A stretch of DNA of 64,000 bases from Lingula anatina (taxonomy: Eukaryota > Animalia > Brachiopoda), in NCBI GenBank assembly GCA_051362555.1, contig CM120641.1, positions 16,368,001-16,432,000 on the forward strand. The letters run 5' to 3'. A program made the position numbers and the translations under genes. The notes beneath the pieces were generated by a model. That model was given only the letters and a program-made list of their open reading frames with translations, had not been told where the DNA came from and made no database searches. Below, piece after piece: positions 1 through 64,000 of this stretch. How positions within the stretch are numbered: position 1 is the first letter of the stretch; every line of letters begins with the position of its first letter.

Positions 1-3000
1 CAACTTACTGTTACTTACTATCAAATTTTCCGTATTTTTTATTTTTAACACTTCAATACAAGCATTTAACACTCATTTCAAGATTAATAACTGAATGTGG
101 TGGAGTTAAAAAGAGTATATGCATGGTCATTTCTAGCTGTAATATATATTTTTTTCAAATTACATCCAGATCATACTGTATGCATACTTGTCAAGAATGT
201 TAAAACAGGCCATTAAACACACATTAAGGGAGAATTTGGATAGCAAACTGATTCTACAGGTGTATTAAGTAACTGTGAGATTTTTTTCCACTTTATAGTT
301 TGTTAAAAACACTTTAATATATTATTTCTAGTTATCAATAACTATATATGGTGTCAGCAAGAGTATATGGTCATTTCCAAGCAAATTGTTTTTTTTTTCA
401 TCCAGAACATATTCTATGCAGATTTGGTTGAAGACTAAAGTTAATCCACAGTGTGTGTGTTTTAAATTTGGAAGCTTGTGCATACAGACACAAAAATTCA
501 ATGAGACTTTAAGCAATTTGAAACCTTCCCTTAAAAACTTTATTTTTTCTTTTGTTAAAGCAAATAAAATATTCTATGAATCTAGAGGGGATCCTTTTAT
601 GTTCTTAAATACAAAGTACAATATTACATCAAATTTAACTTGGTTTGACATTTGAGAGAGAGCATGATCAATGTGACACATCAATAACTGTTATTCAATC
701 TTCAGAATGTCTTCTTTTGAAGTTTTTCTGCCCAACTTGAATTGACTTTGCTCCTGTAAACATCACAGTGAATAAATTTCACACACTATGGCATGGTGAA
801 AAAGCTTTAAGATTATAAAGGGATGATATCATCAAGAAGAATTTCTATTCATCTTGACATGCTACAACTCACAAAGTAATTATTTCAAGTGTAAAGGCTC
901 TTCATTTAACAAAGCAATGCAGTAAATATTACATGTGCATGTAGTTTTTAGTATTGATTTCCATCATTAATATCATATTAGATAATTTATGGAGTTTCAC
1001 TTGACAAAAACTGTTAAGTTGGCAAATCTGTACATTTAAAAATAAACTTACTAATAGTGACAGGCAGAAGTAAGACATAAAACTACAGCTTAAAGCAATG
1101 CTTAAAATGAGCTTTCAGGATCTGATATATGTACTTGTTAATTTCTTAGCCTAGTGATTATAATGACCCAGATTCTGCATTGTAACAACCTAGAAATGTC
1201 ATACCTGCAGAGCAATACATGTATATATTGGTATCTACATTTACAAGTGAGCTTTGTTTAAGCATACGCTATCCAAATGAAATGGTATCACTCATGTTTT
1301 CAACATCACTTAAACAGTAGATCCAAAGTTTTATTAATGCTACGTATACCCCAATAATTGTAATATATATTCTTCTGCAAAATAAAGAATCTCCGTATAA
1401 TATTCTTATTTACCTTCCTGTTCCTGTGAAGTTCATGTGTTGTGACAAAATCCTCTTCTGCCCCATCTGTAGGATAAATGCCATTAAATCGATCCATCTC
1501 CCAGATGGCCCTGGTATCAGTGGTGACACTGAGATTCCACTACTGCTAAGTGAGACTTCACACACAACCAGTATCTTTTAAGATAGCAACAACAAAGGTG
1601 AATTGCTCCACTCAAATTCTGCCAATCTACACCCACATGTAAGGTCTATTTATAACGTCTACATCTATAACATCCCTAGGGACAATCAAGTGACCTCCTT
1701 GCGATTTAATGTCAATACCACACTCTGCTTGACATTGACTGTGACAGCAGACATAGGACTGGTACCTGTTGCAAATACAAGCATTATCTGATGATCCATT
1801 TGAAATTCATTTTCCTCTAGTAAATCCATTTAACGCTCTGGGTGAACCAGTTTTTGGACCCGAATGAATGCATTTGACTTTTATTGGAGAAATTCTTAGG
1901 TAAATGTAACTACCAGGTAGGTTGACTAGGGCTTGACTTTTAAAGATATGTTGTTTTGTGTACTACAGCACAAGCGAGTTTCTTTCAATAAAACTACTGA
2001 AGCATATTATATGACAGAAATGTTGTTGTACAATTCCCTGTCGGAGTTACCTTGTGTAGCTTTTGGTTGACAATAACCTCTGTATATTTGCATAAGGAGA
2101 CATGCCAGTATAATTCTCCCTTTAACCTCTTCACCTGTCCCTGTTCTAGTTGATACGTGACACACCACCAGCACTTAAATTTTATTTTGCAAAAATGACA
2201 AGATGATGTCTAAATTGCATGAATTTTGAGAAACTGGTTCTACTCAACCAGCTATACCTGTGAGGGACAGACATCAATCGTCGTTAACATAGAGGGTTTT
2301 TACTTTCTGCTCACAACTTATATGTGGGCCCTCTACAAACAAATATGAATAATTCTGTTTTTTAGTGGACAGATGCCAGGAATACATGTCATTGCACCAA
2401 GAAGTAGATATGCCAAAATACAAGCACACTGTATATATTAAGTGTCTGCCTTAATTGAACCAAAAGTGTATTCATTAAATACATTTTCAATAAAACAAAA
2501 TTAATTTTAGATACTAACTTTCAGGCTAAGATTCATTCTGAAAGATAAGTGTCAGGCAGAGCATATTTAAGACTTTTGACAAAAGGAAAAAAAAAAAAAC
2601 AGCAGTTGGACCAACAGCTTGCTTCAATGTCATCATCTATTTATATCATTGACTGAAAGAGTCTACAAAGCCTACTAATATTGCATAAAATAATAAGAAC
2701 AATGGTTATATATACATGTAAGTATAATTTATTGTTTCAGTTTTCTGCTCTGCAGGAAATTTTTGCATACTTCAACATTATTAATCAGATTATACACTGA
2801 GATAATCTCAATATTCTAGGGTCTTTATATAGTCTCCTTGCCAAGATAAAAATGCAAACCAATGTGATACTAAAAGCACCATTTAATGTCATATTCTAAA
2901 CAAGTATATTTAAATAACATTTCAGGTATTAACAATTTCATCAGTAACTCATTGGCTGTAATTGAACACGCACTTTCATCCATCTTAAATTTCATCATTT

Positions 3001-3867
3001 TGAGGCATGGACTGATTAAAGAAAGAGATATATAGGTGTTTGTATAGAAACCCACTGTCTGTTACTTTCTCTATTATCTGTCCAACAAATATCCAGCAGA
3101 GTGAGCAAGTACAGTTTAATACTCATGCATATCTTCTACAATCACATCAACTATATAAAATCCACCAACCTTCTATAACATAAAGATTTTTATCTTGAAA
3201 CACTATTTGATCAGTGTGTTGCCACAGTTTGAGGCACCAGACTGTGAAGCTCATCTTAGTCATCATAGACTTTATTTTTTTTATTATTTTTTTTAACAGC
3301 AGAGTCCTGGGAAGATGTTTTGTTACATTAAATTAAAAATGCTTTTGTTATTCCATAGAAAAAAAAATTGCACACAAAAGGTTTTGTATCAAACTGTTAC
3401 AAAGCTCTACCTAACATTTCACAGATGCTGCTTTTCTTTGATTTTAATTGACTCAGAGGTTTTTCCATAATGGAAAGATTCAGGAACTGAAAAAGAACTC
3501 TTTGGAAAATTGACACATAGAAAAACCTTTTGGCCAAATCATGACAATAATTTTGCATATATGCTTTTACATGCAATTAAAATGTAGGCCAAATAATCCA
3601 ATTGCCAGTTTCAACATAATTTGTAAGAACAATTTAACATAGTTTGGCACTTGACAATCTTATTTCAAAAATCTGCATTGATTGAAGAGGGCCATACACA
3701 TTTCCAAGAATTTTTAAGGACAGTAACTAGAACAATTTTGTAGGAAACCCCATCTCTATTCCAGTTCTAATACACACAAATTTTATTTGTCTATATCCTC
3801 TCTTGAAGAAGCACACAAGCATTAAATTCTCCATCTCAAGGAAAATAAACTTCAAATTATGGTAAAA

Positions 3868-6800
3868 TCATGTCCTACTCTGCAAATGCATTTTACTCGC
3901 CAGATCTGCAAACACTTTTCCTACTTTGTCCTTTGAAATAGCTTTTCTCTTTACATAGTCCAATGTTCTTACCTGGAATCATGAAACAAAAAAATTAAAG
4001 CATTGGTAAAACTGAAATAAATAAAAAAATAAATAAATAAATAAATAAATAAATAAAGATAGGCAATTAAGACTTTAATGCAGGAATTAACTGAATTTAA
4101 AAAAAAAGACATCTCATGGTGACATATATCAAAATCTCAAATGTACCAAAAAATTAAATAGCATATATGAAGTAATATTAGTAGATTAAAATTAAACTTA
4201 TTTTTCATATCCAAATACTAAGCATGCACAGCTAAAAATCCACTCTATTACAACAGTTCTCACCATTTGCTTGGTGTCTCCCTGTCCATGTTTCTGTGCC
4301 AGACCCCAGAGGTTAAGAGCCAGAGTGAACATCTGATGTTTACTGAGATCACCATGGGCAACCATCACATTAAATACCTCAATGGCTGCTTCTGCCTGCT
4401 TTTTGAAATTCTGGAAAAAAAAGTGAAATTCATAAGCAATTGTATTTAAGGAAGAGAGAAATTCTAATTTCACAGAAAGAAAGATAAAATATCAAATTCT
4501 AGCACAGCACCCTTCCTTGTCAGAAATTCATCAAAATTATGATATTAAAAACAAATAAATGAGCAGTTTCTTATAATATCCCTGCAAAATAAAAAAAGGA
4601 AAAATTTCAAGACAATAAAAACAAAGAGGTATCCATTGTTAACTGACCTGTCCTTCCCCAAGCACCTTAAGATGACTGAAGACTTCCTCCAGAACTGTTG
4701 CAGATATCTTGGTCACTTCACCCAGAAACTTGGGATCACTGCCATACATGGAGTCATTGGCATCAACTGCAGGGAAAAAAGTGGGAGTTTTCAACAAATG
4801 GAACGTCTGTGCCTAGCAACTCTTGGATATTTGAATTTCGAAACAATTCCCATTTTTATCTGAGCAAAATTGGGGTAATGTCACAACAGTTCTTTTGCAA
4901 AATTACTTTTGAAAAATCAATGTTTATATAAGATGTCAAGAGATGTCATGTTATGTGAATTGGCCCAACTGACAAGCCTCATGAAAATTCCAGACTGATA
5001 TGTTAATGACTGGGACATTTTTATACAATTTTGTCTGACAGCCTTAGTGTCAGAATGATACAAACAGAAGAGAGTCTAGACGTGTTTGATGTCCGATACA
5101 ACTATGAAACCAACCTCTGTCTATGTGGTAGACATAATCTTCCTGGCTGACAGCACACAGCAGACTGAGGACATTGACATAGACCACAGCCTTAGCACTA
5201 CTGTTCACGTCCCAAGGGAAGTCTGACAGTACATTCAGTAAGCCTCGCAACAGATACAGGACACCTTGGTCTGGGTTGTCCTAAAATGGTGATAAAAATT
5301 AGTGATAGATTGTTCAATGTGACATATGAATGTACTAAAAAATATCGAATAAAATAAAATGTCTTATGATTTTGAAATCAGAATACAAAATCATTACGAC
5401 AAGATACAATTTTTCACCTACTTTATCAAGATTTGCTATGGATGATTTTAGAAAATTCAAGTAGGCCATTAATTGCAAATCTCTGGGATATCTGATTCAT
5501 CTCTTCCGTTTATTTCTGAACTATTTATTCTCAAATGATCACTTCACTTACTGGAACTGCTAGTAAAGTGGACAGCAGGCTACAGATATATGATGTCATC
5601 AGAGGCTCTGTGGATCTGACTTTCCCATCTACATCCAATGTCTTAGGTACCTCAGCTATCAAGGAGATAGCAGCCTTAAGAAATGCATCCCCTAATGAGG
5701 AAAAATTTAATGTTAGAAAATTGGTCAAATGTAGTAAAACAAACCATTATGGCAAAATGGAACAAAACTAGAGGATCAGAGAGGTGATACCGCCTCCGGA
5801 TATTGTACCACCAGCTGGAGTAAGCGCATTCGGATGGGTAGTGATTTTCTAGACAATAGGCCTATTGGTTTTCCTTGAAATGTGTTATCAGTGTTGCATA
5901 TATGCTGACAAAATAGGAAACCTATGGGCAACACTGGGCATATCTCTGCTAGTTTTGAAGATATGAGGGGCAAGAAAATATTCAAAGTTCAGTTCATGGT
6001 GAACAGTAGGTCAAAGGTCAATTTCAAGGTCACAGTTTATGACTGCCTATTCAAGTTCAAAAGTAACTATGGGCATTTCTTTGCCAAGTTTGGAGATATA
6101 TAGGCCAGAAAACATGCAAAGTACAGTTCATCATAAAAAGTAGGTCAAAGGCCAATTTCAGGATCACAGTTAGATAGCCAGTATATGACTTCCTATTGAA
6201 GTTCAATAGTAACTATCTTTGCCAGTTTAAGAGATATAAGGGCTGGAAATTTTAGTTCATGGTGAAAAGTAGGTCAGAGGCCAATTTCAAGGTCACAGTT
6301 AAATTACAAGTATATGTCTTCCCATTCAAGTTCAATAGTAACTATGGGCGTATCTCTGCTAAATTTGTAGTATTTCACATTTTATTTTCACCACTAAATA
6401 TTGGATGTTGAACTTTTATATATAGTGCAATGCCTAAGCTGTATCGAAAACAAAACACAGACACCACCTCCAGTGTTGCGCTTGACAAGCTCTACAAAAT
6501 GCAAAAAACAAGAGGTCTCTATCATTAACAGTTCCAGAATTGGAGACAGTTTTCAGTGTCGGCATCTAATGGCCGCTACTCCCGTGAAAATGCACCAATT
6601 GACCCCAAACTCACGAAGATGAAAGAAGACCCTCAGGGTAACACCTGTCCATAATATTATAAGTTAGATCTGTAAAATTTCTGAAAATCGGCATAAAATA
6701 TTAAATTTTTTGCAAAAAATTCCCATTTTTAGAAAATTTTGGCCCGTTTGACCTGATATAAAGGTCAAAGGTCAAATCCAAGGCCATATTTGAAATCTCC

Positions 6801-9800
6801 ACATATGACTTTCGGTCAGCCATCTGTAGAAATTTTTCCCATAATTCCTTCGGTATGGGAGATATTTAGCATTGAATTTCCAAAAATTTTGACAAGGGTG
6901 CCTTTCGACGAGTGTCATGCCAAGGGCAATGCACCGACTGAGACAAAAATACCCAGGGGTTCAAGTTGAGATTATACGTGACTTAAATCCAAGAGATGGG
7001 CACACAGGCCCATGCAGTCTAGGAGGAGAAGCGGTAATGGTGACTTGTATCCCACGACACCCTGCGGAGCCAACGGAGCTTACGGAGCCGGCGGAGCCGT
7101 ACGAGACGGGTCGTGACTAAAACCATGAGTACCGCCAGCGTAGACGCTGGTGGTACTAATAAATGAGATGAATATTTTGCATACATGATAATATATTTCT
7201 GAATCAAGATGAACCAACCCCACATAACAAGGAATTGTCTTAATCTGCAACTCTTGTGGAATAAACCCCATTTCACTTTTTAAAAAATTCAACTTTACAT
7301 CCCAATTTCTTCTATGACAGGCAAATTCCAAATTCTCACCCTGACTAAGACACTGGTTCAGCAAGGCCACCTGTCCTGACACCAGGTAGAGCTTCAGTCT
7401 GGCCAGGACACTTTGTAACGACGGAATGGTGATGAAACAGTAGGCAGCACATGCCTGGAAAATCACAAGCAGATTTTTGTTCAACTGGGGTGATAGAAAA
7501 ATTCCCCAAAAATAAAAATAAGCAAAATAAATGGCTTACTATATTTTCCCTTACATATTCAGCCCAAATTAGGATTTGTTGATACAATCATACATACTAT
7601 ATGTACTTTAAAACCAACAATGGTTTAAGTTGAAAATACTCTGAAAGGCAGAATTGTTGAAATATTCATATTTAAACATAAGTAAAATGTGTAACTACAT
7701 ATTTCTGAAGACATAAATGAGCAAGACTTACTCTAACAAAGCTTGCAGTCTTCCTTGAATGTTTTCCTTTTACCACATCTCTGGTTTCCACTGCTAATGT
7801 ATTTACACACTGAAATAACAAAAAACATTCAAAATTCAATGAAAAACAGCTGAATAATGGAAATTGGAAAAGCATATATATGTGTTATTATCATGCCTTT
7901 ATCAGAGAATGAATCACAATTCAAGTGTGTGTGGCCATGCAGTTGACTATAATATCAACTCACCTCCACCAGTTCAACCAACACTGCATCCAGATTGCTG
8001 AAGTTAGCCCTGGCCTCCACATAGAAACTCAACTGTTGCTCAAAATCACGACCAAAGGATATCTTCCTTACAAACCCACATATCAACCCACCTATGGCTC
8101 TTACTTCATCATCCAGGGTCAGGGCACTGCAAAAGTAAAGTGCAAATTAAGCAGTATGTTTTTAAACTAATCTTTACTTGGTTTAATATGTTTAGTGTAG
8201 GAGAAAATCTCTTCCCCTCCCTCCCTCTCTCTCTCTCTCTGCCATTAACACGAACAACCTTAACTTGTGTAAAGACAACAAAAGCCTCACAATTAACTCA
8301 CTTGACAGAATCATGCATAGTTTTGCAGATGAACATCAGGGCATTGATAATGACAGGATCACTTGTTGCCTCTGCCTGGTATCTTAGAAAGGGGAAAACT
8401 AATAATTAATACACCAAACAGAGAAAAAAATCAATAAATACATGTACTATTTGTTGCAAGTTAAGATTTAAGACAGGTTGATTCTTTTATTCCCTTTTAC
8501 CAAAATGTAAATAATTTTTTATCTTTAATTAAACTGTTTCTTTTGAAAAACTCCAGAACATCTGTCTATTATTTTTGTCAGCTTACTTTACAAAAGCCTC
8601 CATGATGCTTTTACAGACTTCCACCTTCACTATCTCTTTTTGAAATAAGTCGATAAATGGAAGAAATTTGTCCTAAAAATCAATCAAAAAACTTTATCCT
8701 AAAGGATCAAACATTTTTACTTTTATTCATTACTACAATCACTGTAAAACAGAAAAGTATATATTTTCACATTAATGTTTGCTTTAAAATAAATCACAAT
8801 TGGTATAGCTTTTCTGAAATGATATGGTGGCCTTGAAAAAGGCCTTTTCAGTTAAAAATCAGACACATTACTCCGACTGTGGAAAACATATGCCATACTG
8901 AGATCTCTGTAGTGCCTCAGCTTCCTCAGACATTCTAAGTGCATACTCTTGAATCATCTGCTTTACACCAAAGAGAGTGGTGATCTTGAGACGAAGGCTG
9001 TAGCGAGATGCATGTCTACCGGTCATTGTAGCTCTGTAGTAACGTTGCTGGAGACCATAGATGTGGTGGTCTAGCAGCTGAATTTGGTGCAGAGCTTTGG
9101 AGAACTTGGCATGCATAATGGTCAGTTGATCTTCAATGTAGTCAGGATCTGGCATCTGATCAATATCATCAGAGAAAACCTCGGAATCAGACAGATCTGA
9201 TTCAAAGCTGTCACTGTCAATCTGAAGAAAACTTGTCTCAGTTTCCATTTTGGCAAATTGGAGAGAATGTAGAGAACTGCTATCTTAAGAGAAAGCTGAA
9301 TCTCGAGTGATGAGTAGTCTCAAAGTCACAGCTCTTATATCCATACTTGCTGGACTGGAGGAATCTTTAATGTATTATTTTAGGGGAAAGAAAATGGCTT
9401 CATCAGCTTGAGGCTTCCACAGGAAGAGTTGTAACTAAAAAGAAACTGCTGAGGCAATTAACAAAACAACTAACTACCAGTCAATTAAGACTGATACGCC
9501 TGCCAGTGTTCTCTTAATCACCTGCAAATTGATCAAAGGCTGACTACCTGTCCAATTACCTTGGCCAGAGTGTGGCTGTGAATCACAGGTATATGGCCTC
9601 AAGTATATATCCAACAATGAAAATAATTTTATTTTAATCCTATCAATAAGCAAGTAAAGAAATAAATCAAGATTCATACATTTATCTGACACTAAATCCA
9701 TACATTATACTAAAAAATTCAAGTTAGAAAAATGGAGGTTGTCCCTTCCCTTGAAGAATATTAGTAAACAAAAGGCCCCCTCATTTGGATCTTATATTAA

Positions 9801-12800
9801 AATCTTATTTTATAAATCTAATCAATTCTAATGTTACGAGCTTGACTCACAGTGTATCAATATATAAATTTCAATTTCTAGCTCGTATTTCAACAGACAG
9901 CACTTCAGGCCTTTATCTAAACATATTTTGTTTTATATTAAAAAAAGATTTTAAATCATTAACATAAAACTTTTATAAAAATGTTTGCTCTTTCTTTAAA
10001 AAAACACATTTGTCCATGTAAATCATAAAGCTACTGTTCAAAGGTGCTAGTATCAAAATTAAACAATTTACTTAGTTAAATATTTCAGTCAAGCTCACTG
10101 CAGTTATCAAATTGATCTATTTACAGGTAATGTCTATATATTAACTCTGTTCAGATGATTGGGTGTAAGCCCAGTTAAGATCTGTTAACCTGTTAAACCT
10201 GTTAACCTATAACCTCTTTAACCTTTTGATCATCTGTGGATACTGATTAAAATTTCTTTGAAGTGTTTTACTGGTATGCTACATTCACTGTTCTGCTTTT
10301 GGAGGAAACCTGGTATGAAGCCATAAAATATGTACCACTATAATACATAGAGAAATACTGTGCCTATAAAAGCTACAAAATCTGACTAAATTTTCATCAC
10401 TTGAGTTCAGTTCTCTCTTAGACAACAGTTCTCCATATTCTCTCCTGTTTGCCAAGATGGAAAACCAGGTTATTCTTCAGCAGAATGACAATGACCAGTG
10501 GCTGATGGAGAGTTTTGAATCAGACGACACATCTGTATTTGAAGGCTTCTCTGATGACAGCTGGATTGAAGAAAAACATGAAGAGCTAGATCCTGACTAC
10601 GTTGAAGATCAACTGACTACGATGCATGCTAAATTTACAAAGGCTTTGCATCAAATGGAACTCCTGGACAACCACATCAGGGGTCTGCAGCAACGTTACT
10701 ACAGAGCTACAACAACCAGTAGACATGCATCTCATTACAGCCTTCGTCTTAAAATCACCACTCTCTTTGGTGTGAAACAGATGATCTATGAGTATGCACT
10801 TCAAATGTCTGAAGAAGCTGAGGCACTCCAAAGATCTCAGTATGGCATTTGTTTTCCGGAGACACAATAATCTGTTTGACTTCAACCTCAAAAGGCCTTT
10901 TTCAAGGCCACCACATGATACAAGAAAAGCTATACCAAAATGATCAACATTGTCTTTCAATAAAGCTTGCTATAATGAATTTATTTCAGAGAAAAAGAAT
11001 TATTATTGATATTTAAAGTTTACAACTTGAGTATTCTAGCAAAGATAAGTAAACAAACAAACAAATATACAAATAAATAAATCAATAAATAAAATGTTAA
11101 AAGAAACAAGTGAAGGAAGAAATGAATGAATAAACAGATAAAAGAAGGGACAAATAAACAGAAATTTCCTAACCAGTGAGAAGAGTAATGTGAAGTCATG
11201 TATGTGGCTGAGGACTTTGGTAACTATGGACTGCAGCTGGGGGTAGTAATCCTCAAATGCTCGGTCAGGGGTCATGTGCTTGATGACATCATTCAGGATG
11301 GTGTTGACTTCCCTTTTCTAAAAACAAAAGAAGTACAACAACAACTTCATAAAATATCAGAACTAATAGAGGTAGAGATCCCCTTTGTGATAAAATATAC
11401 TGTATCAAAGTTGGGACAAATAAATAACAATCTCAAAGAGATTTTTATACAATTTCAACTAGCAAATTCTATCACTGACTACATTAACTCGACTTCCCCT
11501 TGACTTACTGAGAAATGTTTGGCAACATATTCTATCCACACTTCTGCACAGGTGATGTAATCCTGTAATAAAAAGGATTGGTGATAATGCATGTTTGACC
11601 AATTTGAAATTGAATGTGATGACTTAAACAGACAAGACTCAATGATGCTCTAATAAAAAACATCCATAAAGAAACAATGCAGAAGAAGACTAAGTAGCAA
11701 CTTTATATAAGATGTTATTGTACATTTCTTTAAAAAAAGCTCAGTTATGGAAACTTGCTAAATAAAAGGTTTGTATTTTTCTTGAATTAAAAAAGGACTG
11801 CATCAGATTTATTTGGTACAAAAAACAAACATATCAGTTCTGCTTTTCTTGTAATTCAACTTACCAACGGATTTTTAAGTTTCATAACAACTTTCCACAC
11901 TTCATTCAACACAGCAAGTCTTTGGTCTTCAGGGGGGCTTGCTAGCACTAAACATCCACCCAGACTACAGTATAACATGTGCTGAAACAGAAAACCGTGA
12001 CAATAAAAGTCAGTCTGTGTAGCACGGAAGTTTATACATAACATATAAGATCAACCACTGTAGGGTACTTAGTACAATTCCTTTCTTTTCAGTCCAGTTT
12101 TAAATCTAAAACAGATTTTTATCCCAAATCTTTAATGTTGGTCTGGATCAAAACTCAAGAATTAGACTGATTACACAGCCTTAACACATTTGATTTGGAC
12201 CATTTCTTCTTCCCACCAACGATCTTCTACCTTAGGGAATCCAGTCTCCTCACACTCTCTGATCTGCTCTGTAAACTGCACGGCTCTGAAGGCTATGTAC
12301 TCAGGTTTGAAGGCAGACATGATGGAATTCAACAGCAAAGCACTGAAAATAATATAGTACACAACCTTTAAATAATATGATGTGTGGTTCTACAGGCATA
12401 TGAGTGCACTGACAATTGACCAACATTAAAAAATATATATTTTTTACGCTAACATTATTTTGTGAAGAATCAAACAGTCTTTATATAACTAGCATCTGTT
12501 TCATTTTGACTGTGTAATTTCAAATACTCAGTAGGAGAATAATGAACAAGTTAACTGAATGATACATGCATGCATTATATTTTAAAAACAAAATCAACCT
12601 GTTAAACAGTTTCTTGCACTTTTCCAGTATAGTCTGCAGTGTGTTCTCTGAGGCCCTGTGAGCAATGCACTGCAGGATCCAGTCCAAGGCAGGACAATAC
12701 AGGGTCAGGTACCGTGGCATCTCTACCTTCTGCATGGCCAAGGTGTTCTGGACATGGTCACTTTGGAGCTGAAAAAGATAAATATTATACACTGATTTTA

Positions 12801-15800
12801 CTGTAAGGCTAAAAAAGTCCCATTAAAGGTAAATCAGGGTCTCGTATCTCGAAAACATCGCGTATTGGGAATAGCGATATCACATAGAGGCTACAATGTA
12901 TATATGGGGCGAGTATGGGCGAGTTATGGAATCGAGACCCTTGCGCACGGTCGCAATGTGCTATGCTTTCGAGATACGGGGCCCAGCTATTATTTTTTGT
13001 ATAACAAAAACCGTAGCCATTAATGCCATTTAAGATACAAAACCCTATTACTTAAGAATCGAGACCCTTGCGCACGGTCGCAATGTGCTATGCTTTCGAG
13101 ATACGGGGCCCAGCTATTATTTTTTGTATAACAAAAACCGTAGCCATTAATGCCATTTAAGATACAAAACCCTATTACTTAAGATACAAAACCCTAAACT
13201 ATTACTGTAACATTAAAACATCAATTTCACTAAAAGGAAATTTACAGAGTGAAACAGCTTCATACTGATACGATGTAACAGGTTACACAGTTTTGACTCA
13301 GCACAGCAATGACATCATGGTATTCTTATAAATATGATGCTGAAAAGCACCTTGATGGTAAGCACATACCTGTGAGTAACATGCCAGGAAATCATTGAAG
13401 CAGGGCATCAGATGATCACGGATGTTGGGTGCAACAGCTATGCCAACCTGATATAGTAAACAGTATTGTTTCTTTTTAATAAAACATACTTACGTAATAC
13501 AAAAGTGATAATTTGAAAAGAATTTTCCAAATGTATTAAAGAAAATAAGTGTTTATACTCTTAAACTGCTCAATCTTTAATTCAAATCAATATTCATGCT
13601 TATTAGTCTGTTTAAATTAGTATTTTCATTTTCAGCCTAAAAGAGATACTATGTAAGATAATTGTATTGGGCACATCAGAAAGTAAAATGTTGACAATTT
13701 TACTGAATTATTACATATGGACAAAAAAGTACTTAAGCATTTACATATATACATACATACATACAACTTTAGGCTTTGAATAAGGTCTGTTTTGGCAAAA
13801 TGCATAAGTGATTCAGAAGATGGAAAAAATGTAATCTAATAAGGTTATTAATATAATTACATTTTGCCGATTTCTACTGATAGTGTATTTCCTACCTACC
13901 CTGCTGAGATAACACCTTGCGTAGATTCCCACTAGTGGGTCTCCCATGCCACGGGTCATGTCTGCCAGACGACACAGGGCAGCCGAATACTCACTGGAAG
14001 TTAAATGCAGGAAATATATGATTATGACATATTGATAATAAACCAATATGATATAACACATTTTTGAATAAAATTTAATACGACATATTTTTGAATAAAA
14101 TTTATGGCAAATCTTTCTTTCTGAGCTTCTTCTATCTGTTAGAACTTTTATATAAAGATCCTTCAAGAAACTTCATCTCAAGATTTTTTTTCATCTTTCT
14201 AAATTTTCAAACATTTTGTATTAACCACATACTGCACCACATTAACACTGGTGTAAAACTGACCTGGTGTCTAGAAAGCTGTAACATTTCAAGATGGCAG
14301 TTTCTACATAAAACCTTGGGATCAGTTCCCTAATAGATGCAATCTTGAAAAACCAATTTCTACAAGTTTCTTTGGCAGAGTCAGGAACTTGTTCTGGTGT
14401 AAAATTCTCTGAAAAGAAAAATAATCAAAAATACAAAATATGGATAAATGACCATCATCATCCAGTGTAAAGACTAAAGCTTTAAATGTAACATTTAATT
14501 TACTACTCTCCTTTTTTTTTAATTCTATATACTTTTCTTTTTTCAAAATACAAGTTTTTTAACAACAAATATTCTCTACTAAATGACATTTTAATAGGAT
14601 AGCCAAAAAGACAGAGCAATTCTCCATGCTGATCACAACTGCTGTGTTACCTGGTAGTTGTATAGGCATTGAGCTGCCAACTGGAATGTAATTACTCTTG
14701 CTGCGAATACGTTCAAATACCAGCTTGCCAAATGTATCTAGGATGTCTGTGATCAGAACAAACTTGCTGGGATAAAACTGGATCACATTGGTGTCTGACA
14801 GCAACTTGGAGCACTTGAAAAAATATAGTATTAGTTTACCAATCACATACTGGTACAAACACAGATTACAGGATAATATCAGGCAAAAGGCAATATCAAG
14901 TGAACAGGCTAATTCAATAAGACAATCACCTAAATGTAGCATAATTTTTTAAAACTTCCATCAATTCACATCCAAAGACTGAGCAGTCAATGCTTGTATG
15001 AATTGTCTGTAAAACAAAATCTACCTGTATAGCAATCTTGAGTGCCTTTACTCTCTGGTCCTGGTCCCATGCATCTATCAATGCTTGGTTTAATTCATCT
15101 ATTCTGTTTACATACTCCTGCTGGCTCAAGTCAAGCATTTCCTGCACTGAGCCCTTACCATGAAATATAGGTCAGAATGTCACATTACCATAAAAAGCAC
15201 AGGCTATGTAAAATAAACCAATGTGCACCTTTTTTAATTTCAAAAATTCGCAAAATATAATGAACAAAAGTTTAACGATTTATCATGTAATCCTTGAACA
15301 ATGCAATAACATTAACAACTTATAATAAAACATTGTCTATGCTACATCTGATACATTAGTTTTTGCAAGAACATAATTACCTCTTCAAAGTCATCCAGTT
15401 GCTCAAGTCTATTTTTCACCTTATCTGTCACTGTGCTCTGTGCCTTGATGACAACTAAAACAGTGAGAATATAAAAAATGTTGCAAAAAGAAATGGAATG
15501 AGAAACTTAGTTTCAATCAATATGAGGTATTAACTTCATTTAACAGCTGATGCTTGAGAACTCAAAAACAAAAATTTACTAATTTCCTTTTTAGCTGCTG
15601 ATTCAGGAAAATTTTGAATTCATTTTAGGCCACAAAAGAAACATTTTCTTTTCACAATTTAGAACTATTTAATAATTAGTGTGCCTCATTACACTCACCT
15701 CTGTCTTTTTCATGGGCTGACAGGAAACTTGTTGTAATGGTCAACTTCTCTGAGGTAGTGTGTTTGGTCAGAATACTCAGCTTTTTCACTGACCAAGGTT

Positions 15801-17837
15801 CAAATGTTTCATCTAGTCCATTATTTTCATCTTTAGGCATGGACTGTTTAAGGATAATGGAAAGATATTCCATCAAAATGAATAAATCAACATACAGTAT
15901 ATTACTAAAAGTAATAGTAAATTTACAATTTTGGTTTAATGACATCCTATTCAATAAAAAATTGCCACGTTTTCAAATTCATAAAAAGAACAATCCAACT
16001 AATGAATGTGTGAAACACATGCAAAACTCAGCCTTTGTGCTGTAAAAAAAGAAAACAAAGTTAAACCTTTTCTTTGGTAGTTGTCTGAGCTGACATCCTA
16101 GACAGAGGGTCTGCCTGAGAAGCAAACATGGAGAGAGGATCTGCTCCATCCATGGCAGAAGTGAGTGGGTCCAAAGGGTGACTACTTGTTCTAGGACGTC
16201 CATCTTGGACTTGTGACTTGCCAGTCTTCTTCACCTCTGTTACCTGAGAGTGATAATTTAAATAAATTTACAGATATTCATGTATAGACAAAAACAGCAT
16301 TATGGTTAATCCTTAGTAGTTTTATTTAAAGCACAGACCAAATTTTTACGTAAGATTCTTAATACAGATAGACGTTAACAAAAAGTGATGTGTTACTGGA
16401 CTGCATGTTTCTATAGTTTTTTCAGATCATTTTCTGCCGAGAAACCTTCAATGATCCAACTCTTTTGACTTATTTCAAGAAACCTAATAAGTACATTTCA
16501 ATAAAATCTACTCAAGAACAATGTATACAGTGTAGGTTGTCTCAATAGTAAACTTTTAACTGGTGTATTACAAAGGTGTAAACTTATCAGATCTGACACT
16601 GTTGGCAATATCTCTCTGACATGATCACAGGTGAAACTGTACAACCCTGAATCAGGGGTAATAACCTAGGAGCATAGAGACTACCACAGGTAAATCAAAG
16701 AAAAATTCTATGTACAACATTAGGAGGCCAGCTTCAACTGGACAGGTTAAGGTCTGCATGGACTAAACCTACCATTCCTAGAGGAATAGGGCAGGGGGTA
16801 GGGTGCGTACTGTACTGTACAGGTCAAGTTGAAAACATCGTGCCAACAAAATATCCTGCCTGGTAAAATTTTCACCCATATACATGTGCTACATGAAAGT
16901 TAAATTGCTTCTGATGCAATTAACCTTACTAGTATTGTGTACTGTGACGATGTAGTGCGTTAGTTGAGATTGTTTTATATTGCTACCGGTAGATGTCTCT
17001 ATAGGTAAAGTGTTACCCGGTGTGCAAGTTTGAATCTCTCCCGTGATTGGTAACTTAAAGGTAAAACTGTTCACTGTATAATTGGTTCTGATAGGTAAAC
17101 GTGTACTATCTGAACTTGTATATAAGGTGTGACTTGAAATAAATCGGTCTCTTTTGGGGCTTATCTCTTTGCGGCTCTCTTGGTCCTCTTTTGCTGCTCT
17201 CTGAGGCTTTTCTCTGTGCTTATATTTTGAGATACCAGTAAGTACATTGTTATTTGTACCTTCATAAGGCACTCGGCCGCGAAGGCGTAACAGTACATAC
17301 TGTATTGGCATTCATACATCAAATCAAATTATACATTGTTACTCAAGATCTGAAGCTTAATCTAAGTATTCTAATCTAAGTATCTCCCATTCCCTTAAGG
17401 TAAAAAGAATATGTGTTACTTACTACAATACCCTTGAGTGGGTGGCTTGTTGCCTCTTCTTTGGGCAATGTTTTGGCTTCCTTTTCAATTGCAGCATGCT
17501 TTATTCTGGGGGTCCTATAAATGGCATTGACAATTAAGACCAGTCAACGTATAAATGCCATTGTAGATAAATTCAAATTCAGAGCAATTCCAAATAAACA
17601 GTTAGATAGCGTAGCATACTACATACTGTGCTTGCCTTGTTAAAACATTTTAACCTGTTAAAGTACTAACCAAGCCTTCAACGATAGTAACTATTTTGCA
17701 AAAGTTTTTAAACTTTAACAGCAGAGATACTTTAAATTCAACATAAAGACAATGTATTTAACATGACATGACATGTAACTTGTAAAAACCAACATGAAAT
17801 CAACCCGTAACATTTCCTACCATTCGTAGGTCGCCAT
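3868..17837 (-). CDS. VPS35L: VPS35 endosomal protein sorting factor-like (Retriever subunit, C16orf62 ortholog), multi-exon
   Basis: GT-AG exons translate to MATYEW|[69 protein letters not shown]|[53 protein letters not shown]|[13 protein letters not shown], and a last exon [15 protein letters not shown] (stop 3868-3870). These are recognisable VPS35L segments. ATG at 17837. Confidence 0.95.
4017..4057. repeat. (TAAA)n microsatellite in VPS35L intron
   Basis: Directly visible tandem AAAT units. Confidence 0.85.
5766..6500 (+). mobile_element. Non-autonomous Helentron/HINE-like element with an internal ~130-bp tandem repeat (about 3 copies)
   Basis: Starts AACTAGAGG. Diverged repeat units are anchored by AGGTCA(A/G)AGG(T/C)CAATTTCA..TCACAGTT at 6008, 6142 and 6271. 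Short imperfect hairpin near 6477-6492, followed by an A-rich end. Confidence 0.6.
6507..7160 (+). mobile_element. Non-autonomous Helentron/HINE-like element with 3' hairpin
   Basis: Starts AACAAGAGG and is CpG-richer than its flanks. Contains a GGTCAAAGGTCA motif and short CGGAGC repeats (7065-7100). Terminal hairpin AGTACCGCCAGCGT-ag-ACGCTGGTGGTACT (7128-7157) followed by AATAA. Confidence 0.65.
8802..8848 (-). terminator. Histone-type 3' stem-loop (8844-8829) plus histone downstream element-like motif (8815-8802)
   Basis: Minus strand reads AAAA GGCCTT TTTC AAGGCC ACCATATCATTTC AGAAAAGCTATACC; the stem starts 23 nt after the stop of ORF 9248-8868. Confidence 0.85.
8868..9248 (-). CDS. Uncharacterised 126-aa intronless protein (acidic N-terminus, helical C-domain), nested in a VPS35L intron; paralog A
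   Basis: Intact ORF with good start context (GCCAAAATGG), TATA box and initiator upstream, and a paralog at 10457-10870 (78/93 identical over the C-terminal domain by manual count). Confidence 0.85.
   Translation of the reverse strand: METETSFLQIDSDSFESDLSDSEVFSDDIDQMPDPDYIEDQLTIMHAKFSKALHQIQLLDHHIYGLQQRYYRATMTGRHASRYSLRLKITTLFGVKQMIQEYALRMSEEAEALQRSQYGICFPQSE
9301..9403 (-). promoter_or_regulatory. Core promoter of paralog A
   Basis: TATAAGAG (9339-9332) and CATCACTCGAG initiator-like motif (9312-9302). Upstream ATAATACAT (9378-9370) and ATGAAGCCAT (9403-9394) are shared with paralog B. Confidence 0.65.
10315..10405 (+). promoter_or_regulatory. Core promoter of paralog B
   Basis: ATGAAGCCAT (10315-10324), ATAATACAT (10340-10348), TATAAAAG (10365-10372) and TCATCACTTGAG initiator-like motif (10394-10405). 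Confidence 0.7.
10457..10870 (+). CDS. Uncharacterised 137-aa intronless protein, antisense within a VPS35L intron; paralog B
   Basis: Intact ORF with start context GCCAAGATGG; shares DPDY.EDQLT.MHAKF.KALHQ...[39 protein letters not shown] with paralog A. Confidence 0.85.
   Translation: MENQVILQQNDNDQWLMESFESDDTSVFEGFSDDSWIEEKHEELDPDYVEDQLTTMHAKFTKALHQMELLDNHIRGLQQRYYRATTTSRHASHYSLRLKITTLFGVKQMIYEYALQMSEEAEALQRSQYGICFPETQ
10890..10936 (+). terminator. Histone-type 3' stem-loop (10894-10909) plus histone downstream element-like motif (10923-10936)
   Basis: AAAA GGCCTT TTTC AAGGCC ACCACATGATACA AGAAAAGCTATACC; the stem starts 23 nt after the stop. An AATAAA also occurs at 10959-10964. Confidence 0.85.
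12838..13182. mobile_element. MITE-like insertion with an exact 127-bp tandem duplication of its right part and flank
   Basis: GGGTCTCGTATCTCGAAA (~12838) is inverted against TTTCGAGATACGGGGCCC (~12966-12983). 12929-13055 is repeated at 13056-13182. Confidence 0.65.
16943..17292 (+). mobile_element. Solo LTR (Gypsy-like, 350 bp) in VPS35L intron
   Basis: TGTGACG...CGTAACA termini (TG...CA, near-perfect 7-bp inverted ends), 4-bp target-site duplication GTAC (16939-16942 and 17293-17296), internal TATATAAG (17119) followed by AATAAA (17138). Confidence 0.8.
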
Positions 17838-18064
17838 CTTGTCCAAGTCACATGATCACATTCACAACTAATCGCCAAGAGTATCCAGGGATTTTCAGTT
17901 GTTAAATTGCTATGGTTGTATTTTGTTGTCCAACATATGAACAATGGATCTTGAATGCATACTCACGGTTGAGTATTTGAAGCTAAATATGGGTAAAGAC
18001 ATCTACACTCATATATTTCCGCCCCAAACCTCGTTTCCATATCAAGTTTTCATTCCTTTGTTAA
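17838..18064. promoter_or_regulatory. Bidirectional promoter VPS35L/MED9
   Basis: About 230 bp between divergent start codons; AAGATGGCG (YY1-like) at the VPS35L start, GTCACATGA E-box-like motif, CCGCCCC GC-box near 18019. Confidence 0.7.
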
Positions 18065-18073
18065 ATGAAGAGC

Positions 18074-18607
18074 ATGGCCAGCTTGAGTGAAGATGTGAAC
18101 TTTCTTCCCATTATTTATGACATTATTAAAAGGTACTGTTTGGTTCATAAATTGTACGTGATTGAAGTCGATGTAATTTATCAAAGTTGCAGTTTCTGTT
18201 GACTTTGGATTCTAATTTAGATTGATTTTAAGTAAAGACGAAAGGATGTACATTGCAAATAAAGCAAGGCAAGGATGTTTAGCAGGTCAGAATTTGAAAT
18301 AAGAATACTTGTTTACTGGTTTGCTATTTACTCTAATGGTTTATATTGACTTGAGTATCAATTTATTTACCATACCCACACTTTCTTTTCCAGCATTGAC
18401 AAAGATTCCCATGATGTTGGCACCAAAGTGAATGAATTCAAAGTGAAGCTGCAGAAAGCAAAGGACCAGACTGAAAAGCTCCCAGGGATAGAGTATAGCA
18501 AGGAGGATCAACTAAAACAGCTAGACATTCTGAGAAAACAATTGATTCAAAAGACGGAATTACTTCAGAAATACAAAAATCTGTGTAACTTTGATATCCC
18601 AAAATAG
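18074..18607 (+). CDS. MED9: Mediator of RNA polymerase II transcription subunit 9 (2 exons: 18074-18132, 18394-18607; an in-frame ATG also lies at 18065)
   Basis: Not in the ORF track. Spliced translation MASLSEDVNFLPIIYDIIKSIDKDSHDVGTKVNEFKVKLQKAKDQTEKLPGIEYSKEDQLKQLDILRKQLIQKTELLQKYKNLCNFDIPK* matches MED9 hallmarks (FLP..IIK..DKDS, PGI..S.E.Q..QL, K.ELLQKYK.LC.F.IPK). Confidence 0.9.
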
Positions 18608-18661
18608 CAAATACTCTTGTATTTTTCACTTTGAATTGTTCAGCGAAGAATTAAGCTCAAG

Positions 18662-19189
18662 ATGTCCAATGGCACATCAGAGGAGGAATTCCATCCTATA
18701 TTTTCCAGAGATCCAGCAGAATTTGTTAACTTCGTAAATAAGGAAGTTTGTGTAACATTAGAAGATGAATCTCAGCACATTGGCTGGGTGTACACCATTG
18801 ATCCAGTCACTGAGAATATCATCTTGGTAAACTTCATCAATGGTGAAGAGAAACTGGAACTTCTCATGGGTCATGCTGTTAAAGATATTGTTATACTGAA
18901 CAGTAACAAAGAGACCCACAAAGCTGAGTTAGACCGTATGTTCAAGTTGCAAGTGGTAACACAGCTGACTCCAGAGGAGATGAAACAAAGACAAGAAAAG
19001 TTAAGATGTTGGTTGATGAAACATAGAATCCCAGTCCAAACCACAGACAATGAATGTTTGAGTGTCTCTGATGCTCTCGTAATAGAACCTCCCTATACAG
19101 CAGAGAGTTGCAGGAGCACTAATGAAATTGTTCTAGGAAGGGTCCAGGGACTTATAAAAAATATGCCTGACCAGGTGGACGATTGGTGA
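18662..19189 (+). CDS. GEMIN6: Gem-associated protein 6 (SMN complex, Sm-like fold), intronless CDS
   Basis: GWVYTIDPVTENIILVNF..MGHAV, LRCWLMKHRIPV and IEPPYTAESCRSTNEIVLGRVQGLI are Gemin6 motifs; AATAAA at 19434. Confidence 0.92.
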   Translation: MSNGTSEEEFHPIFSRDPAEFVNFVNKEVCVTLEDESQHIGWVYTIDPVTENIILVNFINGEEKLELLMGHAVKDIVILNSNKETHKAELDRMFKLQVVTQLTPEEMKQRQEKLRCWLMKHRIPVQTTDNECLSVSDALVIEPPYTAESCRSTNEIVLGRVQGLIKNMPDQVDDW

Positions 19190-20075
19190 TAGTTTATTTA
19201 GAAATAGGGACCCTTCCTTTTTTTTACATTTAAAAGATGCATTCAAGCTAATGTAGTAGATCCAGCAAAGTATCAGATACATTTTGCTCAGCTCAGCTCT
19301 AATCAGATAGATGAATACAAGTAGCAAGACTTTTAAGTACTATTTTCTAAGTTTATTGAGCAAAAGGAATGTTGACATTGTATTTTTGTTAATTGTAAAA
19401 TTATATTGTATGAAAATTATAGTGTATAGGGAAAATAAAGCTGATGCTCTATATTTCAATTAAACTGATGTTAATATAGAGAGAACTGAAAAAAGTTAGC
19501 ATTCAATTCTGTTTCACAGAGGGCTAAACTTCTACAGAAATGACTATCCTATAAAGTAAAATGTTGCATATAAATACAATTTGTTCACTGGTGAGACTTT
19601 TCTGACTTTTGTCAGAAGTCCGACTTTTTCAGGGTCATTTGGGTCATTCTTGTGAATTGTGTACCCTGGACGCTCAGCCAATTTTCCCACTTTTTCAGTA
19701 AAGACTGGTCTCATCCCTGTTTGTTAGACCAATCGACTTCAGAATTCCAACTTCAACAATTTTGATCCATTCACTGTATCTGATTATTCATTATTTTCAC
19801 ATTCAAGTGTCTGGTCCTTGTCTATCTTTTTGTAAAAGCAGTAAGCAAGCTAAAAATTTGTGATTTCAAGTGAATCATACATTTGATCTCTGAGATGTAT
19901 ATGTAACTGAAATCCTCAAAAATTGCAAAACCAAGCACCATGATAAAGTGTTAACTTTTAAGTACCTCTGCCAATCTCTGTTAAAATCCCTAAGTCAAAA
20001 TTCCATGCTACCCCTTTAAAATTTTTAAAGCAATCTTCCAACATGGTTGAAGTTATTTTCATCTATACAGATTTC

Positions 20076-23000
20076 CTAGACAGATTTTCCTGACACTTCC
20101 AAAAAGAAAATGTGGAATATAAAGGCAGCTATCTTCTCATAGAGCATAAACATCAGGGCTGCTGTAAGCACAGTCTGGAGAAGCTTGGCTTCCAAACCCT
20201 TAAACAGACCTTTCACCCCATTGTTCCTGGAAATGGAAGAGGTACCAATCTGTATCACTTTCGTTACACTTGAATATTATAGAATCACTGTTATTGCTTT
20301 CTTATATAATTTAATACAAAGAATCCCCTGGTTTGACCATAAGAATAACAAGGCATTTTTGGGAATGCCTACCTTATTACTTCTTGCCAAGTTTCAATGA
20401 CTCCTTTAGGGTTCTTAGCATTTTTACTGAAACCAACCTGAAATAAAAGCAGAGGAGGGAAATAGTTACGTGCTCTTTGCAAATTTTGAAAATATTGGAA
20501 TAGAGCAGACTCCATTTAAGATGTAAAAGAATTTCCACATTTACAGAGAAGAACGCACAGCTATTTACAATCACAAATAAAAATTATTGGCATTATAATG
20601 GTTAATTCATTTTCAAATTTCAGAGATGGTGTAAGTATTATGCAATCACTTACCCTTGATCTTGCCTGTATTACTTGGACAGGATAGCTCACAGTTGTGG
20701 CTACAGCTTTAGCAATAGCACCAATGAAGAAGTATGTTAAGCCTGAGAGCTCCTGCAGAAAAATTCAAATGATGCGAGAACATACTTAATTGTAATGTAA
20801 AATATGAAAATATTTGTATTAAGTTCATAATACCTGAAGTATTATAAGACAATTAGACTAGAAATTGATCTTATACATGGGAATATGAGGTCCGATCCTT
20901 TTAAAATGCATACCTGAACCTTCCAAAGTCTCTGAAAGTATCTCTTAATGACCTCATAGACCATGAACTGCACTGCAGGGTTAACAGTTAGCACCAAAGA
21001 TGGCAGCATGCCACTCCAAAGAGACGAAACACCTTCATATCGGACTATCTTCAAAAAAGCATCTGGAAATCGATTCAATCATAAATAAATTTGACTTTCG
21101 AACTTGTATCCACCCTTTTCTCTGCACTTAACTGTATTATGCATAGAAATACAGAGTTCACACAAAGTAGCAATTCTATGGTCAATATTAAACCTGTTTG
21201 TTTCATATACTTCCATCTAAGTGCTATTCAATTTATATTGGGTTTAAAAAACATCCCTGTCTGTCAAAGACTGACAAGTAGTGCTGCACATCCTGTCCAA
21301 CCTTGCAACTGGTACAAACAGCAGTATGCTTACCTAATATCCCTCGATACTTTGGGAACTTCTGCTCCTTATACTGTTTGGTCCTCAAATTGGCGCCTTG
21401 GATTTTCAGTCTAGAGTTAATCACCCATAGAGGAGTTGTAAGCAGAACATTTACAATACCTGAAAATTTTTAAAAATTATTTTAATAATTTAATAATTAA
21501 AATGTACCTTAGACATTTTGTGTATTGTCTATGACTATCATGTTTTATTCATTCTAATCTACAACTGGCCACTACAACTATTTGAATAGTACATTTGCCT
21601 TTAACAGGTAGTGTCTTTGTGTCTTTTGATTGAAAAATAACGTATGTCTGATACTTTAAAATATTCTGTGCTGGATCTGTATTCACAAAGTTAACGTATA
21701 TCAGGTAAATGTACAAATCTTTTTGGTATAATGTGTACATACCTGCCACAAAACCCATAAGCAAATCTTGCAATGCATCCTCCTTGTCTCTATGGGGTAC
21801 ACAGACATTTTTCAATCCATTATAAGTGTAAAAATACACAAAATTTGAGCAACATAAGGAAGTGATAACTGGAAATAGCCCTCTGTATAGTCCATCACTA
21901 AAAAGTTAAATAAAGATAATTGTTTGTAAGAAGTATTTATCAGCACCTTTAAGGGAGTTTAATGGACAATCACCATCATTTTTTAGAAGAGTTAAGGGTA
22001 ATATCTAAAATATCATATATATATTTGAAGTTGACTGTTTGCACATAAAATTATGTATTTAGTGTCCCCATGGTTATTCTTATTATACTCACATCCCTTC
22101 TTCCTTGAATATTTCATGGAGTATCACTGGGGTTGGCTTGGCTTCTCGCAAGTCATCAACTGAAAAACAGAAATCACTAAATAACAATGGATTATGATAT
22201 AAACAACTTCACAAATATTCAAATAATTATATAACAGATGTTTCTATTAACTACATACAGCCTGTACTATACATAATTGTGAAAAACTAGTAAATTAAAA
22301 TGTGTTCAATCTTGTACTGTGAAATATTTGCTTTGTTCATATCAGTGCTACATTTACAGCAGCCCAAAAAAGAGTTCTATACATTGGAATTGATCTTCTA
22401 CAAGTGCCTTAAAATGTGTAACTTTCTAACCTACAAGTCTTGTTCGTGCTGTATCAAGTGGAAAGAACACAGTAAGGGCAGTGATGCTTCCCTAGAACAA
22501 AATCATTTAATGTAAATATAAAATAGTTGACTTCATCACACAGCTGGGCCACAAGGCATTTAGGCATTTTCCCTACATAATCAACCTTTAATCCCCTTTT
22601 CTTACACTTTCCATAACTATGTAACAATACAGGAAAATCAAAAAGTGTTTAACCAATACTTGAGTTTGGGGGCGTCTTTTTTATTCTGCCATCACTCTGA
22701 GCATCCACCCAGATTTTAAACTGTGGTCAAGATTGTTGACAGATGGCAATTTGCAAGGAGATGATCATTTACTTTTTTTTTTCATGGCATCTAACTCTTA
22801 AAAATTATACAAAGTATTTTCTCTTACAAATTATTGTTTGATCCATACTGATGCTTTGTAGATCTACCTTTTTAATTAAATCATTTAATTCTGAATGACT
22901 AGAACCAGATCTTATTGACATTTCAGGTGCATTAACGCGAGGGGTTTAACAATTTTAAAGGTCTTAATTGGTAAAGAGAAGCAGTCTTGCAAGGTATTCA

Positions 23001-23252
23001 GACATTAAAATTAAATCGACGTGTACAACATGTCTTTAATGCCAAGTGTAGTGAAGAGTAAAGAATATCCCCCCCCCCCAAGAGCACGTGCTTGTCGCAG
23101 GAAGAAACTTTGAGTAACTTCACATAAATTGTCGCTCAATATTAACAACCACTTACTGCAGCCCCTGCTATTGCATGAACTAAACTTCTGTAGGAGAAAA
23201 CATCTCTCAGGGCGTAAATGTCCAATCCCAGTGCTGTACACACTGAACTCAT
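20076..23252 (-). CDS. SLC25A17: Peroxisomal membrane protein PMP34 (mitochondrial carrier family), multi-exon
   Basis: [15 protein letters not shown]|[19 protein letters not shown]|..[56 protein letters not shown]. Confidence 0.95.
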
Positions 23253-23647
23253 GCTAGACGAGATAGATCTAACCTGAATATATTAGCGCATACTTTTAGG
23301 TCACCGTGACCAAAAGCGGGACAATTCTTAGTACTAGTACTACTACCATTACTAGTTCTCTGAACTCTACGTGGGTGATGGGTAGCACAACTTCCAGTGT
23401 GGTAGCTGTGCTATAGACAGAAGAGAATTATAATTAGTTATGTAAGAATAAATCATCGAATTTAAATTGTTCTTCTGCTTCCCTCATTTTATTCCATTGG
23501 CGTTTCACTATTGGCATAATCAGTAGATCCAAGATATTGCCTAATACTGATATATAATATATTTTTGGTTGAAATAAATGAAAATCCCAGCAAACGCAAC
23601 GGTATATAGGGCAATCTCGTGAAATCTCACGATATGTTACTAAAGAA
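23253..23647. promoter_or_regulatory. Bidirectional promoter SLC25A17/DNAJC7
   Basis: About 395 bp between divergent ATGs, locally CpG-enriched, with a TCTCGTGAAATCTCACGA motif near 23615. Confidence 0.6.
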
Positions 23648-26361
23648 ATGATGGAGACGGATATAATAGTGTGTGATGGAAGTCTGGAAGGTTCTGAACA
23701 CGAAGATTGTGAAATGGACGAAGATATTGAAATAATCGCCGAACTAACACCCGAACAGTTTAGTATCATGATAATTGACTATAGATTTACGAAATGTCAC
23801 AAGTTTGTTCATAAAAAATAAGTTTTTAGTCTGTTTTTGGAAAGTTTCATTTTACACGAGCTAAGTGTCGTTGGGACCTTCATCATATAATCTTAAAATA
23901 TGTTTCAGTGGTGTTTAGGTATATGTCCAGAACAATTAAAGGCATGACGATTTTCAATTTGATTATTCAGAATTATTGGAACACACTAGATTGGGGTCTC
24001 CCCCAACTTTTGAAATTACACATTTAAGAAGTCTTAACTATTTGACATTTTTTAGTGGTTGAACCTTGGAAATTCTAGTTAAGTGTCAAATTCATTAATT
24101 CTACAATATATCAGTTTTGTGCATGATTTCTGGTGGATTCATTTGTCCAGGACAAAGATTTTGAGTATGATTTATTTATTGGTTAATAAGCAAAGCAAAA
24201 TAAATGTCTATGAAAACTAACTGGAAGGTGATAAAGCAACAGACCATTTTGAAATTTAAAGACATTCATGATTGAACCAATTTAAGGTGCTTTTTTACAG
24301 CTGATATATTTTCTTTAGGAAAATTCATTTAGCAGAGGAGAAAAAGATTGAAGGGAATCGGTTTTATACACAGAAAAAATACAAAGATGCTTTGGAAATG
24401 TATACAGCGGCCATAGGTAAGTTGATTATCATGTTGAGTTTAAGTGCTCATTCCCAATGAAACTATCTGTGCGTGTAGATTGATCCAATTTCTTTGGGAC
24501 TCTCGCTGAATGCAATCAGAGATAAACATCCCTGCCACTGAGTAAAATCCAGAAAAGCTGGTGATTATAGGAGTATGTTTAAACAAGAGGAAGCATGTTA
24601 ATCTATATATCTAATTGCATTCAGTGAGAGTCCTCACAAAGCTGGATCAATCTTTGTAGACCTATAGTTTCATTGGAAATGAGCTCTTATAGTCATTAAA
24701 AGATTAGCTCAAGGAATTGGATCAAATGATATTCAAGTTGTAATAGATCAGAATCAAGTTATTAGAATCAATATAGGTAGCATTTCATATTATTTAAAGA
24801 CAAGAAAAAATAAAGTTCTAGTATGTATTCTGTTTTTTTAAATTCTGGTTTTAATGTTAATAAAAAGAAATCTAATGAATGTGGTAGAATTTCTAATGGG
24901 GTTTTCTTTGTGACAGATATTTGTCCCACATGTGCTGCATTCTATGGAAACCGTTCAGCTACTTATATAATGCTGAACAAATATCAGGAGGCACTGGATG
25001 ATTCACGAAGAGCAATAGCTTTGGACAGTAATTTTGTAAAGGTAAGTTTGGCAAATTATGGAGCCAAAGATGGGAAGTAGGGTTTCAGCTGACATTATTT
25101 GTATTAAGGACAATAGATTAAAGTACTGTTAGACTGACAAGGTATTAGATATGTTTGTGTTTTATCAGTTAAAATACTAGAACTATGATCGTAATGCTGC
25201 GCCAAGCTCATTTGAGCCCAAGATAGTTATAGCATGGAATTTCCATCATGAAATTGTTTTATATAAGTATAGTATGTTGTATTTTAGTTGTTGGTAAGTT
25301 AGCATATGGTTTAACCTTTGGTGTGATGTTTTCTTTTTTTCTTGGACAATAGAATTTTTTAGACACAACATTTTCACACAGTTAGTACACCTACTTCTAC
25401 AACTAAAGCACTGGATAGTTAGCACTGTTAAAGCAATATTTTAGACAAGGAAAAAAAGATGAAGAGGATCAGATAGAAGCGAAACGTATTATCACAATTA
25501 AGATTTAAAGTAAGTGCTAAGTGAAGAAGACAGTCAATATCTTTCCAGTCATGCAAGTCTAAGTTGCATTTGCTGACTTAGCTTTCAGATCATGAAATGT
25601 GAGGAATTATTCTCCCAAGCCCAAGCCCAAGTTTGAACACATGGTGGGTATCTGGAAATGCACTTCCCAATGCTTTCCTGCAGGAAAGCAAGTTCATTTC
25701 ACAGTGTGTTCAAGACTGGAAATCTAAATGTATTGATATTGTCTGATGAGCCAGTAATGTTTAAAAACTTTTCATTTTTCATATAGCTTATGTGCACTAC
25801 AAGGATTGCTGATGATAACATAAGGTTATTTATGATTAGGGATAGAAATTCAAAATTCTTCCCCCATTTTGGGTCATAATCCAACATACCTGAGACCAAA
25901 AGATAGAAAAAAGAAAATAGAAATGAGGTGCGAGCACCATAATTTGAGATAACTAGTTATATCTTTTGTAATAATTACTATGAGCAAATTGGGCATGGAT
26001 GATGCCTGTTGGTTTATGCAGATGAGTGATGTTAGTATGCAAGCCAATCAATGTTAACACAAAAATATATGTATGCTTAGAAGTTATTAATTCTAAACTT
26101 CATCTTAATTTCATTGAATCAACCTTTGTTTCAAGTTATCTTGTCAACAGAATGATATTTAGAAAAACACAAGTAACCACCAAGTCCACCAATTTGTGGT
26201 GGCAAAAAATATTTTATTTCAAAAATCATTTTCAACCAACTTGCAAAATAGAAAAGTAATAACCCTTGTTTTCAGCCAAATCATAAAAAAAGTTTTGACA
26301 TATATGAAACTTAGCTCTGGGTAACAGGGAAGAGTTTGTTTCTATCCCTGGCATGTGTGTG

Positions 26362-26393
<32 letters not shown>

Positions 26394-29300
26394 ATGGAAG
26401 AAGTTCTGACTTTCATGTATGTGATTTAAAAGTTTATGGTGTTTATAAAGGAAATCTTTTTTCTCACTTATCAGGGTTATCTACGGGAAGGAAAATGTCA
26501 TCTGGCAATGGGAAATGCCATGGCTGCCTTAAACAGTTATGAGAAAGTTTTATTATTGGAGCCCAACAACAATGCTGTGAAGTCTGAGGTATGCCTCTTC
26601 AAAACTGTTATCTGCTATACTTAAATATTGATTAAGGTGGCTCATTTGCAGCAGGTTCTTAAAATGTGTTTTGGTAAATAACCCTTAGATTTTACTCTGA
26701 CACTGAGCTGATTCTAATCGTCTGTAAGTTTTTTTTATGTTCTCGTTTTTAGATGAATAATGCCAAGGCAGTGTTGCAGTTTGTGGAAGCTGCGGAGAAA
26801 GACTTTGAAAAGGGAGATTTTAGAAGGGTAAGAATATTTCTTCATTGTTCATTTCAAAGTAACAATATCATGCACAAAAAGAAAACTGGATTTCTGTTGA
26901 AAAGAATTATCATTATATGTGTGCTGCATCTCAGTTGGAACAATCTTTGCTGAAGTTGTGTTTTTTTTATTATTATTTCAGGCTCTGTACTGTATGGATA
27001 GGTGTATAGATCATTCTCCAGCATGTCCTAGGTTTAAAGTAATGAAAGCCGAGGCATTGGCACACCTGGGGCGATACCAAGAGTCTCAAGAAACTGCAAA
27101 GTAAGTGACTGGTGTTTAAAGCTAAACTGTCTTCGTTTGAAAATGTCCCAAAGTCACATTTTCAATGTCTCCATATCCTGCCAAGTTACTAATCTTTCCC
27201 AATTGGACTTCAAAATGATAAAACCCTTCAATTAAAAGTAACTGATGTAAATATTTCCTTCTGAAATGTATAGGAAAACATGCCTTAAGGCTGTTCAAAC
27301 ATGTAGTACTAAATTATTTCATTAGCAATGGTGTAAAATGTCAATCCCAAGTGTAGGGATGGACCAAGCAGTGGTTGGTGATTAGGGGAAAATTACTTAT
27401 TTTTAGAGGAATTTATTGGGAAAATACAGGGTAAGATACCTTAACTGCTATATGTAATTAATTTCATTCCGTAAATATATTTTTTGTCGCAAGATCCAGT
27501 TGTTTTCTTTGAATCATATTGAGAAGTGTTCTGTTACCTAAATATCTCTAACCTTATGCTTATCCAAGGTTCTAAAGCTCTAAAGGGTAAATCTACATCA
27601 GTAATGCTTCAGATTTGAGGGATTTTGTTGTTTAAGGTCTGATTTGAAAAAGATAAGAATTTTTGCAGAATATTTAGACATAAAAGTGTGACTGCAAGAC
27701 ATTTTTGAAAACATACAGGATACCTTTCATATAGATTTCTTAAATTTATTGGTATTTAGGGAAAGTTGTTAACATGTATATATAGACGAGGTAAAAACTT
27801 GAAGAAAGCCATTATAGATGTCTTTTTTGATTACATAGAATAAAACATTTATCCTTCCTTGCAGTGATGTTATTAGATCGGACAGTTTGAATGCAGATGC
27901 TATCTTTGTAAGAGGAATGTGCCTTTACTATGAAGATCAGGTGGATAAAGCCTACCAACATTTTCAACAAGTATTAAGGCTAGCTCCAGATCACGTCAAG
28001 TCTAAGAACATATACAAGGTAGTATTTAGAATGAAATTTCTATAGTATTTAGCATTTGTAATATCAAAATGAGAGGTCTTTAGAATTTAACTGCTTGATT
28101 TTTGTGTAGATACCGGCTGGGTCCACAAAAGTTTTTATTCTTGAGTGCATATGTTCTGTTATATTGTTTAGTAAATTTTTGTACTCACCTTTTGATTTTC
28201 ATTAACTCTTTGAATTTTTCAAATTTTGTATTTGTAGAAAGCCAAAAGCCTTAAAGCAAAGAAGGAAGAAGGCAACCAAGCTTTTAGAAGTGGGAATTTG
28301 GAAGATGCTTACAGACTTTATTCAGAAGCTTTGCTAATTGACACAAATAATAAGTCAGTCAATTCCAAGCTCTACTGTAACAGGGCAACTGTGTGTTCCA
28401 AAGTAAGTTTTGAAGTTTATGAAGAATGTCAAGTAAAAGTCAGGGGAGTGGACATCCATTATAAGTAGCATGTACGAGATTTTTACTGAAACTTCAAACA
28501 AAACCCACATTAAATGTGACTGTAAAATATTTCAAGTCAGTCCTACAGATGGAAAGGTCCTACAGATGGAATCTTTCTTTTAAGTTGTCTTTTTTTCTTA
28601 ATTGTGACCTTTCTATTTCAAAATTTTCAAAAGGGAGTTGTGCATAATCAGATTAACATATATGAGGATGTATCTAGAGGAGACCGATTGCTTTTTTACG
28701 TCTCATTCAGTGCAAAGCTTGCATGTTACTTTCTAAAATCACTGATCATCTGTGTTTTGTTTGTAGCTAACCAAACTAGAGGAAGCCATAGATGACTGCT
28801 CGAAAGCTATTGAACTAGACAGTAAATATTTAAAAGCATATTTGAGGAGAGCAAAATGGTGAGAACTTTTCTTGTTAAGCTCAAATTTGAAAGGATGAGA
28901 CTGACTTGGCAGTATTGTATGTTGTCAGTGTGTAAGATTTAAGTAAAAATGGAAATTGTATTATTTTGAATCTAGCTGGCCTGTTAGTTTTTTTACTAGT
29001 TTGGAATGTTTTAGTTGGAAAAAGCAAATGGGGAAAAGATGTTAAACTCAACTTCAGCAGCTGTTTGGACATTTCTATTATATTTTAGTTATACAGATAC
29101 AGAACAATATGAAGAAGCTGTACGGGACTATGAAAAGGTTTTTAATATGGAAAAAACTCATGGTAAGGTTTCACTGAGAATAAATTTGTCATGCTTGTTA
29201 AAGGAGACTGTGCACAAATATTTCAATCCTCTTTAAAGCTGGTGGACAAGTTTGAAAGATAGATAAAAAGAAAATTAAGATTTTTGTCTTGATTAATGAA

Positions 29301-30600
29301 GCCTGATATTGGAAGAAAGTAGAAGTTGCAAATAGCACATTTACTTCCTTGAAATGAAGAGTTTGTGTGCAATTCCCGTTTCAGAGCACAAAAGATTACT
29401 TAAGGAGGCAAAACTAGAACTGAAGAAGAGTAAAAGGAAAGACTATTATAAGGTGCTAGGGGTCAGCAAACATGCCTCTGAGGATGAAATAAAAAAAGCA
29501 TACAAAAAGAGGGCACTGGTTCACCATCCAGGTAAAAAGAAATGTTTTAAATGGGAAAAAGAAATGTTGTAAATGGGCAATTGTCAGTTTTTTTTCCTGT
29601 TCAGGCCATGAATAATACCTGTTTTTTTTTATATATATTGTATAGTATGCTTTGATGTTGTTAATGTTTTCTACATTTTATGTACTAGGTGTGGTGTGAT
29701 TGAAATGTCTCTTTACTGCAATAAATCTGCATGCAGGTGGATTTTTTGTACAAATAAAAGGATGCATATGGACTAACTTTCTCACTGAAATAATTCCAGA
29801 CCGCCATTCCCATGACACCCCAGACAAACAGAAAGAAGAGGAGAAGATTTTCAAAGAGATAGGAGAAGCTTACAGTATTTTGTCTGATTCTAAGAAAAAG
29901 GCTCGTTACGATAGCGGTCAAGATTTAGAAGACATGGAAGGTGGTTTTGCAGGTAATGTGGCAGCAGTGTGTGTCGTGATCATAAGGCATCCCAGGGGCA
30001 GATCCAGAGATATTTTCTGACAGGCTTCCAAATTATCTTTATTGATCCATCCCCCATTTTTGACCGTTCTCTGACAGAAAAAATTAGTTACCCGTCAGTG
30101 TAAATCTGACCGTCTTCCAGAAGACCTAAATCTGCCCCTGCATCCACAAATTAAAGTTGATGGTCAATAGAAATATTATTGGATACACACTTCATCAATA
30201 TGTTTTTACATTCAGTGCTAATGAATTTTTTTGATTTAGTTGCCAAAACGTTTCCATTTGCTTTTTGTGCATTTTATCACTCTACTTTGGCATCTTGGAC
30301 ATTATCCATTCCTTTAAATGCTTCACTGAAAATAACCCAAGTAAATGCATTGACTGTATAGATTGGCTAGCAGTAATAAGGCACAGTAAACAGCAAGTCT
30401 GTGCACATTTTCAGTAGTATGATTTGCAAATGTTTATGTTTTCTTTTACAGACTTTGACCCCAACACGATATTTCAAGCTTTCTTTGGAGGAAATCAGGG
30501 ATTTCATTCATTTGGTGGTCATGGATTTGGAGGACATCATTCAAACTCCTTCCACCACTCAAATAGCTTTCCTGGTGGCTTTACTTTCCAGTTTGGTTAA
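23648..30600 (+). CDS. DNAJC7: DnaJ homolog subfamily C member 7 (TPR repeats plus J domain), multi-exon
   Basis: [77 protein letters not shown]|[23 protein letters not shown] (stop 30598-30600). First-exon donor uncertain. Confidence 0.96.
24441..24689. mobile_element. MITE with long imperfect terminal inverted repeats (~85 bp)
   Basis: GCTCATTCCCAATGAAACTAT..GATTGATCCA..GGACTCTCGCTGAATGCAAT is mirrored by ATTGCATTCAGTGAGAGTCC..TGGATCAATC..ATAGTTTCATTGGAAATGAGC; TA at both ends. Confidence 0.8.
26355..26393. repeat. (TG)n microsatellite, interrupted
   Basis: Directly visible. Confidence 0.85.
29993..30140. mobile_element. Small MITE
   Basis: Terminal inverted repeats CAGGGGCAGAT / ATCTGCCCCTG with CATCC on both flanks (possible target-site duplication). 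Confidence 0.7.
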
Positions 30601-33572
30601 TCACGGAGGTCTGGTCAGAGTACTTGAATGATGTGGCTTGTGTGCACAAAAAAAGATTTGACTTACTTACTCAGGTTTGGCACCATCTTACTTGATGTCA
30701 TACTCAACCGCTAAGTAAATAAATAACACCCCATCACATCATTTATTTCATTAAACCCATCCAACCAAACTTGAGTATTACATACTCAGATTGCCATTGT
30801 ATGTTGGGCCAAGTTAAGTCTACTTTGTGTATATTCCCAAACCAAGTATTTATTAAAGAACTCAAACCAATCCAACTGACAGGAATGCGTCATTGCCCTG
30901 CCAAATTGAGGAATATGAAACAAACTATTTGAAATATTTCTGATTGCTTCCTAGCGAAGCATGTGCTCTGACAAATGTACAGGACTGCAGCTTTCTGTTC
31001 ACGCAGGGAATGATTGACTATTTTGGCTCACTATGGTTCCAACCAATAGTGCTACTGTATATTTATTCTGGCCTGTAGATATGTACGTATAGTTATATTC
31101 AGTGAATATAAATGAGCACAAGAGATCTACATTAGATCATCTTTCTTCATTACATGATTTTAAAGGGAGTGTGATAATTTTTTTTTTTTTAGCTTCCAAT
31201 TTCAGACTTAATTTAAAATACAATATAGCTCATGTTATTTGAAGGAAGGTGAATTTTTACTAAGGGTCATAAAACAGTAATGTCATCTGTGTATGTCTTG
31301 CCCTGTAAGTCAGGTTTATTACAAATCTTAACAACCATGTCCAGTAGAACTTCAATTTGTTGTATGTTACTCAAACCCCATTGTGCCTGATGGTTTTAAA
31401 GGTGTGAACCAATGGTACATAAAAGTGATGATAATAATAACATAGAGAAAACCTAAAGTAACAGTCTTGGATTAAGCTTCCATTTTCTGTCACAATCAGG
31501 ATTGCACCAAGAGATTTGATTGTGAATGTTTGAAAATTATTACATAACTGATGTAGTTGGAATTAAGCTTTTTTATTTTTTATTTTTTTATTTTTTTTTA
31601 TCCAAAAGTGGTATTTTACGGTTATTAACATCATTATTGGGAGCCCATTTCTACACTGATGTTTCTGATTCTTGTATTATATTTGTATGATACAGTTTTA
31701 TGCACTAGAACTAGAGACTCTGGCATGTAGTCATGTTCATGAGATTCAGATTATTTCCAAACAGGTCTTTTCCTTTGATACCTGTATCAATCCAGTGGAG
31801 ATAATATTAATTCAAGTTATATGTCACTGAGTTAGAAGACAAGCTCCCATTACTGTCTGCATTGTTTTCTTTTGTGCTCATTTTAAGATCATAGATCCTG
31901 GAAGGAAAGTTTGGAATTGCTTGCCTTGCAAGAGTTGGTCACATGCAAAGAACTTTAAGGCACTGACTGTTTTAGTAGAGATTTTTTTTTCATTTTTTAA
32001 ATTTTAAATTTATGTTTAAAGAGAGGAGATGGTAATTCAATTAATTCAGTTTTTTTATAATTACATTTCAAAGAAGAGCTCACCCAAGCAAGCCTATTTG
32101 AAGTAGTGACAAGTTTTTATTAATAATAAAGCATTGAATGTGAAACTGATTTTTTTTCTTTTTTTTTTCTTGAAAGGGGTAACATTCCCACAAATGATAT
32201 CAGCCAAAATAGTGTTGTATATTGGCAGTATTACTGGAAAAAAATCAAATTGTGAAGAGGCAACTAGAGGACAGTTTGTCAAGTTTAAATATTGCAAAAT
32301 TTAACCAGGTATTGTAGAGTCATACATGAATGGTTAAAAAATACTAGTGTAAAATATATTTGGAGGGATAGAGTGGTTAGTAGTGACTCAATTTATACCC
32401 CCCCCCCCCAAAAAAAAAAAAAAAAAAAAACATTTTAGACCCTTGGACCCAGTAAAATCCTGGTTTTGTCAGTATAACCAATAGTTAAAATATAAACCTG
32501 GAGAGTGAAAATGTTGAATCGACTGGATCTGGAAAATTGATCTTCCAAATATAAAAAAGTTCATGTCAACAAGAAGTCAAAAGTTGTTACAAATGGTCTG
32601 AAATGCAAAAAAAAAAAAAAAAAAGAATTTTATGTATAAATTTGACAAAAATATGTCATAACATAACCAGTATTATATAATGAACAGCAGTGATTCTATA
32701 ACCAAGTTTGGCAACTGGATTCAAACATGTTTATTGATTCATTCAATTTGCTTCTCTGCTACGTATAAATATTGGCACTTTAAAAGTATTGGCACTTATC
32801 ACAGCTGCTGCTTAAGTTCACCAAAGTGAGATCAATGTTAACCACAGGATTCTTACTATGCCAACACATGAATTCAACCATACTAGACTGTCAAATTGGC
32901 ACAAAATCATGATATCTGAATTTTTAAATAACAAATAAGTACACTTTCAATAAACCTACAAAAATTTTAATGTCTCACACATAGAGCACAGTAAAACCTA
33001 CATCATTCTCAAAGGTCACAATAATAATATATCTATGTTTATATGTTTAACCAATGAGACACATATTGCAATAAACTACAACTATCAAAATCTTGCTCAA
33101 TTTCCAACTTTAAAAGTAATTTTACTAATATTGATCTTTTATTAAGACAGTTTCATTGCAATAACATGTAGCAGGGGATTAGGTGTATTAATTAACCTTA
33201 CATATAATTTTATGAAATCTCATGAACAAATAGTTCATAGAATAATTCATACTCTTACGACTGTCATTTCTTTATCTTACTTTTGATTACATAAATACAC
33301 TTTGTGTTTTTTTTTTCATGCAATACAGTAAAAACAAGACTGCATTAAAGAACCTAAAATTTTGCAAGCTGGTCTGAATAAGTATAAAATACAATTATTG
33401 TAATAGTGTTTTATGTGATTAGAATCGTATCTTTATGCATAATTCTTATGTATCAAGTTCTTATCACTTGGACTTCAGATGGTCACAATTTTATTTTCAT
33501 TCTGTTACATGTTCATGTCACAAATGTACCTTTAGAAAGTACAAAGCAACTTAAATTACTTTGCCCTCATAT

Positions 33573-43236
<9,664 letters not shown>

Positions 43237-44779
43237 GTTTTTTCTTCCTGTTAATCCCTATATAACCTAAAAAAATTTGGTTATTCATTATTCAGAAATG
43301 TATTTTAAGAAAAAAAGCAGGTTTACATAATTTTGTATGATTCTAACATGCTGGTATGAGACCAGTGTCAGATCAAGTGTAATTTTCACATTTTTCCCAG
43401 CATTTTACTTAATTTTTTGCATTTCTCTGAAAAAAAGATTCTAACCATAGATACATTTAATATGTACAATGTGGGCTGAGATGCCTGGAAGTGTGTATCA
43501 TGAGAAGAAAGGTACACTGTTGCATGTCTGCATAAATAGGCACACCTGGTGATTAACAAGAATGAAAAGCAGCAAATTTTGAGTTTGTTCAGAGAAGTGT
43601 TTTTTCAAGAACATATTTAAAAGTTAATAAATATGAGCTTTTCCTTCCAAAATGAATTTTTATAATAAAAAAAAATCCCCTACTCATGAATTATTGCTCA
43701 ACCTGTCCCTGCATAGATTTGATGTTTTATTACATTATTAATTGAATAATCTAGGTTTAATGACTGGCCAGTCTTTAAGAATTACATATGCCTTCCTGAC
43801 ATTCACAAGACACTTTCTGGGCATGGCATCATTCTCACTTGATAACACAAGAAAACGACACATTGTTTTTTTTTCTTGTACTGTGTATAAAATAGATGGT
43901 TTTTCTTCTTGCATGAAGTTGAGAGATGTGACAGTTACCACATTGCATGCTGAATGTAATAGCAATATTAGGCACTAGTATGTTTCTAATATGTTTCTGT
44001 GGAGCATTTTCAAATGTATGCAGGATGCACCTATGAATAATATAAAGGAATTTAGAAATAACTATAAGTAGATAGTATAAAATTAATTTTTTAAAAAATG
44101 AGGGTGTGGCATGAAAATATGATTCTTAAAAGTATTATGAATGCATCAAAGAATTTTCCAAAGCAATATTTACTATGTCATGCAAATTGGTACCACAATG
44201 AAAACTTTTCATCAAAATTATTCCATCTAAGTTATCATACTATCAGCAGTATCACTTAAATCTGTGTTTTGAACTTAAATAATTAATTTGGTATCCCTTT
44301 AAAAATATTAAATATAAGTCCATTTCATTTGTCAGAATACACATCTGAGTTTTACCAATATTTTGGCAGGATACAGATACCAACATGGGCAGTTCGGGTT
44401 ACAACTTTCTGGCTCTTACATTACCACCAGTATAAATCCACATGCAAATAGATTTTGGCTCCTTCTATATACAACCACAAACAAGTTACTTAATATACAT
44501 TCAATCTTTAATAAAGATATACCCCCTTTCAATAATGAAAATGTTACTTAATTCTCACTCTGTAATGTGTTATTTCTTATCTTGTAAGAGCAGGGCTTAC
44601 TTTCTAGTACATATGTACTGGAAGAAGCAAGCATTGTCGTTTGAAAGGGAAGATAATTCTAATCAGCAATGGCCTGCGCAACTAATCCGCAAAAATGTAA
44701 ACTAAAATACTATAATATAATCTAAGCCCAAATGGTTGTAATTAACAAAATATTAGCTATTCCTAATCGATATCTTACC

Positions 44780-45239
44780 AAATTTTCAACCATCACATTT
44801 TTGCTAAGTCAAAGCATCGCTCGCCATCTTTTGTTGTTAGGTTACTTTCCACAGGGTACAAGAACATCTTACAGAAGTTTGGGGAGTGTATGTAAGCATT
44901 TATTTATCAACTCTCCATATCTTTTGATTTCTAAAAGTTTATTATCAAAAATATATATATCAATAATGATTTATGCAAAAAATGAAAAATGACACTATTG
45001 GTTTTTAAAATAAACTTTACCCCTGTGTTAAAAAGCCACTCTTTACTTCCTTTTGCGCATGCCTGAAAAGAATGGCCGACTTAGGACGAACCCTGTGACA
45101 AACCTTGCGAAACTTTCCTCCTCGCAGTTTCTATGTGTTAGCTCGATGCACCTTGGAAATTGAAATGTGACATAGCACTGCATATGATTATAACAAAGAA
45201 GGCCAATAGAACGAGACAGAAGAGTTCGTGCATTTAAAG
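44780..45239. promoter_or_regulatory. Probable bidirectional promoter for the LRR-RRM gene and PIP5K1, including a likely 5' UTR exon of the LRR gene
   Basis: CpG-enriched; AAGATGGC motifs on both strands (~44829 minus, 45237 plus); minus-strand donor G|GTAAGA near 44779; CCAAT near 45203; TTGCGCATGC near 45053. Confidence 0.6.
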
Positions 45240-48200
45240 ATGGCAGCGGCAGCTGCAGGCGCGGCTGGGGCCGTGTCCGTGATGCCTGCCCCAACGAAAA
45301 ATTTCGATGATGGTAGGTTGGTTCTGAGTAGCTTTTAAGACTTTTTTGATTTTGTTGTTTAGTTTCTTGGTAATACCAAGTTTGTCTGATTTTGTCTTCA
45401 ATTATAAGTAACATTTAATGGATCTCTGTAGTAGACCGATTACTTTGGCAGGAAGTTATAATTAGCTGTTGTCTTCATTCCTTATTATGGAACTTGGAAG
45501 TGTTTTAGTCCTATATTAGCAGTGTGAAGTAGTCAAGTCTAAATTTTTAAAAAATCATGGCGAGCAATAAATAATATACACCACACTGGCAGAGGATAGA
45601 ATCCACGACAACTGCACAGCAGCATTTCAGGTTAATATGAGAGAGACTTTGAACCAGCAGGTGGGCTACAGAGAGACACAGAGTCGCTTAACCTTCCTGT
45701 TGTGTTTGAAGGATTAATTCATTTACCCATATAGAGCACATGTAGTGCCCCAGACCAATATAGTCAAGGGATGTTTTAGATTAACCATTTGCCTTGATGA
45801 CATAGGCATTGATGTGCCCATACTTTTACATAAACATGAATGATGTGTACATTATATCTTGCTCAAGTAATCATACTAGTTCCTACTTACATTCATGTGT
45901 GTACGCTGTTGTGTTTGAGTCTGAGCAGAATAAGTGCCAATAAGCTAGAACTATTAGTGCTTCAGATTTGACTTCATACTGAATTCAGCTACTGAAGAGC
46001 CAGTGACTTGAGCTGCCACTTGAAGCAGGTTTTGATATTGACTTTAACACAAATTGTAAACAATATTAAAGCAAATAAATATTAATGCAACAGAAAACAT
46101 AAACATAGCAGAGGGGTGCTAACATAATGAAATGGAAAATAAAAACTAGTATTGCCTACTGCCTGGTTTGTAATAAAATAATTAACTTATTAGTAGTGAA
46201 CCATGGTGAACTATGAAATAATTAATATACTTTAGTAACCTCCCTGACCAGTCATGAAGATGAAATATATATGTCCTGTTTTCTGGCTCACACCCTTGCC
46301 CTGTAGTAGTTCTTTATAGGCAGTCATAAACAAATATTAAAATGGACTTTGTTTTTATTTAAATTTATGGGCTATACTTTTATTTCTCTAAGTAACATTA
46401 ATTCCAAAGCTAGCTGCGACAATGACTTATATATCATGCAGACCCGTATATCCCAAACTTATGAGGTAAACTTCCATTAGATAAATTGCATAAGTTATGT
46501 TCCTGAATAAAGAGAAGGCTAAGTTTTCCTTGTAACATATAAATTCCGTGGTGGTTAGTTAGCAAATAAATGTAGGATTGCAGTCAATAGTTGATGTGTG
46601 ATTCACGGATGTTTATGCAATGGGAAAGGTTATCAGTAGGTGTGGAGTAGAATACCAGCTGTTACTATATATATGATATATATTGTAAATGCGTAAAACA
46701 ACACAAATTTATTAGTTTAAAATCAACTAATTATGAATGTAATAAGTGAACTATGTATTTCCTTATAAATTTTCAGACTGAAATGAATATAGCATATTGA
46801 ATGCTTACCATTTTGTCCAGACCTTTTCTTTTGTTTTATTCTTATGAAAAAGCATATATATATGAATTTCACAAGATGACTTCAGAGAATACTAGGAAAA
46901 AGTGCTTATTAAAAATAAACAGATGATTAATAAAATATATATATATATATCATGGTGATAATGCTGTTGCTATAGATATGCATGAAGAGTGCATCCAAAG
47001 TTCAGACACCCAGTGTTTTCATGTATGGCAGCTGGCTGCTCATGCAATGTCCTGTGATACAGTCTCTGCAGTCATGTCATATGATATTGAATGGACTGAC
47101 CAGTCAGCCTACTAAGTGATGAATTACACAATATACCACACATACACTGGTCAAACTTGACCAAGCATACTGAGAGGAAGTTCCTCTTATTAATAGGAAT
47201 CCTTAAGCTATTGGAATCGATAACATGGCGATAGTACTTGCATCTTGCTTGCTTCTCTGTGTTATTGCATATTCACAGAGTCCAAAATTGATAATTGGGT
47301 TTTCTCTTGGTTTAAGTGACCATATATATTTTATGCTACCTTTCTGGTATTTAAATTAGTTTGTGTGTGACAACCATCTGAAAAGCATTTTGAAACATGT
47401 TGTTTATTTCCTGAATCGAAAACCAAATCAAGAATGTCTTTTTTCTTCCCTGGATCAGAAAGTGAATAGGTAGTAGTATTTTGTAAGATTAAAAGCTTGA
47501 GAACTAGTTTACATTATGATTTGCTCTGTCTCTGCAAGCTTTTTAGAAAGACACAGGTGTGAGTTTTTTGCCTAATGGTAAGTTAATTTATATGACAAGA
47601 TTCAGGTTTAGAATTATAACTATTAATTTCTTTTATATAAACAAAAAATCCTAGACAAGTATGTTTGACAAACTGTTGTAAGCAAGTTCATCCCCCATCA
47701 AATTTGTCACAACTTTACATGGCACTAAGTTGTTTTTCAAGTGTCCAGTAAATCTTTCTAGAATTTGTTGGAAAATTCTCAGTTTTCCAGGTAAATTTGA
47801 GCACATAATGTGTGAGGCACAGGTGGCAGCTGACAGCAGTAACAGGTTGCTGGGCAACATAACTTCAAAGTTGCCTGGAGTGTAGTGCCCACTAGATTTT
47901 GAAGGTCATTTTTGGTTCAGACTGTGAAAAGTGGTGGTTTATTTTCAAGTCGCTAAGATCATGTTTTTTTCATGCTAATGATTTAAGGAGACCCAAAATT
48001 GAGGCAGCAATCCCACATTAAAGCTCCATTATATTCATTTTTTTTCAAACACCGAATTAGATTTTATTTCTCAAAAATTATTTAATTCAGCAGGCCTCAG
48101 AAAACTTAGTATTTAGAATTTGAAGGGATCATGTAAAATGTTATTGTTTTCAATAGCTATCTTTTGTTTTTGTTAATATATCCAAAGTTATAACAATTGC

Positions 48201-51200
48201 ATTTTTTGCTTTTGTTTTCTTTACAGGCAGAGAATCAAAAGGAACCAAGTACAGACCACCCCCCATTGATGTAAGTTCCAGACATTTAGATTTGTTTGAT
48301 GAAAGTAGATCAGAAATTGTTGTATGCTTTGACTATGATTTTAAATGTTTACATACTTGAGTAATATACAGTTCCCATTTCTAAGTATGTGCAGCATCTT
48401 TTTTTTTCAAAGAATTATGTATGTTAAAATGGCATCCTTCTTAATTAGCATGTTTATGTCTTTCATAAATATAGATGGAATGTTAATGCTATTGAACGTA
48501 CACGGATATAGTACAGTAATGATAAATGTACCTGTTGTGCTGTAGTCAAAAAAAATATATGAGAAAAATGACCAGGCACCTATGGTCACAGGTTGCCTGC
48601 TGCCCCTGTCCCCCCCCCTCCCCATCTCCACTGTCCATGGTGTAATGGGCACCATGTTTGTGTTTTTCCTGGTCAGCCATGCATGTTGGACAAGCTACAT
48701 GCATTCTCTATATTTAACAGTGTGAGTGATATATTATGTACAACATGAGTACTTGATTCATATTGATACCTTGCTATAGACTGTTCATCGTTGCAAACTT
48801 CCATTCTCTACAAGGTGCATGGTAATGATCTACAAAAAAGTCAAGTTATATTGGGTAAAACATTTATTGACCAACAATGACTTGCAAAAATGTTGGGGTT
48901 TCTTGTCACTGAATTGTTATTGACAATCTATATAGCAAGGTGAGGAGTTATTTCCACATCTATTATATATTGACAGCTTTTTAGCAAGTCTTTATATTGT
49001 GACGAGAAAGAAATCTGCTGAAAGATAGAGAAAAGCAAATGACATGTTCAGTTTTCAAATAAAAAATACTCACGTAGTGATATGTGAAGTATTGGCTAGA
49101 CTTGACAGTGTCATTAGGATTCCAAAATTACTGAAGATATATAATCTTTAACCATTGTCCAGTTTGATGACCACCTGCTTTTGTTATCAGTTTTCCATGG
49201 GCATTGTCCACTTGTTCTTCTTTGCAAGGAAACTGATTGATGACAATACAAGAGAAGGAATTGATCTAAGTGGATATCTATTTCTTATTTGGATAAAAAC
49301 AAGAGCTCAATTCCTTTTTAATTTAAAAAGTCTTTATAATGTTATAAGAGACTATTTTGTGTAGAACTCTGTCTGATATTTGAGTTTCTTGTTTCTTGTT
49401 TCTACTTTCTGTTAAAATTAATGTTCCCTTTTAGACTATAATTTTATGTCAATATTGGTATAAATTGGTAACCACTGGGAGCCTTCCTGCTGGTCAATAC
49501 ACAGGTGCATGCTCACACATGCTTGCTCATGCCAACAGACTACATATGCACTCACATATTTTGCCACCTCTGACTTGATAGTAAATGTCCATTGTAGGTG
49601 TCAGCTGCAGGGCCTAGCCATGGGCAGTCTAAGACCCCCACCCCCACCAACATGCTCACTCCACGGACAGAGAGAGAAAAGAAGATTGGTCACAGGAGGG
49701 TGGATGAAGCTGGACAAGTCACATACAAGAAGGTAATATGAAATTATTGACTTTGCTTATTTGACCACCCAATGCATTGTTGCAAATGGTGCTGATAAAC
49801 CTACATTATGTACTTGTTAAATGTTCACAGGTAAACAAAATGAAAAAAATAAAAGCTCGAGTGAATCATGCCATAATTGTCAAGAATGTTTAAATATCTT
49901 CACCTGAATTAAATATATGATTCCAACATATCAAAAAAGACAGAAAATACTATCTGGCCCTCCCATTCTTTCATATACTGTAGTTTAATTGTCATGAGTG
50001 ATAAGAGTGTCCCGGATCTTAATGCAGGTATGAAATAACATAGGGGAAAATAAACTTAAAATATACATAATGTATTTGGAGTCTTGTCATTTTGGATTAG
50101 ATCATTGTTACCCTAATGTTTGAAATGTCTCCAGAAGGATGGGCCAAATATTATGAATTTTTATGCTTTATTTAAAGTTAAAAACAGTTTCCCTGATAGC
50201 TGAACAGAAAAGTGCAAGAGGTGGGCAAGACTTAATTTTTTTTGAGAAAATGAATGCAAATACTTGAAATGTAGTTAGGAATTAATTAGTTGAAAAGAAA
50301 AATATTCATTCAGAGCTGTATTTTATTGATTATGAAACCCAGCAGTTGGTTAACCAATGTCTCTGTGTTATCAGACATTTGCATGTGAATTTGTTAGTCT
50401 GTATTGGAAAACATTTCCAACTGTGGAGCAATTAATTAACCTCAAAGTATTATACGTCATCATGACTTTGGAGGTTTTTTTTTTTTTTCTTGAAAAAAAA
50501 GTGAAAAGATGACATTGATATTTCTCCTTGTTCCTGACAGTGGCATATGATATCCTACATAGTGATGTAATTGTACAAGTTCTGTTGCCATGGCGATGTT
50601 TTACAGATGAAGACTGTCATAATGTGTATTGTGTATGAAACATCTGAGGTCTGTACATCTACAGGGTGACAAGGATGTTTTGATGGCATTGGCAGGATAA
50701 AGAGAAGCTTCGAGAAGAAAAGGCGTTTTACTGAAACTAGAACAAGATGGAATTATGAATAATTGTGAAGATTTGATATCAGTTAAAATATGAACAAATT
50801 TTATGTATGCAGCTATGAAGAGTTTTTATTTCTGATTTGATGAATGGTGTTGGATGTGGAAGCTCATTGCTCTTTGTAAAACCAGGCTGTATCTAAAGTT
50901 CCCTCAAGGTAGACAAAAAATTCATTTTGGCCTTTTCAAACATAAAATGCATCGTTTCGGATTCTCAATGAGAGGAGGGACTTTAATTGGCGCAGAGAAC
51001 ATTTACGATTTCTATGATACATTCTGCACAGACTCCAGTAGTGGGGATCTAAACAGTGAACAGGATTTCTCGGAACATATCTACGATAAACTGGATACTT
51101 GGACCCAGACAAGGTCACTAGACCGCGAAGTGAATCTCGCCCGTGCTGATACTTGGCACAGAAACATGGACCAGACAAAAAGTGTTGCTACACTTGAGAG

Positions 51201-54200
51201 TAGTGTACACAGTCTTGTGGACCCTAGCCAGGGGGGCTCTGATATATGTAATGAGGCTTATGGAGTACAAAATTATAACACTGACGTTCAACAGGAGTGC
51301 AAAATTGTGATTGCTAAGACTGGTGATGAGTGTAATGAAATTAGACATTTTAATCTAGATAGCAATTTTTTGTTACCCAAACAAGAAGAAACTTTCACAA
51401 AAAGAATAGGTTGTTCATGGATTGGAGAGCAGGTACAACGATCGGCATTGGCAAACTCTGGGTCTATGCAGTCACTATGCTGTGATCTGCTCTGCCCCTC
51501 TTGTCATAACCAGGGATACTTTCCGAGCAGTGTCTCGGGAAGTGAGGCTGGAGATGTGGAGGAGGATTGCATGCTGGAAAATAATTATTTTGAAACTGGG
51601 AATGAATGTGAACCTGGGACTGAGCCAGAAGGAGATTCCCTGTCCACAGATACCATCAGTGACCAGTGTGACGAAGAGATGTACGACTTCGTGTTTGGGT
51701 CCCTCCCAACTGGCAGTGTCCTAAAGCATGAATTAGATCAAGAATTTCATAAAGCTAGAGCCAATTCTTTTACCTATGGATCGAAAAGAAGAGATTATTC
51801 ATTTGTCAACAAAGCTAAGATATATTCTAATTTAAAGCGTGGGTTTAGTGGAATAGAAAACATTGGTTGGTCCAAGTCATCACCTGTTAGGTTGAGACAG
51901 AGAAGGTTCAGTCATGTAGAGTTAGACAGATACAAGATTGATGTGGACACCATTAATCTGTACATGTATAATAATGGTAAGAAGTGGGACGTGTGGAGAT
52001 TTGGCTCAGAATCTCTTCCAATGGCATACAAGTGGCTTATGCTGCAGATGAAACCACGGTCCTGGTATCATGGCCTGCCTGTAAGTTGGAGACAGTGATA
52101 ACCTGGCAGTTTTAACCACCTTTCTTAATACCAATCATTTAAGAATAATAACCAGTTACTTCACACAAATTTTTTTTCTGAATTGAAAATCCATTCAATG
52201 TTCAGTATTTCTTAGTCAAATCTTTAGGAAGTATAATCCACATTTCAGGATTTTTACTTGAGTTACTCATGGTCTGGGGATTTTTATTTTTCTAAAATTC
52301 AGGAGTATACAGTAATTAAATCCATTTATGATGTTATTCCATACTCAACATTGCTAGAATTTTTATTATTTATTATTTTTAATTGATACCTTGGTGCCTA
52401 GGTATTGTTGCAGGTATTGATTGGACATCATAAGATAATCTGTATGAACTATAAGGTGGCACCTGCACACCCAAGCTTATGGTCCACAAGATTTAACTGA
52501 ATATGAGCTTGTATCATAAACAGTTGTCACTGTAGCTCTGATATGCTCATTGAAAAGCATATGTACCATTAAAGCAAAGTACAAGAATGGAAAATGTATA
52601 AAAAGCAGAGCATCTTTAACTTATTGTGACATAAGTAGTATATTCTATGTATGCCAGTGATCGCATGATCGCAAGTATATAGCAAATATTGAACACAAGC
52701 TACATGTATAGTTCTGGTAAGCATGACACCAAGCTTGCATCCTCATTAGTATGATGTAAAATCAATTGATCTGTAAGGTTTTTTGAATGCCTCCCATGAA
52801 CCTTATTTCCCCGAAACAAGATTTCACATGCAATTTCTGTATTCCAAAAAGAAAAAAAACTATTTGTGTTGTTGTCATAAAGGATCTCATTGTCTTTACC
52901 ATTAAGTGCAGAGTGTATTTTTTATGTATTTCTGTATTTGTTACCAAATATGGTAATATTTTTTAACTGTACATAAACCCTAAAGCACATTTAAGACTAT
53001 AGAGGAAGTTACACAATATTAGAGTTGCATTTTATGTGTTTAATAATTGTTGTTACAGAATGATTTATGGGTAAAATTAATGCTTTCGGGATAATCTGTC
53101 ACTAATGGCAATTTTAGAATATTATAGTACCTGATGTAGGTATTTCATATTTGATTATTATTATTTATTGATATCAAAACTTTTTAAATTCTAGAAACCC
53201 ACGTCAGAGCTTATGGCTGCCATTCAGCTGGGCATTGGTCAGAGCATAGGTGGACTTTCTTCCAAACCAGAACGTGATGTTCTCATGCAGGATTTCCAAG
53301 TAGTGGAAAGTGTTTTCTTTCCAGGGTAGGCCCTGTTTTGTTTTGTTTTTTGTTTTGTTTTGTTTAATTTCTTGTATACAGTCTAATAGATTAGATTGTG
53401 TATCTAGTTTATTCTGAACCATTTACTTTTAGGAATTTTGACCAAAATGATCTCTTTTTTCCTCCAACAGTGTTTGATTAGTTGCTTAGAAAGGAATATC
53501 AATTTCAGCATGAGCCTGAATGTCTTTTTATACAAAGTTTTATTGAATTGGATTTTACTACAATCTAAACTACTAATTCAATTATGTTGTGAAAAATTAG
53601 GTATTTAAGAATCCTCTTTGTGTGGTTTTAAGGATCTCTGTCCAGATTTGGACCGTTTTCAGGCAAGGGAGGGATCTCACCGCTGTAACTTTCTGATTGC
53701 AATATTTTCCTTTTCCAGGGAAGGAAGCAATCTCACTCCTGCTCATCATTATAGTGATTTTCGCTTCAAGACATATGCACCAGTGGCTTTCCGGTATTTC
53801 AGAGAATTGTTTGGTATTCAGCCAGATGATTTCTTGGTAAATATCTTGTTACAACAAAAGAATGGCAAAATATGAACATGATGACAAGAAAGGCGTAAAG
53901 TTACGGTACCCAGCTGTTAATTTGTGAAGAGGATGGTGTCATAATTAAGAAGCTAAAGGGATATGTAACATGAATGAGAGCTGTATGTTGATGCTAAAAT
54001 AATGGCTGAGATGGTAAGATAAAAATATTCGAGCTTATTCTTTTTATTTTCCCATCCATGTCATATTAAAATTGTCAAAAATTGTGTATTTCAGCTGTCT
54101 TTGTGCAATGAGCCTCTCCAAGAGCTTTCTAACCCTGGTGCCAGTGGCAGTATTTTTTATATCACCAATGATGATGAATTTATCATCAAAACAGTGCAAC

Positions 54201-57200
54201 ATAAAGAGGCAGAATTTTTACAGAAACTGTTACCTGGTTACTACATGGTATGTATTGGAGGGGGGGGGGGGGGGGTCAACGAAATGAAAAAAATAAAAAC
54301 ACTATAAGAGTAACTCTCAGATGTTGAAGAATTGATTATTTACCTCTCCAATTTAAGGTACTGATCATACAGGGAGGCATATGTCATGCTTAAGCTGTTT
54401 ACTTTAACTTTACCGTATTTAACTATTCATTAGAGGATTCTTTAATCCCATTGGGCTCCTTTGTATTAAAGACGTTTATTGGTGGCAGTATAATTTGGTC
54501 CAGTAAGAGAAGTCTCTCAGATCACTGAAATGCTTGACTACAGGATTTATCATCAAGCTATGATGTATTTCTTCTTCCAGAATTTAAACCAAAATCTTAG
54601 AACCCTGTTGCCAAAGTTTTATGGATTATACAATTACCAGGTAAGAAATGTTATTGGTGAGCTTTTTCTGTTCTGGCAGACCCATAAAATTGATAAAATA
54701 AATCAAATCGATTGTATTTGTTATTAGAAATCATAAACTTGTAATTATTTTCGTAGTCATATAAGTGGTAAGAAATTATTCTACAAAGTCCACTGTATTA
54801 GGCAGTGATGAAAAATGCATAAAATTCTTGGAAATTAAATACTGGAGGATACAATTAAACTGTAAGAAAATGGTGGCAAATGGCATTTAATGTTGGGTGT
54901 CTTTCACTTAAAGATCAAGGATTTTAGAAGCAGGCAAACTGAGGTATTGTTAGGTTGAACTAATGATATTCCGTTTTAGCTAATGACTATTTTCCTCTTA
55001 TACAGACTATGTTTGGTTAATTTCGGCTTAAATAAGTTTTTAGTTTATTTCTTTATTTTTTATTAAAGGCAAAATATAACTATATGAGAAATATATAATT
55101 AGAACAATTCAAATGGCTTACTTTGACATAAATTCAAATAATAATAGAATTACAGCTTTTTTCGTCTTTTTTGTATGTTCAGACATAGAAAATGTAACTG
55201 AAAATGATCAAATTTTATAGATCATTGCATGATTTGAAGAAATAGGCACTAACTCCCCCATTTCATGTTTTTTTAAAAAGGGAATTTAGTAGGCAGTGAA
55301 ATGGCAATATAAATATATTTATTTATATATATTTCGTTGTTGTTGTTGGAATGTTGCATTAGGAAAACTTAAAAGATAATTATATCTTTTATTATAGATT
55401 TATATTCTATAATATTCTAAGCTCATTAAAGCTCATAAAACATTTCAGGCGTGTACACTTTGATCATATCATTGGAAAATTGCATTTTTTATGCCACTAA
55501 ATATCTGTGCCATGATTAATGAATTCATCAACGAATGATTTATAAATTCATACATATCTGACATAATACATTTTGCGTTTCAGTGTGGAGGCAAAAATAT
55601 TCGATTTGTTGTGATGAACAATTTAATTCCTTCTTCAATTCCAATGCATGAGAAATATGACTTGAAAGGAAGCACATATAAAAGGAAAGCCTCAAAACGA
55701 GAGAGGCAAAAATTACGGCCTACATTAAAGGACTTGGACTTTATGGATATTAACGCTGAGGGAATCATACTGGAAGCTGACACCTACGCAGCATTAATCA
55801 AAACTATACAGAGGGACTGCAGGGTAAGGGGGGCATATTATTTAACATGTACATATGTGGCTGTTGATTATTATTATTATTATTATATTATTATTACTGC
55901 TACTACTACAACTACTGTTACGATTACCAAGCCAGTTCAATGGCAATGTGATATCTTTGTTCATATCACTATATCTGTCTCCCTTTACAGATGTGCTAGA
56001 AGATATACATCTTAATACGATACTTCTTAGTTCTGTATCTTATGTGCTGCATTGAGACAAATGCTAGTTTTCAAAGTTACGAAAAGTAGATTGTATGTCA
56101 TTAATGTCATTTTATTTAAAGGCATTATAGTGAAGGTTTACAGTGATATGAGTTTGCAAGCCTATACAGAATGTGTGAATACACTAAATGTACATAATGA
56201 TGTGGGAATGAAGCTTGAGGCTTTAAGAAAAAAATCCTACAGATCCAGATACTTTGATTTCCCAGGTGTTAGAAAGTTTTAAGATCATGGACTACAGTTT
56301 ACTGCTGGGAATTCACAACTTAGACCAGGCACAGAGGACCAGAGAGATGGAGGAGGAACAGAAAAGGATCAACAGGGTACAGTAGTCAGACTTAGCCCAT
56401 CTAGATGGTGCTTTCTCTTTTAGTCACATGAATGAATCAATGAATTTGCTTTCTACCTCTTTATTTGGCCTTATATAAGTTAAGAAGATTATTTGAAAAA
56501 GCACTAAAAACTTATCCTTTTGAAAAAATTTCTGATAAAGCATTTAATTCCCTACGGAACATTATAATTGGATATTTTTCTCTTTACTTTGCTTACCATA
56601 ACTTTTGAATTAAAAATAATCCTTTTAAACTTGTATTTTATTTGTAAAGTCTACAAAACATATTATTATTATTATGGATTTAGATTAAATAAATGAATAA
56701 ATAGATTTTAAAATAATTACTTCTGTTTTTCAGGCTGCACCAACTCCTGAAATGAACAGACAGACCTCTAACACGTCTGAAGGTGAATCAGGAGCTAGAG
56801 GTATGAATACAATTATTTTCAATTTCTTTGGGAACATTACATATACAGTACACAGTTCTTTAACCTTTACAGTAAAGGTTAAAAAAATTATAACTTTAAA
56901 CTTTAATGTTTGTTATATGTGCTGGGTTTTTATTTACATATTTCAATTTAAATGACTTTTAACCTGTTTCATATTACTTTTGAAATTCCCCAAGTGCATA
57001 CATGTTTTCGTGTTGCTCTAAAGGAAGTATTCTTACAGTGCAATTAAATTATGTTTAGTGTTTTAAATATATGAAATGTGTTGGAATCCTACAGGTGGGC
57101 TTAACCGTGGCAAATCTATGAAGCAGAAGCTTGCCCAGTATTCCACAGCTTTAGAATCTATTCAGGCAGAATCAGAACCAGTGGAAGTGGAGAATGAAGA

Positions 57201-60200
57201 TATACCGTGAGTTTAATGCTAGAGTTGGTTTTGGTCATCCTGCTTTCTTCCCCTTCTTTCTGAATTACATCTTTTGTCATATCAATTCTAAAGCTTTTTC
57301 AGCTTCATTATACTCATTGTTTTTGCCAATTGCCAGGTCATGATTGGGTACTGGTTATGAATGACACTGCGACCTTGTGTTGCATTCCTGACTTAAATTG
57401 CTTGAATGAAAATAGTATAAGATTGGGAAGCCTTGACACAATACAAGTTTTACTGTGTGAAATAATGAATTGAATACTATTTTTCAGTCCTGGCGGAATA
57501 CCTGCCCGCAACTCAAAGGGAGAGCGCCTGCTCCTGTACATTGGTATTATAGATATACTCCAGAGTTATAGGCTGAAGAAAAAATTAGAGCACACCATGA
57601 AGGCTATAGTTCATGATGGGGTAGGTGACTTGGGATTTCATCACACTTACCTGTATTCTTGTCAGTTCATCTAGGTTGATTTTACTCTGAGTATAAAGGA
57701 GTTAGATTGTCTAAATGATAGTGATATTGCATGCTGTTTTAAAATAGCTAATGAGATTTATGTAGCACAAGCTGTTTGTTAAATGATATGAGTGTATGAG
57801 TTACACATTTACCTGTTGATTTGCTAAATTTCTTTGATAATCTTTTATGAATTTATTACATAAATAAATTTGATAATTTCTTCAATCTTTTTTTTCCCCC
57901 AGGACACAATATCTGTGACCAGACCTAGTTTCTATAGCCAACGGTTCCAAAATTTCTTCTCTCAAGAAGTATTCAAGAAGGTTCCTTCATGTAAGTATAC
58001 ATACCAAAAGAGCAAGCTTTGAATGTAGAAGAGCAGGTGGCAGCTATTTCTTTATTTCCAAAGGTAGCAGGTGTTGTTTTTATGTCCTAGGGTATACAGC
58101 ATCCCTGTTGTCCTGCCATGACAGTGATGGCACTGGAGTAAAGATGTGTAATAGCATTAATCATAAGCTGGGCTAGACATGCCATTTACTATGGGTAGCT
58201 TCTGGTGTTCATGTTTATTGAAAACTGGATGGCAATGGATGCACTGCATGTTACAGCAGTTTCTACTGGCTGGCCTTCTTCGGTGGCTGCATATATATAT
58301 TTATATTTAGATATTTTGCAAGGCTGGCATGGGATGTTTTGTTTTCTGGAAATAGAGGCTTAGTGATGGGTGTTCCCTAAATCAGTACATGTTATTATGG
58401 CTGTGTGGGAGGGAAAAAGATTCACTTTTCTAGTTCAGTTTTTCAAGATCTGGTGCATGCCTCACTTCCAATGGTGTTTTTATGCAGATATAACACATCC
58501 ATTTCGGAGAGTTTTAAGTTTTGAAGCATCATCCTCTAAATGCTATTGGTGTTATCCTTCTCTCTATTGATTTCATTAGTAATAGGGCAGACAGGGTGAG
58601 TATGGAGGATATGGGGTTTGGATTCATAAAAGACAGAAGAATTCCTATCAAAAGATTTGAAATGTGTTAATTATGGTCAATTTAGGAAAAGGTTTTGATT
58701 GGTGTCTAAGAGTATATGTTTCTATTAAATGTTAATAGTGTGCCATCAAGGAAGATATTTGCAGAAAACCCTTACCGCTCTGCTCTTTATGTTGTGCTTC
58801 TAGAGCTTTTGGAGGTTAAGATTCTTCTTCTTTTATTTTTTTACTTATATATTACCTCTGTCCTTTGGCATTATTATTGACAATGTGTCAAGTATAATTA
58901 ATGTATTGATAAAAAAGTAAATTGTTTTTTTTAGAGATTAAACATGGTTTTTAATTATCAGGAATGACATTTTATGAAAGGTGAAACTGTTTTTAGTCTC
59001 TTTACAAGCAATTTGCTGTTTGTAAATTCTTCACACAAAAGTCGATCTATTTCACCTAATTAATTTATTGTTATACTGAAGTTCGGCACTATGGAAGATG
59101 TTAATGATATGCATATTCTATATAATATTGTGTGAATCTTTGATTTTTGACCATTTAGAATAATTACATAATTTGTACTACAATAATTTATTTGACTTGC
59201 AGTATGATTAATGAGCTGAACATTATTAAATCTTTTCATGTATCAGTATTTTATACACAATTCATTCTCTTAGTACTTTGGTGTAGTTGTCTGCAGACAT
59301 TTATGGTTAGAAAGTTCAAACTGCTATTTTTCCAACTTGCTGTGAAAAAAAAACCCTCTTATGTTGTAATTTCACTGGATAATTACATCTTATTATAATG
59401 TCTACATTAATACAAGGGTGGGATTCCTGTTGATCAGACTTTTCTGTAATACCTTAAACTGGTGACAGCTATGAACAAACTGGTCAATATCTTTGCTTAG
59501 GACCTAGACATAGAGATGCTGTACCTTTTTCTTAGGGCTTGATTAGTTATAACACCTTGCAGTTTGTAACTGAACTGATGCTGTACTAATACTACTTACA
59601 GTGGTTTGGCAGAGATGCAACCAACCTCTAGATATAGCAGTGGACTTGCTGCCTCTTGTAACTCATCTTGTATTAACATTCTCTTGCATTATTCTATTCT
59701 TGCCTGTTTATTTTTTTTGTTCAATAGTGGATCAGCCACAGATTATTGGACCTCATGCGCGATTTAGAAAACTGGTCCAAATGGGTAACTATGTTCTAAT
59801 AACATATTTACGCATGATGCCCTGTCTTATATAATTGTGAATTTCTTTCCACGTAAGGTAATTCCTGCACAGAAAGACTGGAAGTTTTGGAAGTTGAAAT
59901 TAATTTTCTATATTTGTAAGAAAGGCATGCAAGCAAATGGCCTTCAAAGAGATCTTATCATACTGTCCCTTTGATTTTTATACTTATGCTTCTCAACATG
60001 CAAGGATTTAAAAAATTCCCCAAAGCAATCTTTGAAATATTAGATAAGGAACAACACAGATCTGTCATATTTGCAGGAATTGCCATACACGGTATATGGT
60101 TTTTCATGACTAGTTTATAGTTCTTCTGGGTTATACAGTATGGTTGCTTCAGTCTAAGTGATGGTATACAGTATATTATTGGAGGTGTTGTCCAGAAACT

Positions 60201-61667
60201 GTTGCATGATACCATGTTGTTGTCAACGTGTTATTTCATTTACTCTTCTTTGGTATTGGTGAAGGTGGTGCTTGTGGGAAGCTTTCTATACTAGCCAAAA
60301 ACAGAAATGCAAGTTTCATGAATTGTTGTTGTTAAAATATTTCAAATATTGTAAAATATTTTCTTCCTTCCCCAGGAGCATGTTGAGGATAATATAATCT
60401 TGTTTTCTATTCTCTATGAAAAAAAAAGCTTTCAGTGAACACAGCTGTAGACAGTTTTGAGCACCAATGAATAATTCATATTCAACAATCTTAGTAAAAG
60501 TCCATATATTTTTCTTTAGTAAATCAAAACAGATCTAGTTAAATGGCATTAATCAATTCCTTAATAAGTCACATCAACCATTGCATGATAAGTACAAATA
60601 AATAGGAGGGATTTCGTGATAACATATAGCATCCATGCATCACATTGTTTCCTTGAATATCATTATAAAATGGAATGAAGGTGCATTCACGTGCATGTTA
60701 CATGTGCTCCAAAGGATGAATGTGCCTCGTTGTTTGATACATAGGTGTGCATTATAATTATAATGGGCAGTGACCACTTTTGTTCTCAAAATGATGAGTT
60801 TGTGATAAGTGTACCCTTTTGTAATAGTGCATGACCAACTAGTGACCTATAGCCATTGAAATATTGCTTTCATTTGATACTGAGACTGACTTTTATAGTT
60901 ATCAGGGATGAGATTTTTCCAAATAGCAGCATATGTTTTACTTTTCCCTAAATGACTCATCCCTGAGTCATCATTGTATTATTTCAATGTAGATAAATGG
61001 CATGATAGTGGTAGTACTTGCTCTAGGATTTTTCTATATATCTTTGCACAATAATTTTATATACTGAAGAGACAGTATATATGATCATTGCCATTGTGTT
61101 TTTATTTATATATATATATATATATATTTTTTTTTTCCTAATAAAACAGCACCTATAAAGGAGGTGTTCCCAAATAAACCTTCTTTTCAGACTTTTGTGT
61201 TTTAAGTTTCTTATAATTATTTCATCAGTAATTCAGGGACATTTATTGTAAAGCAATCTTGAACAATATCTTCATCTTGTGAAAGAATGTTTGTGTTAGT
61301 TTTGCGAAAGTATGTCATTTCAAGATGCTAAATGTTTTTGTTAAGGTCTCAATACTTTTTGTTAAGGTCAGGATGGGGTTTACATATTTCATTTCTGTGT
61401 GTGTGTGGAAGTTCGGGTCCAGGTCAATAAGCTTCAGCAACATTTCAAAGATTATTTAGAGGATTAATTTAATGGGAATTAATTTTGAGTAGTAATAGTT
61501 GTTGAAGGTGTTATACAGCTGTGGAAGGCTGCAGTGTAATGCTCTAGCATGGATGTTATTTTTCATGTCAAACCACTTCATTACTTCATGTTTTCCACAG
61601 TGTTCATAAGTTTACCCTCAGCTTCTTATGTGTGCAGCTTTATAGCTTTCTCTTGTATCATCAATCC

Positions 61668-61718
<51 letters not shown>

Positions 61719-63571
61719 TTATGACTGTTTGTTTTAAAATATTTTGACATCAAAATGTTTAATTCAGTAGAGAATTATAGATATACCAATACCCACACAT
61801 CTTCATTGAAATCCCTTTGATTTTTCAATATATGGATTGTGCATGATATAGATTAGGATGCCTTCTATTAAAATTTTCTGGGTTCTTGGTTTTTGCTTGG
61901 CTGTGTGATTTGATTGTATAGTGGGTAATGTGATGGAATGTGTGTGTTCAAGACCACTTAATATGCATGTGTTTGTTCATATTGCAGCTTTGAAACAGAC
62001 ACCGTCAAAGAAGCGTCCATATTCCCGACAGAGGTCTTCTACTACAGAAGGTGAAACTAAACTGCCACTATCTGTGCCTGGTCGACTGAGAACTCAAACA
62101 TCATTGGATGAGAGAGGTGAGGTATAAAATACTACACTAGACAAATAGAAACTTTTTCTTTGCATGTAGAAAAGAAGGCGGAGTTTAAAAAGATTGTGGG
62201 TTTTGTGCAAAAGTGGTTAATTTCAGTAGGAGGTTATGCAGATGTTAGAATGTTTTCTTAGTTGTCAGTATTTGTTTCCACTTGATTTAAAACTGAAATA
62301 TGGAGTGCCAAACTAACTGATTTGATGAATTTAAAATAGAAGATTTTTTTACTGGATTTTCCAAGAGAAGAAGAGGTAAGATTAAGATTAAGGAAGGCAT
62401 TGTGTAGAGGGCAAAACAAACTGCCATTTCATAGTTCACAGTATTAGTGCATGTAGAATAGCTGGAGTCTTCTAATGTGTCTTAAGCACCATGATATACT
62501 ACCCCAGTTTGCAAAATAGATACAAATCATATGCCCTAGTTACTCTTCCAGGTGCCCTGCCCAGAGCAGTGTCCCGGCCACGCCCAGATCTCCTCCCGAC
62601 TATGTCGACCCCACCCCCGCCATTCTCTGAGGCCATAGCAACAAGGCAGGGCTTTGCAATACAGGCTGACAACAGTGACAATGAGGAGGATGTGTTTGTA
62701 GATGATCACGGGTAGGTGGGCCCATGTGCCACAGGGTGTGAATGAAGATGGTTGTGTCGGCAGCTTTTTCAGTTTTTATGCATTTACATTTGTGAAAATA
62801 ATAACCTGGAATTTGTTCTTAACATAGGGGAGGAAAGAATATTTTTACCCCCTGAACCCTGTTTGGTATGGTTCCATCTGTATTAATTTGTGATATAAAT
62901 TTTTGCATTTCTCTTGATCTTAATTTTGACTACAGCCATTAGGCATGATTTTTCATATTGTATAATTACGATTAGTAATTTTTCAGTAAGCAAAAAAGAA
63001 ACAACTTATTTCCCAGATAAATGACTTCCTAGAATAAAAAAAAAAAGATAAAGTCTGCAGGGTATGGTAATTAATTGAACATTACAAATACAATCCATTC
63101 CATTATAATTTCATTTCTTCATGATTTATCACTTAAATTACTCTCAAAAATGCATCTTCTGCCATGAAACCAACTCACTTTTCAAAACTTTTAAAATCAA
63201 CATTTCTGTTAATTGTTAATAAATACTGCTTTTGAAAATATAATGGATTCATTTTGTTTTTCAAATTTAATGAATAAATAACCTAATATATTCAATGTGT
63301 TTCAGACATGCCAGCACTTCCAGTCAGCAGGGTGCCAGTATTCCTATGTCAAGTACAGCATTCCAAGGTACACCCAATTCCTACTCTTCTACTACTGCTA
63401 TACCAGCAGGGGAGCATGCGGGGAGTGATGTGTCCCTAGATGCCCTAGCACGTGTACGGGGCTCGCCCGCGCTTAGTGTATCAGTATCAACACCCACACG
63501 TACTGAATTTACAGAGGGCACGCCCTCCTTCACGGCCTCTAGTCCAAGTTGTTCCAGCGATATTTTCTTAG
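45240..63571 (+). CDS. PIP5K1: Type I phosphatidylinositol 4-phosphate 5-kinase, multi-exon, possibly continuing past the window
   Basis: Phase-consistent exons: MAAAAAG..NFDD|GRESKG..PPID|..[18 protein letters not shown]|[15 protein letters not shown]..|[20 protein letters not shown]|[26 protein letters not shown]|[14 protein letters not shown]|[10 protein letters not shown]|[20 protein letters not shown], then a Ser/Thr-rich tail. Confidence 0.96.
50584..50597. promoter_or_regulatory. RFX X-box-like element upstream of the putative alternative exon
   Basis: GTTGCCATGGCGAT matches the palindromic GTTGCCATGGCAAC consensus at 12/14. Confidence 0.4.
50854..52080 (+). CDS. Probable alternative first coding exon of PIP5K1 (up to 409 codons)
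   Basis: The 414-aa ORF has a phase-0 donor CCT|GTAAGT at 52080/52081, in frame with the phase-0 acceptor of the KPTSELM exon (~53195). True start codon uncertain. Confidence 0.65.
59728..59784 (+). CDS. Probable 57-nt cassette exon of PIP5K1
   Basis: Polypyrimidine tract-TAG acceptor, G|GTAACT donor, symmetric phase 1, encodes (L)[18 protein letters not shown] between KKVPS and LKQTPSKKR. Confidence 0.65.
60903..60965. mobile_element. Tiny internally deleted TIR element
   Basis: CAGGGATGAG...CTCATCCCTG 10-bp inverted ends; a related end (GGTCTCATCCCTG) occurs near 19707-19719. Confidence 0.45.
61668..61720. repeat. (TTTA)n microsatellite
   Basis: Directly visible. Confidence 0.9.
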
Positions 63572-64000
63572 GTAACTATGTCGGTGTGGTGTAAGCAGAG
63601 GCCTCATTTGTGGGTAGATGTGGATTATGTGAGCTCCAGCTGCTTCTGGTCTTCAGACTCTGACCCTTTATATTTCAGTATCCTTAGTGTTTCTTTTCCA
63701 GCTTGTTATAATACTTGGTCAATTTGGATTGTATTCTGTACGCTATGTGGGTTGGCACGCGTGTTTTCTCACCGAAAGCAGGCACTAAGAGAGTTTTTTC
63801 TGTAGTTTTATGCACTCCCCCTTTTGTGGTTCAGCACATTGAAAAGTGCAAATATATTTTGATGCTTGTTGCTGCACCTGTAACTGAAGTAGCCTTGTTA
63901 ATGGTTTAACACACCAGTGTGCAAATCTGTGTTCAGTTGTGTGATTATTTCAGTATGCTCTAATCATCCATATTACTGTTTGAAAATGCTGCTTCTGTAC

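Follow-up and report, generated by a model that had tools for sequence, protein, structure and literature searches.

To our knowledge, the SLBP/U7 pathway serves replication-dependent histone mRNAs only, as described from vertebrate, fly and sea urchin evidence. With the metazoan replication-dependent histone genes, two genes in the 64-kb window (the whole stretch of DNA that was analysed) share an intronless, TATA-type, multi-copy organization, here as a head-to-head pair. They also share a 6-bp stem with a 4-nt loop near the stop codon and a purine-rich element 13 nt downstream. We propose, with a probability of roughly three in four, that these genes, copies A and B, are intact, selected paralogs of one family whose mRNAs are bound by SLBP, cut by the U7 snRNP and not polyadenylated.

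Copy B (10457..10870, plus strand) is an intronless ORF of 137 aa from a helical-hairpin family, and its paralog, copy A (8868..9248, minus strand), is an intronless ORF of 126 aa. Together they form an inverted repeat, and the lack of introns is judged from the ORFs alone, which run continuously through the family core in both copies. Putative TATA-like boxes lie 92 nt 5′ of the ATG in copy B (10365..10372, plus strand) and, in alignment with it, 91 nt 5′ of the ATG in copy A (9332..9339, minus strand). Across 92 codons, dN/dS between the copies is 0.14 (Fisher p 4e-9), with pS of 0.45 and dS of about 0.69. By sequence comparison, then, copies A and B are intact paralogs under purifying selection. 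We rejected a retrocopy origin of the pair, because the homology takes in the promoter and the HDE, both absent from a processed message.

An intron of the expressed gene VPS35L (8673..11173, minus strand; 2501 nt, GT..AG) houses both genes, copy A in sense and copy B in antisense orientation, an arrangement absent from an earlier note on this DNA. The flanking exons match human VPS35L (E 9e-20 and 1.5e-7), and spliced reads span the intron in 8/8 RNA runs. The copy A cassette lies on the sense strand of this intron, yet the host splices across it.

At their 3′ ends, both ORFs have the arrangement that the earlier note described. A histone-type stem-loop begins 23 nt past the stop (10894..10909, plus strand, in copy B; 8829..8844, minus strand, in copy A), and an identical purine-rich 14-mer, a putative HDE, follows 13 nt past the stem (10923..10936, plus strand, and 8802..8815, minus strand). 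The Rfam Histone3 (RF00032) scan which that note had proposed gave matches at 10889-10934 on the plus strand (38.2 bits) and 8804-8849 on the minus strand (35.1 bits), both above the gathering score of 34 and the only Rfam matches in the whole window. Similarly, a degenerate stem-loop pattern allowing up to two mismatches occurs twice in the window, against 0.00 expected from 100 dinucleotide shuffles. A chance hairpin was rejected on these shuffles and on the relatives' stem-loops, which exceed both shuffles and an upstream control. Between copies, the stem-loop with its flanks is identical at 24/24 positions and the 14-mer at 14/14, whereas the spacer (4/9), the stop-to-flank segment (12/19) and the next 30 nt (7/30) have diverged, again as previously described; homology between A and B stops at the 14-mer. 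Given a pS of 0.45, identity at all 38/38 cassette bases has a probability of about 1e-10 under neutrality, and on this comparison the cassette is under selection.

This cassette is the same as that of replication-dependent histone genes, which makes SLBP binding and U7 cutting of the two mRNAs likely, an interpretation that we hold with good confidence. SLBP would bind the stem-loop, and cleavage by U7 snRNP would occur about 5 nt past the stem, near 10914 in copy B and 8824 in copy A, in place of polyadenylation. Production in step with histones, either during S phase or in oocytes and cleavage-stage embryos, is somewhat better than an even bet. According to an excerpt of PMC5054213, U7 carries a conserved UCUUU box, whose complement is AAAGA; the 14-mer fits AAAGA at just 4/5 positions. 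Its predicted duplex with human U7, used as a stand-in, has an energy of -5.4 kcal/mol versus -4.5 to -4.9 in adjacent windows and is not discriminating.

The two proteins belong, by profile comparison, to an unnamed protostome family found in molluscs, a nemertean and Priapulus. HMMER detected 261 homologs at E<=0.001, where a single-sequence word search found none. The mollusc, nemertean and priapulid proteins, compared by protein only, share the hairpin core at profile E-values of 1e-28 to 1e-57 (for example Priapulus LOC106809991, Aplysia LOC101851965, Magallana K1PH20 and Mya MAR_014602), and all are annotated as hypothetical or uncharacterised, without a Pfam family. A slowly evolving subfamily spans gastropods, bivalves, Octopus and Priapulus.

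For the 3′ ends of relatives, we selected genes by protein motif alone, using a back-translated motif scan of metagenome loci. This yielded 105 matches in 102 loci, all family members at >=62 bits. The scan reaches about 4 in 10 known members (108/263 for the closest tested form) and leaves out the subfamily nearest the window copies as well as the slowly evolving one, so the stem-loop counts exclude both. After 15 matches with too short a downstream sequence were dropped, 90 with at least 100 nt remained. A stem-loop lies within 200 nt past the stop in 65/90 matches, in 32/49 after clustering at 90% and in 13/23 at 70%, compared with 0/43 upstream and a mean of 0.24 (maximum 2) in shuffles. 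The relaxed rule behind these counts, which demands 5/6 pairs, was set after a first, strict scan had been seen; the strict rule found stem-loops in 42/105 matches, one of them spurious. Rfam scored 15/18 submitted stem-loop-positive loci at 22.8-37.8 bits, a range comparable to the scores that genuine H3 stem-loops obtain in this dataset (21.7, 24.6 and 27.7 bits). Changes on both sides of the stem occur at 4/6 pairs, counts that the 5/6-pair rule inflates, while G2-C is invariant and U6-A is present in 33/34. Furthermore, AAAG occurs 10-21 nt past the stem in 25/32 relatives versus 1/32 in each flanking window, and AAAGA in 19/32. Duplexes with the human U7 stand-in average -5.3 versus -4.5 when shuffled and are better in 20/30, which is likewise not discriminating. 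One frameshifted relative, L013, retains its stem-loop.

The remaining 17/49 non-redundant relatives have no stem-loop by the relaxed rule, indicating that the protein does not need this type of end. Among them is a branch that sits directly behind a histone H3 gene at 3/3 testable loci (L005, L045 and L062), with H3 on the same strand 1.1-1.4 kb upstream; at L045 and L062, the H3 gene has AAAAGA at the position matching the relatives' element. Judged from these loci, the stem-loop is a family-wide trait, though not a uniform one, and messages of the family are likely produced the way histone messages are. The earlier note's proposal of a non-histone family with a co-opted 3′ end thus holds as to the proteins, the selected cassette and its family-wide presence, though not as a uniform property; homologs lacking the stem-loop, which that note had named as a possible refutation, are outnumbered by the 32 that carry it.

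Transcript data came from eight RNA runs, five labelled poly(A) or oligo-dT and three unspecified. Four had no reads on either ORF, and four had scattered reads only, which we attribute to intron pre-mRNA or a divergent paralog. These mostly poly(A) runs thus gave no convincing read of copy A or B and no 3′ end; VPS35L was covered up to 50-fold in the same runs. Near-absence from poly(A) libraries fits a tail-less message, and silence fits equally well.

It is also conceivable, though we consider it unlikely, that SLBP binding to the stem-loop serves storage, translation or decay while the messages are mostly polyadenylated downstream, like dual-ended histone messages in oocytes and some tissues. 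Copy B has an AATAAA, a possible fallback poly(A) signal, 50 nt past the stem (10959..10964, plus strand), and copy A has one at 103 nt, a position not conserved between them. Downstream of stem-loop-positive relatives, however, such signals show no enrichment (8/24 sense, 12/24 on the opposite strand). Four reads at <90% identity in the oligo-dT run X8 suggest capture of some paralog by poly(A) selection, whereas poly(A) runs contain almost no trace of copies A and B themselves. Polyadenylated maternal histone mRNAs in Drosophila and Xenopus, mentioned in an excerpt of PMC11997800, offer a precedent. A purine element at a fixed distance, by contrast, is a known requirement of U7 cleavage only.

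Alternatively, the copies could be silent or decaying, their cassettes matching because the pair duplicated recently or because gene conversion acted between the inverted arms, rather than through use. The lack of convincing expression, the inverted repeat and the stem-loop kept by the frameshifted L013 all suit this improbable reading. It does not sit well with a dS of this size at so low a dN/dS, intact frames and TATA boxes in both copies, a diverged spacer between two invariant blocks, or a cassette kept in unrelated animals. Slightly less probable still is the idea that the genes ride in a mobile element or endogenous virus, which once acquired a histone 3′ end and carries it along as it spreads. 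Members are multi-copy, intronless and dispersed, lie in introns or adjoin unrelated genes, and occur in tandem in several contigs. On the other hand, a scan of 129 of the 170 candidate flanking ORFs, in short loci, turned up no transposase or reverse transcriptase family, one motif had 0 matches in viral contigs, stem bases change in pairs, and the slowly evolving subfamily extends from molluscs to Priapulus.

Returning to the main reading, of selected genes that are probably processed like histone messages, we asked what they encode. The earlier note called the proteins acidic, and the overall pI of 4.6-4.8 agrees, with one refinement: the hairpin tip is basic, with 5-6 K/R and zero D/E within 26 aa. 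A confident structure model has two long helices, each some 40 residues in length, and the protein is thus a predicted helical hairpin with a basic tip and acidic tails, without a histone fold. We rejected highly diverged histones or protamine-like proteins, with nothing exceptional about them, as very improbable, a reading that the earlier note had itself named as a possible refutation: the intronless, TATA, head-to-head, stem-loop layout and H3 linkage are histone-like, but there was no histone Pfam match in 141 and 29 family members, the family profile had a 0.1% probability against H3, the model is not the three-helix fold, and the protein is acidic overall.

The ESM Atlas gave no usable match for the window protein or P0066, and a profile search of PDB sequences gave weak coiled-coil matches only (best E 0.005). 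Fold searches returned generic hairpins, with no histone-fold chain among the 50 matches listed in each; among those listed, the best VIA Z was 11.0 (5vo5_A, rmsd 1.2, 82 aligned), a score that many unrelated chains share, and the best Foldseek E was 0.24. The two-helix shape is that of antiparallel coiled-coil hairpins (the ESCRT-III core, prefoldin, the ING N-terminal domain, the LSD1 tower and SMC arms), but identity is at most 20% and none rises above the generic helical background, so we make no family assignment. Tentatively, the conserved Arg/Tyr-rich tip and acidic tails may make it a small chromatin or DNA-associated partner.

A literature search found nothing that dealt with the family or described an SLBP/U7 client other than histones; some older work, dealing with annelid histone clusters and with how histone 3′ ends are processed, lay outside it and could bear on novelty. 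If its selected stem-loop and HDE work as proposed, this family would be the first cellular non-histone client of SLBP/U7. Poly(A)-based transcriptomes would then count too few of its messages, and it would point to a protein that may be required alongside the histones in molluscs and related animals.

Together, the comparison with replication-dependent histone genes extends to gene layout and 3′ end and parts at the product, since copies A and B encode no core or linker histone. By analogy, the stem-loop-less relatives recall replication-independent histone variants. A speculative extension is that protostomes have kept this non-histone family since before the mollusc/priapulid split and run it like a sixth histone class: multi-copy, SLBP/U7-processed stem-loop genes made with histones, accompanied by variants that evolve slowly or lack the stem-loop, one being H3-linked. 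The product would be an unrecognised chromatin protein that model animals have lost or have never been seen to possess.

Two divergently oriented, intronless ORFs lie in the window, copy A (126 aa; 8868-9248, minus strand) and copy B (137 aa; 10457-10870, plus strand). In both, the same 16-nt hairpin occurs 23 nt past the stop codon, and the same purine-rich 14-mer, a predicted U7 target, follows 13 nt past the hairpin. An earlier note, made from the sequence alone, had described these ORFs, stem-loops and 14-mers, and all were found where it placed them. The Rfam Histone3 scan that it had proposed put both stem-loops above gathering (38.2 bits for copy B and 35.1 for copy A versus 34); these are the sole Rfam matches in the window, and the stem-loop pattern is absent from 100 of 100 shuffles of it. 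The window contains neither an H3 gene nor a third family copy.

Over 92 aligned codons, the copies differ with dS ~0.69 and dN 0.096 (dN/dS 0.14; Fisher p 4e-9). The hairpin with its flanks is identical at 24/24 positions and the 14-mer at 14/14; identity is 4/9 in the spacer between them and 7/30 in the 30 nt beyond the 14-mer. Homology takes in the TATA-like boxes 91-92 nt 5′ of each ATG and ends where the 14-mer ends, and the pair was therefore born by DNA duplication. On this sequence comparison, selection is the best explanation for the two invariant blocks. Gene conversion across the inverted arms could contribute to cassette identity, and we therefore put relatives to the test.

To scan metagenome and viral contigs, the protein motif, with no other input, was back-translated into a DNA pattern. 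The 102 delivered loci, of which L014 and L015 are one contig, hold 105 matches, every one a family member at 62.7 bits or more. Under a strict hairpin rule, fixed in advance, a stem-loop lies 3′ of 42/105 stops, one of them spurious. A relaxed rule, defined after looking at the strict-rule misses, places one within 200 nt of the stop in 65 of the 90 matches having at least 100 nt downstream. The earlier note had proposed looking for the same stem-loop in homologs, and non-redundant relatives carry it in 32/49 cases after 90% clustering and 13/23 after 70% clustering. The relaxed rule finds it in 0/43 upstream regions, on 3/49 opposite strands and at a mean of 0.24 over 200 shuffles. Of 18 positive loci submitted to Rfam, which is independent of the hairpin rule, 15 matched at E ≤ 0.05, with scores of 22.8-37.8 bits and three above gathering; among 20 strict-rule misses, Rfam detected seven family stem-loops and one H3 stem-loop. 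Across 34 aligned hairpins, both sides change at 4/6 pairs and the G2-C pair is invariant; the count of 28 cells versus 8.7 in shuffles is partly a product of the hairpin selection rule. Two tandem stem-loop-like hairpins follow the stop in L004, L035 and L086. In L077 and L083, which have no stem-loop, the frame breaks at the same point past the core, at a possible splice donor, and these are possibly intron-containing variants.

Downstream of the stem, AAAG occurs 10-21 nt away in 25/32 relatives and in 1/32 in each flanking window. Pairing with human U7 is only slightly better than shuffled, and the window 14-mer offers 4/5 bases able to pair with UCUUU, the conserved box of U7 according to the available text of PMC5054213.

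In a tree of 90 columns and 51 rows, weak at depth, with its root position not fixed and the frameshifted L013 scored positive, stem-loop-positive genes are found in most clades. The stem-loop state changes at least nine times among the 51 rows, and the 16 negative rows are not one clade (p-AU 2.5e-43). The simplest reading would be an ancestral stem-loop, lost repeatedly. The two copies of the window join, loosely and on long branches (93/93), a slowly evolving subfamily of molluscs and Priapulus. Proteins P0322, P0280, P0281, P0293, P0300, P0307, P0316, P0320 and P0327 represent this very slowly evolving subfamily, which is common to gastropods, bivalves, Octopus and Priapulus.

One clade combines eight stem-loop-positive and 13 negative matches. 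Its negatives with at least 1150 nt upstream, from three datasets (L005, L045 and L062, the last two called on 77 and 135 nt of downstream sequence), are H3-linked in 3/3 cases: a canonical H3 gene with its own stem-loop, present in L045 as the last 23 codons only, lies 1.1-1.4 kb 5′ of the family gene in the same orientation. H3 is upstream in 0/19 other matches with at least 1150 nt of upstream sequence. The H3-to-family-gene spacers have diverged among the three loci. Within 400 nt upstream of 30 family genes, AATTA/CAATTA, GTGTCA and CACGTG are enriched relative to dinucleotide shuffles; presumably, these words resemble homeodomain, TALE and E-box sites.

We propose that transcription would start near the TATA-like box, that SLBP would bind the hairpin and U7 pair with the downstream element, and that CPSF73 would cut ~5 nt past the stem, following the pathway as outlined in the available part of bioRxiv 10.64898/2026.10.14.759114. 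The resulting message would have no tail and would share the timing of histone messages. We give SLBP/U7-type 3′ processing of family messages a probability of roughly three in four; the histone-like timing and the role of the protein are weaker inferences than the processing step.

Spliced RNA reads connect 8671 to 11173 in 8/8 runs, which places both copies within a 2501-nt intron. The host gene lies on the minus strand, and its exons match human VPS35L. Host exon depth is ~2 to 50. At 90% likeness, the copies have no reads in runs X1, X4, X5 and X7; at 80%, scattered reads fall on the ORFs in X2, X3, X6 and X8. Those of X3 at the copy A 5′ end are host-oriented, with similar reads in the intergenic part of the intron, and the four X8 reads over copy B, all below 90% identity, are read as coming from a paralog elsewhere. 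With five runs labelled poly(A) or oligo-dT, three unspecified and 6-26% of each run read, these data are compatible with a tail-less message or with none. A message bound by SLBP yet polyadenylated is an unlikely alternative to tail-less processing, and silent copies are distinctly less likely still. Slightly behind comes the idea that the genes are mobile cargo; the motif pattern matched 103 stretches in metagenome contigs and none in viral contigs.

The copy A cassette (8802-8844, minus strand) is sense to VPS35L pre-mRNA, ~130-170 nt 5′ of the 3′ splice site. VPS35L is spliced across it in 8/8 runs, yet the cassette might trigger some premature VPS35L cleavage in dividing cells. In L042 and L058, family genes adjoin exon-sized pieces of glycogen debranching enzyme and MFS transporter genes, which suggests that intron nesting is common for the family. 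Elsewhere in the window, 54 nt separate the end of the two-exon MED9 gene (18069-18607, plus strand; Pfam Med9, E 8.5e-17) from the start codon of Gemin6, an intronless ORF (18662-19189, plus strand); the two are a possible bicistronic or read-through unit. A PIP5K gene exon lies at 55614-55826 (plus strand), and long acidic ORFs at 41440-43236 (minus strand) and 50854-52098 (plus strand) have no Pfam match.

That the proteins are a divergent histone is the least credible alternative, as neither the copies nor family members reach the cut-off of any Pfam family and the family profile does not match H3 (probability 0.1%), in agreement with the earlier note's view that they are not histones. Scanning the full library recovered 261 representatives at E ≤ 0.001, and profile searches recovered 125 and 81 proteins. 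The members that have a name are hypothetical proteins and come from bivalves, gastropods, Octopus, the nemertean Tubulanus and the ecdysozoan Priapulus, a range that is a lower bound because most members are unnamed. AlphaFold2 (141 sequences) predicts helices at 46-86 and 90-129 and a disordered N-tail, with 81 residues at pLDDT of at least 90; the matches listed in fold searches are all generic hairpins. The hairpin turn is conserved, with R80, Y81, A84, Y94 and R97 almost invariant, and it is basic: its net charge has a median of +6 and reaches +5 or more in 112/141 members. The flanks are acidic (-5 or lower in 93/141). Two features alone, this distribution of charge and the resemblance of the gene's design to that of histone genes, lead us to infer that the protein may act on chromatin or nucleic acid.

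In its available text, PMC4604434 presents replication-dependent histone mRNAs as the sole known non-polyadenylated cellular mRNAs and finds that SLBP has no true target in human cells outside histone mRNAs; the SLBP/U7 route is likewise restricted to replication-dependent histone mRNAs in that of PMC5054213. Word searches of the accessible portions of a mollusc histone survey (PMC12210499), a 2026 review of histone gene organisation (PMC13525598) and a bivalve histone paper (PMC6210712) found no such non-histone gene, and the open-access literature searched, main texts only, holds no report of such a gene family. Compared with replication-dependent histone genes, the family gene would work alike, yet its product is not a histone.

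Follow-up and report, generated by a model that had tools for sequence, protein, structure and literature searches.

Two intronless genes in a VPS35L intron of Lingula anatina carry histone-type 3' end signals and are probable non-histone clients of histone-mRNA processing

Two short genes in an intron of VPS35L in Lingula anatina, here designated gene A and gene B, are probably selected, intronless members of a protein family that uses SLBP/U7 histone-mRNA processing without being histones. Each gene ends in a histone-type hairpin followed by a downstream signal, so their mRNAs probably arise through a pathway believed to be reserved for histones. Coding selection and family membership were observed for A and B, and the stem-loop, the downstream element and their spacing for A and B and for most relatives.

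Both genes were located in the window, the 64-kb stretch of DNA that was analysed and to which all coordinates refer. The host intron (8673-11173, minus strand) was identified by its spliced joint, which was read in all eight RNA runs compared, by GT..AG ends on the minus strand and by two host exons matching human VPS35L (E 6.7e-20 and 8.1e-17). Gene A (8868-9248, minus strand, the strand of the host gene) encodes 126 aa comprising an acidic N-terminus and then a predicted helical hairpin (pI 4.8), while gene B (10457-10870, plus strand, antisense to the host gene) encodes 137 aa (pI 4.6). The intronless open reading frames lie head-to-head with 1208 nt between their start codons, as the original prediction had placed them, and no third copy was found within the window by tblastn. 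The comparison drawn earlier with the divergent H2A/H2B layout did not hold, as the pair are two copies of one protein and not two different proteins. Head-to-head orientation was also rejected as a family rule: a divergent partner was present in one (L051) of the nine relative loci with more than 1.7 kb of upstream sequence. Same-strand tandem copies occurred in 3 of 78 relative loci.

The last 93 codons of A and B differ at fifteen residues with no indel, and nucleotide differences at codon positions 1, 2 and 3 numbered 12, 5 and 29, a recount that agrees with the fifteen differences, third-position bias and absence of frameshifts first described. Nine of thirty-two fourfold sites had changed. 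The estimates of dN (0.097) and dS (0.60) gave a dN/dS of 0.16 (bootstrap 0.075-0.31; Fisher p 4.6e-8), which is far from the value near 1 that would speak against constraint, bears out the purifying selection proposed and rules out chance ORFs.

Behind the stop codon of gene A is a histone-type stem-loop with a 6-bp stem and a 4-nt loop (8829-8844, minus strand; Rfam RF00032 at 8804-8849, 35.1 bits, E 1.8e-6), and gene B has its own (10894-10909, plus strand; RF00032 at 10889-10934, 38.2 bits, E 1.2e-7), both above the RF00032 gathering score of 34. These were the sole Rfam matches in the 64 kb, one behind each stop and on the coding strand. The stem-loops are identical and each is 23 nt past its own stop; in both, stem position 2 is a G-C pair and loop position 3 is U. 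With these features and this distance they fit the metazoan histone norm, for which a stop-to-stem-loop distance of 23-31 nt has been described (bioRxiv 10.64898/2026.10.14.759114). Purine-rich, HDE-like downstream elements follow at 8800-8816 (gene A, minus strand) and 10921-10938 (gene B, plus strand, placed by alignment with gene A), with 8800-8813 identical to the gene B element at 14 of 14 bases. Identity between A and B was 24/26 in the stem-loop block and only 7/35 just beyond the downstream element; against that stretch and the changed fourfold sites, the stem-loop and downstream element are conserved beyond the neutral level. Neither was mentioned in the original prediction.

Likely core promoters, as judged from sequence, consist of a TATA-like box (9332-9339) and an initiator-like 8-mer (9306-9313) for gene A (9306-9339, minus strand), and of a TATA box (10365-10372) and an initiator-like 8-mer (10394-10401) for gene B (10365-10401, plus strand). 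The 8-mer is identical in the two genes and the TATA-like boxes are similar. Under the SLBP/U7 reading, A and B would each be transcribed from their own TATA promoter and cleaved in a U7-dependent manner, gene A near 8824 and gene B near 10914, a few bases past the hairpin, which would leave mature mRNAs without a poly(A) tail, as in histone mRNAs. Expression would presumably be tied to DNA replication or to rapid early divisions. Against this reading, the VPS35L pre-mRNA contains the gene A signal in sense orientation and nevertheless has this intron spliced out normally.

A full HMMER scan returned relatives in 261 cluster representatives at E <=0.001, with phmmer E values down to 1e-13. Gene B alone gave no match in a word-indexed search, nor in the Atlas. 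Named animal matches were uncharacterised bivalve and nemertean proteins, and family members include K1PH20 and K1PXN9 of Magallana gigas, MAR_001626, MAR_001628 and MAR_001631 of Mya arenaria, VDI40954.1 of Mytilus and LOC141898434 of Tubulanus polymorphus. By sequence comparison, A and B belong to an uncharacterised lophotrochozoan helical-hairpin family (K1PH20-like). Seven near-invariant core residues (R80, Y81, A84, Y94, R97, G105 and Y113) were each present in at least 90% of 139 aligned rows, and gene B keeps all seven. The window pair shares this core with the K1PH20-like relatives but is divergent, with best phmmer identities of 34-46% and a long branch. Seventy-seven of eighty-two relative ORFs span the profile core in one frame, fitting intronless coding, and near-identical tandem copies were seen in a clam. 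Among 7996 candidates scored for longer forms, three proteins were recovered: two clam models consist of repeated copies, and a mussel model has a long N-terminal part of unrelated sequence; these read as annotation joins and therefore provide no informative fusion. Neither the K1PH20-like family nor a histone-type 3' end on animal genes other than histones was the subject of any paper listed in the literature searched, which excluded most subscription journals.

The 3' signal recurs in the relatives. A strict pattern, fixed before the sequences were viewed, was present in 26 of 77 relatives and in no control (0/77 and 0/64). A looser pattern of stem plus downstream element, written after the sequences had been viewed, was found in 46 of 72 evaluable relatives, compared with 2/72 on the reverse strand, 0/55 further downstream and 0.13 in shuffles; clustered at 90% identity, 35 of 56 clusters carried the signal. 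The downstream element was located 11-15 nt past the stem in the 46 relatives; for the H3 genes in L016 and L026 this distance is 12-13 nt. Two-sided changes were observed in four of the six stem pairs across the signal-bearing relatives, the rows being chosen by the looser pattern, and stem pair 4 was mismatched in 15 of 46 rows. On a quick tree the signal was spread over many separate clades, and signal-less members occurred in several.

By the looser pattern the signal was absent from 26 of 72 relatives, among them the gene next to H3 in L036 and the one next to 5S in L010, and the protein therefore does not need the histone-type route everywhere. Rfam matches at gathering level were also few (7 in 78 loci), although the same threshold missed three real H3 stem-loops. 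The signal-less relatives and the scarcity of Rfam matches both count against the SLBP/U7 reading. Three of the 78 relative loci were located approximately 1.1-1.4 kb behind histone H3, most contigs being shorter than 3 kb, and two adjoined 5S rRNA. Linkage of 5S and histone genes is known in mussels and a snail (PMC13525598). The 64-kb window itself contained no H3 gene and no third stem-loop. With the stem-loops on A and B and relatives adjoining H3, the link to histones is firmer than was originally guessed.

Transcription was compared in eight of nine same-species RNA runs (X6 was left out), with libraries that were poly(A)-type or unspecified. Poly(A)-type runs that cover the host gene gave almost no reads on either ORF. 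Run by run, X1, X4, X5 and X7 had no ORF reads, and X2 and X3 had traces at background. Reads on gene B in X8 were less than 90% identical to it and therefore derive from a third copy. In X9, an oligo-dT library and the best-covered case, about eight reads from two to three starts were distributed along gene A and into the bin 8746-8838, and these may extend beyond the predicted cut of gene A. The runs revealed no RNA 3' end; this and the possible overrun in X9 count against the SLBP/U7 reading. The near-absence of reads in poly(A)-type runs is expected if the mRNA is untailed; low counts would be just as expected of genes that are silent in the tissues sampled.

The hairpin could instead serve SLBP-linked translation or stability, or be a relic, with mature mRNAs mostly polyadenylated at a downstream AATAAA, as in dual-mode or ordinary genes. 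Such motifs are present 50 nt past the gene B stem-loop (10959-10964, plus strand; either a potential backup poly(A) signal or a chance occurrence in AT-rich sequence) and approximately 100 nt past that of gene A (8722-8727, minus strand; likewise a potential backup signal or chance), and their presence downstream of both genes counts against the SLBP/U7 reading. Polyadenylation would also suit the X9 reads, if they do go past the stem-loop, the many homologues on contigs of approximately 0.5-2 kb, which are perhaps poly(A) transcript assemblies, and the signal-less relatives, eight of which have AATAAA within 150 nt. It is nevertheless judged improbable, because the downstream element, which falls outside a stem-loop-ended mature mRNA, is fully kept between A and B and holds its fixed distance in the 46 signal-bearing relatives, only two of which have AATAAA within 150 nt. 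A relic, for its part, would have decayed at dS 0.6.

The RNA data also bear on whether A and B are silent or near-silent leftovers of a family active elsewhere in the genome, as the four runs without ORF reads, the two at background and the third-copy origin of the X8 reads might suggest. This is scarcely credible for genes with open frames, constrained codons and intact promoter and 3' signals, the more so as X9 reads run along gene A and the libraries, of unstated tissue, are poly(A)-selected or look so.

A selfish or mobile gene of transposon or virus origin, with the histone end allowing expression inside introns, would account for the many dispersed and tandem copies, for those that share L031, L044 and L071 with exons of unrelated housekeeping genes and for the long branch of the window pair. 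We consider such an origin very unlikely given the low dN/dS and the comparisons made: no transposase-like Pfam match occurred among the 150 of 183 neighbouring ORFs scanned, no terminal repeat of more than 10 bases was present at the intron ends, the only place compared, no relative was found in viral contigs, and PHROG gave a single weak match among 42 members. Pfam gave no match passing the cut-off for A and B and no common family for the 139 members, at most four of which had weak coiled-coil matches. The expectation that no characterised family or transposon protein would be matched was thus upheld by the Pfam, PDB, viral-contig and PHROG comparisons. No histone Pfam match was found for A, for B or among the matches listed (25 families) for the 139 members, and with a two-helix hairpin as the model, A and B are not classed as histone genes. 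A histone variant was rejected for the same absence of a histone fold.

A two-helix hairpin is predicted for A and B, in line with the helical hairpin first proposed: the AlphaFold model has helices at 46-86 and 90-129, with pLDDT of 96-99 over residues 51-120. Foldseek returned no match to this plain hairpin at E <=0.001, the best PDB profile match (E 0.005) was to a generic coiled coil, and PDB sequence and fold searches gave generic hairpins only. Over 80-90 residues the model superposes with an rmsd of 1-2 A on many known helical hairpins and resembles the antiparallel two-helix hairpins of the ESCRT-III/PspA core, the ING N-terminal domain, the LSD1 tower, the seryl-tRNA synthetase arm, the SMC coiled coil and prefoldin, but it differs from these in the lack of a Foldseek match and in tied scores. 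VIA-align gave Z of about 11 tied across unrelated proteins, with identities mostly of 2-20%; the shape is therefore generic, and kinship with known hairpins is unsupported. The fold searches offer no functional clue. A homodimer prediction, computed without an alignment, scored 0.01 and is given no weight in either direction.

The role of the protein is the most speculative part of the proposal. Tentatively, it could be a chromatin accessory produced together with histones: its acidic tract would shield histone charge, its arginine-rich hairpin tip would touch DNA or a nucleosome, and a partner would bind to a second hydrophobic face that is conserved. Residues 78-100 carry a net charge of +5/+6 (family median +6), and off-core hydrophobic positions are conserved in the family. 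The N-terminal acidic motifs emphasised originally were rejected as a conserved feature, as the tract moves between ends in the family: it is N-terminal in the window pair but C-terminal in most K1PH20-like members (52 C-terminal and 12 N-terminal among 139 aligned members). This shift, the absence of both a histone fold and a specific fold match, and the stem-loop-less members in several clades would suit a protein unrelated to chromatin, perhaps an adaptor or inhibitor elsewhere, that has borrowed the histone end so that unstable mRNA is made in a brief burst while embryonic or germ cells divide. This is a reasonable possibility held at less than even weight, a judgement that concerns the protein role only as the RNA step is common to both accounts; the H3 and 5S linkage of relatives and the clam tandem copies resemble histone dosage logic instead, and an acidic tract with a basic tip would suit chromatin.

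Acidic-tract histone chaperones such as nucleoplasmin and NAP1 carry an acidic disordered tract on a folded core. A and B are like them in combining such a tract with a folded core and unlike them in predicted fold and in the lack of a sequence match, and neither chaperone is known to use the histone mRNA end. With metazoan replication-dependent histone genes, A and B share the short intronless form, the TATA-type promoter, the 16-nt stem-loop at its characteristic distance, the purine-rich downstream element, multicopy or tandem arrangement and relatives adjoining H3 and 5S; they differ in an acidic product with a non-histone fold.

One study calls histone mRNAs the only cellular mRNAs known to lack poly(A), and in human cells it identified no reproducible SLBP target other than histone mRNAs (PMC4604434). 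A conserved non-histone family with the histone end signal would break this histone-only rule and would make it possible to test directly how genes gain entry to the SLBP/U7 pathway. The gene A signal, by its position in the host pre-mRNA, provides a natural test of whether promoter or RNA signal decides U7 cleavage. In its widest and doubtful form, the proposal is that molluscs and related animals possess an overlooked chromatin protein that accompanies the histones: it would have a non-histone hairpin fold, be encoded by multicopy genes in or from histone-5S clusters that are processed by SLBP/U7, and be produced in parallel with histones as DNA replicates, its poly(A) members being the counterpart of variant histones. 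Two causes would explain the oversight: poly(A) sequencing recovers too few of its reads, and annotation merges its arrays. The family would point to a protein linked to replication that has gone unstudied in a large animal group, and atlases of mollusc embryos built on poly(A) RNA may miss the whole gene family.

The intronless gene pair lies in the VPS35L intron at 8673-11173, with gene A on the minus strand (8868-9248, 126 aa), which is the strand of the host gene, and gene B on the plus strand (10457-10870, 137 aa), antisense to it; these ORF positions agree with the original prediction. Across the final 93 codons the two copies differed at 15 residues and by 12, 5 and 29 bases at codon positions 1, 2 and 3, respectively. 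The resulting dN of 0.097 and dS of 0.60 gave a ratio of 0.16 (bootstrap interval 0.075-0.31), indicating that the pair is under selection, as had been proposed. The host gene was identified as VPS35L by two exons matching the human protein (E 6.7e-20 and 8.1e-17), and its intron, with GT..AG ends at 11173 and 8673, was spliced in all eight RNA runs examined. We conclude that the gene pair is genuine and selected.

Other features of the window included an exact 127-nt tandem duplication in a host-gene region (12929-13182), which may be genuine or may stem from the assembly process. On the plus strand at 18395-19189, the final coding exon of a Med9 gene (Pfam PF07544, E 8.5e-17) and an intronless Gemin6 ORF follow each other with a gap of 54 bases, leaving no room for a separate Gemin6 promoter, so that the Med9-Gemin6 transcript is possibly bicistronic or shared. 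A long acidic low-complexity exon without a Pfam match (41440-43257, minus strand) begins with MGCGSS, a type of start typical of lipid-anchored proteins.

An Rfam search of the 64 kb at the gathering score of 34 returned exactly two matches, both to the histone 3' stem-loop (RF00032), one for gene B (10889-10934, plus strand, 38.2 bits) and one for gene A (8804-8849, minus strand, 35.1 bits). The 16-nt stem-loops are identical and each begins 23 nt past the stop codon. Using block limits set by eye, A and B were identical at 24/26 positions in the stem-loop block and 14/14 in the purine-rich downstream block, with 6/10 in the spacer and 7/35 beyond the downstream block, and 9 of 32 fourfold-degenerate sites had changed. 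Both genes also have a TATA-like box 91-92 nt upstream of the ATG, a common initiator-like 8-mer and a downstream AATAAA.

In histone genes, as described in PMC5011920 and PMC13525598, the stem-loop and the purine-rich element after it cause the transcript to be bound by SLBP, cleaved under U7 guidance and coupled to S phase. Genes A and B would work like replication-dependent histone genes, with the SLBP/U7 machinery cutting their transcripts past the stem-loop, while falling outside that gene class because the product is no histone. Since the downstream element is absent from such mature mRNA, cleavage is the best explanation for its being conserved, and processing of these transcripts by the U7-guided route is considered probable. 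Relative to the VPS35L pre-mRNA, the gene A stem-loop and downstream element (8800-8849) are in sense orientation and could in principle lead to cutting of the host transcript; despite this signal the intron was spliced in 8/8 runs.

Reads on the ORFs were scarce in the same-species RNA runs. At 95% likeness none were found in X1, X4 and X7 and a trace was present in X2, with host exons read in all four. At 80% likeness, run X9 covered gene A at a depth of 0.3-4 in bins 8746 to 9396 (about 8 reads with 2-3 starts); these reads carry ten fixed differences, which points to an allele or close copy of gene A, and may extend beyond the predicted gene A cut near 8824. Four reads from X8 fell on gene B (10513-10884), all less than 90% identical to it, which points to one or more expressed copies in the species besides A and B. 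X3 contributed about one read pair on gene A and one in the spacer, and X5 had no reads on the ORFs at 80% likeness. The labelled RNA libraries were poly(A) or oligo-dT, and coverage in X4 dropped steeply towards the host 5' end as in tailed libraries. The scarcity of reads is compatible with an untailed mRNA and fits silence of the genes equally well.

Gene B alone had no match in Pfam, PDB sequences, a word-indexed search or the Atlas, and an exhaustive HMMER scan identified 261 cluster representatives at E <=0.001. Of the 150 representatives listed, 137 were aligned with A and B and 13, mostly long, were omitted; seven positions were at least 90% conserved in this alignment. A profile search found 164 proteins, and among the 120 listed the named animal matches were uncharacterised proteins from bivalves (Mya, Mytilus, Dreissena, Mercenaria, Ruditapes, Mactra and Magallana) and a nemertean (Tubulanus), most records being nameless. 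No Pfam family was common to the members, with weak matches in at most 4 of 139, and a search of viral contigs yielded no relative. Of the 139 members, 52 have the acidic tract at the C-terminus and 12 at the N-terminus, making the window pair atypical of the family. Two Mya arenaria gene models (MAR_017187 and MAR_017188; protein records P0305 and P0306) are strings of near-identical family copies and are probably tandem arrays fused by annotation. In the AlphaFold model, an N-terminus of low confidence precedes two long helices that run antiparallel (46-86 and 90-129; mean pLDDT 84 for the model), and fold searches returned generic hairpins only. Residues around the turn carry a net charge of +5 to +6, and besides the heptad core, as assigned from sequence and not from model coordinates, conserved hydrophobic residues occupy off-core positions 64, 69, 94, 98, 106, 109 and 113.

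Metagenome contigs were scanned with one peptide pattern, giving 96 confirmed stretches, of which 80 were kept, and 78 loci with 82 family ORFs; as the pattern misses the window pair, this sample leans to typical members. A strict stem-loop pattern fixed in advance was found behind 26 of the 77 ORFs with at least 150 nt downstream (five dropped), and in 0/77 reverse-strand and 0/64 upstream controls. A looser stem plus downstream A-rich element, devised after inspecting the strict-pattern misses, was present behind 46 of the 72 ORFs with at least 200 nt downstream (ten dropped), with controls of 2/72 on the reverse strand, 0/55 further downstream and 0.13 in shuffles. Looser-pattern positives occurred in 35/56 clusters at 90% identity and 9/18 at 70%, and in a quick tree both positives and negatives were spread over several clades. 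The stem lay 14-102 nt past the stop codon and the downstream element 11-15 nt past the stem. In the alignment of the 46 positive ends, two-sided changes were seen in 4/6 stem pairs and 94% of cells pair, pair 4 being mismatched in 15 ends; because the rows were chosen by pattern, stem position 2 and loop position 3 are necessarily invariant. The Rfam gathering score was reached seven times across the 78 loci, each time following a family gene in the same orientation, a figure that under-counts since the three real H3 stem-loops were also missed. AATAAA occurred within 150 nt in 2/46 positives versus 8/26 negatives. A TATA pattern 45-150 nt before a candidate ATG was found in 50/78 genes versus 13% of random windows, the former inflated because several candidate ATGs were tried per gene. 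Tandem stem-loop-like hairpins, two each, follow family genes in L038 (1355-1440), L049 (580-640) and L075 (1566-1680); the L049 gene seems frameshifted near its end.

In three relative loci (L016, L026 and L036) the family gene is located approximately 1.1-1.4 kb behind a same-strand histone H3 gene, and L008 and L010 adjoin 5S rRNA; all five fall in one supported clade of the quick tree. A stem-loop was present in L008, none was found behind the family gene in L010 and L036, and none occurred within the 77 and 135 nt available in L016 and L026, which were too short to be counted. Several copies in this clade lack the stem-loop that is carried by the neighboring H3. No H3 gene is present within the window. 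A head-to-head pair occurred in one relative locus only (L051) and tandem copies in three. Family genes were found among exons of unrelated housekeeping genes in L031, L044 and L071 (150 of 183 neighboring ORFs scanned), the neighbors being formate-tetrahydrofolate ligase/MTHFD-like, glycogen debranching enzyme and MFS transporter genes, and the nesting of family genes in introns seems to recur.

Mollusc histone clusters contain intervening non-histone DNA, as described in PMC12210499. Non-histone or mollusc terms did not occur in the main text searched of bioRxiv 10.64898/2026.10.14.759114, no extra ORF is mentioned in the accessible portion of PMC8382920, and the family motifs were absent from four supplementary files of PMC7441323. 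No account of the protein family or of such a 3' arrangement was found in the literature covered, which mostly excludes subscription journals. The acidic tract, basic tip, multicopy genes and H3 linkage tentatively suggest that the protein could be a chromatin accessory, and a non-chromatin adaptor that exploits the same timing would be just as likely.
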